From the NCBI GenBank assembly GCA_025594325.1, contig JANHCV010000007.1, positions 1,240,001-1,304,000 on the forward strand: DNA of 64,000 nt. The letters run 5' to 3'. The notes beneath the pieces were generated by a model. That model was not told where the DNA came from and ran no database searches. It saw nothing but the letters and a program-made list of their open reading frames with translations. Both the position numbers and the translations under genes were made by a program. The DNA comes from Blastocladiella emersonii ATCC 22665 (taxonomy: Eukaryota > Fungi > Blastocladiomycota). Shown here piece after piece: positions 1 through 64,000 of the stretch (within the stretch, counting starts at the first letter, position 1; each line of letters opens with the position of its first letter).

Positions 1-531
1 GCACGATTCATGGAGTGGAGGGCGCAGGGTGGTTGCACCAGTGCATTGAGGGCGCAGATGGCCGATGATAAATATGCGCGCGGCGGCGGCGGTGAGGCCG
101 AGATCGTGCACCTGCTCCAGGGTAGCGAGAGAGGTGCGAGACGCGGGCGCGAGACGCGCTTGGAAAACACGCGATCACGGCGCACGTGGCGCGAGCTGAT
201 CCGTGGCGCCGGGCCCGATTGGCAGGGGAGGCGAGCGCTCGTCCCTCCGCCCACGTTCACGACCGCCGCGCTCGCCCTTCCTCTCGGATTCCCGCTCTCA
301 CGCACGCCAGCCGTCTCCACTCCCCCTTGCAACGTAACTTGTCTCCGGCCACACGGACCGGACGGCCCAGCGACCGACCCGACGACGGACGGCCAGATCC
401 TGCGGCCCACGACTGGCGAGTGTGTGAGCGAGAGAAGAGCTTGGCGCTTGATGTATCAACAACCCCGGCCGCCTTCTGCCCGCGCGACCGCTTCTTCCTC
501 CTCCCCGTAACCCGTCCCTCTCCCTTCAACC

Positions 532-1795
532 ATGGAAGGCATCGCCAGCCCACCGCCACTTCCACCACCACGCGCGCCGCGGCGGGTCGTCGCCGGGCTC
601 GACGTGGACGCGACGCTGCACGAGCACCGGATACCCATCTCGGCGTCGGCGGCGGCCGTCATCGGCAACATCGCCGGGTACCCGTTCGACTCGGTCAAGA
701 CGCGCATGCAGGTGACCCAGTACCCGAGCATCTCGCACTGCATCCGCCACACGTACGCGACCGAGGGCGTGCCCGGCTTCTTCCGCGGCATCCTGCCCCA
801 GCTCGCTACCGTCTCGCTGTTCAAGACGGCCTCGTTCTCGGCCTACGTCCGCGCCAAGGAGGGGATCATGGCCGCCGACGCGCCTGAGCGGAGGGGGACT
901 GCGGCGGGGCTGCTGCTCGCGTCGTTTGGCGGTGGGTTCTGCAGTGGTGTACGTGCTACCCTCGCTGTCCGAGAAACCGGCCGTTTACTAACGCGATCCC
1001 CTGCTGCAGATCTTCACCGCGTTCCTGACGCAGCCGCTCGAGCTGATCAAGGTCCTGCGCCAGCTGCAAGTCTTGCTGAGCCGCCAGGCCGCGCTCGCGT
1101 CGCCGGCTTCCACCTCTGCAGCAGCAGCAGGAACCGCGTCAGGCGCTCCCGCTGCGGCTGCGGCCGCTGCCATGGTCGGCTCGCCAAATACGCACACGAC
1201 GTACGGCATGGCGCGCGAGATCATGCGCGCGCGAGGGCCCACGGGGCTCTTCTTCGGGTTCGGGTCGCACCTCCTGCGCGAGTCGCTCGGTGGCGGTACG
1301 CTGTTTTGGTCTAGGTTCGGGTCGAGGTAGTGCTGACACGGCAGAATCCCGTAGCCGTCTACTTTTCGTCGTACGAGCTGTCCAAGTTCGCCATCGGCAA
1401 GGCCACGGGCGCCGAGCCCAACCTGCTCGTGCACGTCCTCTCGGGCGCCGTGTGCGGCACGTTTGCGTGGACTATCATCTTCCCGACGGACGTGATCAAG
1501 AGGTACCTTATCTCGTCCGACCTCGCACCGCGCCCACCACTGACATCCCGAACCCCAATGTAGCACGATCCAGCGCGACACGCTCGCGGCGCAACCGCGG
1601 TTCCGGTCCGTGTGGGCGTGCGCGAGCTCGCTGTACGCGACGGGCGGGCTGCGCATCTTCTACCGCGGCATCAGCGCCACCATGATCCGCGCCGCGCCCA
1701 TCCACTCGCTCAACTGGGCCGTGTACGAGGGCGTGCTCCGGTTCTGCACCCGCGAGTCCGACGACGACGCGGGCGAGCGCGCCGCAAGAGCATGA
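532..1795 (+). CDS. Mitochondrial carrier (SLC25 family; resembles the carnitine/basic amino-acid carrier group), 4 exons
   Basis: Three Px[DE]xxK signatures (YPFDSVKTRMQ, QPLELIKVLRQ, FPTDVIKSTIQ) fall in frame after removing introns 949-1009, 1296-1354 and 1503-1563 (GTAC donors, YAG acceptors). Also GFFRG, RESLGGAVYFSSYE and IRAAP motifs. Confidence 0.93.
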
Positions 1796-2120
1796 ATAGA
1801 GGCACGCGCGCTTGCTCGGGACATGGAGAGCATTACTTGTACTACCAACCAATCACCCTCCCAACGAACACACGAATGGGAATTTATCAACGGCACAACG
1901 TTTGAAGGGGGGATGAACAACGCGTCGTGGACTGCTTGCTTGTTCCGGCAAGTTCCCAGGCCGGCCAGCTGATCGGCGGCGACGCGTCACCGCTCGCTCG
2001 GCCTCGCGTTTCGCGGCCGACCGCTCTCGTTCCCCTTGCTGCTCGCCTGCCGCTCTCTATCCCGCCAGCTACTCCCCTGCAATGAAAGCTCAATCCATGT
2101 AACTACTAAGACCACACGCT

Positions 2121-3333
2121 ATGCTCGAGATCACGCCGCACTCGGACATCCTGTTCGCCCGTACGGCGACCCCCTCCCTCGCCCGACCCCGGCTCCCTTC
2201 CCTCACCCTTTCGACCCTACGGGTTTAGACGCGGGCGACTCGGTCGCGCTGCACCTGAGCAACCCGTCGCCCGACCGCACCATCGCCTTCAAAGTAAAGA
2301 CGACCGCGCCGAAGCACTACGTCGTGCGTCCCAACGCGGGCGTCGTGCGGCCCAACTCGCGCGTCGTCGTCTCCGTCACGGCGTGCCTGCAGGCCAGCGC
2401 CGGGTCCGACGCCGCCGACCGCGCGATGCGCGGCAAAGACAAGTTTCTTGTCGAGGGCGCGATCCTGCGCCCGCACGAGCTCGGCGCGGATGTCGTGAGT
2501 TTGGTACGCTACGCTTGCTCGGTGCCTGGCCGAAAGATTCGAGTGCCTGACCGCACGCATCGTAGTGGCCCGCCATCTCTCCCGAACGGATCCACGAGCA
2601 CCGCTTACGCGCCGTGTTCCCTGCGGGCACGCACGTTCCGAACGGCCACCCGCAGCACAACCACCAGCAGAACCACGGTGACCCGCTGCCCTACTTCGCG
2701 CACCCGTCACCGCCATCTTCCGCGCCGCCGGGCAGCTACCGACCGCAGCACGACGACATGACGCTCCCGTGCGAGTGGCGCTCACTGACGCGCCCGTCGG
2801 GCCACCCGCCGCCGCCTCCACCGCCCCCGCCGATCCCACCGCGCCGCGGGATCAGCCCGCTCCCGACCTCGTCATCTCGCGTCGGCGGCCTGGTCCGCGC
2901 CACCAGCGACGTATCGCACGACCGCCGTGCCGCATCGCCCAGCGCGATCCCCGTCCCCGTCAGCCCGCACCGCCGCGCCGCGTCGCCGCGCCGTCCGCCC
3001 GATTCCACCGCCTCGGGCGGCAGCGGCGCGTTCCGCCACCTCGACGCGTCCGTGACCGCGTCCATGGACCTTCCCGCGCGCATAGCCCGCATCGAGGCAC
3101 AGCACGCCGCGCTGTGGGACGAGGTCCAGGCGCTGCGCCGCGTCGTCGGCGCCGTGGACCTGGACGCCGTGGGCGAGGATGGGTATCACGAGAGGCGCAG
3201 GTTGGGTGCTGCTGGTTTGGGGGCTGCCAAGGTTGGGCCGGGAACGGCGGCCGCGGGATCGTCAGCGTCGCTCTGGATCGCCATGGTCGTCGCGATCGCG
3301 AGTTTCGCGGTTGGGTTGTTGGTGAGGGGATAG
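2121..3333 (+). CDS. VAP/Scs2-like protein: N-terminal MSP domain, coiled coil and C-terminal TM anchor, 3 exons
   Basis: MSP signature [19 protein letters not shown] and KDKFLV. Introns at 2161-2228 and ~2506-2565. Coiled coil [19 protein letters not shown] and hydrophobic tail [18 protein letters not shown] at the C-terminus. Confidence 0.88.
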
Positions 3334-3415
3334 TGTGGGGTTCTGGGACTTTATAAACCGTTTGCTTCAGTAACCTTGCGCGGTTCCGACTGTTCAAATG
3401 TAACTGTATTCAGAT

Positions 3416-3862
3416 TCAGGGATTTTTCAGCTGTTCCGGATACCCGTAGACCACTTGGTGGGCAAACTTGTGTCCCATGCTCTCCTGGTACTTGATCCAC
3501 TCCTTGCTTGGTCCCTGGACCGTGAAGAACCAGTATCCATCCTGCCCGGATTTGGGCTTCTTCTCGACAAGGTCTGGGCTGGGTTGGTGACGAGCAACGC
3601 CACGCTTTGGCCCTGGAGAACCTTCTGCGGCTGAAGGAGTTACGGGCGAGGCTTCGCGTTGCAGTACGAGCGGAAGCAACAATTCGAGATGGTTCATGGT
3701 GTTGCTGAACGACGTATTGATCCCTTCGAGCTTGGGCATGGTCCCGGTCAGCGCAAATCCGAGCTCGCTTACGTAAGCCTGAAAGTAGCCGGCCTCAAAC
3801 GCGCTCATGTCCATCAACCAGTCTGTTACCTCCTCTGGGCGGACATGAGCTGATACTTGCAC
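3416..3862 (-). CDS. Orphan ~148-aa protein, island-1 family copy A1
   Basis: Intact ATG-to-stop ORF with clear similarity to the ORF at 4598-5050 (AHVRP, TGTM, HLELLLPLV, GxWFFT, YQESMGHKFA). Confidence 0.7.
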   Translation of the reverse strand: MQVSAHVRPEEVTDWLMDMSAFEAGYFQAYVSELGFALTGTMPKLEGINTSFSNTMNHLELLLPLVLQREASPVTPSAAEGSPGPKRGVARHQPSPDLVEKKPKSGQDGYWFFTVQGPSKEWIKYQESMGHKFAHQVVYGYPEQLKNP

Positions 3863-4461
3863 GGCTTGTAGCGGAGCCCGACGAACACGCGTTGAGTTCG
3901 AGCGGGATGCACAAGCTATGTTGCAAACGTCAGTAAATGCGTCCGGGAATGCAGGACTCGCTCGAACGTGCCATTTGCAGGCTGCGCAGTTTCGACCTGC
4001 GAGTGGGTGCTTCCTTGCTCGCTCGCGTGCGACGCAGCTGCAAGCGGTGTCGAGTCGTTGGAAAGCATGGTTAGTGGGGAGCTAGTGCGGTGGTCGTCAG
4101 TTGTTGCTCTCGCCGTTCGCTTGAGAGAGCAAGCTCGCTTGGCCGCTCCCTACTCGACGGCTCACAACACGGTGCATTCATCCAGCTGTCATACCGACAT
4201 TTCGCTTGTGGCTAACGCGACCTCCAAACATGCTCTTATCCACAATAATGACTTGATGCTCGCGCTCGTCGCCATCGAGCAACAAACGGAAGCCAAGAAT
4301 CAAAGCCGTTTGCGCGCCGTCTTCGTTGCAGCTTTGGTGTGCACGCACGCGAAGAACGAGTTTCAAGCCGAGTGTTAAAAATATTCATCCATTCCCACCA
4401 ACATGACGTTTAGTGCCAAAAGCTGCTCCGAGCGCGACGGAGGGCCGTGGAGCAATCCGGT

Positions 4462-4486
4462 GCGAGACGCGTCGATCAATCACGTG
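4462..4486. promoter_or_regulatory. Composite element GCGAGACGCGTCGATCAATCACGTG (MCB-like ACGCGT + GATCA + E-box CACGTG), copy 1
   Basis: Identical over 25 bp to 39530-39554, with a variant at 37300-37323. All three copies are intergenic. Function is inferred. Confidence 0.55.
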
Positions 4487-4597
4487 AGGCGCGAGACACG
4501 GTCAGCGGAATGCTCCGTTGCCGACCAGCAATGCATTCTCGATCACAGATGCCAAGATGTAGCGCAAAAACTCCAAAAGTGTTGAAACAGATTGTAT

Positions 4598-5050
4598 TCA
4601 CCAGCGATTTTGAACTGCAAACTTGTGCCCCATGCTTTCTTGATAGGCGAGCCAGTCCATGTTAGGCACTCGTCTGGTGAAGAACCAGATACCGAACGCC
4701 GATTCGTGCGAGTATACCGTTTCCGACTTGAATTTGTTTAGACGTCGCGGAGGTAGGCCCTTGATCGGTCCCTGCGCCCCCTCGCAAGGAGCTGAGGCCG
4801 CCGAGTCATCTTCAGGTGACGTTACCAATGGGAGCAGCAGTTCGAGGTGCTCCACAACATTCGCCAACGAAGTTTCGTCGTCGAACTCGAGCATGGTACC
4901 AGTGACGACCCACGCGAGTTCTTTTGTGAATGCCTTGAGGCAAGCACAGTAGAAGGCACTCCTGCGCGACACGTAGCTCGAATCTTCCGCGGGGGGTGCT
5001 TTTGGACGAACATGCGCAGCCTTCAGCGAGTTGAGACTCGAGCTCTTCAT
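4598..5050 (-). CDS. Orphan ~150-aa protein, island-1 family copy A2
   Basis: Intact ORF paralogous to 3416-3862, with conserved blocks HLELLLPLV and WxxYQESMGHKFA. Confidence 0.7.
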   Translation of the reverse strand: MKSSSLNSLKAAHVRPKAPPAEDSSYVSRRSAFYCACLKAFTKELAWVVTGTMLEFDDETSLANVVEHLELLLPLVTSPEDDSAASAPCEGAQGPIKGLPPRRLNKFKSETVYSHESAFGIWFFTRRVPNMDWLAYQESMGHKFAVQNRW

Positions 5051-5918
5051 GCCGTCAGCGTCGTGAACACCTACTATTCACTAACGAAGTCAGCTTTGAA
5101 AGCCCGCTCTGACAAGCTGCTTGCGGTAAGGGTAGACCAACGCAAGTTCCGGCGAACGCGAGCGAACTTTGTGCTCGCAACAGGAACGGAAACATCGTAC
5201 CAGCATCGCTTCCCGACTTGGTGCACACGTCGAAGCCTGTCTCGCTTACACTCATTTTAAATTTGGTCAAACGAAGCTGCCCCGAGATTGGAGAATGTCA
5301 GCGTTCGTTGAAGACCAGTTTTCACGGAGTGGAAAAGTGGACTTGACAAGCGGATTGGCAGTGCGAGGTGGCGACCTGTGCAAAGGAGCGAAGGAGAGCA
5401 GACCGACTTGCATCGCGCCTGCACGTTTTGAGACGCATGTAGTCGTTCGAGATGGTCAGCGCACAGCGCGTGATGCGCTGCGCCACCTGCTGCCTCGGGC
5501 GAATAGCTTGACAAATTCATGAATGCGCTTTGTAGAACGCTGTATCTTGACGGCACCTGTTTTCGTTGCATGACTCAGGCAATTCAACACGTCTCAGCGA
5601 GGTTTTGAAGTAGTCTGGCGGTTTCCTCCACCTCCGCGACGACGTGGACTCGCGCTCCCACTGCCGAGGGATCGAGTCAACTTTCAGCTTAGTTGTCAAG
5701 GAGGTTCTTGAAAGCGGTGGCGATGCCGCGCTCCTCGAGGCGTACGAGGGTCCGACAATTCAATCACGACCTCGCAGGCGGTCCTCGGCGCGACCGAGAC
5801 GGATCACGCCTCGTGAGCGACTCGATCGTTTCGTGGTGTACATATCCCGCGTCGTTCCACCATCCGTTCGCCGCTTATCCCACTCAAACATGAGTTTGTT
5901 CAAAACAAACATCTCTTT

Positions 5919-6359
5919 CTATTCATCAGGCTTTGATTCGCTGGAGCTCTCGACTGGTTCCGTCTTGTCGGTACCGTCCGCTTGCTCGACTGAGCGCAGC
6001 TTCGTCGATTCGTGCGGAACAAAGGTCCAGTGTCCGTAGAGTGCCCAGCGGGCTGCAGCGCGAACTTGTGTGACGGCAGCGAGGTCTCGGGGAACTGGCT
6101 CTTGGACTTGTTCAATCAATGATTGAAGGTGAAGGTAGATCTCCTTGACATCAGGTTTATCGGAACTGTAAGGTTTCTTGGTCACCGTTTTTGTAAAGCG
6201 CCGGGCAAACACGAGAAGCCGGTTGTAATCGGCCTGCTTTACAGTGTCGAGCAAGGGTCCTGGTGGCTTCGGGACCAAGTGCGACGGGCATCCTCGCATC
6301 GGACGCCGAGGAAGCGCGGCAGCATGCATTCGAGCCATATCTGGGGCGTAGCTGGCCAT
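5919..6359 (-). CDS. Orphan ~146-aa protein, island-1 family copy B1 (reading frame stays open upstream to ATG 6605)
   Basis: Paralog of 7038-7532 (RRPMRGxPSHLVPKP, KQADYNRLLVF, EPVPRDL, QVRA..RW..YG.W.F). ATG 6359 (MASY) aligns with the MASN start of B2. Confidence 0.72.
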   Translation of the reverse strand: MASYAPDMARMHAAALPRRPMRGCPSHLVPKPPGPLLDTVKQADYNRLLVFARRFTKTVTKKPYSSDKPDVKEIYLHLQSLIEQVQEPVPRDLAAVTQVRAAARWALYGHWTFVPHESTKLRSVEQADGTDKTEPVESSSESKPDE

Positions 6360-6660
6360 GGTTGGGGAAAATGCTGTAGGTCGGATGGTGGCCGTAGCGG
6401 TGAGGGCGGCGACACGGCCGTTTTGGTCTGAAAAGTGTCCTTGGTGGTCGTATCCGGTGTTGGGACTCTCTCGCGACCAGCGCTGCAACTCGACGTGAGA
6501 GAGACAGTGAGTGACTGGGTCAGGAGGAGCTGTGAGGAGGACGGCCACGTTGCCACAACTCAATGCACAGACAGAGCAATGGATTGACAAGCCGTTTGAA
6601 TGCATTCACGACAACGTACATCAGAAAGATGGTGTGATTCCGTACTGCGCGACGGCATGC

Positions 6661-6678
6661 GATCATGATGTGACGTCA
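6661..6678. promoter_or_regulatory. Duplicated upstream element GATCATGATGTGACGTCA containing the CRE/ATF palindrome TGACGTCA (upstream of B1)
   Basis: Identical over 18 bp to 7777-7794, at the equivalent position upstream of paralog B2. Confidence 0.5.
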
Positions 6679-7037
6679 TGAGCACGCGGACATGTTTGCG
6701 CGTCCCGTCTCGCCACGCGACGCTGGGGCACAAAAACGAGAACAGTTGCAGACTCGATCGCAGATGATGAGAACATGCAGCGCAAAGTACTTCCAAAAGC
6801 GCTGAAACGGGTTTTGTTCACCAGTACGATGCCAACAGACTATCAGTGGGAGCGGATTGCTGGATAACGCGAGAGAGCAAAGTCCTGACAATTTATACCG
6901 CTATTTTCGGCTCAGTTCGTGCATGCTCCGTTGCGCGCGACTCGCTGCGTTACCTGAGCGCTGCACTACTCCTATGCTGCGGCATAAGACGAGAAACAAT
7001 CTCATATCCGTGTCGCATAAATGACATGTATATTTTT

Positions 7038-7532
7038 CTACGCAGGTCGTTCTCGCATCTCGTTGACCGAGTTCGGATCCTCGCCCATCTCCTCCTCCAA
7101 ATCGCTGGACCATGTCGTGCTCGCGATATCGTGTGAATTGGTCGACGCAAGCAGTTCAAAGTGCCAAACGCCGTAGATTCCCCAGCGCGACGACGCGCGG
7201 ACTTGAGCAGGAGCGGTGAGATCTCGAGGAACTGGCTCTCGAACGCGGTATGGCAACGATTCGAGGTGCTTGAGGACCTCGGCGTCAGACGGTTTCTTGG
7301 CAAGGTATGGCTCCTGCGCAACGCGCGCCGTGAGACGGCGGGTAAAGACGAGCAGCCGGTTGTAGTCGGCCTGCTTGATAGTGAACAGGGGAGGCCATGC
7401 CGGCTTCGGAACCAAATGGGATGGGTGTCCGCGCATCGGGCGACGAGGTCGGGCGGCCGCATGAATCCTGGTTGGGTTTGGCGCGAAGCCAACCACGGGT
7501 GGGGAAGCAGAGGAATGGTGGTTGCTGGCCAT
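7038..7532 (-). CDS. Orphan 164-aa protein, island-1 family copy B2
   Basis: Intact ORF with extensive identity to B1, as above. Confidence 0.72.
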   Translation of the reverse strand: MASNHHSSASPPVVGFAPNPTRIHAAARPRRPMRGHPSHLVPKPAWPPLFTIKQADYNRLLVFTRRLTARVAQEPYLAKKPSDAEVLKHLESLPYRVREPVPRDLTAPAQVRASSRWGIYGVWHFELLASTNSHDIASTTWSSDLEEEMGEDPNSVNEMRERPA

Positions 7533-7776
7533 GGTCCCAGTGCGACAGTTTGCGTTGTGGCAGAATACGCTTGAAGCGAGCGCTTTTTGTTCAGATGCTC
7601 AGCCAAGGAGCGTGAGAGCGAACAGGTTTGGGAGATAAGCGGTCTGGGCGGCTGCATTGCCGCGATTCCAAGCACGGACTGAGCTCTAGCGCGCAGTGGT
7701 TCAGCAAGCCATTTGAGTGCATTTGCGAAGATGAACATCGGCACGACGAGGGGAGCAACGCCGCGCGACGCTGGGT

Positions 7777-7794
7777 GATCATGATGTGACGTCA
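7777..7794. promoter_or_regulatory. Duplicated upstream element with CRE/ATF palindrome (upstream of B2)
   Basis: Identical to 6661-6678. Confidence 0.5.
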
Positions 7795-7971
7795 CAGACG
7801 AGCTCACATGCACGCGCATCCCGTGCCCCGTCTGCTCGACAGCGTCACGACACGGCAGCACGACCGAGAACACACAAGGACGAGGACGACCGGCCGACGA
7901 GGGGCGACATGGCGCAACGAGCGAAATGAACCATGAACAGCTGGAGGTCCTCGGCGTGGCCGCCCGACACG

Positions 7972-7995
7972 GCGAGTGCGAGTGCGAGTGCGAGT
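7972..7995 (+). repeat. (GCGAGT)4 hexanucleotide microsatellite
   Basis: Read directly from the sequence. Confidence 0.85.
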
Positions 7996-8137
7996 GGGGT
8001 AGGTCCACGTTGAGCGGTCGGGAACCACCCACTTCGCGGCCGGCGGGGCGACTCCATGCACTAGACCGACGGAACCGTCGCAGTTGAGGTCGGTTGGTGA
8101 CATGAGCCAGGACTTGGACTTGGACTTGACCTGGACC

Positions 8138-8646
8138 TCATGTCGGCCGACTGGGACCTGGAGTCGAGGAGTGGACTGGGAAGTTAGTCGAGATCCTTGA
8201 AGAGAGAATCGAGCATGAGCGTACCAAACAAGGTCAGTCCTTGGTACAGAAGCTGAGCTTGATGGCGACGTGCTTGAACGTGCGCGAGCAGGCGCGCGGG
8301 ATCGAGATGCGTCGCGAAGATGGCACGGAACAGCTCGCACTCGGTGAGACGGACACCTGAGTTCGAAGCAAAGTCAGTTTTCCAGTCCTTTGGAAGCAGC
8401 CGTGCGAGCGTACCGTCATGGTGAAGGACCCGAGTCAAACTTGAGGTGGTCCCCGTTGACCGAAGTTGAGCCCCGCCGTTGACGCGCGCGATGAAGAACA
8501 CGAGACTACGGCACCCTAAACATGCAGTGGAAGCTGAGTGAGCACGGACTCGGAGTGCGAGGAGCGGTGGATCCGCTGACGGATCTCGAGTACTTGGACG
8601 TGATGTTGACCTTGTGCGACGGCGTGTGGTTGATTATGCAGCGCAT
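8138..8646 (-). CDS. Putative 3-exon orphan protein (~125 aa)
   Basis: ORF 8184-8501 is bounded by a TAG acceptor (8507-8506) and a 49-nt GTACGC...CTAAC...CAG intron (8224-8176). Exon 1 from ATG 8646 joins in frame through a weaker GTACTC donor at 8593. Confidence 0.3.
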
Positions 8647-9605
8647 CGTCGATGCGGCAGGCGGTCCATGTCGGGCGAGCCGAGGAGGTGTGGACGAGGA
8701 CCAGGCGGCCGCAGCTGGTCCGAGAGCGACGCGCCGGTGCGCCACCCGCCGCTCGCCGGTGCAGAACCACCGCGCCGACCTGTACAGTGCCGCGCCGGGT
8801 ACAGACGCAGACTTGGCCGAGCTGGATAAGGTCGAAGCCTACATGAGAAGGTTGCGTGAAGGAACGTGAAGGGACGTGAAGTCCGTCGAGATGTCAGGGA
8901 CGCGTTTCACGGAAACATCAGCGGACACGGACGGTGCCAAAGAGCGACGACGACGCGTGGCTGGCACTCGAGGCCGCGCGGGTTCTCGTGGGCGGCTGTA
9001 CAGGTGCGACTGAACGCGGGGACAAGCCCCGTTGAGCGAGCCGTCGACCAGAGCGGCGCGGCACCGCGGCGGCGTACCGTGATGCCAAACTTGATTCGCT
9101 CGATCAGCGCGACGGCCGCGCGGCGGCGGAGCGCAGGCAGCGGCGGCCGGGGGCGACCGCATCATCGCGGTGCGAGTTCATGGGTGTTGGGGCGTGCAGC
9201 AGCAGCAGCAGCCGAACGAGGGCGCGCGCGGGTCGTCGTCGAGCGATACATGGTGCGCGAGCGCGACGTTCATGGAGCCAGCGGGGCCGGGCCGCCGGCG
9301 CAAGCACGGAACGCGCGTTCGTCTGTGGCCCGCACGCGACTCTGAAACGGCACGCGTTGCGCCTCCGCTTCGAACTCGGCGGACTGTTGGGCTGCGTGAT
9401 GCGAGGAGATATCTTGGTTAATCATGTACATGCGGGGAAGGGAGGGTGCCGGGTCGTAGTAGGTCATGGGCCCCGAGCAGAAGCGCGCCGCCCGCTGCAG
9501 GACGAGGTCCGACGCGGTACTGAACAAGCCTCCGCCACTGAGCGAGCTCTTGCGACATTGATCGAACTCGCGTATATTCCGAGTCGTATCATCAACGACG
9601 ACGAC

Positions 9606-11815
9606 TCACAGGTCCGGACAGAACGGGCCGGTCGCGAGGAGCAGGTTGCGGCGCGTGAACCGGAGCGTGGTGACGGGCGTCTTCTTGGTCGCGAACGTCT
9701 CAAGCAGGTCATTGGTCGACGCCTTCTTGCGCTTCTTCTTTCCGGGCGCGGGAGCCGGTGCGCCGCCCGTCGCTGCCGCAGCTGCCGCGGCGGCCGCCAC
9801 CTCGACACCTGCCGCGTCGTCGACGTCGGGCCGGTTCACGTCCCACACGCGGATGGTGCCGTCGAGCCCGGCGGACGCGAGCAGGGCGCCCTCCTGGGAG
9901 AAGGCGAGCGACGTGACGCACCCGCGGTGGCCCGTCATGCGCTTCATGCGCGTGCCCGACGCAATGTCCCACAGGTGCACGTACCGGTCGTCGCCGGCAG
10001 TCGCGAGGTACCGCCCGTTGGGCGAGAAGGCGAGCGCCTGGACCGGACCCGAGTGGCCCGTGAACACGCGCACGCACTCGCCGCGCGACACGTCCCACAG
10101 CCGCGCCGTCTTGTCCGACGAGCCCGTCGCGATGTAGTTGGAGTTGGGGTGGAACTTGACCGACTGCGCGCGCGAGGAGGATCGTGTCAGCTTCGGTGCC
10201 GCTGCGGAATGGAGAGAGCGGGAAGCGTACGTCGACATCGGACAGGTGTCCGGCAAAGATGCGCAGCGGGTAAATGTGCTCGCACGACCACAGCCGCGCG
10301 GTACGGTCATGACTCGCCGTGGCAAAGTAGTGGCCTACACCCCGACCGAACCGTCAGTCCCGCGCGCAATCGCCCAACCCGCGTCCGCGAAACGCACCCT
10401 CAGGCCCGATATCCACGTCCCAGACCGGGTAGTTGTGCCCGCGGTAGCACGCGAGGTTGGTGAACGTGTCCATGGACCAGAGCCGCGCCGTCTGGTCCTC
10501 GGAGCACGAGATGAGGAACCGCTTGTCAGGCGAGAAGGCGACGCCAAACACGGCGCCCGAGTGGCCAATCAACCGCTTGCACGCGTCGCCGCGCGGCTCG
10601 CGGAGCCCGTCGAGCTGGTCGAGCGACCACGACGTGCGCAGGTCCTCGCCCGTGACGCCGGCCGGCGGCGGGACCACGGCGCGCAGGGGCTCTTTCGTCA
10701 GCGAGTGCACGCGCACCACGCTGTCCGAGAACCCGGCCGCCGCGAGCGTCGCGTCGTCGGTCAGCGCCGCGCAGTTGAGCGTGTCGTACGTGTTGTGCCA
10801 CGTGTAGAAGCACGTCGAGGGGAGCGCCGTTGACGACAGCGACACGCGGTTGGCTAGGTCGCGGATCAGGTTGATTTGGTCGCGAATCTCCTTGTGGCGT
10901 CTACGCGGCGGCGGCGGGACGCGAGCAAAGGTCAGCGTGCGTGTAACACAAATTACGCAAGCGAGAGAGAGCGTGCACTGGCGGCATCGGGACGGGTTTT
11001 GGTGGGCCCTGCTCGCCCTCCTTATCGACGGGGTGCAGCTTGCGGAACAGCGCGACAAAGTCCTGCTTGGTATCGGGCGGTGCGTGGTCGTCCTCGTACT
11101 TGAGCGCGGTCTCAATCGCCTCGCGCGCGTTCACGTCGAGCGGCGGCGGGCCGAGCCCGATACGCGTCGAGTTGAAGTCGGCGAGGTTGGACGAGAGCCC
11201 GAACACGCCGCTGTTGCCGGCCATCTTCTTCTTCCCCTTGGACCCGGTCACGTCGATGGCGACGTACTGGTTGAGGATGCGCAGCAGGGCGACGAACCCG
11301 TTGTCCTCGAGAAACGAGATGAGCAACTGGAACGTGGTCGACGTCATGGGCACGCTGAACTTGAGCGACCGGTGCATCTGCGCGTACTCGTTCTCCTGCA
11401 GCTGCGCCGACGACGTGATGGCCTCGAGCTCCTCAAGGTCCTTGCTGTGGAACGCAATGTGGTCGTTGCGGTAGTGCGCAAAGAACTGCTTGGCCTCGGC
11501 GATCATGCCCTTGGCCACCAGGTCGAGGTAGCAGTGCTCGAAGATCGGGAACAGGATCTCCTTGAGCTCCGTCTAGGTGGTGCCGCGATGAGTTTCCGCG
11601 GCGATGCGCCGAGTTCGCACGGCATCCCCCAAAAGTACCTTGAACACGTCGAGCGAGTCCTCGATCCACCGGCGCAGCTTCGAGTACGACGACTCGTAGG
11701 CGGCGGGCGAGAAGACGTCCGGGTTGTACTCCTTGATGTAGTAGGTGCCCATGGGCGGCGGAACCGGCTCGCCCGCGCCGCCGCCGCCGCCAGGCCGCGA
11801 CATGGCAGACTTCAT
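9606..11815 (-). CDS. TAF5: TFIID subunit 5 (NTD2 domain + WD40 repeats), ~5 exons
   Basis: NTD2 segment [16 protein letters not shown]|[19 protein letters not shown], then [53 protein letters not shown] and [20 protein letters not shown]. First intron 11638-11573. Start codon uncertain. Confidence 0.93.
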
Positions 11816-12014
11816 GTTGGGGACAATCAATTGCGCAGAGTTAGGCTGCGTGGGGTGCTTTCATGGGCAGTGGGGAGTTACGAGTCTGCGAGAGAAGGTG
11901 CCGAGCGCGACTCGAAGCGACCCCCGCCTCCTTCACGCCAATCACCACTCGGACCAGAGCCACCAAGCACTAAGATATTTTTGCGTGTATTTTGTACATG
12001 TAAGCGGAATACGA

Positions 12015-13419
12015 CTAGTCCATGGTGCCGGCAACGTGCTTGTCGCGCTCGGGGACGCGTGGGCGGACCTTGTCGGGGTTCTTGGAGTTTTTGCGGACGT
12101 TGTCGTCCTTTTTCGCGCGGGCGTCGAGCATGATGCGCTTGAGGTGGTTGGCGTTCTTGATGGCCTTGGGGACGAGGCGGTTCTTGGCGACCTTGCGGAC
12201 CGTGTCGAGGTGCAGGTACTTGTCGCGGGTGGCGGTGGCGGTCAGAACCGCGGCCTTCTCGCGGGCGCTGCGGATGGCGAGCGTGTCCGAGGCGTTGGCC
12301 TTCCACAGGCGGATGTTGCCGTCGTCGGACCCGGACAGCACGTACTTGGCGTCCATGGAAAAGCGCACGCACCACAGCCGCTGCATGCGCTTGGTGTGGT
12401 ACACGTCGCGCGAGTGACCCGACTTGGCGTCGTACACGCGCATCGTCTTGTCGTAGGCGCCCGTGACGAGCTCGTTGCCCGCGGGCGAAAAGTCCACGTC
12501 GAGCACCGCCGACACGTGGTCCTTGAGCACGTTGGTCGCGCGCTCCATGCGCCGCATGTCGAACAGGTACGTGTTGTGGTCCTCGTTGGCCACGGCAAAC
12601 TGGTAGGGGACCATGGGGTTCCAGCACAGCGCGTTGGATGTCAGGTTGAGCACCAGCTTCTTGAGCGGCTGGCTCATGCGCGTGTCGTACAGGATCACGG
12701 CGCGGTCGGTCGACGTGGACGCGAACAGCGTCGACTCGGAGTGGTTGAACCGCACGCTCGACACGGTGTCGGAGCCCCACGAGTAGGTCTGCACGGGGTA
12801 CGACCGCTGGTGGTCCCACAGGTCGACGGCGATGCCGGCGGTCGCAAAGGTCGAGTCGGTGCGGTGGTGGTCAATGGCGGTGAAGGCGTTCTTGCCCGTC
12901 CACGTCGACAGCGGGGTGGCGAGGTTGTGGGCGTCGGTCGACCACAGCTTGACGACCTTGTCCATGGCGCACGACACGAACTGGTTGCTGTCGGGGACGG
13001 CGGCGAGCCCGCGCACGGTGCCGCGGTGCGCGCCCGTGATGACGTGGGTCGACTTGCGCTGCGACAGACTCCATATCCGGATCTCGCCGTCGGCGCAGCC
13101 CGAGTAGATCCTATCGAGGATCGTCGGGTGCTTGGCCATGGCGTAGACGCCGTCGTTGTGGCCCGACAGCGCGGCCACAAAGGGCTTGGCCATCATGCGC
13201 TCCACCTTGGCCGCGGTCACGGCGCGCACGTACTCGCGGCCCTTCTCGAACGGGTGCAGCGTCGGGTCCAGGTTGCGCGGCAGCTTGTACACGTCGCCCG
13301 CGCGCTCGCGCGTGAAGTCGGTCGCGTTGCGGGAGATGGTTTTCACTTTCTACACTCGTCGGCCGTGCGGGGTTGGTTTCATGGTCGTTGCAGAGAGATA
13401 CATGATGCGGGCTCACCAT
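12015..13419 (-). CDS. SOF1: DCAF13/SOF1 WD40 protein (SSU processome, U3 snoRNP); exon 1 is the ATG only
   Basis: M|KVKTISR N-terminus via intron 13416-13350, then PRNLDPTLHPFEKGREYVRAVTAAKVERMMAKPF, YHTKRMQR and DDGNIRLWKA. Sof1 C-terminal domain present. Confidence 0.96.
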
Positions 13420-14090
13420 TTTTGCGTCACGCGATGCTCACTCTCACGATGGTGGCGCGTCCATGTCGACGATGGCGAGCGGGCTGAGGACGGTGTTGCG
13501 ATCATGGTCATACCTAAGCACGTGACTCGTCGTGAGGCACCGTGTAAAGTCGCGTCTGCCCTTTAGCTCTCCCCACACTTGCCTAATCATGCTGTGGCAC
13601 CCCACGGCTGCTTCCTCGGCGCGTAGGCGAGGCATCCCTGAACGATTCCTGCGCGTCATGCAAGTACAGGAGATGGGCGCGGACGTGGCGCCGCCGCACC
13701 GAGGTCATATACGCCACGCTGCGGCGCGCATTATTAAGTGCGCCGTGGTCACGATCAACACCGTCGCGACGGCCGACCACCGGCGACGGCGTCGTCGCGA
13801 CCACGGCGGCCATGGCCACGGCCGGGTAAACGACGGGGGCCGCGTATCAGCGCGCGCCAGATAAGGCCCCGGATCAGGTGATGCTGCCGGCGGGCCTTGG
13901 GGGTCGTCGAGCGGTGCTGCAGCGTGCCTCCCTCCTCTCCCCTCCTCCTCTTCCTCCTCCCTCCTGCTCGTCAAGGGAACGCACTTCTACGCAACTCTAC
14001 GCATCGACCCCCGTCCGACCCGACTTGGGGAAACGTGGAAGAAGAACGACTCGCTACGGCCGTCCGCCGTCACGCTGCCCCCATCCGCAT

Positions 14091-14128
14091 CGACTCGACT
14101 CGACTCGACTCGACGCTCGACTCGACGC
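14091..14128 (+). repeat. (CGACT)n pentanucleotide microsatellite, imperfect
   Basis: Four perfect CGACT units at 14091-14110 followed by degenerate units. Confidence 0.8.
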
Positions 14129-14487
14129 CTCGGATCCCTGTTCACCACCACCACCGCCGCTGCTCTCGGTTTGAGCATCGCGCACCTCTTGATCCGCTCG
14201 TCCACTTGGGGATCTGCGCCCGCACCGTCGCCCGATCGCGCCGCATTTGGACGCCCGCCCAGTCACTCGTCACCTGCACCCTCGCCCGCTCGTTTGTTCG
14301 TGGCGCCGCACGAACGCGAGCTTCCAGATCCTGGGGAACCCGCTTCTGCGCCGGCTGCTGCGTCATCCCATCGTCCTGGGGTAACGGCGACCGCGCTTCC
14401 ATTGTTCGCTGCAGACCTCGCGCTATCCTTCGCCCGCCCGTCAAGTTCGGAGCGCCGCGCTTCGCTCTCCGCGCTCCACCAACCACC

Positions 14488-16276
14488 ATGTTCCGCCCGT
14501 GCGCCATCAACTCGGCGTGCGCCCGCACCCGCGCCGCGGCGCTCGCCGCGCGCTCGGTCCGGGCACCGCGCTGCACGGCAGCGAGCACCTCCTACTCGAC
14601 CGTCGCTGCTTCGCCGTCAACCAGCGTATCCCCGTCGAGCCCGCTCGAGCCCGTCGCGTGCGGCGTCGCGCCGGCCCCGCCATTCGCTGCCGCGCCAGTG
14701 CGCCCCGCTACGGGCGGCCGGCGTAGCAGTAGCAGCAGCAGTAGCACGCCTACCTCTGCAGCAGCAGCTACCCCTACCCTCTCCAATCCGACTTCGCCAT
14801 CTCTAACGACCGCCTCGCCTGCGCCACGCTCGACCGTCTCCCGGACCGCGCGCACCGCGGCGCCCGCACCCGCGTCGCTGGTGTTCAACCACGCGGGCGC
14901 CGGGTACGCCAAGAACTCGATGCACGCGACGTCGCCGGACCGCGCGTCGACGTGGAAGAGCAACGGGGCCGGCGAGGACGCGTACTTTACGCGGTTCAAC
15001 GCCATGGGCGTCGGCGACGGCGTGGGCGGGTGGCACGGCCAGGATAACGCCAACGCGAGCCTGTACGCGCGCAAGATCATGCACTACAGCAGCGTCGAGC
15101 TCGAGCGCGCGGGCACCGATAACGGGCAGCTCGCGGCGGTCGACCCGGTCGATATTTTGCAGCGCGCGTATGACCGGACGTCCAAGGACGCGGCGGCGCT
15201 GGTGCGTTTCGCTACGGGGTTTGCACAGTGTGCGTGAACTGACCCGCGTGCGAGTGTAGGGTTTCGTCGGCTCAACGACGGCGTGCGTCGTCGTCCTCGC
15301 CAACGACGAGCTGCGGATCGCGAACCTCGGCGACTGCGGGGTAGCGATCGTGCGGCAGGGCGAGTACGTGTTCCGGACCGAGGAACAGGTACACTCGTTC
15401 AACTACCCGTACCAGCTCGGCACCACGGCGCAGGACCTGCCCGGCGACTCGCAGCGGTTCCACGTGCGCGCCCAGCACGGCGACATTGTCGTGATCGCCA
15501 GCGACGGCGTGTGGGACAATCTGTTCGACGAGGACCTGCTCGGTATCGTGCGCGCGCAGATCGACTGGGACCCGCAGCCGCTCGACGCACTCGGCGCCAT
15601 GTTCGGCGACGGGTTCGAGCGCCCGAGCGCGGCGACCGTGTCGAGTGGGACCCTCGGCAGCGCGTTCGCCGGCGCGCTGTCGTGGGCGTCGTCGGCGCTG
15701 CTCGCCAAGTCCGGGCTCGGCGGCGAGTCGGGCGCGATTCCGCCGCTCACGTCGTCGGCATCGTCGGAGCCGGAACCACCATCCTCGACTACCACTGCCG
15801 CCGCCGGCACTCCGCTCCCGCCATCGCCGTCCTCGCCACCAGAAGGAGATGGGGGAGTAGGAGTAGGAGCCACCCCAACTCTGCAACCATGCACAGCCGA
15901 CGTCGCCCCCGCCGGCCCCGCGCGCACATGGACGGGCGGCGAGGCCGTGACGGAGATGCAGCTCGCGGCCGCCGCGATCCCGCTCGTCTCGCGCGCGCGC
16001 CGCGCCGCCGTCCACGCGAGCGCGCGGGCCAACCCGCAGACGATCGCGGACGCGATCGCGTCGCGCGCCAAGGAGGCGTCCGAGGACCCGCGCGGGGCGA
16101 GCCCGTTCCAGTCGCGCGCGCTGCGCGAGGGCCTGTACTACCAGGGCGGCAAGGTCGACGATATCTCGGTGGTCGTCGGCGTCGTGCGCGACCCGACGCG
16201 CGTGATTCGCGGGCAGCTGCGCGCGGTCGCGAGCGCGGGGCGAGGAGCCGCGGCAGGAGGAGGAGGAAGGGGATAG
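14488..16276 (+). CDS. PTC7: PTC7-type PP2C phosphatase with a probable mitochondrial presequence, 2 exons
   Basis: Motifs GEDAYF, MGVGDGVGGW, GSTTAC, ANLGDCG, EEQVHSFNYPYQL, ASDGVWDNLF and GGKVDDISVV. Intron ~15203-15259. Arg/Ala-rich N-terminus MFRPCAINSACARTRAAALAARS. Confidence 0.9.
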
Positions 16277-17437
16277 GACCACTTATACACTTATTCTCGG
16301 AGACGCGCACGTCATGCTCGCGAATCGCGGCGCGTGAGGGGTTATTCCGGTGCACGGCGGGTCGAGTACTGAACGGCGCGCCGCAGCAGCGACCGCGGAA
16401 AGGGACGGCCCGCGGCCGCGAGTGGAGGCGACGCGTAGACAAACAAGCCGCAACGCGTCGCCGGTGTGGCGGAAGCGCCACTCGCGCGAGTGAAGGTGGT
16501 GGCTTGGCCGCGGACCGACCGCGACTGCAACGGCAGCCGGTTGTTCCGTTCCGAGCGCGCATCCGGGCCCGTCGGCGATGGCGGCGGCATCGGAGGCCGC
16601 GATGGTGAGGGTGAGGGCCGCGATGGCGATGGCGGTGAACAGTCGTTCGTGCGCGTGCGTGCGAGCGAGCGCAGGCCGTGATGGCCGCGGTGATGCCGAT
16701 GGAGGGGCACACATGGGCCACGGGCCGACCCCTCGCAACGTTGCATCTCCGCGGCGGGACGCATGACGGGACGGAGCGGCCCCGACCCGTCCCCATGCCT
16801 CCTCGCTCGAACTCGCGCGGCCGCGGACTTGGTGGGTGGGTGTGGGTCGAGCCCGTCGCCGCGGCTGAGGGTGGCACGGGCGCAGGCCGCGGGCTGCTGC
16901 TGCGGCTTGCGCGAGCGTCCGACCAGCGCTGCTGCTGCACGCACGTTAGTGCGTCGCACTTCACGGCACGTTGTGGTGCAGCCTGCCTCTCTTCTTCTCC
17001 CTCCCTCCCCGCTCCCCATCGGCCCCTATTTATTTATTACCCATCCGACCCGACCTTCCTCCCTCTCTCTTCCTTCCCCTCCTTCCCCTCCCGTCGTCGC
17101 AGGTTCCCGACCGACGAGAGAGCAGCATCAGCAGCCCGCTTCCAGCAGCGGCATCGGACGCAGAGGCTCGCCCAAGGCAGGACCTGGGCCGTGCACCCGC
17201 TCCCGCACCCAAACCCGCTCGGCTGGCCCGCCGACCCGACCGACCACTGGCACCAGCGCTCCCGCTCTCTCTCTCCCCTCTCCCTGCCAGTCCGACTTCC
17301 AACCCCGCTCGGCTCGGCCTGCTCTGTATTGCTTCACACCACCTGCACGCACAAGCAACTCGCTCGACGGCTCGCTTCCCGGACCGGCTCCAGGAACCCC
17401 GTCCCCAAGCACACCCCTCTCTCCCTTCTACACGACC

Positions 17438-20400
17438 ATGTCGAAGCGCGACCGCGTGCACGCCGAGCTCGACGACGCTCTGCCGGGCGACCACGTCGCC
17501 GACGGCTCGGGCGCCCCCAACAGCACCGCCACGGCCAGCACGCTCGCGACGCTGCACGGCGCGCTCGGTGCCGGCGTCCCCGCGCCGCGCAAGCGGTCCA
17601 ACCCGGGCCCGCGCCCGGACCTCGCCTCGCTGCTCCCGACGCTCCCGGCGTCGCCCGCGCTGCCGCTCAGCTACCAGTACAATGGTGGCAGCAACGGCAC
17701 CGTCAGCGGGCCGGGGCTCGCCATCAACACGGCGGCGCTGCCCAACGGCGCCGCGCATCGCCACCAGATGACGCCGACGGGCGCGTCGTTCGGTAACGGT
17801 AACGGGAACGGGTACCCGTCGTACCCGCACTCGGCCGCGTCCATGTCGCCCGTCATGGGCGGGCACGCCAGCGGCGCGAGCATGCTCGTCGACAGCCTCA
17901 CGCACTCGACGTCGCGGCTCACGGTGCGCTCGCGCGGGCCGAGTCTCTCGAACGGCGTCCCGCCCATGCTCGGCCACCCGGTCCCGGGCTCGCAACAGCA
18001 GCAGTTCTACGGCGGTCAGCACCAGCAGCAGCACCACGTCCCGTCGCCGGCCGACCTGTCGCGCGCGCTCTCGGCGCTGCCGCACCAGTACCAGAACCAC
18101 CACTTTGCGCCGGCGCCGCCGTCGCCGCTCCCGCTGCAGATGCCCGCGTACGACCAGCACGACGTGGTCATGGGCAGCGCGCCCGCGTCGCCGCTCCCGT
18201 TCGGCAACCACACGGGCGGCAGCAGCATGCTCGTGTCGAGCAGCGGCCCGCCCACCCCGCTCCCGCTCGAGGCGCCCGTGCTCACGGCTGTCAAGGAGGA
18301 GGTCGCGCCCGCGGCTGAGGCTTCGTCGGCTCGGTACGTTCTTTTCTCGTGGTGGTGCGTGGTGGAGGTGGTGATGGTGGCCGAGTTCATTGCCAGCCAT
18401 CACTCGGCGCGCCCGAGCCACCTCCACACACATCCCATTGCCGTGTGAGAACAACCGTTCATGATGACGAGCAAGCGTGCTGACTCGCTCTCTCGCGTGA
18501 CCCGCGCGTAGGAAATCGGACGATGGCAGCGACGACGCCGCCGAGCCCGCCTCGGAGTCCAAGGACCAGACTGCCGATACGGCCGAGGCCGCACCCTCAT
18601 CGCCCAAGAAGAAGGCGTCGCCGACCAACCCGCCGGCGAACCCGCCCACGGCGGCCAGCAAGCGGCGGTCGCGCGCGACGCCCGAGCAGCTCAAGATCCT
18701 CGAGGACACGTTCCTCATGACCACGTCGCCCAACGCGGCCCTGCGCGCCGAGCTGTCGGTCAAGCTCGGCATGACGGAGCGCTCTGGTACGCCGTTTTCT
18801 GCTTGATTCTCTCTCCCGCGATGCAGGGTTGCGACGCATGCACCGACCCCTGTGTGCGCGAGCCCAGTGCTCCGTGCTCCGTGCTCCCCAACACGGCGCC
18901 CGTTGCTTGCGGGCACCAGGTCGCCCGTCGCCGCGAACGATGGCCGCGTCCGGTGGTCGGCGGCCGTGGCCCGCGTGGGTCGCCGGGACTGCGTGGGGCC
19001 AAGTGTCTCGCGCTCGCGCGCGCGCACGCGGCGTGTGTGAGACACGCGTCCACGGCTCGCGCGGCCGCTCCATCCATCGATTGGACCCCTGACCGCGCAT
19101 TCAGGGGTCGCCGACCCTGCTCGCGGACACGTTTGGACCGCACACCGTCGGCTGACACGCAACCCTGCCCGTTCCCGCCGCCGTGTAGTCCAGATCTGGT
19201 TCCAGAACAAGCGCGCCAAGGTCAAGGCCAAGCAGCGCAAGTCGCAGGAGGAGGCCACGGTGCGCGCCATCGGCATGGTCGGCGGGCCCGCGGACCTCGG
19301 CGGCGGCGCCGACCCGCGCAACTGCGCCGGCGGTGATGCGCTCGGCCTCGGCGTGTCGGGCGCCAGCGGCACGTCCTCGGCGCTCGGGCCCATGGACCTA
19401 TTCGGCCAGTACCTCCTGCCCATCGAGTCGCTCGCCATCGGGTCGTGGCGCCGCATCTCCATGTACTCGTCCAAGTCGCTCTTCTGCTCCTACTCGCTGC
19501 ACCACCGCCTCTTCACCTGGACCATCACCGACGGCAACCACACGTTCAAGATGGAGATGCCCTTCGCCAACGTCCGCACCATCGTCCTCCAGCCCGTCCT
19601 CCCGCCGCCCGATGTCGCGGCCGCCGCCGCGGCTGCGGCTGCAGCGGCAGCGGCCGCGCTCCACGGCGGGCCCGACTCGGTCCCGACCACGCCCGACGCG
19701 CTCGCGACGCACTTTGCCGCCCACCACCAGCAGCAGTCGGCAGCGTCCGGCCTCATGCCCGTCCCGCACGTCGCCGAGCTCGTCATCACGCTGTACCAGC
19801 CGCCCGCGTACTGGATGCAGGTCGACACCCCCTCGGGCAAGCTGTGGACGCACTGCCACGACTTTACCGAGAACCGCCAGGCCGACACCCAGCTCGCGCA
19901 CCGCCTGCGCGGCAAGCCCGACGCCCTGCGCAACCAGCTCGTCTCGATCCTCCAGTCTGACTCGGGCCTTCGCGCCGTCACGGCTATCGACGACGCGCTC
20001 GGCGGCGGGAACGCGCCTGTGATGCAGCAGCCCATGCAGCCGCTCCAGCACCACCCCCAGCAGCAGCAGTTCGGGAACGAGTTTTGCGTCCTTCCGCACC
20101 AGCACCAGTTCTCGGCGCCGCACCTCCAGCAGCAGCAGCAGCCGGGGATGCCCAACACGGCGTCGTCGGTCAGCTTCGCCAGCCTGCCCAACTCGGCCGC
20201 GCCGTCGCCCATCGTCCACCACATGCTCCCGCCGCACCACGCCCAGCAGCCGCAGCAGCCGCAGCAGTACGGCACCAACGTCGACTTCAGCGGCACGCCG
20301 GCCCCGCCGATGCCGCCGATCCAGCACCCGGCGATCCGCACCCTCGCCAACAACCGCCGCGGCCGCTCGGCCTCGGCGCCCATGCCGCCGAGCTTCCGCA

Positions 20401-21434
20401 TGGGCGGCGCGACCGGCCCGAGCCCGCTCGGTGCCGGCGCGAACCCGGGCGCGGTCGTCGCTACGATCCCGCCGCCGCCCGCTGCGCCATCGCACCACGG
20501 CTTCTCGCCCGCGGCCCCGGCGCCCGCGCCGCAGATGCAGCCGATCCTCTTCGAGCCAGCGCCCGCGGCCGCTCCGCGCGCGTTCACGGCGCCGCACCTG
20601 CGCAACACGTCCGGCGGGAGTAACGGCAGTCGTAGCAGCAACGATGGCGCGTCCGAGTCGGCGGCGGCGACGGGGCCCGTCGGGCTCACCCTCGACACGG
20701 CCATGGCGGTCGAGTACTCTGCCGGCGGAGGCAGCAGCGCCGGCGCCGGCGGGTACCTCCCGAGCCCGCACCTCGGCGGGCACGGCCGCAGCGGCAGCTT
20801 CTCGGCGCTCGCGAGCCCCGGGCTCGTCCCGCCGCCGCAGCACCACCACCACCACCACCCGTCGCCCGCGTCCATGGTCGTCACGCCCATCGGCATGTCG
20901 CACCCGCACCACCACGCGCACGCGCACGCGCACTACCTCAGCGACCCGATCGCGCCGCCCGCGGCCGCGGCCGAGATGCTGGCGGGCTTTGACCTTGCGG
21001 CGCTCGGTATCGACACGTCGTCGGTCCTCGCGGCCACGCAGCCCACGCCCGCCGGGTCGCCGACCGTGCACCACTACCACCAGCAGGCCCAGTACGCGTC
21101 GCAGCAGCCGCTCGAGTCGGCTCCCACACCCACGTCAGCGACGGCCGGGCCCGGGTCCGACTTCTTCGCCGAGGTGTTCGGCCCCGCGGCCGCGTCCGAG
21201 ATGCACAACCTCGTCGCGGGACTCCCGCCGCTCGACCCCGAGCTGCTGATGCAGGAGCTCGGCGTCGCGGCGCCCGCGCCGGGTGGTGACGCGTCCGCGG
21301 CGGCCTCGGCGACGACGCCCGTGTCGCAGCCCCAGCAGGTGTCCGGCCAGCAGCAGAATGGCGGTAGCGGCGGTGCCACGGCCGAGTTTGACTCGATGCT
21401 GGCGTCGTACGTCAACATGGACGTGCCCGTATGA
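17438..21434 (+). CDS. Homeodomain transcription factor with a downstream PH-like domain (HOY1/Pah1/Phx1-like), 3 exons
   Basis: Spliced homeodomain KRRSRATPEQLKILEDTF...LGMTERS|VQIWFQNKRAK (introns ~18334-18511 and 18787-19188). Downstream conserved block IGSWRRI...FKMEMPFANV...WTHCHDFTENRQA, followed by a Q/P/H-rich tail. Confidence 0.85.
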
Positions 21435-22265
21435 GTGTGCCCGTCTGAGCGTGCCCGCTTGACGCTGCGCTAGATATGTTCTCTCCCCTTCCCTTGCGTG
21501 TGTGTCGTTTGTCGTTGTTGGTGTGATCCCATTTTGCTCCCCTTTGTCCTGTCGCTCTCCCCCTCGCATGTAATTGAATCCAAATCGCCTTGTACATCAT
21601 CATCGCTGACGAGAGTGATGCAGGGTCGGCGGCCATGGCCACGGCCAAGCACGGCGGCCGGGTCGTGCAGCGGGTCGTGGTCGCATGAAGCAAGCGCGGA
21701 AACGGAGCGGGCCGGCTCGCCTCGCCCGGCGTGGTCGACACACGCCCGCCTCACCTCGCCCTCTTCTCTCTCCCGCCCCCATCGCACTACGCACCCTGCA
21801 ACGTATCAGCACCGCACGCTACGGCCACGCTACGCTCCGCCTCGCAGCGTCGAATCTGCCTGCGATCGAGCCGGCCCGCCGCGCGTGCGCCACAACAGCA
21901 CGCTCGGCCGTTCGTTCGAGACATCGCGCGCCGCGCGCTCGCTAGCCCGCTCGGGCACCTTGTTTGTTTCTCCCGCGTGCGCCGCGCCGCGCCGCGACAT
22001 CATCAACACCTCCAGCGACGACGCAGTGCAGCCAGTCTGTCGCACGCGACGTCGTTGTGAGTGAGGTCCGCCCGCGCGAATCGTCGTCGTGGGTCTCCCC
22101 TCCGGGCTGCGAAGCTTGCCCGCGCACCGCGCCGCCATCGCGCCATCATCCACTTCATCGTCGCCGTCGCGTCCACGAGCGACCGCGACCGCGACCGCGA
22201 CTTGATTCGCTCGCTCGCCCTCAACGCAGCTCTCAACCCGCGCTCGCGTCTGAGACATCACCGCC

Positions 22266-25200
22266 ATGGCGTCGGAACCCCGAGGACCGCCACCCGCCAC
22301 CGCCGGCATGCCGCCACCATCCACGCCCTCGCCGTCGCCGTTTGCGGCAGCGGCGGCACCCGCGCCCGCATCGCCGACCGTCGGATCGGCGCCATCGCCC
22401 AGCCTGCGCTGTACGTTGCGTCGAACGCTCTTGCTTGCCCATGGCGTCGTGTCTCACCTCACCCGCCCGTGCTGCGCGTGTCTGTAGACCTGCAGCGCGC
22501 GTCGCTCCCGGCACTCGACACGTCGTCGCCGCTCGGCACCGTCAGCCGGACCGGTTCCGAGCACGCCGGCACGCTCCCGCTGCCACCAGCTGCGCTCGCC
22601 GCGGCGCCCGCGGCGGCGCCCGCGACGGCCCGCCAGCGTACCGCGCTGTTCGAGGTCGGCCTCGGCCCGCGCCTCGAGCTCGACCAGGTCTACTGGAACG
22701 GCCTGCACGCGCTGCACCGCTTCGACGTGCGCAACGTCACCGCCGAGCCCATCGTCGTGCGCCTCCGCAGCAACCTCGCCGGCCAGGTCGCGTTCCAGCT
22801 CAATAACGAGAACTTGCCCGACTATGCCGATGAGGCCGAGGGAGGTGACGCGGACGCTGCTGCTGCTGCTGCGTCGTCGTCAGCGGCGGCTCCGGCAGCG
22901 GCATCCGCCGAGTCCGCGACCCCGACGTCTACCGCGCCATCGTCCGTGCCCAGCAGCTCGCGCGGCCGCGCCCGCGGCGCCAACGGGAACGCGCTCACCC
23001 CGCACCTCGCCGAGCCCGAGTTCCCGACCTACTCGGGCCCGCTCGTTCCGCCCTCGGCGCGCCGCCCGCCGCCCGCCCTCGCTTCCGCTTCGGCCTCGGT
23101 CGGTGGAAGCGCGCCCGGCACGTTCCGCCGTACCGGGCCCGGCTCCTCGTCCACGTCCTCCCTCGCGTCATCCTCGGCCTCGGGCATGTCGCTGTCCTCG
23201 TCCAGCGTCGACTCGCTCATGTTCGACCCCTTCGCCTCGTCCACGTCCTCGCTCGACGACTCCTCGACGGTTCTCCAACCGCCCGCCGTCCCGCCGCTCC
23301 CGACGGCGACGACGACGAGGGCTGCCGAGACGCCCGTCACGGCGCTGCCCCCGGCCACGCCGCGCGCCCCGCCGAACCCGCTTGCGCTCGTCTCTACCAC
23401 CAACACGGCCACCGCGGCCGCGCTCGGCGCCTACGCGTCTACCGGGTTCGGCGGCGCGCACGAGTTCAACCAGCTGTTCAATTTCGTCAACCACATTGAC
23501 GAGATCCGCCTCGATCCCGGCGAGTCGCGTAAGGTGATCCTTGCGTTCCTCCCCGAACCGACGCCGCCGGCGTCCACGGCCGCGGGGTCTGCGGGTGGGA
23601 ATGCGGGCGATGGCGCGTCGGTCGACGCCGACAAGCAGCCCGCGTCGAGCGTTGTGCCGTCAGGCGGACCGCCGCCTCTGCCCTCGTCGAGCGCGAGTGG
23701 AGCGAACGGCGGCGCCGACGACGACGCGTCCAGCACTTACGACTTTACCGAGGTCGCCGGCCTGCTCATGTTCTACGGGTACCGCACCGCTGCGCCCGCC
23801 GCCGCTGCAGCGTCCTGCGCCGACGAGCCCGCTGCTGCGACCGAGTCGCCGACCGAGCTCGTCCCGCGCACGCCCACCACTGCGACGACGACGTCGGGCA
23901 ACGGCGCGCCCGCGGCCAAGGCCGACTGCAACATCGTCGTCAAGCTCAAGGCGCGCGTGTGCAAGTCGGTGCTGTGGACCGATGTCGCGCACCAGGGCCT
24001 CCTGTTCGAGGACTGCGTGCTCGGCGGCACCTTCATCCGCGACTTCACCGTGTGGAACCGGTCCGAGATCGACCTGTACTGGACCCTCAACACGGCCGAC
24101 GTCTCGCACGCGCTCACGTTCACGGACTACAATACTGGTACGACTTTTCGGGATGGGGGAGAGTGGGACGGGACGAGACTGGTGCTGACTTTCGCGGTGT
24201 AGGCGAGCCGCTCGATACGACCAAGCCGATCCCGGCGTACTCGTACTGCCGCGTGCACGTCACGTACAAACCGAAACACCTGGGCGACTTCAGCTACGAC
24301 ATCCAGCTCGAGAACGCCAACGACGCCGAGAACGTCGAGGTGGCCCGCATCCACTGCGTCGTCCGGTCCGCCCTGCGCGACGAGTCCCTCGTCGTCCTCA
24401 GCGGCCACCAGCTCGACTTTGGCGACGTGTGCGCCGGCCAGTGGAACACGGCCAACCTCGTCCTCAAAAACGTCTCCGAGTCGCCCATGGAGGTCAAGTT
24501 CGCCTGCGAGGGCGCCGCCGCCGCCGACGTCCTCTTCAACGTCCTCCACCCGGCCTCGCTCGCCGACGCGTTCCTCGACCAGCCCGCGCCGACCGAGCGA
24601 CGTGCGACCGCCGCTTCGTCGCACGGGTACCCGCGCGGCAGCGCGACCACGGGTGGTGGGGGTACCGAGTCGGACGCGTACGCTGGCAGCTCCGGCGCCG
24701 CCGCGCTCGGCCACGGCGCGCCGACCGACGAGAACGGGAGCGAGGGCGACCCCGCGACCGCCGGGTTCGGCGCGCTCGGCCCGCTGGGGCTCGGCCTCGG
24801 CCTCGGGCTCACGGGCGACCAGCTCGCCAACGGCGGCACCGGCGGCAACGCGCGCCACCTCGCCGCCGCAGCCGCCGCCGGGCTCGGCGCCGACTGGGCC
24901 AACGCGCACCTGTTCCGCACCTCGTCGGCCTCGTCGCGCACCTCGTCGCCTATCCCGTCGCGGTCCGTCTCCGTCGACGTCTCGCTCGCCGACCTCGCCG
25001 CGGCCGCCGCCCGGTCCGGCATGCTCGGCAGCGTGCCGCCGATCCCGCCCGTCCCCGCGCTCCCGCCTCCGCCCACGGCGGTCGCGGCGCGGCGCGGGAC
25101 CGCGGTCTCGGCCCTTGCGGACGACGATGACGACGACTCGGATTCCGAGTCCATGGTCTCGACGCGCTCGATGCGGTCCGCCGGGTCGGCGATCGCGAAC

Positions 25201-28200
25201 GGCGGGCTCGGCGGGCACGCCACCGCGCTCATGCTCGGCGGGACCGGCGCGCCCGGCAGCACGCCCGCCAGCGGCGCCGTGTCCATGGGGTCCTCGGCTG
25301 CGGCCGCCGCCGTCGCGACCGCTGGGCCCGGCGGGATCCTCTCGGGCAGCATGGGCCTGTTCGCCGCCGCGGCCAACGCCGGCATGCTCATGAACGGCGG
25401 GTCCACGAGCGACCTGACCGGCACGCCGACGGGGACCAGCGCCGCGGGGAACGGCGCCGCGTCCAACGGCGGGCGCGGCGGCAGCAGCAGCGCGGGTGTT
25501 GTGAGCCCGCCGCGGCGCCGCGGCCCGCAGCACATCGAGGAGCTCGTGCTCAAGCCGGGCGCCGAGCGGACCATTGTGGTGTCGTACAACCCGGAGAAGG
25601 CCGGGTCCGCGACCGACTTCAACGCCGGGTCGCTCGTCAAGCGGTCGTTCCGCGTGGTGCTGCAGCACGACCGCGAGCGCAAGGTGATCCAGTGCAAGGC
25701 GCGCACGTGTACGTCGTTCATTGCCGTGGCGCCCAACGTGGTCTCGTTCGGCGACACGGATGTCGGCACGCTCAAGTCGCAGCCCGTCCGCATCACCAAC
25801 CTGTCGGACATTGCCGCGCGCGTCTCGCTCGCGTTCGCGTCCAAGGTGCTCAGCTGCCACCGCGACGAGATCCGCATCGCGCCGCGCCAGTCGGTCGAGG
25901 TCAAGATCGATATCTACCCGCGCAAGGTCAACCCGGACTACCGCAAGCAGATCACGGTCATGAACCTGCTCAACCGCGACAACGACCAGATCGTCGAGGT
26001 CCGGTCGACCAACATCGACAAGCAGCGCATCACCTGGCACTCGTTCTTCTACCGCATCATGACGCCCAGCTCGACCAACTACCTCGACTTCGGGTGTGTT
26101 GTCGGCAACCACTACGCGCTCCGCACCTTCAACGTCCAGAACATCTCCAACGCCAACCTCACCCTGCACATCACGTCGTCCTCCGAAAACGTGTTCCTGT
26201 ACCTCAAGCGCCGCACCGCCGGCCCGCGGCTCCCCGACCTCGCCGCTAAGAAGCTCATGCTCGGCGCCATCGCCGACCGAAAGACTATCAAGCGCACCCA
26301 CTCCGAGTCGCTCGTCGCCGCTACCGCCGCCGCCGGCACGCCCGCGTACCTCGACCTCGCCGTGTCGAAAAAGTCGGCCGCGGCCGCAGCAGCGGCGATC
26401 GCCACCTCGCCGTCCTCGGTCGCGGCCGCGGTCGCCAACGCCTTGGGTAGCGCGGGGACCAGCGGCGCAGCGTCGGCAGCGACCACGCGGCCGTCGTCGG
26501 CGGCCCCCGCCCGCAACGACGCCACGAGCGCGTCCGCGACTGCAGTGGCTGGCACGTCGGCGGGCGCCACCACGGCGTCGTCCAGCGCGCTCAACGCGGC
26601 GGGTCTCCCCGCGGGCGGCAACCCGGGCACCGCGGCCAGCGTGACGAGCGGCGTGGACACGCCGTCCGACAGCGCGCAGGCGACGCCGACGGGCGCCAGC
26701 TCGGTCGACGAGGTGACGGGGATCCTGCAGCGGCTCAACATCGCGACGCTGCCGTCGTTCCCAGCCAACCTCGAGGCCAAGTTCGTCCGGCTCACCATGG
26801 CCCTGCGCAAGTCGCTCGACGCCCTGATCCGGTCCGGCGAGCTCGTGCCCATCACGGGCAACCGTATCACGATCCCGCCGAGGACCGAGGTCGAGTGCGT
26901 CGCCGTCCTCAACGCGCCCGGCGTCAAGGACCGCCGACGCAAGCTCGACGCGCGGCTCCTGTTCGCGCTCGTCGACTTTGACGCGTCGGCGCTCCCCACG
27001 TCGCAGACGGTGCTCCCCGTGCGCGAGTTCCTCGTGCGGTGCGTCGTGTGCCCGTCGGCGCTCGAGGTCGGGCAGCGCAACATCAACTTCGGGAACGTCG
27101 AGCTGCAGACGTCGATGCTCAAGACCATGGTCGTGCGCAACAAGTCGGACGTGCCGCTGCTGTACGCGATCAAGAAGTCGGGCAGCATCGCGTCGGGCGA
27201 CGTGGTCCTGCGCAACCGGCTCGGCGTGATCCCGCCGCACGGAGCCCGCGAGGTCTCGTTCACGTTCCAGCCCAGCATGCCCGGCCTCTTCTTCGAGAAG
27301 CTCACGGTCGAGAACGTCATGAACAACGAGGCGTCGCAGGTCATCTCGCTCAAGGCCAACGTCCGCAAACCCGACGCCTTCTCGATCCACACCGAGTCCA
27401 TTGACATGGGCGTCGTCATGGTCGGCGAGGCCTCGGCCGCGCGCATCATCACCCTGCACAACACCCACAAGCACCCGCGCTCGTTCACGGTGCGCGCCGG
27501 CGACGAGGACGCGGCCGACGGGTCCGGCGGCGCCAACGCCAACGCGCTCCAGTGGGAGTTCGCCGTCCTCTCTTCGGCCACCATGGAGCACGGCGTCCAG
27601 GACGCCGAGGAGAAGATCGAGGCGCTCGAGCAGAAGCTCAAGATCGCCAAGCGCAAGGGCCGCAAGGACAAGGTCGATAAGATCACCGAGACCATCTCCA
27701 AGCTGCGCCGCGGCGCCGAGTCGTTTGTCTCGACCGCGCAGGACGACGAGGAGGGCGGCAGCAGCGACGCCAAGTCCAAGTCGCCCGCCCCGACACCCGC
27801 GGCGCCCGTCGTCGCTCCTGCCCCCGCGACGACCACGTCCGAGCGCAAGGTCGGCACCCTCACGTTGCCCGTCGAGCCTTTCGCCATCATGCGCATTGCC
27901 GTCTACGTGCGCCCGCGCCCGTGGGCCGCCGTCAACACCAACCCGGACACGGCACCGCCGCCGTCGACGCCCGTCCCGTACTCCGGGTTCATCTACGTCC
28001 ACCAGCACCGCAACACGGACATGCTCAAGAGGGTCGCCTACTCGTGCACCGCGTGCTACGACCAGGCCGCGTTCGACGCCGCCCTCGCGTCGCTCGAGCC
28101 CGAGGTTGCCGCGGCGACCGTCGCGCACCGCGCCCGCACGCTCTCGGAGCACGGCGCCGCCGCCGCCGCGCGGTCCGTTGTCGCCTCCGAGTCGACCCCC

Positions 28201-31200
28201 GAGCTCGTGCAGCGCGGGCTCGAGGCGCCCAGTGCGCCGGTGGCACCCGCATCGCCCGTCCCCGCCGCCGTCTCCGCGTCGGCGGCCCCGCTGGCGCCTG
28301 CAGCGACCACGCCGAGTCCCACGGCATCCCAGCCACCTGCTCCACCGCAGCCGGCCTCGAGCGTCGCCCTCGAGACACCCGTTGTGGATGTCGGCAAGTT
28401 TGTGATTGGGCAGCCGAGCTCCTTTTATTTTGTTCTCGTGAACCCGGGCCCGGCGGCAGGCGAGTACTCGACCGACGATCCCGCCGTCGCGCCCGCCGAC
28501 CAGCGCGGTTCCGTTACGCCCGGCGAGCGCCGCATCATCAACGCGTCCGTCACTCCAACACGGAGCGGGCGCCAGTCGTACTCGGTCACGGTCGCGACGC
28601 CCGGCAGCGCGGCCGCCGCGCAGCACACGTTCACCGTTAACTTCACGGGCGTGTACCGCGAGGGCCTCTCGTTCGCCGTCGTCGAGTCGCCCGCGACCGG
28701 GTCCGTCGCCGCGGGACCCGTCGTGCAAGAAGTCGACCTCGGGTACTGCTACAACACGAAGCGGTTCGCGGTCCGCGCCATCGTCGTGATCACCAACACG
28801 ATGCCCGAGCGCGTCGCTGTCAGCGCGGCGAGCACCCTCGCGCAGCAGGTGACGGCGTTTGCTGACCCTGAGTGCACCGCGCCGCTCGCCGACGCAGTCC
28901 TCGACCCCGGCGCGCAGGTCCGCGCGTTCCTCGCCGTCATGCCCAACCTCGCCCAGCCCACGCTCGCCATGGGGAAAAAGTCGCTCGTCACGTTCGAGTC
29001 GCGCCACCTCGTCGGCGGGTTTAAGTTCACGTCGTCGACGGTGCCCTCCGCCGCGACGACGGCGGCTGATGCGGCAGTGCCTGTGCTGGCGCCGGTGGCG
29101 GCCGAGGAGATCTGCTCGCAGCATCTCAAGTTCCAGGCGGTCATCGGCCCGTCCGTGTTCTCCGTGTCGTCGACCTTCATCAACCTCGGCTGCGTCGCCG
29201 AGCTCGCCGAGATCGGGACCCAGGTCACCGTCATCAACCTCAGCGAGCGCATGCCGCTCCACTACACGGTGCACACGTCGAACCCGGACCTGATCAAGGT
29301 CCACGACTACCCGCCCGTCCTGCGCGGCGCCGCCTCGGGCTCTGCCGGGTCGCCCGACAGCCCGCTCCCGCCGCCGCTTGACACGACCACGTCGCCGCGC
29401 GCGTGCGTCTCGCTCACCGTGTGCCCGCGCGCGTTCGGGTACCTGTGCGAGACGATTTACATCACCAACGTCAACTGTCCCGACCAGGTCACGGCCGTCG
29501 TCGTCACGCTGCTAGTCGACCCGCGCACCATTTCGCTCCGCGCGCCCGCGTCGCTCCCCGCCGCGCCCGAGGCCGCCGGGTCGACCAATTCGCTCCCGCT
29601 CGTCCAATGGGATCACATTTACGTCCACCCGCCCGCGCCGTCGGCGGCCGTCGCTGCCGCTGCAGCGGGCACCCCTCTCCCGGCGCTCGTCAAGGCGACG
29701 GCGGCTGCGGACGACGTGGCCGTGCGCTCGCTGCACTTGACCAACCGCACCGACCGCATGCTCCGCCTCGTCATGTACAGTGACTCGCTCGTCTCGCTCA
29801 CGGCCGAGCCCGCCGACGGCGTCATGATCGACGCGCCCGCGACCGCGTCCGAGCTCGCGCAGACGATCCCGCTGCTCGGTGGCCGCGGCCAGCTGTGCGG
29901 CCCCGTCATCACGGTCGCACCCGGCGTCGAGTGGTCGTGCAACGTCGCTGCTCCCGCGCCGCCCGCGCAGCTGTCCGACGACGACCTGCAGACGCTCCAG
30001 CTCGGCAAGACCGTCAAGGTCCGCGGCGTGCTTGCGCTGTGCGACCTCGACGCGCTCGCCGCGGACCAGCACGATGCGCACTCGTCCGCCGTCGTGGTCA
30101 AGGTCGTCGAGCTGATCGGCTACTACTGCATCTCGCGCGTCGAGCTCGCGGCGCCCGCCAAGCCGCCCGTCGCGGTGCAGGTCCGCCGCGGCGACCGCAC
30201 CACGTTCAGCGTCACGGTCAAAAACACGGCGTCTTGCCCAACGCGCCTGTGCGTCGGCGCCAGCACGCCCGCGATCCAGTACCTCGGACCCGACACGCTC
30301 GAGCTCGAGGCGTTTGCGTCGCTCGAGGTCGAGTTTGCCGTCGAGACGACCGGGCTCGCGAGCGGCGTCCACGACTGGTCCGTGACGCTGACCAACCTCA
30401 ACAACGCGGCCAACGAGCTCGTGGTCCCTGTCACGGCCAAGATCACGTCGCTCGACCTGACGGTCGCGGGCCGCGACCTCGACGAGAGCAACGTGCTCAC
30501 GCTGCCGTCGCTGCTCGTCCCGAACCTCGCCGGGTCGCAGATCGACAGCTGGTTCACGCTCGGCAACCCGACGGCGGCCGAGGTCCGGTTCACGGTCGGC
30601 GTCGAGCTGATCCAGCCGCTCACACCGTTTGTGCAGCTGCACGTGCTGAGCCGGTTCTCCAACTCGCCCATCAACTGGCTGACGCTGCCCGCGAACGGCA
30701 GCATCGAGGTCAAGGTCAAGGCCGTGACGCGCGACGGCGCCAAGCTGTCGGCCGAGAACTGCCCGCGGTGGCTGCTCGACGAGCGCGGGATCCAGATCGG
30801 CCAGGTGTCGGTCGAGAACGACGCGGGCCGGTTTCTCGTCCCGATCCGCGCGCAGCTCGTCGAGCAGTCGTGCTTCGAGGTGGACGCTGCGGTCCTGCAG
30901 CTCGTCGAGGGCGCCGCGCCCGCCACGCTCACCGTGACCAACCTGTCGCCGCACCACCCGCTCAACCTGAACCTCGGGCTCGAGTTCCTCCACGACGTGA
31001 GCACGTGCGAGGTCCGCCACCCCGAGTCGGTGCAGGTGCCCGCCGGGTCGACCGCCGCGGTCCCCGTCCAGCTCCTGCGGTCCGAGTTCACCGAGGCCGG
31101 CGACGCGCTCGTGCTGCACCTCCAGGACGCCGACAGCACCCGCCAGCACCGCAAGTCGGTCCGGTTGCGGTTCACCGAGGTCGTGCCCATGTCCGTCGTC

Positions 31201-33306
31201 TCATCGCCCACCGCCGACGAGGCGCCCGCGGACGCGTCGCTGCTCGCGGCGGGCTTGAGCGGCGGTGGCGCCGCGCCCTCGACGCCCGGCTCTGTGACAT
31301 TGGGCGGCGGCGGCAGCAGCGGACTCGCTGGCAACGGCAGCACCGTCGCTGCTTCTGCTGCGGGCGGCGGGAGCGCGGTTGCCGGCGACACGGGCGACTT
31401 TCTCGTCATCAAGGGCTGCTCGAAGCGCGGCCGCCTGTACGACCTCGATCTCGGGCAGCAGGACCTCGGTGCGGCGGCGACCGTCACGCGCAAGCTGGTC
31501 ATTGAGCTGCACCGCCCCGTCAAGTGCTCGTACCGGCTCCGCGCGGCGACGCCCGACTGCGCCGAGTGGCTGTCGCTCAGCCGCGCCGAGGGCACGCTCG
31601 ACCCGGCGGGCGTGCGCAGCCAGGCCGTGACGCTGTCGTTCAGCACCAACGTGCGCAACGTGTTCTCAACGTACCTGGTGCTCGAGAACCTCGACTTCCC
31701 GCACGACGTCAAGTACATCAAGGTGTCGCTCGAGGTTTTGGCGCGCGTCAACGTGCGCAAGGCGCGCGCCTTCGACCTCGTGTGCAACGGGCTCGACGAC
31801 TCGCCCACCATTGCGTACGAGAACGTCTTCTATGGCCAGGAGTACTCGTCGCGGTCGTTTACGATCGTCAACCGCGAGGCGATCCCGCTCGAGTTCACGT
31901 TCAAGCTCGCGGGCCTGCCGGCCACGGACCGCACCGAGGTGCTCTTCTCCACGTCCAAGTCGATCCCGAAGCTGTTCAAGACGGTCGTGGTCCCCGCCGA
32001 GTCGTCGACCCGCGTGTACCTCCGCCTGCGCCCGATGCGCGACCCGAACGGCCGCATGGTGCGCGCCGACGAGTATGCGGGCGCTACCACCGCCGCGGCA
32101 GGCGCGGGTACGACGCTGGTGTCTCCGCTGACGGCAGCAGCAGCCGCGTCGTCGTCGCGACCCGGCTCGCCCGAGACGTTCCTCGCGCCGCCATTGCTCG
32201 CCGACGGCGCCGGCGGGATGTCGCCGCTCCCCATGAGCCCCGTCACCGCCGCCGCGGCGCAGCAGCACTGGACCGCGGCGCAGCAGCACTGGACCGCGGC
32301 GCCGTTCACGGCCGACCCGGCCGACTCCGACCCATTGTCATCACAGCAGCAACAGCCGCCCGCGCTCACGTTCCCCGAGCTCGAGATCAAGGAGTTTGAC
32401 ATCATCGTCAACTGCCGGCTCGTGCGCGACTACCAGCAGATGATCCGCGTGTCGGCGACGTGCATGGCGCCAAGCATGCACATATCGGCGTCCGACGTGA
32501 CGGTGGCGGCGACGCTCGCGGCCGACGGCGCCTCGCTCATGTGCCCCGAGCCGTCGCAGGACCTGGTCGTGACCAACGTCAGCGGCGACGCGCGGCCGCT
32601 CGACCTGCAGGTCATGTCGGACATTCAGCTGTTCACGGTCGAGGTCGAGGGCGGGCAGCCCAACGCCCCGCTCACGCTCGCGCCCGGCGCGTCGATCCGC
32701 GTGCGCGTCACGCTCAACGGCGACGAGGCGGCGCGGCAGATCGACACGCTGCGGCGCGAAAAGTACTTCCAGGGGTACTTTGTCGTGTACAACCGCGGCA
32801 TGTGCCACGAGCGCACCTTCGTGACGGTCAAGCTGTCGCTCGGGTACCTGCCGACATTCAGCCTCGTGTGGTGGACCGGGCAGCGGTCGGCGACGTTCAG
32901 CGCGCTCGAGGCGCGCGTCGTCGAGTGCCTGCGGTGCGCCAACGCGGAGCCGTCGGCGCTGCTCCTGCAGGCGCAGCCGTGGCCGTGGCCCGGGTCGTGG
33001 CGCGCGGCAGTCGCAAGTGGCGCCGCCGGATACGACGAATTTTATTTCGCCGTCCGGTTCGCCGTCGACCAGCTCGTGTACATGGCGACGATCAGCACCG
33101 CGTCGGACCACGTCCTGCAGCTCGCGGCGCTCTTCTTCTCGGGGCTCATGGCGCACTACGACCCGGCGCTGCCCGGCGTGTGGCTCGACACGCTGCGCTA
33201 CTTCCTGACCTTCTTCACGGCGCCGCACCCGGTCATCGACTCGCTGCGGCGGCTGTACCTCTTCCGCGTCGGCCAGCAGCAGCAGCAGGGCGGCGGCGCC
33301 GTGTGA
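22266..33306 (+). CDS. Giant (~3,600 aa) protein of tandem Ig-like (ASH/PapD-like) beta-sandwich domains separated by Ala/Ser/Gly-rich linkers, 3 exons
   Basis: Exon 1 from ATG 22266, with introns ~22412-22487 and ~24138-24201 joining ORFs 22061-24202 and 23959-33306. Recurrent [LI]xFG[DN]...[VI]xNxS motifs (LDFGDVCAG..LKNVSE, VSFGDTDVG..ITNLSD, LDFGCVV..VQNISN, INFGNVEL..VRNKSD). Strong C/G third-position bias. Confidence 0.8.
32252..32301 (+). repeat. In-frame 21-bp tandem duplication (AAQQHWT x2) inside the giant gene
   Basis: CCGCGGCGCAGCAGCACTGGA occurs twice in perfect tandem. Confidence 0.85.
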
Positions 33307-33621
33307 TCCGCGCCCGCACCCGCTTTTTGACGACCTCCTCTTTTCCTCCCCCCTCCTCCCTGTCTCCATTCATCCCGCGTTTCTCTCTCCCTCCCTCTCT
33401 ACCTCCCGCATGTACCTGATAAACTGAGATATATCCATCCATCACGTAGCCCAACAGCATGACGCGTTCCGAGTGAAACCGCCACGCACGCGTTCTGACC
33501 AACGCGCACGCGCCGCTGAGCCCTCGGTCCCCCGCCACGTTCGCCGACGCAAACGAATGAATCTGTCTCTTGCTGCTTTGACATCAGGACTTGCTGCAAA
33601 GTAACTGCGTACCTCGGCACC

Positions 33622-35179
33622 ATGGATTGCCCGAACGCCGCTCGCTTTGCTCGCACACGGAGTCAGGCTCGCGCTGCCACGTCAGCGCCCGGGTCTGATT
33701 TGCCCGAACTGCGCCGCTCGAAGCGCCCTCGGACCAGCTCGGCCGTTAGCGCCGGTGTTACCGTCGAATTGGATCTCAAGCCGCCGCACCAACGAGCGAA
33801 CTCTAGTGATGCGAGCCGTGCTGCTGCTTCCGCTGTCACGCTGCTGACCGACGGCGAGTCGGACTTTGCTGAACTTGAGCCCCGCCGGCGCATTGGTCCT
33901 GCTTCTCGAACACAGCTCAACAAGCGGATGCGTGGTGGCGACATTGTGATCGAGTTACCGGCCTTCTCTCGCTTGTCAAAGAACGGGGTCCGGTCGGGGC
34001 TGGGTCTCGCTTCCGCTTCTGTCGCCAGGCCCACCTTCGACGCAGTTGCGTTTGACGTCAGCAACCTTCCGCTCGCGGAACCGGCCGCTTCGAAGTCACC
34101 ATTGGAGCTACCCGAGGACCCGCGGTCCAACGTAAACGTGCGCACGCACGACGTGGCCCGCCCCTCTGATGAAAGCTCGCTCTCGGATTTGTCTGATCAC
34201 GAGCTCGACGCATCTACTGATGACAGCGAGGCGATTGCTGCTGTTCAAACACACTCACCCGAGGCGCGGGACATGGTACGACTTTGCGACATTCACCGCC
34301 GCCGCCCGCTTGTGCTGACAGCTCTCGTATACCCAGTCGGCCCGTGAGACGGACTCGGCACTGGATAGCTCTACGGATCCGTCAGTTTCTTCGCCTCATG
34401 CAAATGTCGCGCAACTTACAGCGGCCGTCGAACCCGTTGTTGTCGTCGCTTCCCCTGTCGCGCCTGTCGACGACGTACTTGCCGCTCAACTCGCCATACT
34501 TGAAGCAGAGTCCGCTGCTCACCGATCATCGCTTGCCAAGGAGCTCGCCGAGCATCGCACAACGCTTGACCGTGAGACTTCCTCCCATCGAGCTTCGCTG
34601 GCCCAAGAACTCGAGGCGCATCGCGCGGCGCTTCACGACGAGGCTACTACGCACCGTGCGACGCTTGCTCAGGAACGCGCCGTGCACCGCCTCGCTCTTG
34701 AAGAGGAACGCGGCGCGCTCCAGGCTTCACTCGAAGAGGAGCGGAACTCGCACCGCGCGGGACTCGAGGCGGAGCGTGCCGAACATCACGCTGTACTTCA
34801 TCGTGAGATTGCCGCGCACCGCGCGACTCTCCAGGCAGAGCGCGCCGTGCAGAACGCGATGCTCGAACGCAAGTTGTCTGAGCAAAGTGCAGCGCTCGAG
34901 GCGGAGTACGCGGCGCGTCGTGCTTCGCTGGAGACCGAGTGGGTCAAGCAGCGGGCCGCCTTCGAAGCCCAGCTTGCCTCGCGCGACGCGACGCTCAACA
35001 ACGAGCGGTCTATGCACCAGGTCGCGCTCGGGACGGAGCGCGCCAACCATCGCGCGGCACTTGACGAGGAGCACAGCGCACATCGCGCGACGCGCGACGA
35101 GCGGGATCGACTGGCTGCCAAAGTCACGGCCGTTGCAGCCATGTCAGGAGCGATTGTAGCGATGTGTCGCGCCGACTGA
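33622..35179 (+). CDS. Island-2 paralog C1: basic/Ser-rich head + 11-residue-repeat coiled coil, ends AMCRAD, 2 exons
   Basis: A GTACGA...GCTGAC...CCCAG intron (~34277-34336) joins ORF 33622-34347 to the frame of 34682-35179. Motifs SKRPR and SLSDLSD. About 18 ExAxHRAxLxx units. Confidence 0.72.
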
Positions 35180-35384
35180 GAGCATCGTATTAATGCTATC
35201 GTGATTCATACCGCTCAATCGGCCTCTCGAGCGTCCCTTGCACTCAGCGAACGAACCCCTGACTTGCGCACTCGCTCTGCCTTCAGCTCCTCCTCCCTCC
35301 ACCTTGCACTCTCACGTAAACACATGCATTTGCCACGCACGGCACTTCCCGCAATTTATTGATGCAAGCTATCTGAGCAACCTT

Positions 35385-37165
35385 ATGAATCCCAAGAACC
35401 CGCCCAAGGCAACTCGCACGCTCAAGCGTTCGCGCTCGACCGCCAGCACGGCCTCGGCGCCGTCGAGCTCCTCGTCGTCCGTCGCATCTTCGCCTGGTGG
35501 GCCCCGACCCGAGTCTGCTGATTCTGAGCAGAACCTATCGAAACGTCCGCGAATCAGCACGCCCGCTGATGCTGACGCTGCAACTGCTCTCAAAACTCCG
35601 AGGCGGGTTCCCGAGCAGAACCCTATTGCTTCGCGCGCCCTTGGCTCCGAGCCCACCGGTAACGAATCTTCGCCTCTTGCTGCCGCAGCCGCCGCAGCCG
35701 CCGAACCCTCCCTCGCCAATTCTGGCACCCGTTCGCGTATCGACCCTGCGGCCAAGGCTGCCGCGAAACTGCAGAGGCTGCAGAAAACTCTCGCAATCGA
35801 TATGCGTGATCAGCCCGCCTTGCCCAAATCTCGGCGTTCCGCCCCCGCTTCCACCCAGGCTACTTCCCGCACTAAGCATGCGAAAAGACGGCCTGCCGCG
35901 GCTCGAGTTTCCGTGGTGGTGCCCAAGCAGCCCGAACCCCGGCCCAGTTCGCTTCCACTTGAAGCTTTTTCCAGCTTGTCGGCTAAGCATGCTGCTTCCG
36001 CTTCCAAGGGTTCGGTTAGTGGACGCACGACTCGTACTTCCGCTGAAAGCGAAATTTCGGACCTCTCTGACTCGGACGACGGGATCGTTGGCGCGCCCGC
36101 CCGCGAATCCGTACGCTCGCTTCCAGTCAGGGAGGTTCGAGATCAGGTGCGTCAATCTTCATTTGAGTTCAGCAATTGCAGCTGCTGACCGGCAAACGAC
36201 GAGTGTAGCCATCAAGCGAAAACGGTACGGCGCCCAGCATCCTCGCGCGTCCAGTTCCAGTCTCAGCTTCACTTTCTGAGCCCGTATCTGCACCCGCGCC
36301 TGCACCTGCGCCCAAGGTGTCTTCCGTCATGGTCGCTGGTATGGGCCGAGGTCCTCCTCCTACGGTGCGGCGCGTGCAAATGGACTTGTATGATCGCTTT
36401 CCCCCTCCTTCCGTATTCAAGTTTGCTGGAGCTGTCGTTCACGCGACTCCTGCACCCGCACCTCAAATTGCCAAGGAACCGGTTGCCTGCCGCCCTGCGG
36501 CCGACGAGGAGCTTGCCACGCGCCGCGCGACGCTCGAGCAAGAGTTCGCCGCCCGCCGCGCCGCGCTCGAAAAGGAAATTGCTGACCGTCGCGCCGCGCT
36601 TGATGTCGAGTTTGCCGAGTACCGCACGACCCACGACGCGGCGCTCGAGAAAAAGCTTGCCGAGCACTGTGCCACGCTTGACGCGAAACTGGCCGAGGCG
36701 CGCGCTGCCGACCGTGTCGCATTTGACGCGGAACTGGCCGAGGCGCGCGCTGCCGACCGTGTCGCATTTGACGCGGAACTGGCCGAGGCGCGCGCTGCTG
36801 ACTGTGCCGCGTTTGATGCGCAACTCACTGAAGCGCGCGCTGCCGACCGCGCTACGCTTGACGCGCAACTGGCCGAAGCGCGCGAAAAGGAGATCGCTGA
36901 CTGCCGCGCCGCGCTTGGCCAAGAGTTTTCCGAGTACCGCGCGGCCCACGACGCCGCGCTTGAGAAGAAGCTCGCCGACTACCGTGCCACGTTTGACGCA
37001 AATCCGGTCGAAGCCCGCGCCGCCGACCTTGCAGCGCTCAAGGCGGAGCGGGCGGCGCACAAGGCGACGCGCGAAGAGCTCGAGCAGGTCAAGGAGAAGC
37101 TCGAGACTACGAAGAAGGCTGCGGCTGCGGTCGCGGACGTGGTCGGTGCGCTCTGCCGCGCCTGA
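35385..37165 (+). CDS. Island-2 paralog C2: basic/Ser-rich head + 11/15-residue-repeat coiled coil, ends ALCRA, at least 2 exons
   Basis: ATG 35385 has a 5' leader homologous to that of C3. A GTGCGT...GCTGAC...TAG intron (36147-36208) joins to the frame of ORF 36317-37165. Motifs ATRTLKRSR, SKRPR, LQRLQKTLAIDM and EISDLSD. Confidence 0.75.
36678..36882 (+). repeat. Coding 45-bp tandem repeat (~4.5 copies; ELAEARAADRVAFDA)
   Basis: TTGACGCGGAACTGGCCGAGGCGCGCGCTGCCGACCGTGTCGCAT units; the first copies are nearly identical. Confidence 0.9.
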
Positions 37166-37299
37166 TCACCCGCGAAACGCGCTGCTTGCCCCGATATGAT
37201 TACCCACAGTTTTGTTCAACTGTCATACATTGCTCATTCCTTCACCTGTCTGGTCTAAATCTGCGAGCGAGCGGTCTGTGGTGAGGCTTGAGGCATGAA

Positions 37300-37323
37300 G
37301 AGACGCGTTGATCATAACACGTG
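37300..37323. promoter_or_regulatory. Composite element variant GAGACGCGTTGATCATAACACGTG, copy 2
   Basis: Same three palindromic cores (ACGCGT, GATC, CACGTG) in the same order as 4462 and 39530, with one extra spacer base. Confidence 0.5.
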
Positions 37324-37952
37324 CGCACGCATCAACGCGTTGCCGCTGGGCGCGCACTTCACCTTCAGCGCGTTCGAGTGGAACCAGCTTTTCCTACAAC
37401 GAGGTTCAGTACCAGGTACCTGTTGCGGCTGGAATGCAGTGCGAAGACGTGATCGACTGACGCCGCCAACTTGCCGCTCCTGGCCTCCACTAAGGATTCC
37501 AGAAACCAGCTGTCAGGACGCAAGTATCGTCCTGGAACCATCTTCTCTGCTGCCACTGCTGCCCCCGAAAGTTCATGGTCCCGTGCATGTTGCTTTGGTA
37601 AGCCGGCTGCGAGCCATGGACGACGCATCTCGTGCGTTCCTGGCTGACAAGCGGGACGTTCGCCGAATCGTGTGCGTGAGGTTTGCATCTGCAGTCTCAG
37701 CAACTCAAGCTCTGAGCCGCGCTATCTGAATTCATTCGAGCCCTTCGGGCTTTTTCTCAGCCATAGTCGTCCAGGTCGCGGCCGGCCGGAGCAGGGACGC
37801 GGTGGGCTCGCTCGACGCGTTCAGCCCGCCACGCGCCCGGCTTGAACGACGCGCTTCCCCCTGCTCCCGCTTCCCAGCAACACGCAAGCTGATGCACTCG
37901 CCGCGCCTGGCACTTCATGCAATCACTTCATGCAAACAATCTGTGCATCTTT

Positions 37953-39293
37953 ATGAGTCCCGATAACCACGTCAAGGCCACGCGCACCCTCAAGCGCTCG
38001 CGCCCCGCCTCGCCCTTCGCGGCCTCCGGCGCTTCGTCGTCCGCCGCCCCTTCGACCGGTGGGCATGGAAACGAGTCTGTTTCCGAGCCGAACCGCTCGA
38101 AACGCCCGCGGATTAGATCGTCCAAATTCGGCTCTGTGGTCACTATCGACGACAGTGCTGATCACGAGCTCGCCGACGCCAATGCTGCTTCTCTCACTGC
38201 CGACGCGCTCGAGTCCGTCGACTCTGGTACTCGCTCGCGCCCCTCAAAGATGCAGAAGCTGCAGAAGGAGCTGGAAATCGACATGAACAATCAGCTCGTC
38301 TCGCCCAAGTCTCGACGCCGCGCTTCCACTGCCGCTTCCGCCACCGGCCGCGCTAAGGCGCCTCAGCATCGGCCCACGGTGGATCGTTCCAAGGACAAGT
38401 CGTCGAATTCCACGATTGCCTTGATCCGTACTCCCGCCACCGTCAACCGCACCACCACCACCGCGATTATTGCCGCTCCCAAGAAGTCGCGCGGTAGACT
38501 CGCACCTCCTGCTTCCGCCGACAGCGAGCTCTCGGACGTGTCTGACGGCGGAGACGAATTGGCCGTTGATGCACCGGCCCATCATGACGAGCACTTTCAT
38601 CCGCAGCCGCCCACAGCCGGGAAGGTTTTGGACAAGGTACACGACATCTCACTCCGTGTTTAACCGCTGGGTGACGCTGACAAGGTCATGACTCTGTGGC
38701 CCGTGGACCAGACGGATACTGCTCTGATCTGCCCGCCGCGCTCTTCCCTGCCTACACGTCCAGGGTCCGCGAGCGGACTCGTGCCCAACGATTCACCCGG
38801 TCATTTGGCGAGCACGAGCTTTCAAGCCCGTCCTCTGCAGCATCAGCCGATCCAGCCGGCCCCGCGCGGCCGCGTTCATGCCGATGTCGACCATCACATC
38901 GAGGCGGCAGATCTCATGCGCGCCACGATTGAAAAGGAGCTCCGCGCCGAGTTCGCCAAGCTTCGCGCGGCGGACCGCGTGGCTCTCGAGACGTCGCAGA
39001 CGACGCTCTCGAACACGCAGGCGGCGCTTGTCGAGTCGCAGGCGGCCCTCGCGGCGGAGCGGGAAGCACGACGTACGGCGGAGACGGCGCGCGACACGAC
39101 GCAGGCGGCCCTTGCAACTGAACAGGCGGCTCACGCCACGACGCGCGACGCAACGCAGGCGGCCCTCGCGGCGGAACAAGCAGCTCACGCCGCGACGCGC
39201 GCCGAGCTCACGCAGGTCAAGGAGAAACTCGACGCGACGAAGAAGGCGGCGGCTGAGGTTGCTCAGGGGTTTGGAACGCTCTGCCGCATTTGA
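37953..39293 (+). CDS. Island-2 paralog C3: basic/Ser-rich head + 18-residue-repeat coiled coil, ends TLCRI, 2 exons
   Basis: A GTACAC...GCTGAC.AAG intron (~38636-38684) joins ORF 37917-38663 to 38688-39293. Motifs ATRTLKRSR, SKRPR, MQKLQKELEIDM, ELSDVSD and HAATRAELTQVKEKLDATKKAAA. Confidence 0.75.
39099..39206 (+). repeat. Coding 54-bp tandem duplication (TQAALAxEQAAHAxTRxx)
   Basis: Two adjacent 54-bp units starting ACGCAGGCGGCCCT. Confidence 0.8.
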
Positions 39294-39529
39294 TTTTGCG
39301 CAGCAGCTCTGCGCTTCCGTTTTAACCTTCCTTATTGCTATAAATATCTTTTAATCACATTCAAGCTGCCGAATCGCGTGTGTGAGAGTGGGTCGCGTCG
39401 CCCGCGTGAGATACAGGGTGAGACGCGTAGGTCTCGAGAGATGTCGTTTTCTACGCTCATGATTGTTTTTCGTGCCTCGTATGACGAGCGAAGCAGAACG
39501 CGTCGAGAAACGCGAGCGGGAGACGCGCC

Positions 39530-39554
39530 GCGAGACGCGTCGATCAATCACGTG
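39530..39554. promoter_or_regulatory. Composite element GCGAGACGCGTCGATCAATCACGTG, copy 3
   Basis: Identical over 25 bp to 4462-4486, with extra GAGACGCG copies just upstream at 39420 and 39520. Confidence 0.55.
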
Positions 39555-39808
39555 CCCTTCTTGGCGCGCGTGCGCAGCAGGGGGCGCTGCCTGCGCTTCC
39601 GCCAAGTCGACGCGAATCGTCTCCCCTTCCCCGCAGAAGGCCAAGCGAAGGCTCGCCGCAGCCCGCAGGCAGGGTTGCTGCGAGTCCTTGGCCCCGGCAC
39701 GTTTCGCTTTCGAGCAACCGTCGCGACGGTGCCGCGGAGGGTGGGGTATATGAAGCTGCCGGGTCCCCTCTTTCCCTCCTCTTCTCTCACAGCTCTCCAT
39801 CACCAACT

Positions 39809-41296
39809 ATGACCTTCAACAACGAGAAACCCTTCTACTCCTCCACCACCCCCGGCTCACCAGCGCCGGGCGGCAGCAGCAGCGCAACGCTCGCGGCACC
39901 CGCCGTCAGCAGCAGCGACTACTACACGCCCAAGGTCAAGGGCGGGTACGCGGCGGTCCCGCCGACCCCGACCCCGAGCGCGCCGCCGCTCCTTCCTCCC
40001 GCACAGCCGCTCGCCGTCGACAACACGTCGCCGCCGCCCGCGTACCCTGCGCTCGCGCCGCTCCCCTCCGCCGCCGCACAGGTGGACCTCGAGTCGGGCA
40101 GCGGCGGTGGGTTCCGCGGCAAGGGCAAGAAGTGGTGCGACCGCGGCGGCCGTCGGCGTGCGCGCTGCGCTTGCTGCAACTGCTGCGGGATCCCCGTGTT
40201 CCTGTGCCGGCTGATCTGGGGCGCCGTGTGTCTGGTGATCGTGGCGATGGTCGTGGGCGGGGTACGTCTGCGCGGGCACCGTCGCGAGGGAGCGCGATGT
40301 TGACGAGTGCGTGTGTAATGTAGTCGCTGATCGGCGTGTTTGGCGGGTACTGCTTCAACGGCGGCAAGCTGGTCCGGTCCGAGTCGGGGACCCTGGATCT
40401 CACCAACTTCACGATGGCGAATGGTGGCGCAGCCGCGTTGCAGGTGCTCGGTCAGAACGTACGTTGCTTTCGCCTTACCTTCTCACCTCACCTCAACTCG
40501 GCGCTAACCTCGCCCGCGCTCGATCTAGTACGGCCGCATCATCCTGCAGACCGCGCCCGACACGTCGTCCGCGGTGACGTACCGCGTCGACCTGTTCGCT
40601 GCGCGCACGCCCGACCCGCTCCCCGCTCCTCCGCGCGTCGAGACGGCGGGCTCGCGGTGGACGCTGTACCCGCTCGGCAACTCGGCCTCCGACACCAACT
40701 CGCCGTTCGCGCCAGGCAACTGGCTCAACTGGCTGCACATTGACGTGTGCACGCGCACCGTGACGACGCTGACCGTCCCGCCGGCGTTCCCCAAGTCGGC
40801 GACAAACGTGTCGCTGGCCATCACCGCGACGAACCCGGACGTCGACCTGTTCGTCTCCGAGAACGGCGGCAGCGCGGTGGGTCCGACGTGGGACTCGGTC
40901 GCGGTGACAACGAGCAACGGGGACATCTCAGGCCGCGTGTCCGCCGCGCGCGAGGTGGTGACCGAGACGACGAACGGCGACTCGGACCTGACCGTGGCCT
41001 CGGCGGCGCGCGTGTCGATGGCCGGGAGCAACGGCGACGTGTCGCTGACGGTCGACGCGGCGGCGAGCGCGATCACGGCGCGCGCGACGAACGGCAAGGT
41101 GCGGATCACCGCGCCGGGCGACTGGACGTACTCGGCGCAGACGACCAACGGCGACGTCAAGGTCGACGGGCGCGAGGTCAAGCCGGACCGCAAGGGCGGC
41201 GTGGTCAGCGGGACCATGGGGGATGCGGGGAAGGCGGGCGGGAAGACGATGAACGTGGCCACGACGAACGGGGATGTTAAGATTCAGCGCGCGTAG
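39809..41296 (+). CDS. Type II membrane protein with a DUF4097/adhesin-like beta-solenoid ectodomain, 3 exons
   Basis: Pro-rich cytosolic N-terminus, CACCNCC cluster, TM LIWGAVCLVIVAMVVGG|SLIGVFGGY (introns 40262-40323 and 40459-40528), and six [TS]NG[DK][IV] repeats at the C-terminus. Confidence 0.75.
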
Positions 41297-41670
41297 CGTG
41301 GCGGTGGTCTCATGGTTTACGATATACCCAGCTTTTCATGGTCATTGAGCGAGCGGGGAGAGGAGAAACGTCAAGATCGCGTCAGAGCGAGCGGCGCCGC
41401 GCGTCGTCGTGTTTGCTTGCGTTGCTGCGGACGGGCGCGATCTGGTGGCAGTGGCGACCATGGCCGTGGCCGCAGCCACGGCCACGGACCTGACCACGGC
41501 CCTCACGCTTATGCCCAGGCGACCAGTGCGAGTGCGCAGTAAGCCAGTGTGCTTATATAATCCACAAGTGTCTGTACATGCTGCGCGGTTCCCGATCAAG
41601 AAGTGGAGAGAAAAGAGAGAGGGTAGGGGTAATCAAAATGGCGGAGTTGATGGATTTCAGCGGCTGCCGC

Positions 41671-43089
41671 TCACGACGACGCGACGGCCGGCATCGTGGC
41701 GAGCCAATGTCGCGTGTACTCGTCGGCGCCCTCGACGTCCGCCGCGTCGCGCATGAGCGACCCACCGGCCGACGACGACCGCGTCGACGCACACGACGTG
41801 CTCCACGCGCGTAGTCGGCCCATACTCGCGTGGCGGTGCCACCGCACGAGCGTCGGCGCGGGCTCGGCCTCGAGGTCGGCGAGCGACGAGAAGAAGAGCA
41901 CGCCGTCGGCCTCGTCCTCGTCGTCGACGCGCGCCATGGACATGGAGTCGAGCGGCGGCAGGTAGTCGAGCGGCGCGCCGATCCCCGGGTCGGGGAGCAC
42001 CGCCGTGCTCGGGCGCGAGCGGGAGGATGGGCTGACGACGACGACGGGCGACGCGGCGGTCGCGGGATCGGCGGCCAGGTCGCTGAGGTACAGCTCGTGG
42101 CACTGCGACGAGGACGCCGTCGAGGCCGGTTTCGCGGGGACGGGGACGCTGACCTGGAGGTCCGCGGTACACTCGGCCGCATCGACCGCCGTTTCCGACA
42201 AAGCCAGCGCGGCGAGCGGCGGCAGCTGCGGCAGCGGGCCGGGCGACGACGCGGCGAGCGGCGACGTGGGCAGGACGACGCCCGTGCGCGACCGCTGCGG
42301 CTGCGGGGCGAGCAGCGTGAGGCCGGTGGCCGTCGACACGCGGCGCGGCGGGAGCGGCGGCGGTGGCTGCACAACGTCCACGATGAACTCGTCGGGTTCC
42401 AGGGCGGGCGACGGGAGGTGCGGCGCCGGGACGGGGGCCGCGACGGCCGGATCAGGGACCACGGCGGTGACGGCGGCCGGAAGAGGCATCGTCGCCGCGA
42501 CACGATGATGGTCGTCGTTGGCGGGCAGCGGCTTCTTCTTCTCGTTGGTCCGAGCCGTGAGCGTGACAGCTCGCCGCTTCCCCGACGTAGTGGCCTTCTT
42601 CTCGATGGCTTTGGCGAGCGTGATAGCGGCCATAGACCCAGCGACGCCGCCGGCGCGCGCGAGTCCGGCGCTCCCGCCGCCGAGCTTGTCGTAGAGCTGG
42701 GCGACCTGGAGGCGCAGCTGGAGGAGCTCGCCCGTGGTCAGGCGGTGCGGGATGTCGGCGCGCGCGTTGATGCCCTGCAGGCCGGCAATCAGCTCGTTGA
42801 TGGTGGCGCGGTCGCGCGCGAAGCGGGCCGTGTCCGGGAACCGGTCCGAGCTGTGCGTGAGACCCTACGAACGGCGTGGGAGGGTGAGAAGGGGGATGAT
42901 GGGCAGGGCCGCGCGTGAACTTACCATGCTGAGAGCCGTCGTCGATTTGGCAAGAAGGCGCGTGCAGTAGCGGCAGAGGGCGGTGCAGGCGCGGGCGGCG
43001 AGGCAGGTGCACCAAGTGAGGTGGTCGACGGCGGCGGCAGCCGGGGAAGGGAGAGCGGGAGCAGCGACTAGAGCGCCGGCAGCGGACAT
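41671..43089 (-). CDS. Hypothetical protein (~450 aa), Cys-containing N-terminus followed by a Pro/Ser/Ala-rich region, 2 exons
   Basis: ATG 43089; a GTAAGT...TAG intron (~42924-42865) joins to the frame of ORF 41671-42633. Host-like codon bias. Confidence 0.6.
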
Positions 43090-43483
43090 GCGAGAGCCGC
43101 AGCGGACAGCAGAGGGCAGAGGGCGTGCGTGGCTGCACCGGGCGGGCCGACGACGGCGGCAGCGGCGGCAGCCCAGCCTTTATGTATCAGGTTCCGCTGC
43201 GGCACAGCGATTGCGGTGCGGGCCCGGCCGCCGTGTGCGTTGCGGCGCGGCGGCGGAGGCGGAGGTCGGCGGCACCGCCATCGGCCATCACTTCCCTTCT
43301 CCCACACATCGACCGTCGCCCACCGCCTGGCGCGATCTACCGAACTCTGCGGTGTTCGCGGTGACGGCGGTGCGGCCAGGCAGCTGGGCCAGCCGGCGTC
43401 CCGCGAACCGCGTCAATCGAAGCGCGCTGGCGGTCAGCAAGCAAGCTCAAGTGTATGGATGGTTTCATCGGGCACAACTCTCC

Positions 43484-44547
43484 CTAGACGGCGTGGTGCT
43501 GCGCCGTCCCACGGGCCTTGTAGTACCGCACCGCCGAGACCGCGAGGACGAGCACGCCGACCGCCCAGCACACGACGCCGACGTAGTGCCCGGCCATCCA
43601 GATCTTGCTTCCACCGACGAGCGCGTAGGTCCCGCCCGTGAGGCGCGACGCGAGGACGACGGGGTCCGCGTCGGTGCGCACCTGGACGCGCAGGGTCGGC
43701 GGGGTTTTTGAGGGAGTGTACGCCGACACGTTGGGTTTCCCGAGCACGGTGCCGTTGAGCGTGGTCGACTTGGCGCGCGACTCGACGTAGCACCCGACGG
43801 GGCTCGGGAACGTCACGTTCGCGACTTCGGACAGGACGAGGCACACGGTGCTCAGGTAGTACGTCACGCGGCAACGCCCGTTCGACCATGAGCCGACGGC
43901 ATCCGTGCAGGCTACGAGGGGGAGGAGGGCGTCAGCGAGGTTTTGAGGGACTGAGAGCAGGAAGCCGTACCCTTGCTGCACGCGTCGTCGCCGATACACC
44001 CCTTGAGGTCATTCGACGCATACTCGACCGTCGAGTTGCGCGGGTAGTCAGCCTCGAGCAGGGCATGCGCGAGCGACCGCGACGGCGTGCGGAGCCCGAC
44101 CGCCGCCCTCGCCCCGAGCGCGCCCGCGTTCGGCAGCGTGAGCTCGTAGCGGTACATGGTCCCCGGCAATCCCGTGGTCCGCGCCTCGACGAGCTGGCGC
44201 GCAATCGTCGTCTCCTCGGGCCCGGGCGCCGTGACCCGAGGCAGCGTCGAGTTGCCGCCCGGCACGTCGCTGCCCGTCAGGACCGCGGTGCTGCCGTGGT
44301 ACTCGGTGCCGCGCGCGTACGAGTCGTCCCACAGGATCGTCGCCAGCGTGAAGGTCGCGCGGTTCTTGTCCTCGACCGACTGCGGCGCCGGCTGCCAGAA
44401 CCACGCGCTGAAGCCTGCCGCGATGAGGACGAGCCCGAGGACAGTCAGCGGCGACAAGGGCGGGATGGTGCCGCACCACCGCTTCTTCCCGGGTGCCGCG
44501 TCGCGGGGCTGCGGCTGCTGTGCTTCGAGCATGTTGGCCGTCGACAT
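43484..44547 (-). CDS. Hypothetical two-TM protein with a Cys-containing lumenal/extracellular loop, 2 exons
   Basis: TM1 LTVLGLVLIAAGFSAWFW and TM2 YVGVVCWAVGVLVLAVSAV. A GTACGG...GCTGAC...TAG intron joins ORF 43912-44643 to 43484-43999. Confidence 0.65.
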
Positions 44548-44837
44548 GGTGATGCGTTGTATAAAGTTGCCTGATTGAGGGAGAAGCGATGGAGAAGGGC
44601 CGGGTCGGGCGCTCAAAACGTTGCCCATGCGAGGTCCCTGCATTCTTAGGTGGCTGAGGCGGCGCCTGCAGTTTTTAACTCTGCGTGTGTCCGCGGTACG
44701 GCGGCCGCGGACACGGCCATGGCCACGCTAAGTGGCCGCAGCGCTGGGAGACTCGCTCGCGCGCAACGGACTGCGGTGCTCAAGAAGAAACGGATGCGCA
44801 AGAATGGTACATGGGAGACACAGTAGGATATCGAGTT

Positions 44838-46198
44838 TCACGCCCTTCTTCCCCACCCCGACAACCACCGCGAGACGAGCGAGGTAGACGCAGTCGACGC
44901 GGCGTCCGAGCTCTCGCTGGCCTCGACGCGGGCCTGGGCCTTCGCGAGGACCGCGTCGTCGAGCGCCGCGAGCTTGAGGTACTCCCTCGTGAGGCAGTCG
45001 GGCAGGAGGTCGCGCGGCATCGGGTGGAGCAGGACGTCGAGGACCTCGGACTCGTGGGTCTGCGCCAGATGATCCGCGATGCACGCGAGGATGGCGAGCG
45101 ACACCTTGTGGAAGGCGAGGTAGCCCTCGACCACGACGCAGTCCCACGCGCGCACGCGGCAGCCCCACGGGCACACCTCCCACCCGCTCATCCACCACCG
45201 CGGGAGGTAGGTGACGGCCGAGAAGCCCTGGGTTGCGAGGCGCGCGTGGATTTCGGGTAAGAAGCGCGCGACCAGCGAGTCGAACACGGCGCACGCCGCG
45301 TGCAGGTGGTGCAGGTCCGGGTCCTGGTGCGGGAACTGGCGCGTCTCCATGAGCGCGACCAAAGTGCACAGCGCCTCCTCGGGCGGCATGTGGAGGAGGA
45401 GCAGGCCGCAGATGAAGTTCATGCCCTGCGTGTACCCGAGCGCCGGGTTGTGCTGCGCGTAGGCCTTGAGCACGTTGGCGAGCTGGAGCTGGCTACACAC
45501 GGTTACTCGGCGTGAGGGGTTGCGGGGGTTGAGAGGGTGGGAGGGCGCGTACCCCGGCGATGTTGGGTCCTTAAACAGGACTACAGACGGAGTGAGTGAG
45601 CATCGCGTCGTAGAGCCCGCAAAGAAGCGAAGCGCACCGTGGTTCGGGTAAGTCCGGCCGATATCCTTTTCAATCTGGTCGTAGATGGGCAGCGGCGGGC
45701 GCGCAAGCAGGTTGTCGAGCATGCCCGGTGCGCGGAACCGGTCGACGTCGAGCAGTTTCTGCCACACGAGGGCGCCTACCGGGCAGACCGCGTCAACAAC
45801 CGCTATACAGAGCACACGGGAAGCAGTCACAATAGGGGAGCGACATACATACGCAGCTCAGCAGGCACGCCGTGCGGGCCGAGCCGGCGCACCTCGGCGA
45901 CGGCAGAGCGGCGCGCGCGGTCGGCCTCGCGCCGGTCCTTGACGTCCTCCCACGCCTTGAGCGCCTCGATCCACTGCATCATCTCGGCGTCCTGCGGCGA
46001 CCCCGCTGGCGCATGGTCGGCGGATGGCGGGGCCGGGAGCGGGGACGCAGCGGTGGTTGGCGCAAACGCGGCAGGGTCATCGGCACGCAGCAGCGGGTGC
46101 GACGGGAAGTACGAGGCCATGGCGGCGAGGCGGCGCGACGACGACGACGCGGGCACGCGGACTTCGAGCGGGTAGCGCGGCCAGGTGCGGCCGCTCAT
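44838..46198 (-). CDS. TBC-domain Rab GTPase-activating protein, ~4 exons (start at ATG 46198 or 46120)
   Basis: Catalytic fingers QIEKDIGRTYP (IxxDxxR) and GYTQGMNFICGLLL (YxQ), plus RVRAWDCVVVEG. Confidence 0.88.
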
Positions 46199-46581
46199 GG
46201 GCGGCGGCCGGCAGACCGACGACGGGAGCGGTGGGCGGGGAAGGAGGGCCGGCGGCCTCAGTTGACGAACGGATGGGCGAACACGCGTGGACAGCGGCGC
46301 CGGATGGGAGGCAGCGGTGGGCGACGATGCATGGGGGCCCTGTTACGGGCTTCTGGTACGGGACCAGGAGAGCTTGCGGGGCGGGGAGACACTTTGCGGT
46401 GGTCGTCGTCGACGCGAGAGCCGGCGTGGCGTGGCGCGGCGTCAGCTGAGCGGGCGTGACGCCGACGCACACGCTTTTTGCACTCTGCCGCCGCCACCAC
46501 CAACGACGAGTACGCGACTACGCGTCGCTCTCCCTACCTGGTCCAGCAACGAACCCGACGGAAACGCAACGTATCAACAAG

Positions 46582-48087
46582 ATGGCGCAGGAACCCAACC
46601 CGCGCGTCTTCTTCGACGTGCAGGTCGGCGCCGCGGGCCCGCGCGGCCGCATCGTCATGGAGCTCTTCGCATCGCAGTGCCCGCTCACCGCGGACAATTT
46701 CAGAGCCCTATGCACGGGCGAGCGCGGCGTGAGCGAGCGCGGCGTGCGCCTGAGCTACGTCGGCGCGCCGTTCCACCGGTGCATCCCGCAGTTCATGGTG
46801 CAGGGCGGCGACATCGAGCACGGCAACGGCACGGGTGGCGAGAGCATCTACGGCCGCACCATGCCGTGCGAGCCCGCCGGCCTGCGCATCCCGCACGACC
46901 GCCCGATGCTCCTGTCCATGGCCAACCGCGGGCGCGACACGGGCTCATCCCAGTTCTTTATCCTCACGGAACCGGCGCCCCACCTCGACGGGAAGCATGT
47001 GGTGTTCGGCCAGGTGGTCCACGGCGAGGACGTCGTGAGGTCGATCGAGCTCTCGCCCGTCGACGACGACGACTGCCCCGTCGACCCCGTCACCATCGTC
47101 CACTGCGGCGAGCTCGAGCTCGTGCGCAAGCCCGCCAAGGACAAGAAGAAGAAGAGCAGCTCCAAGAAGAGCTCTAAGTCGAAGAAGAGCAAGAAGGCCA
47201 AGCGGAAACGCTCCCGTCGCGACTCGGGCTCGGACTCGGGTTCCGCGAGCAGCAGCAGCGACTCGAGCGACTCGGACGCCGACAACCGCCGCCGCTCCCG
47301 CTCCTCCCGCCGTCGTCGTCGCGACCGCTCCTCGTCCCGCTCGCGCTCGCGCTCCCCCTCCCCCGCGCGCGACGCCCCCGCCCCTGCCGCCTCCGTCACC
47401 AAGGACATCTACACGCGCCTGTTCGGCGACGGCGACCGCCGCATGCCGCGCAAGCCTCTCATGGACCCCGTCGCCGTGCGCCGCGCTGCTGCCCGCCCCG
47501 CCGACGACGAGGAGGGCGGGCTCGACGCTGACGCCGCTGCTGCCTCGGCCCCCGTCCGCCGCGACGCCGAGGGACGTGTCGTTCGTGGGCGCGGGTTCGT
47601 CCGGTACAACTACAACACCGAGGGTGGGTCGTCCCGCCACCCGCGCCACCGGTCGCCCCCGCGTCGTCAACGCCGCGACTCGCCGCCACGCTGGCGCCGC
47701 CGGTCCAGATCGCGGTCGCGCTCGCGGTCCCCGCCACGCTGGCGCCGGGTGTCGCGGTCCCGCTCGCCGCCGCGCGCGCGTCGCGTGTCACGGTCTCGCT
47801 CGCCGGTAGCACGCCGCCGCTCGCGGTCTCGGTCCCGGTCGCCGCCCGTGCGCCGCAAGTCGCGTTCGCGTTCGCCGCCCGTGCGCCGCAAGTCGCGGTC
47901 GCGGTCGCGCTCTCGGTCTGTGTCGCCGCCACGCCGGGCTCGTTCGAGATCCGCATCGCGCAGCCCGGTCCCTCCCCGTTCCGCGGCTCGGCTGTCGACC
48001 GCGTCGCCCTCGCCCCGCCGGAGCCGCAGTCGGTCTCCGCCCCTGCCTCCCCGGCGATCCCCCTCCCCCGACATGAAGGACGAATGA
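46582..48087 (+). CDS. Cyclophilin with a C-terminal RS domain (PPIG/CYP63-like)
   Basis: RVFFDV, GRIVMELF, NFRALCTGE, FHRCIPQFMVQGGD, LSMANRG, SQFFI and HLDGKHVVFGQV, followed by a K/S-rich and RSRSRSP-rich tail. Confidence 0.93.
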   Translation: MAQEPNPRVFFDVQVGAAGPRGRIVMELFASQCPLTADNFRALCTGERGVSERGVRLSYVGAPFHRCIPQFMVQGGDIEHGNGTGGESIYGRTMPCEPAGLRIPHDRPMLLSMANRGRDTGSSQFFILTEPAPHLDGKHVVFGQVVHGEDVVRSIELSPVDDDDCPVDPVTIVHCGELELVRKPAKDKKKKSSSKKSSKSKKSKKAKRKRSRRDSGSDSGSASSSSDSSDSDADNRRRSRSSRRRRRDRSSSRSRSRSPSPARDAPAPAASVTKDIYTRLFGDGDRRMPRKPLMDPVAVRRAAARPADDEEGGLDADAAAASAPVRRDAEGRVVRGRGFVRYNYNTEGGSSRHPRHRSPPRRQRRDSPPRWRRRSRSRSRSRSPPRWRRVSRSRSPPRARRVSRSRSPVARRRSRSRSRSPPVRRKSRSRSPPVRRKSRSRSRSRSVSPPRRARSRSASRSPVPPRSAARLSTASPSPRRSRSRSPPLPPRRSPSPDMKDE

Positions 48088-48143
48088 TTGATTGATATAC
48101 ACGTCTATCACCTCGCGTCTCTACCGTCTCCACCGCACACCGA

Positions 48144-49236
48144 TCAAGCGCTCGACGCGCTCGCCTTCTTCGCCGCACCTGCCTTGTCCGCGACACCCTC
48201 CACCTCGCCGCGGCTAACAACGGGCAAGAACCCGTACCGGAACGCGATACTCGCGTCCTCGCACTCGTCAAGGTGGCGCAGCTGGATGTACATGCCCATG
48301 GCGACCCAGTAGCTGCCCGTGAGCGCGATCCCGACGTGCCACACGGCGTGCAGCTTGAGGAACTCGATGGCCGTGCAGAACTCCTGGTCGATGATCCACA
48401 CGCCGATCGAGAAGGTGAACCACAGCGCGCAAAGCCCGAGGCACAGGCGCACGCGCGCGTCCGTCTTGGCGCAGCGTAGCGCGTAGATGGCGGAGATCAC
48501 GATGCAGAGGCCGCAGGTCAGGTAGAAGGGGATGATGAAGCGGAAGTACGCGTGCGCGGCCGAGTAGAGGATGGCGGTGATGAAGAGGGCGAGAGGGAAG
48601 TGGGCGAAGTAAGGGGTTACGACGTGCTCGACCATGATGAAGACGAACATGATGCCTACGGTGTCGCGCACTGTTAGATCACGTCTTGAAGAGGTCTCGA
48701 GCGGAAGCGTACTCATGTAGACCATCGGCAGCTCGTCGAGCAGCTACACGCGGCGAGCGGCTCAGGGATCAGCACCGCGGATCACACTCAGCCATCACGA
48801 CAACGATCCTCACGTACCTGCGGCCCGTACAGCAGCGTCGCATGGAACGCGAAACTGCCGATCCCGACCACGATCAGGGACCCGACGGCCAGGTCGAACC
48901 GGCGCTTGACTACAGGTGCGACCGCGCGTCAGTGCTGCCGCCTTCTCGCGGTCCGAGCGGCCATCACGTACGCCCGAGCTTGCGCGACATGCGCAGCAGG
49001 AGGATCCCGGCGAGCACGAGAAACAGGTTTGAGATCGAGTTGAAGAACTCGGCGAGGTAGTACGTCACGGCGTAGTTGTGCTCGCAGAACTGGCACACGA
49101 GGGTCAGCACTGCTCATGGCCCACCGCGAAGATGACGAGGACGTACATCGACCGAGGACGTGACCGGTCCCCAGACCCCGACCTTGCCGGGATCCTCGTC
49201 GAACCGCGTGGTGCCGTGGACGTCAACGAACTTCAT
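48144..49236 (-). CDS. Alkaline ceramidase (CREST family; YPC1/YDC1/ACER3-like), multi-exon
   Basis: Spliced motifs WGPVTSSVD|FCEHNY, AEFFNSISN, GIGSFAFHATL..PQ|LLDELPM, IIDQEFC and LHAVWHV. Multiple TM segments. Confidence 0.92.
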
Positions 49237-49664
49237 TGCAGTAATTTATCTATCGTGGGTGCTCGAGGAGAGCGAGAGCGAGGGCGACCGTCTTAGCCCA
49301 TCTCAAGGGTTGGCCACCACGCGGTCGCCGGCGGTGCAACAGATGATCCGAAACGGCGCCGCTTCCCCGCGCGCGTGGACAAGGGCGCCGGCGGTGGCCG
49401 AGTAGTACGGCGGCGTCAGCGGTGCAGCATGGGGCCCGTCGTTTGCAGCCAGCAGCGCGTGCGCGTGGCCTTGAGTCCGCTTTCGGCGAGCCGGGTGTCG
49501 CGCGGCCAAATTCGAAACCTTTGCTCCGCTCGCGTGAAAAGGTGAAGCCGCCGCCGCCGCCGGCTCGCGCATGAACGACGCGTGGATCACTCATGGGATC
49601 ACAGGGTCAAGTTTGAAGGGTCAAAGACGCGTGTATTTCTTCTCCATCATCGCTCATTTAGCGC

Positions 49665-51630
49665 TCAAACGACGGTGACGCGGATGCAATCGTCCTGGGC
49701 ACCGCGGCGCGCGACGGGCATGAGCACGGGCTGGTGACCGCGCGTGCCCGTCATGGTGCAGATGCGATACAGTCCGGGGGTAGCGAGCGCATCGGGCGGG
49801 ATCGTGGTGGTCAGGACGCCGTTGGCGTCCTCCTCCTGGTCGAGCCCCTTGAAGAAGGCGAGCGACTCGGTGCGCGGGTCGGGCGGCGTCTGCGCGTTGC
49901 CGAGCCGCTGCACCGTGACGTGCTGGTGGCCCTCGATCTGGCCGCGCGCATTCAGCGTCTGCGGCGACGCGTAGTACCGCGCGTTCGGGTCCTCGAAGAA
50001 GCCCGCGTCCAGGTTCGACGTGCGCACCGAGAAGTTGACGGCCGTGTTGCGCGGCAGCTTGGCGCCGTTCTCGGGCGTAAAGATCACCGTCGACACCATG
50101 TTGTTGAAGTCCGGGATCGCGCCCTGCACCGTCCCCGAACACGTTGACGTGCGCTTCTGCGTCCCGTCGGCGAGCGCGTTGCCGAGCCCGACCTGCTTGC
50201 AGAAGTCGGCGCCGTTGACCAGGCCCGTCTGCCCGTTCTTGTTGCCGCCGTTGCCCGCGTTGTTGTTGCCGTTGCCCGCGTTGTTGTTGCCGTTGCCCGC
50301 GTTGTTGTTGCCGTTGCCCGCGTTGTTGCCGTTGCCCGTGTTCCCGCCAGCGTTCCCGCCGCCGAGGTTGTTCCCGTTCCCCGCCTGGAGCTTCGCGGCC
50401 GCCGCCTCGCCCGCGGGGATCGCGGCCTTGCACTGCGCGTTCTGCTGGTCACACTGGCCGACCGAGGCGCTGCGGCCGGCGCGCTGCCGGTTCACCTCGT
50501 CCGCGCACTGGTTCTTCTGCACGTCGCACGACCGGCCGAGCGCCGCCGCCGCGTTCAAAAAGTCGCCGTTGAGCTGCCCGTTGACGCGCACCTCGAACGG
50601 ACGCGCGCCGCTGACAAAGTTGACGGGCGGAGCTGGCTTGCCGAACAGCGCGCCCGTGAAGGTCTGCACGTTCTTACCGGTGGCGCCGGCGCCGGTCCCG
50701 GTGGCAGGGGTGTCGAGGTTGTTGCCGGCGCCCGTGGCCGGGTCCGTCTGCTTCTTGCCGCCAGTGCCCGTCGCGGGCGGCGTCGTCAGGTCCGCGCCCT
50801 GGCCGGGAGCCGTGGTGGGCTTGGCGGCGGCCGAGGACGACGTCGACGACGAGGCACCGCGGGTAGACGACACCGACTTGGACGCAGCGCCGCCGTTGCC
50901 GCCGCGAACCGACGTGGTGATGGGCGTCGCGCGGGACTTGCCGGCCGCCGTGGTGGTGGTCACGCGCTTGACGGGCGTCGGGGTCGCTTTGCCGCGACCA
51001 GCAGCCACGGTGGTTGTGGTGGTCGACTTGCCCTTTGCCGACGTGGCGACGATGGCGCGAGTGCCCGTCGGAACCGGCGCGGGCTTGGGCTTGGGCGGCT
51101 CCTGGTTGAGCGAGTTCGGGATGGACGCGACGCACGACGTGTGGCCGGTGCGGCAGTTGCCCGACGCCGTGTCGGCGTTGTTGGTCAGCTTGGCGGCCTC
51201 GAGGCAGCTACGCGCATACGCGATGCAAGTGGCGAGTCAGTTTCAGCGTTCCACGATGGCGGGATCCGCGCCACCCGCCGCAGCAGCGGGGGTGGCGAAG
51301 CGAACCTTCGACTCAGCCACACTCTGCAACGTACAGTCCAAGGAACGCATCGCAGCTGCGGCGCAGCGCCGACTGGAGCTCGCGGAACGCCTCGTCGACC
51401 TTGGTCGCGCCCGTGTTGGCATCCGTGGCCTGCACGCGGTACGGGAGCGGCTTCGACAGGTCGCGCTTGACGGCGGGCGCCGCCACGCCGTTCACCTGCT
51501 TCTTCCACGTCTGCAGATTGCCCGTCGTCGTGGCGGAAGCGGGCGTCTGCGGCGCAGCCGAAACGGTAGCCGCGAGGACGGCGAGGAGCGCGAGGACGAG
51601 GAGGGGTGAGCGCAACATCATCGTCATCAT
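49665..51630 (-). CDS. Secreted protein: signal peptide, two copies of a 4-Cys domain, Thr/Gly and GNNN linkers, and a conserved C-terminal domain (GHQHV, FFKGL, HQPVLMPVARRGAQDD), 2 exons
   Basis: Signal peptide MLRSPLLVLALLAVLAATVSA. One GTACGT...TAG intron (~51333-51208) joins exon 1 to the frame of ORF 49665-51008. From recall, the C-terminal motifs resemble a widespread uncharacterised fungal secreted family. Confidence 0.82.
50248..50337 (-). repeat. Coding 21-bp tandem repeat (GNGNNNA x~4)
   Basis: GTTGCCCGCGTTGTTGTTGCC units on the + strand. Confidence 0.88.
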
Positions 51631-52176
51631 CTTGTAGTCGTGTAAGAGTCGATCCAGTCTAGTCTTGAGGACGATCGGGGCCGTGTAGGAAGGGGGAGGG
51701 TGTGCGGGGCCAGCCCGTGTGGTGTGGAAGGTGGATGGTTAGAGAGAGACTGGGTCCTGGCGAGGGGGACGGCGGATACTTGTACGCCCGCAACCGTCGC
51801 CGTCGCGGTGAGTGTGGCCACGGCGGCCCCGCCGAGTTCCGCTGTTAGCACCGGACCTCGCGTTGACAAGCCTGCGGATGTTTGAGCACTACTCGCGATA
51901 CAGTGGTCAACCGCAGCGAGTGGCGGTGGCGGAAGTTCATGAAGCGGCCGAGATCAAGGTCGCAAGCAAGCCCTCCATGACTATGACCATGGCCATGGTC
52001 GCGACGACTCGCGCGGCGCGGCGGGGTCTCCGGATTCTGCTCGTGTGCTCCGGCCCGCTACGCAACTCCACGCGCCGCGCCGCCGCTGCCAAGAAGACTT
52101 CAGAGTTCAAGAGCAAAATATTTAATTCACACACGCGTTTGTGCGCTCCGCCGGCCGGCGCCGCCGCCCGCCGCCG

Positions 52177-55100
52177 CTAGCTCAGGACCAGCACGTTGGA
52201 GATTTCTATGACGCGGTCAACGGGCAGCCCGAGGTTGGACACCTGGTTGTTGGTGTTGCGTGACAGCGCCTCGTACACCTTGTGCTTCCATCGCCGGTAG
52301 AAGGGGTTGCTTCGTAGCGGCAGCACCGAGTGCCGCGACACGTAGTACGTGATGGCCTCCTCGTTGCGGATCCGCAGCCCGCGCTTCTTGGCCTTGGCCA
52401 GCGCGCTCACCACGTCCGCCGACCGTTCCGCGAAACCGAACGAGATGAGCACGCGGAAGATGCCGCCCGATGGGTCCACGGCACGCACGATCACGCGGTC
52501 CTCCTCGGCGACGAACGGCAGGCCTTTCATGCACTGCACCGTCAGGAGCACGATGTCTTCGGGGAGCGCGGGCAGGCGTGACGCGAGGAGCGAGAGGACG
52601 TGTGGGACCTCTACACGACGGCGATGGACGCGTGAGCGTCGCTCGATCGATGGAGGTCAGTGAAGAGAACGTACCCTCGTCGGCGTACGCGACAAAGACG
52701 CCGCTGCCCTTGACGCGCGTATGCTGGCGGATATGTTGTCGGACCTGGGTCATGGTCCAGAACTTGTCGTCGAGCGCGTGGTTGATGTCGTTCCAGGTAC
52801 TCGTGTAGACGAACATGGACCCGAACAGCGCGATGGCGAAGAGCAGCGCGACCCAGGCGATCTGGGCGATCTTGACGAGCGACGCGATGAAGAGGAGCAC
52901 GTCGAAGAACACGATGACGCCGTACGCGCCGATGCGCAGGTTCGACAGCTGCCACTTGAACTTCATCACGATGAGCAGCAGCAGCGACGTGATCAGCATG
53001 GCGCCCGACACGCAGAACCCGAACATGCCCGTCAGCACCTCCGAGTCCTTGAAGATGCCCGCCAGCACCACGCTGCCCGAGAACATGGTGAAGCAGAACA
53101 TGGGCACGTAGTACGTCCCGTGCCCGCCCTGGCCCATGACGTGGAACGACTCGACGGGCGGGATCACGCGCAGCGCGACGGCCTGGTCTACACTCAAGCG
53201 GACAAGGTGAGCTCGATTGTCGCGGCGGCCAAAGAAGGTGAGGAGGAGGAAGAGGTACCGATGAGCGCAAAACAGCCCGAAATCACCGACTGCGAGCCCA
53301 TGGCCGAGACCATGAGGCCGAGGAGGACGAGCGGCCACAGCGCCCACTTGGGCGACGCCTCGAAGAACAGGTTGTGGACGAGGTGGTTCATCTCCTCCAT
53401 GTCGTACTTGCCGTTGTGCTTCTGCGCGAGCAGTTTGGCTCCCTGGCCGAGGTAGCTGAGTAGCGTGCACGGCGCGGCGATGAACGAGAACGAGATGCTG
53501 ATCGGGCGGCGCTTGAAGGCGCCGAGGTCGGCGTAGAGGAACTCGAGCCCCGACGCGACGAGCAGCACCGTTGACAGCATCGACAGCGTCTTGGCCCACC
53601 CGCGCAGGTACATGAGGTCGATCATCGCGTACGGGTTGAACGCCTTGAGCACCCACGGCGCCGCCGCAATGTTCCACGCGCCAATGATCGCAATCGCGCC
53701 GAACCACACCGAGATCACGAACGGGAAGATGGTTGTGATCCGGCCCAGACCGAACCGCTGCACGTAGAACAGCGGCAGCATCAGGCCTACCGTCACGTAC
53801 ACCCGCCAGCTGTCGACGGGCACGGTCCCGAACACGCCTGGCGTCGCGTACTCGATCACCCGGAAGCCTTCGAGCGCGGCGAGCATCGAGATGGCGGGGA
53901 CGAGCAACTACACGGGCGACACGCAACTGGGTCAGCGGTCGCGGAGCGATGCGAGAGCGAGCGGTACGAACCCCATCGGCGAGCAAGAACGCACACCCGA
54001 GCAGCGCCATGAGGAACACCTTGTGGTAGTGTCGCACGAGGAATGGCGGGCTTGACTCGTCGTCGGGCTGCGGGACGAGCGACAGCAGCGCGAGCATGCC
54101 GCCCTCGCCGTTGTTGTCTGCGTGCAGCACGACGAGGCAGTACTTGACGATGCCGAGCAGCAGCGTGATCCAGATCATGAACGACAGGCAACCGAGAATG
54201 TCGGTCTCGGGGTTCTTGACCATAACGCCGCCGTGGAACGCGGCCTTCATGACGAACATGGGCGCGCTACATGGACGAGTGAGGTCAGATGGTGGTTCGG
54301 GTTCGTGCGGCGAGTGGGGAGAGCGTACGCGGCAACGTCGCCGTAGAGAATGCCGAGCGCCGTGATCGTGTACTTGGCGAGCGTCTTAAAGTCCATTCTA
54401 CGCGCGATCGCCACGGGCGTCAGTCCCGCGTCCTCGACAGCTCGCATGAGACAACGTACCGGTCAGCAACACGCGGTGGTGGCGGCATCATGAGCGCAGC
54501 GCCGAGCGACATACGGCGCCCTCGCCGCCCGTTCCCCGGCTGCTCGGGCTGCGCGTTCTTCCTCGCCGCCGTGAGGTAGGTCGCGGGCGACGTTGGCGAC
54601 GGCGAGCTGGCGCCCGTCGACGACGCCTGCGACGTCGACCGGTACCGGTTGAAGAAGTTGCCCGACTGCGACGCGCTGGACACGAGGCGGCGCAGTGTCG
54701 CCGACGGACTCGCGGGCGAGATGGGCGAGCCGGCGGGGTACTCGCCGAGCGGCGACGGCGACCGCGGGCTCGCGCCGCCGGCACCCGCGCCGCGGTTCCG
54801 AAACAGCGTCGCGAGGAGCGGCTGCTGCCCGCCGCCGCGCGGTGGTGGTGGTGATGTGGCGGTGGGGTTCCCGATCGAGCTCGGCGGGACGACGGCGGTC
54901 CCGCTCCCGCTGCTCGCCGTGCTCGTCATGCTCGCGCCGACCGGGTTGTAGCCCGAGCTGCTCGACAGCGCCGACATAACGGCGTTCGGGTCCTCGGCGG
55001 GGTCCTGTTCGAGGAGCGCCGACGACTTGATCTCCTCGCCGCTGCCCGCGCTGCTGTTGACGGATGTCTCGCCGACGCCCCTGCCGTCGTGCGGCGTGAG

Positions 55101-56156
55101 CGACATGTCGGACGTGTTGGCCGACTGGATGTACGAGCTGGAGCTGATGCTCTTCGAGATCTGGAGCGAGTTGGCGGACATGAGCGGCGGAAGCGGGTGC
55201 AGCACGGTGCCCAGCATCGTGGTCGCGCCGACGAATCCCGCAGTGGGCGAGTAGTCAGGCTGCTGGTGCGAGTTGCCCGCGATCACGCTCGGCGACGTGA
55301 CGAAGATGGCGTCGGCCGTGAGCGAGGTGGTCTCGTCGGCCTCGATGACCGTCTCGCCGAGATCGTCGACCACGTTCACGTCGATCGGGCCCGCGTCGCT
55401 CGGCGACGACATGTCCGAGAGCCGGCCCGACGTGCTCCGCTGGCGGCGCGGCGGCGTGCTCGTGTACCCGGCGGACGACGTGCTCGCGCGGCGCACGTCG
55501 TGGTTCGAGGGTGGGCCCGACGACAGACTCGCGCGGTGTGCGCGCGGCACGAGCGACGAGGACGCGCGGCGCGACGGCGTGCTGAGGGTCCCGGATACGG
55601 CGGCCGATTGCCGGCCGAGGGTCCCACCGCCGCTGCTGCCCGCGAGCTGGTCCGTCGACTCTGGCGGCAGCGGCGTGCCGCTCGCGATCGCCATGGACAT
55701 GGTGCTGGGCAGCGTGTTGACCGAGGTGCGGCGCGAGCTCGGGCTGCTGTGCTCGAGGATCGAAATGGACTTTTTGCGCGTGAGGACCGCGCCGTTCGGC
55801 ATCACGGTCGTCGAGCCCGTCACGGCCGACGGCGTGGTGCCGAGGCGCGATAGCGACTCGGTGTTGTCCTGTGCGCCGGCGGCGAGCGCGGACACGGCGG
55901 CTCGCGCGCTGACGCTCCGCACGATGCCGGACCCGCCAACGCGGCTGCCGGGTGGCTCGAGTGGGTCGGGTCCGCCGCCCGGGCCGCCGCCCATGCTCGA
56001 CGACGAGACGCTCGCGCTCAGGGCCTGCTGGCTGAGCGGCGAGTAGACGCCCGGGCCGAGCGTCTGGCGGCGCACAGGCGAGAGCGGCTCCGGGAGCAGG
56101 CCTGACGAGCGCGCATCCGCGTCGTCGCCCTGCACGGCGGAGTTGGATCGCTGCAT
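52177..56156 (-). CDS. HAK1: KUP/HAK/KT-family cation (K+) transporter with a ~570-aa Ser/Pro-rich N-terminal extension, multi-exon
   Basis: GILYGD, VKYCLVVLHADNNGEGGMLAL, LEFLYADLGAF, YLGQGA, SQSVISGCFAL and HGTYYVP. The 62-nt intron 54459-54398 (GTACGT...ACTGAC...TAG) fuses the upstream Ser-rich ORF (ATG 56156) in frame to MDFKTLAK. Confidence 0.85.
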
Positions 56157-57207
56157 GGTCGTGGGTGTGTGGAGTGACGGAGACGCGTCGTGGGGCGAGT
56201 TGGGGTAGATTTGACTCGGTCGGTCTAGTGCATGCAGATTAAGCAAGTCTCTGCTGCTGCATCGGTATGGTGTGGGGGGCCGAGGCGTGGAAGGGCCAGC
56301 GTGACAGCCCGACCGGCACGCGCGCGAGGGTGGAGGTGCGCGCGAGCGGTCGCGGCAGGGGGGAGACGAGGGAGACGCGTGCGCGTGCGCGGGCAGGCGG
56401 CGAGCAAGCGTCGCAATATAGGCGGACACCAGGTCACAGATTTGAAGCAGGCCAGCGACACATGTGTGGCGCAGTCAACGGCCGGGCGGGGTCGGTTGCG
56501 TGGGGCGGCGTGCTCGCTTGGGCGTGTGTGTGTTCGACGACGACGAGCGGTCAACGCGTCAAGTCCGTGATGCCATCCGGGCAGGGAAACACCTTCGGCT
56601 CTTCTCTTTCATGGCTGTGCGCCGAGTGGGAGACGCGTGCGTGTGGGCAGGCTGGCTCGGGCCAGATGTATCGCGCGAACGGTCGCCCACACGCGCGTCG
56701 AGTCCCGTGACGTTCTTTGTGACACCTGACGTCTCCTTGATTTGGAAGCGCCAAAGAAGCCGCCGAGCGCTGAGGGACGCGTCGCGAACGCATCGCGATC
56801 GATCGCGGCCCGAGGTGGCGACGTTCGAAGTCCTAGCACCACAAGGAACGGGCAGGACGGCAGACTCAGGACACGGGCACCGCGTTGCCGCAAGTCAATG
56901 GCCGCAGTGAGGGGTGCCGCGGTGCTCAAGAGACGCGTGAAGCGCGAGACGCGTCGCGGGTCAGGTGAGCGGCGCATGAGGTCATGCGGCACGTGGGGAC
57001 GCGGAACCATCACGTGGGGCGGGAGAGGTTTTTGGCTGGTTTTCGCGTTCGGTTTTGCGACGCGTTGCCGGCGGGAGCGCATTTTTCGCATTCGCCCAGC
57101 GGGCAGCGGCAGCGCAGCGCGGCCGGCCCTTACGCGCTCAGCTTGCCGCCCATCTCAACCCACCACACCCAGACCCAGACTCATACCCCGCGGCCGCCCT
57201 CACCGCC

Positions 57208-60200
57208 ATGAGCGGCTCCTTCATCAGCCCCGACGACGACCCCGAGCTGTTCGGCCTGCGCCGGTCGGGCCGCGCGCGCCGCACCGTGGCGCAGTATGCC
57301 GATCTCGTACGCGTCGCCGCCCGTGTGCCTCCCCCTGGCCGCGCCCTGCCGCTGGCGCCGCACCCGATCACGGGCCCCATCGGCGGCCGCGACTGGCAGC
57401 TGTGTGCATGCGCTGGATCGTGCCCCGCTTCGCGTCCGCGTCCGCGCGCGCCGTTGCCGTTGCTGTTGCCGAGCGCGGGCCGCCGTTGCTGCCGCCCGCG
57501 GCCGTCGTTGTTGTTGCCGCCGCCGGCGCGATGCCGTCGTCGTCGTCGACGCCGACCCCGCGGTCGCGGCGGCCGTCTCAGAGACACGCTGCCGCTGCTG
57601 CTGCGCTCAACGCCACCGCGTTTCCCACGCCCGCTCGCTCACGCGCCCCCCTCCTCGCCCGCCCCTCATCGCGTAGATGCAGCAAGACAGCGATGGCGAC
57701 GACGACCTGCCCGACGCGCACCGCCCGTCGCGCACCCGCAAGCGCCGCGTGATCGACAGCGACGACGACGAGTTCCGCCAGCCGTCGCCGCCACCACGCG
57801 CCGCGGCCAACCGCACCAAGCGCCCGCGCCGCCGCGCCGCCGCCGGCTCGGACGATGAAGATGACGACGCGTCGTTCGGTGGCGACTCGGACCAACACGA
57901 TGACGACGACGACGAGGCTGACTCCGAGTCGGATGACGCCGAGACCAGCGACTCGGACGCCGAGTACGGCCGGTCGTCGTCGTCGCGCCGGAGGCGGCCG
58001 CAACGCGCCGCGCAAGGCGCTCGCCGCCGCAACGGCGCTTCTCAGTGTACGTTGTTGTTGCTGTCTGCGTGTCACGGCGCGGCTGGCCCTGCACGGCACA
58101 CGGCTCGTACGGCGCTGGCGACACGGTCGCGTCGTCGTCGCCATCGTTGCCGCGCCGGGCCGTTGTCGTCGTCGTCGTCGCCGTGTACCATTGATGAGTT
58201 GCTGATTTCTGACCTCAACCCACCCTGCCATCCTCGTTCACGGTCTCACCTCGCCGTCGCCGCCGTTGCCGCGTGCTCAGCCCGACGCAAGACCTCGGCG
58301 CGAAACACCAACTCGTACTCGGACGACTCGGACCTGCAGGCCACGGCCGTGCGCTTCTCGACGCGCCGCCGCACCGCCGTCAGCTACACGGAGCCCAACT
58401 ACGCCGACCCGGACTCGTCGAGCGACCCCGACGACCTCGACTCGCACCTCGACGACGGCGCCAGCGGCTACGCGGCCGCGCCCGTCGACGAGGGACCCAC
58501 CATCGAGCAGGTCCTCGACCACCGCGTCATCCATGCCAAGGGCGACGGTACGCTTTGATCGCCGCTGGTGATGTCGGAGGCCGTGTCACTCACACCTCCG
58601 CCGTGATCCGCAACCAGATGGCCTCATCGACGAGACGGTCCCGCCCGTCACCGAGTACCTGGTCAAGTGGAAGAACAAGTCGCACCTCCACAACACGTGG
58701 CACGCCGAGCCCGCGCTCAAGGGCCTCAAGGGCATCAAGAAGCTCAACAACTACGTCAAGCTGCTCGCCCTCGACACGCACCGCGACGACCTCGAGGATG
58801 ACGAGCTCGAGCAGCGCAACATCGACCTGGAGCTGCGCCGCAACCTGCTCGAGGAGTACAAGCAGGTGGAGCGCGTGCTCGGCGCCCGCACCGCGCCCGC
58901 CGACCCCGAGACGGGCCACATGGGCGAGGCCGAGTACCTGTGCAAGTGGCGCCGTCTCGAGTACAGCGAGTGCACCTGGGAGCGCGCCAGCGCCATCACG
59001 CCGCAGTTCCAGGCCGAGATCGACACGTACTTCGCGCGCGAGAACTCGGCGTTCCTCCCGAACCGCGGCAAGCACTACACGGCCAACGACACGCGGCCGC
59101 GGTGGACGTCGCGCGAGCAGCCCGCGTACGTGGCCGCCGGCACCCTGCGCGACTACCAGCTGCTCGGCGTCGCGTGGATGCTGTACCTGTGGTCGCGCAA
59201 CGAGAACGGGATCCTCGCCGACGAAATGGGTCTCGGCAAGACGGTCCAGACCATCACCACGCTCAACATCATGATGCAGGAGCACCGCGTGCACGGCCCG
59301 TTCCTGGTGGTGGTGCCGCTGTCGGTGATCCACTCGTGGCAGGCCGAGTTCGCCAAGTGGGCGCCCGAGATGAACGTGGTCGTGTACATTGGCAACCGCG
59401 ACTCGCGCGAGCGCATCCGCGACTACGAGCTGTACCTCAACTCGGCCAACGGCGAGAGCCCCGAGCACAAGCGGTCCAACCGGTACCTCAAGATCAACGT
59501 GCTGCTCACCACCTTCGAGCTCGTGCTCAAGGACCAGGCCGAGCTGCGCGCCATCAAGTGGTCGTACCTCGCCGTCGACGAGGCCCACCGGCTCAAGAAC
59601 TCGGGCTCGCAGCTGTACGAGGCGCTCAAGGACTTCAACACGGTCAACCGCCTGCTCATCACGGGCACCCCGCTGCAGAACACGATCGGCGAGCTCAACG
59701 CCCTCATCCAGTTCCTCATGCCGGGCAAGTTCGCCGACCTCGAGGACTTTGACCTGCGGCTCGGCGAGGAGGGGTCCGAGGAGAAGATCAAGCACCTGCA
59801 CGAGCGCCTGCGGCCCTTCATGCTGCGCCGCCTCAAGCGCGACGTAGAAAAGTCGCTGCCCAACAAGACGGAGCGCATCCTGCGCGTCGACCTCGCGCCC
59901 ATGCAGATCGAGTACTACAAGTCGATCCTCACGCGCAACTTTTCGGTCCTCAACAAGGGCGTCGCCGCGGGTGCCCAGATCTCGCTACTCAACGTGGTCG
60001 GCGAGCTCAAGAAGGCGAGTAACCACCCGTTCCTGTTCCCCGGCGCCGAGGCCCAGTACCTGACGGACCTGCCCTCGGCGTTGTCGGCTGACGGCACCCC
60101 GGCCGCGCCGCCCACGGGCATGTCGCCGGCCGAGACGCTGCGCGCGCTGCTCGTCAACTCGGGCAAGATGCTGCTCCTCGACAAGCTGCTCACGCGGCTC

Positions 60201-63200
60201 AAGTCGGGCGGGCACCGCGTGCTCATCTTCTCGCAGATGGTGCGCATGCTCGACATCCTGACCGACTACCTGGCGCTGCGCGAGTACAAGTTCCAGCGGC
60301 TCGACGGGTCCGTCTCGGCCGAGCAGCGCAAGAAGGCCGTCGACCAGTTCAACGCACCCGACTCGCCCGACTTCGTGTTCCTGCTCTCGACGCGCGCCGG
60401 CGGGCTCGGGCTCAACCTGACCACGGCCGACACGGTCATCATCTTCGACTCGGACTGGAACGCCGCCAACGACAGCCAGGCCATGGCGCGCGCGCACCGC
60501 ATCGGGCAGACCAAGACGGTGCACGTGTACCGGCTCGTGTCCAAGAACACGATCGAGGAGGAGATCATTGAGCGCGCCAAGCGCAAGATGATCCTCGAGT
60601 ACTGCATCATCAAGCAGATGGACACGTCCGGCCGCCACGTGCTCCAGGCCGTCGCCGGGTCCAAGGGCCTCGCCATGTTGCCTGGGATGGCCGGCGGCGG
60701 CGCCATGAAGCTCCCCACCGAGAAGGTGTCGCGCGACGAGCTCTCGGCGATCCTCAAGTTCGGCGCCCAGGACCTGTTCGCCAAGGACTCGGCGGCCAAC
60801 GCCGGGTCCATGGACGACGTCGACCTCGACGGGATTCTCGCGTCGGCCGAGGAGAACGAGGCCAAGGACAAGCAGGCGTTTGACGAGATCGACGCCGCCG
60901 CCGCTGCGGCTGCCGCGGCCCAGGCCAACGACGTCGCCCTGCCGCCCGCCGAGGACGCCGAGTCGTCGTCCGAGTTCCTCCGCCAGTTCCAGGTGACCGA
61001 GTTCGGCCTCGACCAGCTCAAGTGGGAGGACATCATTCCCGAGGAGGACCGCAAGGCCGCCGAGGAGGCCGAGCGCAAGCGCCAGGAGGAGGAGCAGCGC
61101 AAGCTCGAGGAGTCGATGCTCATGCGCAAGTACAAGAAGTCGATTGCGCCCGGCACCGCTGGCGCCGCCGCCAGCGAGGACGGCGCCGCGGCACCACCAC
61201 CCGCCAAGCGCCGCCGCAAGGAGCCCGCGACCGCCGCCAACCGCGCGGCCGCTGCCGCTGCGTCCACCACGGCCAACGGGACCGACCTCAACGAGCGCGA
61301 CCTGCGCGCCCTGTCGCGGTCCATTTGCCGGTTCGGCGATATCACCATGCGCCAGACCGAGATTCTGGCCGACGCGCAGATCACGGGCCGCACCTGGGCC
61401 GACGTCCAGGCCACGGCGCAGGCCATGGTCACGGCGTGCGAGGACGCGGTCACCGAGGCGACGGCGGCGGGCCCCGTGCGGCGCATGATCACGTGCGACT
61501 TCCACGGCGTGCCCATCAACGCGTCGCAGGTCGTCAGCCGCGTGCGCGACCTGTCGCTGCTCGGCGAGGTGATGCGCGGGTACCTCGGGCAGCGCGACGT
61601 GGGCGAGCTGCTCAGCTTCCGCGTCACGCTGCACCTCAAGCCCGTGACCAACTGGTCCGTGACGTGGTCGTCGCGCGAGGACTCGCTGCTCGTCGTCGGC
61701 GTGTACCTGCACGGGTTCGGCAACTGGATGAAGATCCGCGAGGACACGCGGCTCGGGCTCGCCGACAAGATGTTCCTGCTCGACGAGGAGAAGGAGAAGA
61801 TCCCGCGCCAGGAGCACCTCACCCGCCGCGCAGAGTACGTGATCCGCGTCCTCAACGACAAGCACCTCAGCTCGCGCCCACCCGCGCCCGCGGCACCCCG
61901 CGCCTCGGCTGCGGCGTTGGCGGCGGCGGCGGCTGCATCCTCGTCCTCATCGTCATCGGCAGCGCGCAACGGGACCAAGTCGCGCCGCGGTGCCGCTGCG
62001 GCGTCGTCGTCGTCCACCCGCGCCACCAACGGCACCGGCGACAGCGACCTCAGCGACCTCGACTCGCCGCACGAGGAGGACAAGAAGCGCCCGCGCGCCC
62101 GTGCCCCGGCCAAGCGCGCCAAGGCGGCGACGGCGGCCTCGCCGAAGAAGACCAAGAAGGCGGCTGCGCCCAAGAAGGCCCGCGCGCTCCCCGAGAAGCC
62201 CGTCGCGCCGGCTTCCACGACCACGCGGTCCGGTCGCCGCACCAACAACAGCCTCGCGTCGACTTCCGCACCCGCTACCTCGGCGACCGCCGCCGCCGAC
62301 CACGACTCGTCCGCCGCACCGGCTGCGTCGTCCTCGTCGGCGCCCGTGCCCAGCAAGCGGTCGTCGTCGTCGGTGCAGTACGGCGACTCGGATTCGGACA
62401 TTGACTACGACCTGGACGCGTGCAAGGCGTGCATGAAGCCGGCCAAGGCGGCGCTGCGGCAGCTGCGGTCGACGCCCGAGATCAAGGAGACGGCCGAGAA
62501 GGTGGCGGTGACGACGAGCTGCCTGCACACGATCGGCGCGCTCGTGATGCGGCAACCCGAGGCGCTGCACACGGACCTGTGGAAGTACGTGGCCGAGTGG
62601 TTCCCGAACCGGCCGCGCTGGCGCACCGTCCGCGACCTCTACACCAAGCTCGCCCAGAGCTCGTCCTCGTCCAGCAGCACGCCCGCGCGGCCCGCGTCGC
62701 CCCACCCGGGCCCGCCGCCGCCGCTGCCGCCAGCAGGCGACGACGCGGAGCGGCCCAAGTCGGGGCTCTCGGCGTCAGTCACCGCGGCGGATGCCGGCGC
62801 GGCGTCAACGACGACGCTCGGCCGCCAGCACTTCTCGTCGCGCAACGGGTCCGCGGCGCAGTCGCCCAACGCGTCGGCGTCCTCGATCGACCGCGGCTCG
62901 GGTTCGGCGCAGCAGCAGCAGCACTACCGCGACCGGGATCGCGACCGCGACGGGCGCAGCGACCGTGACCGCGACCGCCACGGGTCCGGGTACGGCGGCA
63001 GCAGCAGCTCGCGCGACTACCACCGGTCCGACCGCTCCGACCGGTACGACCGCGACCGCGACTACCACCGTGACCGCGACTACCCGTCGTCGCGCGACCG
63101 GGACCGTGATCGCGACCACTACCGCGGGCGCAACAGCGGCGGCGGCGGTGACCGGGACCGCGACCGAGAACGCGACCGCGACCGTGACCGCGACTACCAC

Positions 63201-63314
63201 CACCGTGATCGCCACCGTGAACGCGAGCGCGAGCGGGACCGCGACCGGTACCCGGCGTCCCGCGGAAGCAACGGCGGCGGCGGGAGCAGCAGCGACGCGG
63301 CGCGGAGGCGCTGA
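57208..63314 (+). CDS. CHD1: Chromodomain-helicase-DNA-binding protein 1 (tandem chromodomains, SNF2 ATPase, SANT/SLIDE, CHCT), 4 exons
   Basis: ELFGLRRSGR, EYLVKWKNKSHLHNTW, EYLCKWRRLEYSECTWE, GILADEMGLGKT, AVDEAHRLKN, LLSTRAGGLGLNL, QAMARAHRIGQ and VGVYLHGFGNW. Introns 57307-57676, 58047-58280 and ~58548-58617. Confidence 0.96.
62930..63260 (+). repeat. Coding (GACCGC/GACCGT)n repeat giving an Arg-Asp dipeptide tail of CHD1
   Basis: DRDRDRDYH runs in the translated frame. Confidence 0.8.
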
Positions 63315-63498
63315 GAGCACGCCGAGGAGGAGGTGCTGAGACGTGTTCCTTATATATTGATAAAACGCATACGAATGCATTTTGAGCCGTTTTTGCCTTT
63401 GAAACTTTTGCGCGTCAGACACACGTGAGGATGGTCAGGGACGCGTTGCGCCACATCTCGCGCGGGGCGTCGAGTGCTCGGCCCCCCAACGGCGCACC

Positions 63499-64000
63499 AT
63501 GTTAGCCACCTCGCCAACTCTTACGAAAGCAGATGCATTGCCTCGCTGCACGGCGCCGCGACCGCCGTCCAGTGCGGCGAGCAGCGTGAGCTCGCCCGCG
63601 CTCCGTCCGCGACGGTGGCCTGCCGCGTCCAAGCTCGACCAGTCGACGCAGATCTTTGACCTTCCCGAGCCTGCCCCGCGGCCTCCCACCGTCGATCCGC
63701 CTGCTCCTCGCACGCAGGCCAAGCTCGCTGCTGCACTCGACCAGCTGCAGTCATTGCACCAGCACGCGGCGGCGATCCGTCGCGAACTGCTTAATGCCCA
63801 CGACCTCGATGCTGGCACCGATACCTTCACCGCGTCCGCCGACACGACGACGACCTACACGTCGTCCGCAACTACCGCGACGACACTCCCGCCGCCCGTC
63901 GCGCTGTCGGCCGCGCTGCAGGCGCAGCTGCTCAACGAGAACGCGGAGCTCCGCGCTCGCGTTCGCGCGCTCGAGGCCGTGTTCGGGACCAACGTCAGCG
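63499..64000 (+). CDS. Partial hypothetical coiled-coil protein (runs off the window end)
   Basis: Open frame from ATG 63499 to the end of the window: MLATSPT...AKLAAALDQLQSL...QLLNENAELRARVRALE. Confidence 0.55.
   Translation, partial: MLATSPTLTKADALPRCTAPRPPSSAASSVSSPALRPRRWPAASKLDQSTQIFDLPEPAPRPPTVDPPAPRTQAKLAAALDQLQSLHQHAAAIRRELLNAHDLDAGTDTFTASADTTTTYTSSATTATTLPPPVALSAALQAQLLNENAELRARVRALEAVFGTNVS

Follow-up and report, generated by a model that had tools for sequence, protein, structure and literature searches.

Four open reading frames of the water fungus Blastocladiella emersonii ATCC 22665, here called A1, A2, B1 and B2, very probably are intact protein-coding genes of a single multigene family of this fungus, as judged from their sequences. 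They lie in a 64,000-nt stretch of DNA (hereafter the window), which corresponds to positions 1,240,001–1,304,000 of the contig labelled C19. The family appears to be new and lineage-restricted: in the databases searched, it has no relative in Pfam, in the PDB, at the level of fold or among outside sequences. The four genes and the island that contains them are as follows (window coordinates).

3400–8500, no strand: lower-GC island, about 55% G+C compared with 65–70% in its flanks, containing the four genes
3416–3862, minus strand: A1, A-subfamily gene (Acore HMM E 6e-44)
4598–5050, minus strand: A2, A-subfamily gene with an ATG start, 150 aa (Acore HMM E 4e-46)
5919–6605, minus strand: B1, B-subfamily gene (Bcore HMM E 8e-49)
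7038–7532, minus strand: B2, B-subfamily gene with an ATG start, 164 aa (Bcore HMM E 2.9e-47)

In the direction of transcription, the genes are ordered B2-B1-A2-A1. B1 and B2 share 60% identity (E 1e-48), and A1 and A2 share 39% (E 5e-29). The A1 frame opens at 3862 with a bacterial-style GTG; when read from its first ATG, the CDS spans 3416–3814 and encodes 132 aa. The similarity between A1 and A2 (AHVRP) continues upstream of this ATG, to about 3856, and no ATG is found in A1 upstream of the region that it has in common with A2. In B1, the portion common to B2 begins at the ATG at 6359, and reading instead from 6605 lengthens the protein by 82 residues without conservation across the family. 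The CDS of B1 is likely 5919–6359, which would encode 146 aa and begin with MASYAP, as in B2. All motif strings listed in the initial annotation were found in the translations: the helix 1 strings, HLELLLPLV (twice), HLQSLIEQV and HLESLPYRV, and GYWFF, GIWFF, GHWTF and GVWHF. Its further statement, that the proteins have neither a signal peptide nor a transmembrane segment, holds for A1, A2, B2 and B1 read from 6359, in all of which the maximum Kyte-Doolittle 19-residue mean is below 1.0. It does not hold for the long reading of B1 from 6605, the only one with a hydrophobic N-terminus (Kyte-Doolittle 1.78).

Six-frame searches of the same genome, whose assembly consists of 21 contigs (PMC9730499), revealed about eight further copies of each type. 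Genome-wide, there were 10 A-like and 11 B-like matches, that is, about 20 A/B copies. A combined A+B profile had 27 matches in the genome, while a profile of B and distant members had 40 matches at E ≤0.01. Upon further iteration a third, longer subgroup joined, and the family then comprised at least 40 loci on 8 contigs. The earlier suggestion that the domain was duplicated at least twice is correct in that duplication was repeated, and the count is far higher than it implied.

The identity of the two subfamilies as one family depends on these additional copies. When the four window sequences alone were compared, A and B did not match significantly (BLASTP E 0.16–2.1), and hhalign of two-sequence profiles returned a probability of 0.6% with E 0.099; a significant link between A and B requires the extra paralogs from the rest of the genome. 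With ten-sequence profiles, the hhalign score of A against B was 56.2 (E 2e-9), compared with a mean of 10.3 (sd 2.1, maximum 16.5) in 150 column-shuffled controls and 13.0 in a reversed control, and the match persisted after the window's own copies were removed. Tool-built alignments gave a probability of 95.1% and E 3.2e-8 over 103 columns; overall, the probability was 95–96%, with E from 2e-9 to 3e-8. The aligned register is a single block of 95–103 columns running through helix 1, HLExLLPLV and GxWxF, and a MAFFT alignment of 19 cores recovered the same register, in which G and W are invariant or nearly so. Each subfamily HMM also cross-matched sequences of the other subfamily (E 1e-4 to 1e-2). 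In the tree, one branch (support 86/86) separates A from B, and B1+B2 of the window group with the B copy at 709k as their sister. The initial annotation had proposed one family with a shared ordered signature; this proposal, including its register, is sustained, and the significance of the cross-pair alignment against shuffled controls was obtained with the genomic paralogs and not with the four sequences alone. If A and B were instead two unrelated small families lying next to each other, the signature would have to reflect chance or a convergent amphipathic-helix composition. The failed four-sequence comparisons and the mean A-vs-B identity of only 18% across the aligned core are in keeping with such an origin; however, the ten-sequence profile scores, the single-block register and the cross-matches between subfamilies argue against it and leave it extremely improbable.

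Same-strand pairs with B upstream of A were found at C19:709k/707k, 755.1k/755.7k, 757.7k/758.4k and 1230k/1228k, at C21:1030k/1029k and in the window. Across these six pairs the A and B identity matrices were correlated (Mantel r = 0.816), a value attained by 1 out of 720 permutations. The unit copied around the genome appears to be the same-strand B-then-A pair, and the correlated A/B distances show co-duplication, not functional coupling. In the window, B and A would each have duplicated one further time, producing the order B2-B1-A2-A1. The family undergoes birth-and-death evolution, with tandem and inverted local duplications, old divergence, purifying selection on the copies that survive and decay of some others. 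At C19:757.7–758.7k, B and A lie in one frame with a single TGA between them. No ATG precedes the first helix of the A part, and the TGA stop would be removed by a candidate GT..AG intron of 150 nt. At C19:755k, a candidate intron of 68 nt that would join B to A was rejected, as it did not restore the frame.

Next, we examined the substitutions that separate the copies. For B1 and B2, pN was 0.254 and pS 0.632, and omega was about 0.22 after Jukes-Cantor correction. Across all close pairs pN ranged from 0.25 to 0.50 and pS from 0.63 to 0.84 (saturated); these values derive from protein-guided alignments of very diverged sequences, and only the B1/B2 estimate (112 gap-free codons) is unbiased by this procedure. 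Identity was 0.30–0.47 at third codon positions compared with 0.53–0.79 at first and second positions. In a frame control with six independent pairs, only the called frame combined the lowest pN/pS with zero stops. The earlier claim that the frames were held open by selection thus agrees with the data, since every close pair has a pN far lower than its pS, in the called frame only. The substitution pattern shows old duplicates under purifying selection. GC3 of the A/B copies is 0.54–0.68, compared with 0.86–0.97 in the adjacent housekeeping genes; therefore, the copies do not have the codon usage of the established genes of this genome. A usable start is absent in 4 of the 10 genomic A copies, and stops are present in some copies.

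The island in the window is flanked by a VAP/MSP-domain gene and by TAF5. Its setting is general, as every A/B copy sits in an island of 52–58% GC within a background of 65–73% GC. Two distant members, at C7:78.8k and C17:1919k, have a GC3 of 0.92–0.93, one of the two being annotated as a normal gene. No boundary repeats were found in 3000–9000, and no transposase, integrase or reverse-transcriptase domain was detected by Pfam in the open reading frames or the family members. Repeat-induced point mutation (RIP), for which we used the criteria TpA/ApT above about 0.89 and (CpA+TpG)/(ApC+GpT) below about 1.03, was rejected as the cause of the low GC: in the island these indices were 0.51 and 1.13, respectively, and the observed/expected ratio of CpG was 1.19.

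These observations bear on two alternatives to native, functional genes. The open reading frames could be decayed remnants of repeats or transposons, with frames that are open by accident in an island of 55% GC. Frames as long as about 150 codons are not uncommon here (an estimated one per island by chance), overlapping chance frames do exist, including one of 360 aa at 6950–8032 and several antisense ones, and the A/B genes are unannotated, low in GC3 and, in some copies elsewhere, broken. Against accidental frames stand the excess of divergence at third positions and the restriction of stop-free reading to the called frame in six independent pairs. Moreover, synonymous sites are saturated, yet frames remain open across about 20 copies; the borders of the island have no terminal repeats, and neither transposase or reverse-transcriptase domains nor a RIP signature was found. 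We regard this alternative as very unlikely. Somewhat less improbable, although still very unlikely, is an origin of the islands as foreign or mobile DNA (a viral remnant, for example, or the cargo of a mobile element), in which case A and B would be genes of this DNA rather than native fungal ones. The confinement of all A/B copies to islands of atypical GC would fit such an origin, as would the scatter of the copies over several contigs and the copying of pairs as units. However, the distant members reside in normal GC3-rich genes, and the island contains no integrase, capsid or polymerase gene and no boundary repeats. Furthermore, searches with the A profile and the pattern HLE[LI]L[LQ]PLV over 2.9 million viral contigs and over JGI metagenome contigs turned up no related locus.

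Returning to the family as a set of native genes, its members share a core of about 100 aa that is predicted to consist of helix 1, a loop, helix 2, a linker and a beta-hairpin. Helix 1 is amphipathic (D..RL..F.R.LT) and is followed by the loop with LTG.P....PS. Helix 2 carries HLE.LLPLV, which in distant members reads VD.LE..LP, and after it a variable Pro/Ser-rich linker leads into the beta-hairpin, which ends in G.W.F. The B type has in addition a basic motif, A.P.R.hydrophobic.R, about 25 aa past the start Met; the A type is without this motif and has a C-terminal helix of its own, W..[YH]Q..MG.EFA.Q. Members of the third subgroup, 200–600 aa long, keep the basic motif and the two helices and do not have the hairpin. 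An AlphaFold2 model of the B2 core, built from the 19-sequence alignment, had a pLDDT of 76, with helices above 90, and consisted of a helix-loop-helix followed by a beta-hairpin in which GxWxF is the second strand. The model of A1 was weaker (pLDDT 62) and had the same two helices and a C-terminal helix, with no strand. Foldseek of the model against the PDB gave no fold match (E ≥1.7), and a wide structure search (VIA) gave Z ≤5.2, under the noise level of 7–8 stated for the tool. The top structural rows were generic helical hairpins, namely the GA/albumin-binding module, protein A-like bundles and de novo designs. These superpose on the two helices of the model (residues 33–84) and leave the family's hairpin and motifs unmatched, such that the likeness is no evidence of kinship. 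An identity as a SAP- or HeH-like helix-loop-helix was dropped, with support from neither Pfam nor structure.

Sequence searches yielded few relatives. None of the four open reading frames, the 19 cores or the 8 distant members had a Pfam-A match above the gathering threshold. The best row for B1, DUF5984 (PF19446), matched residues 128–188, was seen in only 1 of the 19 members and was rejected as the identity of B1 (E 0.03, 14 bits compared with a cut-off of 23.8). A sequence-profile search of the PDB gave a best E of 1.4, and the ESM Atlas held no usable match to B2 and, for A2, one of at most 0.77. In a word-indexed search of 5.8 billion proteins, the B profile matched nothing, and a wider profile matched only the first sequence of its own query. 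HMMER against 1.84 billion representative proteins returned nine matches, of which two were true, both from B. emersonii ATCC 22665: the hypothetical proteins H9P43_006291 (KAI9175927.1; 349 aa, E 5.9e-7) and H9P43_009541 (KAI9150926.1; 484 aa, E 6.2e-4), the latter with a normal high GC3. Both have the A.P.R..R motif, helix 1 and helix 2 in common with the A/B family; they differ from it in their greater length, in Ala/Pro/Ser/Thr-rich tails of low-complexity and coiled-coil type, and in having no G.W.F hairpin. Three of the nine matches were spurious (two repeat proteins whose NGxWSF repeats mimic G.W.F, and the translation of a repeat array), and four were not credited in view of their match pattern, being long proteins with several short matching stretches. 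The earlier description of an unrecognised protein family is thus consistent with the Pfam-A, PDB-sequence and fold searches, and the domain would constitute a new family entry, with no Pfam entry, solved relative or fold match.

The A/B copies, about 20 in number, are absent from the public protein set, in which the family is represented by two distant members alone, each annotated as a hypothetical protein. Thus, about 20 predicted, selectively maintained genes of one family are missing from the reference protein set of this species, for which 10,031 genes were published and 23,370 public ESTs are mentioned (PMC9730499). They were probably missed because their GC3 is about 0.6, compared with about 0.9 in the genes on which predictors are trained. 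The gap concerns a model organism: B. emersonii serves for the study of zoospore biology and of fungal phototaxis. Taxonomically restricted multigene families with birth-and-death turnover are a common kind of finding. The tandem effector-gene clusters of Ustilago maydis are lineage-specific multigene families with such turnover. Like the A/B family, they form tandem paralog arrays that diverge rapidly, have no outside homologs, hold intact beside decayed copies and are of atypical base composition. In contrast to them, the A/B proteins have no signal peptide, and their two homologous subfamilies move together in ordered pairs. Since a signal peptide is missing and B. emersonii is a saprotroph, a role as secreted effector is not indicated. 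For the R-P-L-R of the distant members, an oomycete-type RxLR was rejected, given the saprotrophic organism, the missing signal peptide and the PRR.MR of the B type.

As to function, the domain is tentatively proposed to be a putative non-enzymatic protein-binding module, and B and A may possibly act jointly, as a heteromer of paralogs or, at loci where they are fused, as one protein with two domains; the Pfam, PDB-sequence and fold searches gave no homology on which to base either proposal. In a fused B-A protein, the two helical hairpins would pack into a four-helix bundle. Much more doubtful is the idea that the B-then-A pair is a two-component functional unit, in which two diverged paralogs form a heteromer and spread and diversify together. 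In an early-diverging fungus, such a unit would be comparable to self-recognition or to a selfish pair of genes (toxin-antidote-like or allorecognition-like). It would explain the co-duplication of the pairs and their fast divergence under constraint, as well as the decay of single copies and the confinement to an atypical, unannotated compartment of the genome.

Finally, conserved blocks common to B1 and B2 were found upstream of both genes, each with a palindrome.

6671–6678, no strand: palindrome TGACGTCA, 312 nt before the 6359 ATG of B1, lying within the upstream block that is conserved best
7787–7794, no strand: palindrome TGACGTCA, 255 nt before the ATG of B2, lying within the corresponding upstream block

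The B genes might share a putative CRE-type (bZIP-site) promoter element, and if so they are probably co-regulated; we put this forward with reserve. In four B genes, TGACGTCA lies 315–345 nt upstream of the B core, and only 3 copies of it occur across the 64-kb window.

Between 3.4 and 8.5 kb (3400-8500), the window contains an island of 55% G+C that holds four small minus-strand ORFs of two types, A and B. Its flanks, at 65-70% G+C, encode eukaryotic housekeeping proteins by Pfam: a mitochondrial carrier, an MSP/VAP domain, and TAF5 NTD2 and WD40 domains. The four ORFs are:

3416-3862 (3416-3814 from the first ATG), minus strand, A1
4598-5050, minus strand, A2
5919-6605 (family-shared part from the ATG at 6359), minus strand, B1
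7038-7532, minus strand, B2

These are four separate genes with spacers of ~430-870 nt. A1 and A2 share 39% identity (E 5e-29), and B1 and B2 share 60% (E 1e-48). Every motif string quoted in the initial annotation was found in the four translations and, given a B1 start at 6359, none contained a signal-like or TM stretch, as had been stated.

The initial annotation had placed all four proteins in one family sharing helix 1, HL[EQ]xLxxxV and GxWxF in the same order. From the four window sequences alone, A and B did not appear related: BLASTP E values were 0.16-2.1, and two-sequence profiles gave an hhalign probability of 0.6%, the lone local match already being the HLE helix. Six-frame searches of the 32.65-Mb assembly (21 contigs, the number in the published B. 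emersonii assembly, PMC9730499; the window is C19:1,240,001-1,304,000) with each pair yielded 8 further A-like and 8-9 further B-like copies. When ten-sequence profiles of the core were compared, the A/B probability was 96.3% (E 2e-9, score 56.2, 95 columns aligned), in exactly the register first proposed: helix 1, LTG loop, HLE.LLPLV, G.W.F. The cross-pair match became significant only with the larger profiles; 150 column-shuffled B profiles scored 10.3 +/- 2.1 (maximum 16.5) and a reversed profile scored 13.0. With all four window copies left out, the profile score was 55.4 (E 2.3e-9), and hhalign on independently made alignments gave a probability of 95.1% (E 3.2e-8, 103 columns). MAFFT aligned 19/19 cores in this register too, the G and W of the G.W.F motif being (nearly) invariant, and the ordered signature held in all four proteins. 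Each subfamily HMM matched members of the other subfamily at E 1e-4 to 1e-2, mean A-versus-B identity was 18%, and a maximum-likelihood tree split A from B by one branch (support 86/86). The profile alignment and its controls, MAFFT, HMM cross-matches and tree together show that A and B are diverged subfamilies of a single family. The observation of four related small ORFs was therefore confirmed, and its one-family reading supported and extended.

ORF length is weak proof of genes here, as similar-sized chance ORFs overlap the four. At the sequence level, the decisive evidence is the substitution pattern. In all close pairs pN (0.25-0.50) was far under pS, which at 0.63-0.84 was saturated or nearly so; the B1/B2 values were pN 0.254, pS 0.632 and omega ~0.22. 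Identity was 0.30-0.47 at codon position 3 and 0.53-0.79 at positions 1 and 2. Across six frames in six pairs, only the called frame combined zero stops with the lowest pN/pS; alignments of the most diverged pairs were protein-guided. This pattern points to old duplicates held by protein-level constraint, and the suggestion that the open frames were kept by selection was borne out. A 360-aa ORF at 6950-8032 (minus strand), which overlaps B2 in another frame and crosses the B2 promoter, is probably open by chance, since homology of the underlying B-gene and upstream DNA accounts for its resemblance to other loci. In A1, the region common to A2 is not preceded by an ATG. Elsewhere in the genome no usable start exists in 4/10 A copies, and a few A/B copies are interrupted by stops. 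Such a mixture of intact and defective copies is expected of a family under birth-and-death turnover.

Besides the window, five places have a same-strand pair with B immediately upstream of A (B/A):

C19:709k/707k
C19:755.1k/755.7k
C19:757.7k/758.4k
C19:1230k/1228k
C21:1030k/1029k

The A-A and B-B identity matrices of the six pairs were correlated (r = 0.816), a value reached by the true pairing alone among 720 permutations, which indicates that the unit of dispersal was the B-then-A pair. The closest relative of the window island is the C19:707-709k island; in the window, one more local duplication each of B and A gave B2-B1-A2-A1 in the direction of transcription. Beyond the B genes on their upstream side, 8842-9177 (minus strand) in the window island and L021:7967-8236 in its sister island (C19:707-711k) resemble each other weakly in translation (E 1e-6, 40% over 95 aa), which could reflect another element common to both islands or GC-rich low complexity. 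At C19:757.5-758.7k (locus L016:1303-2529), B-type and A-type ORFs are in-frame with one TGA between them (L016:2083-2085), and helix 1 of the A part is not preceded by a separate ATG. Since a candidate 150-nt GT..AG intron (L016:1958-2107) would remove the TGA and fuse B and A, certain pairs may be single two-domain genes.

AlphaFold2 predicted that the B2 core folds into a helical hairpin and then a beta-hairpin (SRWG. / G.W.F), with pLDDT 76 overall and >90 in the helices. Conserved residues are hydrophobic or K/D/R/E pairs, none of them catalytic in appearance, and the simplest interpretation is a small protein-binding module. When homologous subunits remain neighbours and are copied jointly, they often form paralogous heteromers. 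By analogy, B and A may form a heteromer or pseudo-dimer, possibly fused at one or more loci, although we rate this as less likely than not.

Four B genes have in common the palindrome TGACGTCA, whose spacing to the downstream B core varies little (315-345 nt):

6671-6678, window, upstream of B1
7787-7794, window, upstream of B2
L021:6823, family locus elsewhere in the genome
L022:3796, family locus elsewhere in the genome

The 64-kb window has only three TGACGTCA sites, two of them those upstream of B1 and B2, and several conserved upstream blocks are common to these two genes. With these sites and blocks, the B genes look like putative regulated transcription units. One block, ATGCAYTCAAAYGGCTTG (reading MHSNGL), precedes B1 (~6580-6605) and B2 (~7700-7722) on the minus strand; as it shares the reading frame of the B1 ORF but not that of B2, a uORF or 5'-UTR element is more likely than a part of the protein.

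All A/B copies sit in islands of 52-58% G+C. In the window island and loci L021-L030, GC3 was 0.54-0.68 in A/B genes versus 0.86-0.97 in neighbouring housekeeping genes; the island's low G+C thus reflects absent third-position enrichment. RIP was rejected as an explanation because RIP indices were negative for the island, where no marks of mobile elements were seen. Among the distant members, a third and longer subgroup, GC3 was 0.92-0.93 at C7:78.8k and C17:1919k and intermediate (0.75) in H9P43_006291 at C19:1042k.

The family had no match in Pfam, in a PDB sequence-profile search or in the ESM Atlas; fold searches stayed at Foldseek E >= 1.7 and VIA Z <= 5.2, under the latter tool's noise level. 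No relative was found in viral and metagenome contigs or by word-indexed searches of 5.8 billion proteins, and the only true matches in a full HMMER search of 1.84 billion representatives were two B. emersonii ATCC 22665 hypothetical proteins, H9P43_006291 and H9P43_009541. The ~20 A/B copies are all absent from the public protein collection and had thus been overlooked by the reference annotation, which includes at least one GC3-rich member (H9P43_009541) and none of these low-GC3 copies. Across annotated proteins, viral and metagenome contigs and its own genome, the family is so far restricted to one lineage, a statement limited by the fact that any relatives in other Blastocladiomycota with equally atypical codon usage would also escape annotation. 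The family is real, previously unrecognised and largely unannotated. It is of an ordinary kind, a taxonomically restricted multigene family, whose one mildly unusual feature is the travel of two homologous subfamilies as an ordered pair.

The combined profile found 27 loci in the genome, and a repeat with the distant members added found 40 at E <= 0.01, on contigs C1, C6, C7, C15, C17, C18, C19 and C21. Distant members (200-600 aa) carry a basic motif, H..ARPLR.VR, ~25 aa past Met, where B type has the corresponding A.LPRR.MR; then come helix 1 (K..D..RL...RKLT), helix 2 (VD.LE..LP) and low-complexity or coiled-coil tails, with no hairpin. The basic motif is gone from A type, which has acquired W..[YH]Q..MG.EFA.Q at its C-terminus. 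Three distant members on C7 occur at both 144.9-148.1k and 174.1-177.3k, ~26 kb apart, their scores identical but their order mirrored and their strand reversed, which indicates a large inverted duplication. An inverted pair of similar kind lies at C1:3430.3k and 3433.2k.

Follow-up and report, generated by a model that had tools for sequence, protein, structure and literature searches.

A tandem trio of orphan genes in Blastocladiella emersonii with disordered heads, long predicted helical rods, and a conserved cysteine-bearing tail

The stretch of DNA analysed here, referred to as the window, comprises 64,000 nucleotides of contig JANHCV010000007.1 of the B. emersonii ATCC 22665 assembly. 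Between positions 33622 and 39293 of the window, on the + strand, lie three genes arranged head to tail, C1, C2, and C3, which encode proteins of ~498, ~572, and ~421 aa, respectively (Table 1). Each gene has one phase-0 intron at an equivalent position between head and rod, 25-28 codons 3' of the S/E-[LI]-SD-[LV]-SD motif. A preliminary description of this DNA had proposed three + strand genes interrupted at this junction, and both the gene models and the splice signals bear out that arrangement and its coordinates. Introns in B. emersonii have a modal size of 60-79 nt, a minimum of 55 nt, and a CTAAC-like branch site (PMC2773782), and the introns of 61, 62, and 75 nt fit both the size mode and the branch site. 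C3 can also be read with a 48-nt intron (38637-38684) which, like the 75-nt model, is phase 0 and in frame. We prefer the 75-nt intron because the shorter option lies under the 55-nt minimum and places the branch site too near the AG. C3 also has a second in-frame ATG upstream, at 37917.

Table 1. Features of the C1, C2, and C3 genes, in window coordinates.
Feature	Gene	Positions	Strand	Details
Exon 1	C1	33622-34275	+	218-aa disordered head; ORF and motif reading
Intron	C1	34276-34336	+	61 nt, phase 0, GTACGA...CTGAC...CAG; splice signals
Exon 2	C1	34337-35179	+	280 aa + stop; C-terminus AMCRAD
Exon 1	C2	35385-36146	+	254-aa head; ATG 35385
Intron	C2	36147-36208	+	62 nt, phase 0, GTGCGT...GCTGAC...TAG
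Exon 2	C2	36209-37165	+	318 aa + stop; C-terminus ALCRA
Exon 1	C3	37953-38636	+	228-aa head; ATG 37953
Intron, preferred model	C3	38637-38711	+	75 nt, phase 0, GTACAC...GCTGAC...CAG; read by eye
Exon 2	C3	38712-39293	+	193 aa + stop; Ala/Thr/Gln-rich rod; C-terminus TLCRI
Leader/proximal promoter block	C1	~33530-33621	+	copy of the ~90-nt block
Leader/proximal promoter block	C2	35295-35384	+	~90 nt; homologous upstream of all three ATGs
Leader/proximal promoter block	C3	~37865-37952	+	copy of the ~90-nt block
ARTRSQAR	C1	33649-33672	+
ATRTLKRSR	C2	35409-35435	+
ATRTLKRSR	C3	37977-38003	+
SKRPR	C1	33718-33732	+
SKRPR	C2	35538-35552	+
SKRPR	C3	38097-38111	+
LQRLQKTLAIDM	C2	35769-35804	+
MQKLQKELEIDM	C3	38250-38285	+	first residue M, not L
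SLSDLSD	C1	34177-34197	+
EISDLSD	C2	36051-36071	+
ELSDVSD	C3	38526-38546	+
Eleven-residue repeat array	C1	34514-35107	+	18 repeats; consensus A-a-H-R-A-x-L-e-x-E-R
Young tandem array	C2	36678-36884	+	45 nt (15 aa, AEARAADRVAFDAEL) x 4.6 copies; 85% matches
Tandem array	C3	39084-39201	+	54 nt (18 aa) x 2.2 copies; 84% matches
Conserved C-terminal segment	C1	~35042-35179	+
Conserved C-terminal segment	C2	37016-37165	+	AALKAERAAHKATREELEQVKEKLETTKKAAAAVADVVGALCRA
Conserved C-terminal segment	C3	39144-39293	+	73% DNA identity to C2

C1, C2, and C3 are real protein-coding genes, as their in-frame indels, substitution pattern, repeat codons, and intron phase show. When the head DNA of C2 is aligned with that of C3, 9/9 gaps are multiples of 3, whereas the proportion in alignments of flanking non-coding DNA is just 1/3 and 1/2. 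The dN/dS ratio between paralogues is ~0.35-0.5, with differences most frequent at third codon positions. Within the C1 hendecads, the conserved residues use mixed synonymous codons, and identity by codon position is 0.59/0.61/0.39. BLASTP relates the heads of C2 and C3 (4e-16), the rods of C1 and C2 (5e-14), and the tails of C2 and C3 (5e-10), while the C1 head can be aligned to the other heads at the motifs only. The three genes are a family produced by local tandem duplication, and sequence similarity indicates that the motifs common to them stem from paralogy and not from convergence. Synonymous divergence between the paralogues is at or past saturation. That paralogues of this age have kept their motif order, intron position and phase, in-frame indels, and hendecads indicates sustained purifying selection.

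The heads of the three proteins are 218-254 aa long, are rich in Ser, Ala, Pro, and Arg, and have no predicted fold. Their motifs occur in a fixed order: a cluster of basic residues at the N-terminus comes first, then SKRPR, then a short element of the LQKLQKxLxIDM type, and last an acidic S-[LI]-SD-[LV]-SD patch. The ATRTLKRSR (ARTRSQAR in C1), SKRPR, and [SE][LI]SD[LV]SD motifs were found in order in the genes to which they had been assigned. The assignment of LQxLQKxLxIDM to C2 and C3 holds for C2 as written, while in C3 the element starts with M. SKRPR is invariant in all three proteins although its flanks diverge. The classical monopartite nuclear localization signal has a K-[KR]-x-[KR] core that is bound by importin alpha. 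Matches to this core are confined to the head, with KRPR present in all three proteins and KRSR in C2 and C3, and they number 2-3 per head versus ~0.35 expected by chance, as estimated from composition. These conserved clusters are the evidence that suggests nuclear targeting, and the fact that K[KR]x[KR] is common in disordered basic regions counts against that reading.

Searches and folding were done exon by exon, and exon 2 of C1 and of C2 were folded as AlphaFold2 monomers. In the C1 model, residues 45-279 of exon 2 (34469-35173) form one continuous helix of 235 residues. In C2 exon 2, residues 1-95 are predicted to be disordered and residues 96-317 (36494-37159) form one helix of 222 residues. 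Both predicted rod helices have pLDDT values that are mostly >90. Across the family, a linker is followed by a predicted uninterrupted helix of ~125-235 residues, the C1 and C2 rods being those covered by the AlphaFold2 folds. The rods contain repeats of 11, 15, and 18 residues, a different unit having been expanded in each paralogue. The C1 hendecads conserve L7 in 16/18 repeats, E10 in 15/18, A5 in 14/18, and H3 and R4 in 12/18 each. Overall the rods are 16-19% LIVMFWY, 23-31% Ala, and 27-37% charged, with ~1 strong hydrophobic residue per 11, and they hold 5-8.5 opposite-charge i/i+4 pairs per 100 residues.

A canonical coiled coil has a 3.5-residue hydrophobic periodicity and two core positions per seven residues. 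The hydrophobic periodicity of C1 peaks at 5.5 and 3.68 residues, which are harmonics of 11, and a heptad test gave no 3.5-residue peak in this rod; the repeats of 11, 15, and 18 residues and the ~1 Leu per 11 in C1, its sole strong core residue, likewise argue against a canonical coiled coil. Of the coiled-coil rod put forward earlier, the AlphaFold2 monomers uphold the long single helices, and the rods show no heptad periodicity. A single-alpha-helix domain is very high in E, K, and R, is densely salt-bridged from i to i+4, and has hardly any hydrophobic residues; the charged and LIVMFWY contents of the rods argue against it. A lipid-binding amphipathic helix is opposed by the mean hydrophobic moment of 0.15-0.19.

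Non-heptad coiled coils built on hendecads or pentadecads are found in, for example, tetrabrachion and the bacterial cytoskeletal proteins Scy and FilP. The periods of 11, 15, and 18 in the trio give 3.6-3.75 residues per turn, values shared with coiled coils that are straight or right-handed, and the helices are likewise very long and uninterrupted. However, there is no homology to these proteins, oligomerization of the trio is putative, and its core would be unusually polar, with one Leu per 11 residues, His and Arg alongside, and an Ala stripe opposite. Since there is a single Leu per hendecad, and His and Arg occupy core-facing positions, the rods need not form a stable coiled coil. The Ala-rich coiled coils of the tropomyosin type resemble the trio in having an uninterrupted helix (~220-235 residues in the trio, at 23-31% Ala), but the trio has no heptads, no match to the tropomyosin Pfam model, and a large disordered head.

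All three proteins end in AH.ATR.E ... [ML]CR[AI](D), as anticipated from the H.ATR.E...[LM]CR rod end. The conserved C-terminal segment spans ~45 residues with the Cys-Arg close to its end, and the chains finish as CRAD (C1), CRA (C2), and CRI (C3), stopping 0-2 residues past Cys-Arg. Since C1 has this Cys at -4 whereas C2 and C3 have it at -3, the family shows no consistent signal for lipidation. A CaaX prenylation box is absent, the Cys being at -3 in 2/3 proteins and the residues that follow it not being aliphatic. A disulfide through this Cys is unlikely in a reducing nucleus.

No search of named families gave a significant match, in keeping with the family having been called undescribed, and neither a known family nor a transposon protein was matched in any search run. 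With all six exon translations, Pfam returned no significant match, the LTD, LEA_4, apolipoprotein, and tropomyosin models being absent, and the Filament model (PF00038) was unmatched at E<=1. Among PDB sequences the only match was apolipoprotein A-I, with a non-significant E of 0.47. In the ESM Atlas, the C2 head and C1 rod retrieved generic coiled-coil clusters only (<=0.82). The C2 rod and C2 head retrieved nothing in word-index searches, whose length window covered full-length relatives of 450-600 aa only partly. An HMM built from the three heads found no true relative among 1.84 billion representative proteins; its sole match, P0001, is a bacterial repeat adhesin and is spurious, eight chance matches to VTDVSDSGNELVD having been summed. 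That search did not return even the trio's own proteins, although Sof1 from this genome is in the sister database, so the genes may be absent from public annotation or from the searched library. Scans of viral contigs and metagenomes gave no relative. Searching the complete 32.65-Mb genome with proteins and with profiles, the genome-wide part of the check that had been proposed, recovered C1-C3 only. Weak genome matches on contigs 4 and 20 (E 0.003-0.007) were gone under profile search. With respect to synteny around Sof1, B. britannica shares a HOY1-like neighbor only and Catenaria shares nothing. Tektin, a flagellum marker, was not found in the genome; we treat this blank as uninformative because the genome carries the blastoclad rhodopsin-guanylyl-cyclase fusion. 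Together, these results support an undescribed, apparently lineage-restricted family whose members join a disordered head to a long helical rod and end in a tail that carries a Cys.

We consider it about evenly balanced whether a single explanation that joins nuclear import, rod pairing, and a tether or scaffold role accounts for this duplicated blastoclad trio. According to this explanation, the K[KR]x[KR] clusters would act as import signals of the importin-alpha type, and the Ala/Leu-striped helices would pair or bundle, via the conserved C-terminal segment, into elongated homo- or hetero-oligomers, with the tail Cys perhaps cross-linking chains or carrying lipid. If helix pairing and nuclear import both hold, the proteins could serve as elongated tethers or scaffolds whose ends make specific contacts while rod length is free to vary. 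The AlphaFold2 monomer helices are the evidence that suggests a filament or scaffold. Low GC3, together with the recent expansion of repeats in C2, would mark a fast-evolving family that is probably expressed weakly or in a stage-specific manner. Were the proteins nuclear rods or tethers, an early-diverging, flagellated fungus would have its own lineage-specific structural system; the molecular basis of this fungus's cell biology, including closed mitosis, the nuclear cap, and zoospore formation, is little understood. In that case they would further exemplify in nature how long non-heptad helices can shift in length by repeat expansion with their end motifs kept constant. At present, the locus mainly represents one further validated orphan family. 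B. emersonii is under development as a model organism, and the trio offers cheap tagging targets.

A narrower form of this explanation, in which the trio is a blastoclad-specific nuclear filament or tether and a lamin analogue in a lamin-less fungal lineage, appears quite improbable to us. It would place the proteins at the nuclear envelope or at the zoospore's ribosome-filled nuclear cap, where the two-faced Leu/Ala helices of 11-, 15-, and 18-residue period would assemble laterally, the hydrophobic Cys-Arg tail would serve as anchor, and paralogue-specific repeat expansion would tune rod length. Lamins and lamin-like proteins such as Dictyostelium NE81 share with the trio the layout of a head, a long helical rod, and a tail with a C-terminal-proximal Cys. 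Like lamins, the trio has a basic NLS-like motif, and it could conceivably serve as an elongated nuclear scaffold that self-associates. However, the trio lacks sequence similarity to lamins and any match to the Pfam Filament or lamin-tail (LTD) models, its rod has neither heptad periodicity nor the IF consensus ends, its NLS-like motifs precede the rod rather than lying between rod and tail, it has no Ig-fold tail, and its Cys is not in a CaaX box. Of the suggested likeness to lamin, synaptonemal, or kinetochore proteins, the layout alone survives, and every lamin-defining feature testable here is absent.

The trio could instead belong to a known nuclear coiled-coil family, such as those of the synaptonemal complex, kinetochore, spindle pole, or nuclear envelope, that has diverged beyond search detection. 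Such families typically keep just short motifs and the coiled-coil layout, and a fast evolver could escape detection among distant relatives. Even for the highly conserved Sof1, the nearest sequenced relatives are just 74-79% identical, so the orphan status may reflect fast evolution in a poorly sampled phylum. The C2 tail matched DASH Dad2 (PF08654) over 47 aligned residues, but the score of 18.4 bits is below the cut-off of 26.9 and the ~572-aa protein is ~5x the size of Dad2 (~100-130 aa), and we rejected Dad2 identity on these grounds. ACGCGT (MCB) sites are paired upstream of C1 and of C3, and all of those in the island are intergenic (8/8), yet the window as a whole has no excess of the motif (55 found versus 52 expected). 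Further, no search run gave a significant match, and single-copy core machinery seldom comes as three tandem paralogues that differ in repeat unit. We regard this origin as unlikely.

It also seems unlikely that these are young or weakly constrained lineage-specific genes of little or no settled function, residing in a low-GC3 island that breeds orphans. The base composition would agree with such an origin. GC3 is 60-75% in the six trio exons versus 92.6% in a flanking ORF of 3115 codons and 86-96% in neighboring genes, and approaches the GC of nearby intergenic DNA (53-60%). T-ending codons make up 19-29% versus 2-6% in the flanking ORF in every four-fold family checked (Ala, Ser, Leu, Arg, Thr, Pro, and Val), confirming the T-ending excess noted previously. 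A GC3 of 60-75% fits weak expression or weak selection, which also counts against the tether or scaffold explanation above. The dN/dS of the paralogues is only moderately low, the 45-nt repeat expansion in C2 is recent, and the window holds a second low-GC island, also with tandem paralogous orphan ORFs. Nevertheless, saturated dS makes the paralogues old, and their retained architecture indicates the sustained purifying selection described above.

Non-nuclear helical-repeat proteins, similar to group-3 LEA proteins, apolipoproteins, or perilipins, that coat membranes or lipid droplets or protect zoospores or resistant sporangia from desiccation are, in our estimation, a rather unlikely identity for the trio. 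The rods are hydrophilic and Ala/Glu/Arg-rich, and C1, with its 18 tandem 11-mers, resembles apolipoprotein A-I, group-3 LEA proteins, and perilipins in this repeat and in its hydrophilic Ala/Glu/basic composition, apolipoprotein A-I being also the sole, non-significant PDB match. However, the 11-mer is found in C1 and not in C2 or C3, the period varies within the family, the hydrophobic moment is low, and the LEA_4 and apolipoprotein models are among the family models left unmatched. Conservation lies instead in the head motifs and tail, and apolipoprotein A-I, group-3 LEA proteins, and perilipins have no counterpart to the long disordered head with its basic clusters or to the conserved Cys tail. 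A mobile element or virus, of which the trio would be cargo or a remnant, could account for an island with 62.5% GC versus ~70% in the flanks and with atypical codon usage; this origin is very improbable, because Pfam found no transposase, integrase, reverse-transcriptase, or capsid domains, terminal inverted and long terminal repeats were not found, viral contigs hold no relative, RIP indices give no RIP signature, the locus is single genome-wide, and the introns carry host-type signals.

A search of Rfam found no ncRNA. Upstream of the genes, every copy of the homologous leader or proximal promoter block contains a conserved upstream ATG, at 33557 (C1), 35324 (C2), and 37892 (C3).

Given that the high-GC DNA of this region yields spurious long ORFs on both strands, the length of an ORF is by itself no proof of coding. 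Four independent tests support the conclusion that C1, C2 and C3, three tandem genes, are real coding genes. When the C2 and C3 head exons (exon 1, which encodes the head) are aligned as DNA, all nine gaps are multiples of three; in two flanking non-coding alignments of these genes, only 1/3 and 1/2 are. Among the paralogues, dN/dS is 0.35-0.5, a ratio somewhat flattered by the protein-guided alignment from which it derives, and third codon positions differ most. In the C1 rod, encoded by exon 2 and made up of an old 18-hendecad array, Leu7 (16/18), Glu10 (15/18), Ala5 (14/18), His3 and Arg4 (12/18 each) are kept with mixed synonymous codons behind each, and unit-to-unit identity at codon positions 1, 2 and 3 is 0.59, 0.61 and 0.39, respectively. 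Lastly, intron position and phase are conserved among the three genes.

Long antisense ORFs were rejected as genes; since their variable position would fall at the start of the codon, we regard them as shadows of the sense frame. Those of 263-298 codons that shadow the C2 rod (36269-37165, - strand) are a product of GCN/GAR/CGN-rich sense codons, codon position 1 would vary most in them, and gene callers could mis-annotate this strand.

The preliminary description had proposed a + strand tandem trio with an intron between head and rod, and this arrangement was borne out. All three introns are phase 0, start with GT, contain a CTGAC-type branch site and end with AG. The start codons are mutually aligned (MDCPNAARFARTRS, MNPKNPPKATRTLKRS and MSPDNHVKATRTLKRS for C1, C2 and C3), and in each gene the intron lies 25-28 codons downstream of the acidic S/E-[LI]-SD-[LV]-SD motif. 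Introns of Blastocladiella emersonii range from 55 to 333 nt with a mode of 60-79 nt (PMC2773782), and the preferred lengths for C1-C3 all lie inside that mode. Because of this published range, we favor the longer of two intron models for C3.

Gene models of C1-C3 (window coordinates)
Gene	Exon 1	Intron	Exon 2 with stop	Strand	Product
C1	33622-34275	34276-34336 (61 nt)	34337-35179	+	about 498 aa
C2	35385-36146	36147-36208 (62 nt)	36209-37165	+	about 572 aa
C3	37953-38636	38637-38711 (75 nt, preferred) or 38637-38684 (48 nt)	to 39293	+	about 421 or 430 aa

All of the short motifs claimed for the trio were found in the claimed order, except that the LQxLQK element of C3 begins with Met. The motifs are held in common because the genes are paralogues, as seen in BLASTP comparisons of the C2 and C3 heads (4e-16), the C1 and C2 rods (5e-14) and the C2 and C3 tails (5e-10); the C1 head is alignable at the motifs only. 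The reported excess of T-ending codons also holds. Each of the six exons has a GC3 of 60-75%, versus 92.6% in the adjacent 3115-codon ORF, and T-ending codons make up 19-29% versus 2-6% in each of the four-fold families examined (Ala, Ser, Leu, Arg, Thr, Pro, Val). Coding GC3 comes close to the 53-60% GC of nearby intergenic DNA, from which we infer weak selection on codons or weakly acting GC-biased conversion in lowly or stage-specifically expressed, fast-evolving genes.

The claimed layout of head, rod and Cys tail was likewise recovered. The heads (218-254 aa) are rich in Ser, Ala, Pro and Arg, lack a fold signal and carry net charges of +17 (C2), +8 (C3) and -3 (C1). Searches and folding were run per exon, and for exon 2 AlphaFold2 predicts, beyond a linker, a single unbroken helix (residues 45-279 in C1 and 96-317 in C2; pLDDT mostly above 90), which would be roughly 33-35 nm long if straight. 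The best-conserved part of the rods is the last ~45 residues (AAL..E.aAH.ATR.E...L...A.A...[ML]CR). Rod length shifts by paralogue-specific repeat expansion with both ends fixed: C2 has a young array of a 45-nt (15-aa) unit in 4.6 copies at 85% identity, and C3 has a 54-nt (18-aa) unit in 2.2 copies. A heptad coiled coil was rejected, as the repeats are 11, 15 and 18 residues long, giving 3.6-3.75 residues per turn. The main hydrophobic period of the C1 rod is 5.5; on an 11/3 helix, we read this as Leu (plus His/Arg) lining one face and Ala lining the opposite one. With just 27-37% charged and 16-19% strongly hydrophobic residues, the rods are unlikely to be single-alpha-helix (SAH) domains.

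No relative of C1-C3 was found in Pfam, PDB sequences, the ESM Atlas, word-index searches, viral and metagenome scans or the remainder of the genome. An HMM of the three heads, run against 1.84 billion representative proteins, found no genuine relative; its single match, a bacterial repeat adhesin, is spurious. C1-C3 themselves were likewise not recovered, so they may be either missing from public annotation or absent from the searched library. The phylum is thinly sampled, and, after a 100% match to itself, the next-best matches of Sof1 in the window (12015-13346, - strand) are from Catenaria anguillulae (79%), Blastocladiella britannica (74%) and Allomyces javanicus (73%), then chytrids (~55%). 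With even the closest sequenced relatives this far removed, a disordered head and a low-complexity rod could easily have become unrecognizable in them. On sequence grounds, we take C1-C3 to be a genuine, undescribed, apparently lineage-restricted family of generic head-and-rod design.

The gene, family and architecture part of this reading is very probable. Overall, we give roughly even chances to C1-C3 being elongated nuclear tethers or scaffolds; the nuclear part, suggested by motifs, is tentative, and the scaffold part, suggested by the structural models, is similarly uncertain. The classical importin-alpha core is K-[KR]-x-[KR], which is matched by SKRPR, invariant in all three proteins, and by KRSR in C2 and C3; these clusters would probably mediate import into the nucleus. 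It is probable that the rods self-associate via the Leu stripe, the Ala stripe and the conserved tail, and the heads probably bear partner-binding and phospho-regulated elements, for which a CK2-type acidic Ser patch and one full CDK site (TPRR, in C2) are candidates.

The suggested likeness to lamins is confined to layout: neither the Filament nor the lamin-tail model matches, the rod is not heptad-based, no NLS follows it and there is no CaaX box. Non-heptad coiled coils and Ala-rich rods such as tropomyosin are the nearest analogies in kind, without homology. Descent from a known fast-evolving nuclear coiled-coil family by divergence is improbable, and so, to the same degree, is a reading as weakly constrained young genes. 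Slightly less credible is a non-nuclear helical-repeat protein resembling LEA proteins or apolipoproteins; the match to apolipoprotein A-I among PDB sequences (E = 0.47) reflects shared 11-mer periodicity only, and a mean hydrophobic moment of 0.15-0.19 makes a lipid-binding amphipathic helix unlikely. Mobile-element cargo is very improbable, as we found no terminal repeats around the genes, no mobile-element domain (Pfam) or transposon-protein match, no other genomic copy and no RIP/CpG-depletion signature (TpA/ApT 0.49; (CpA+TpG)/(ApC+GpT) 1.14; CpG observed/expected 1.3).

Approximately 90 nt before each start codon are homologous (33530-33621, 35295-35384 and 37865-37952 for C1, C2 and C3), so the duplication unit took in the leader and promoter core. 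An upstream ATG conserved at one alignment column (33557, 35324 and 37892) opens a uORF of 15, 12 and 24 codons, respectively; the C2 and C3 peptides have 8/12 residues in common, and the C3 uORF runs over the main ATG. These uORFs could exert translational control if transcripts begin 5' of the upstream ATGs. Pairs of MluI-box-like ACGCGT sites lie 5' of C1 (33462, 33488) and C3 (37303, 37335, 37815), with none upstream of C2. Others are supplied by a tandem repeat of a 12-nt unit (AACGCGTCGAGA, 3.8 copies; 39497-39543), which lies downstream of the C3 stop and ahead of the following gene (ATG 39809). With 55 sites in the window versus 52 expected, the hexamer is not enriched.

A second low-GC stretch (3416-7532, - strand, about 55-57% GC) holds two tandem paralogous ORF pairs without obvious family: 3416-3862 and 4598-5050 (39% identity, E = 5e-29), and 5919-6605 and 7038-7532 (60%, E = 1e-48). 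Orphan tandem families of this sort seem common in the genome, and its low-GC3 islands look like nurseries for them. The genome contains a rhodopsin-guanylyl-cyclase fusion, a blastoclad hallmark. A six-frame first look with the Pfam Tektin model gave no match in the whole genome of this organism, which makes flagellated zoospores; the gene may truly be absent, or the blank may reflect the limit of such a look. The assembly published for ATCC 22665 comprises 34.27 Mb in 21 contigs (N50 2.02 Mb; PMC9730499). Sof1 is nearer to that of C. anguillulae than to that of B. britannica, with which its neighborhood has a HOY1-like homeodomain gene as the sole common neighbor; judged from these proteins, the genus Blastocladiella looks deeply split or not monophyletic.
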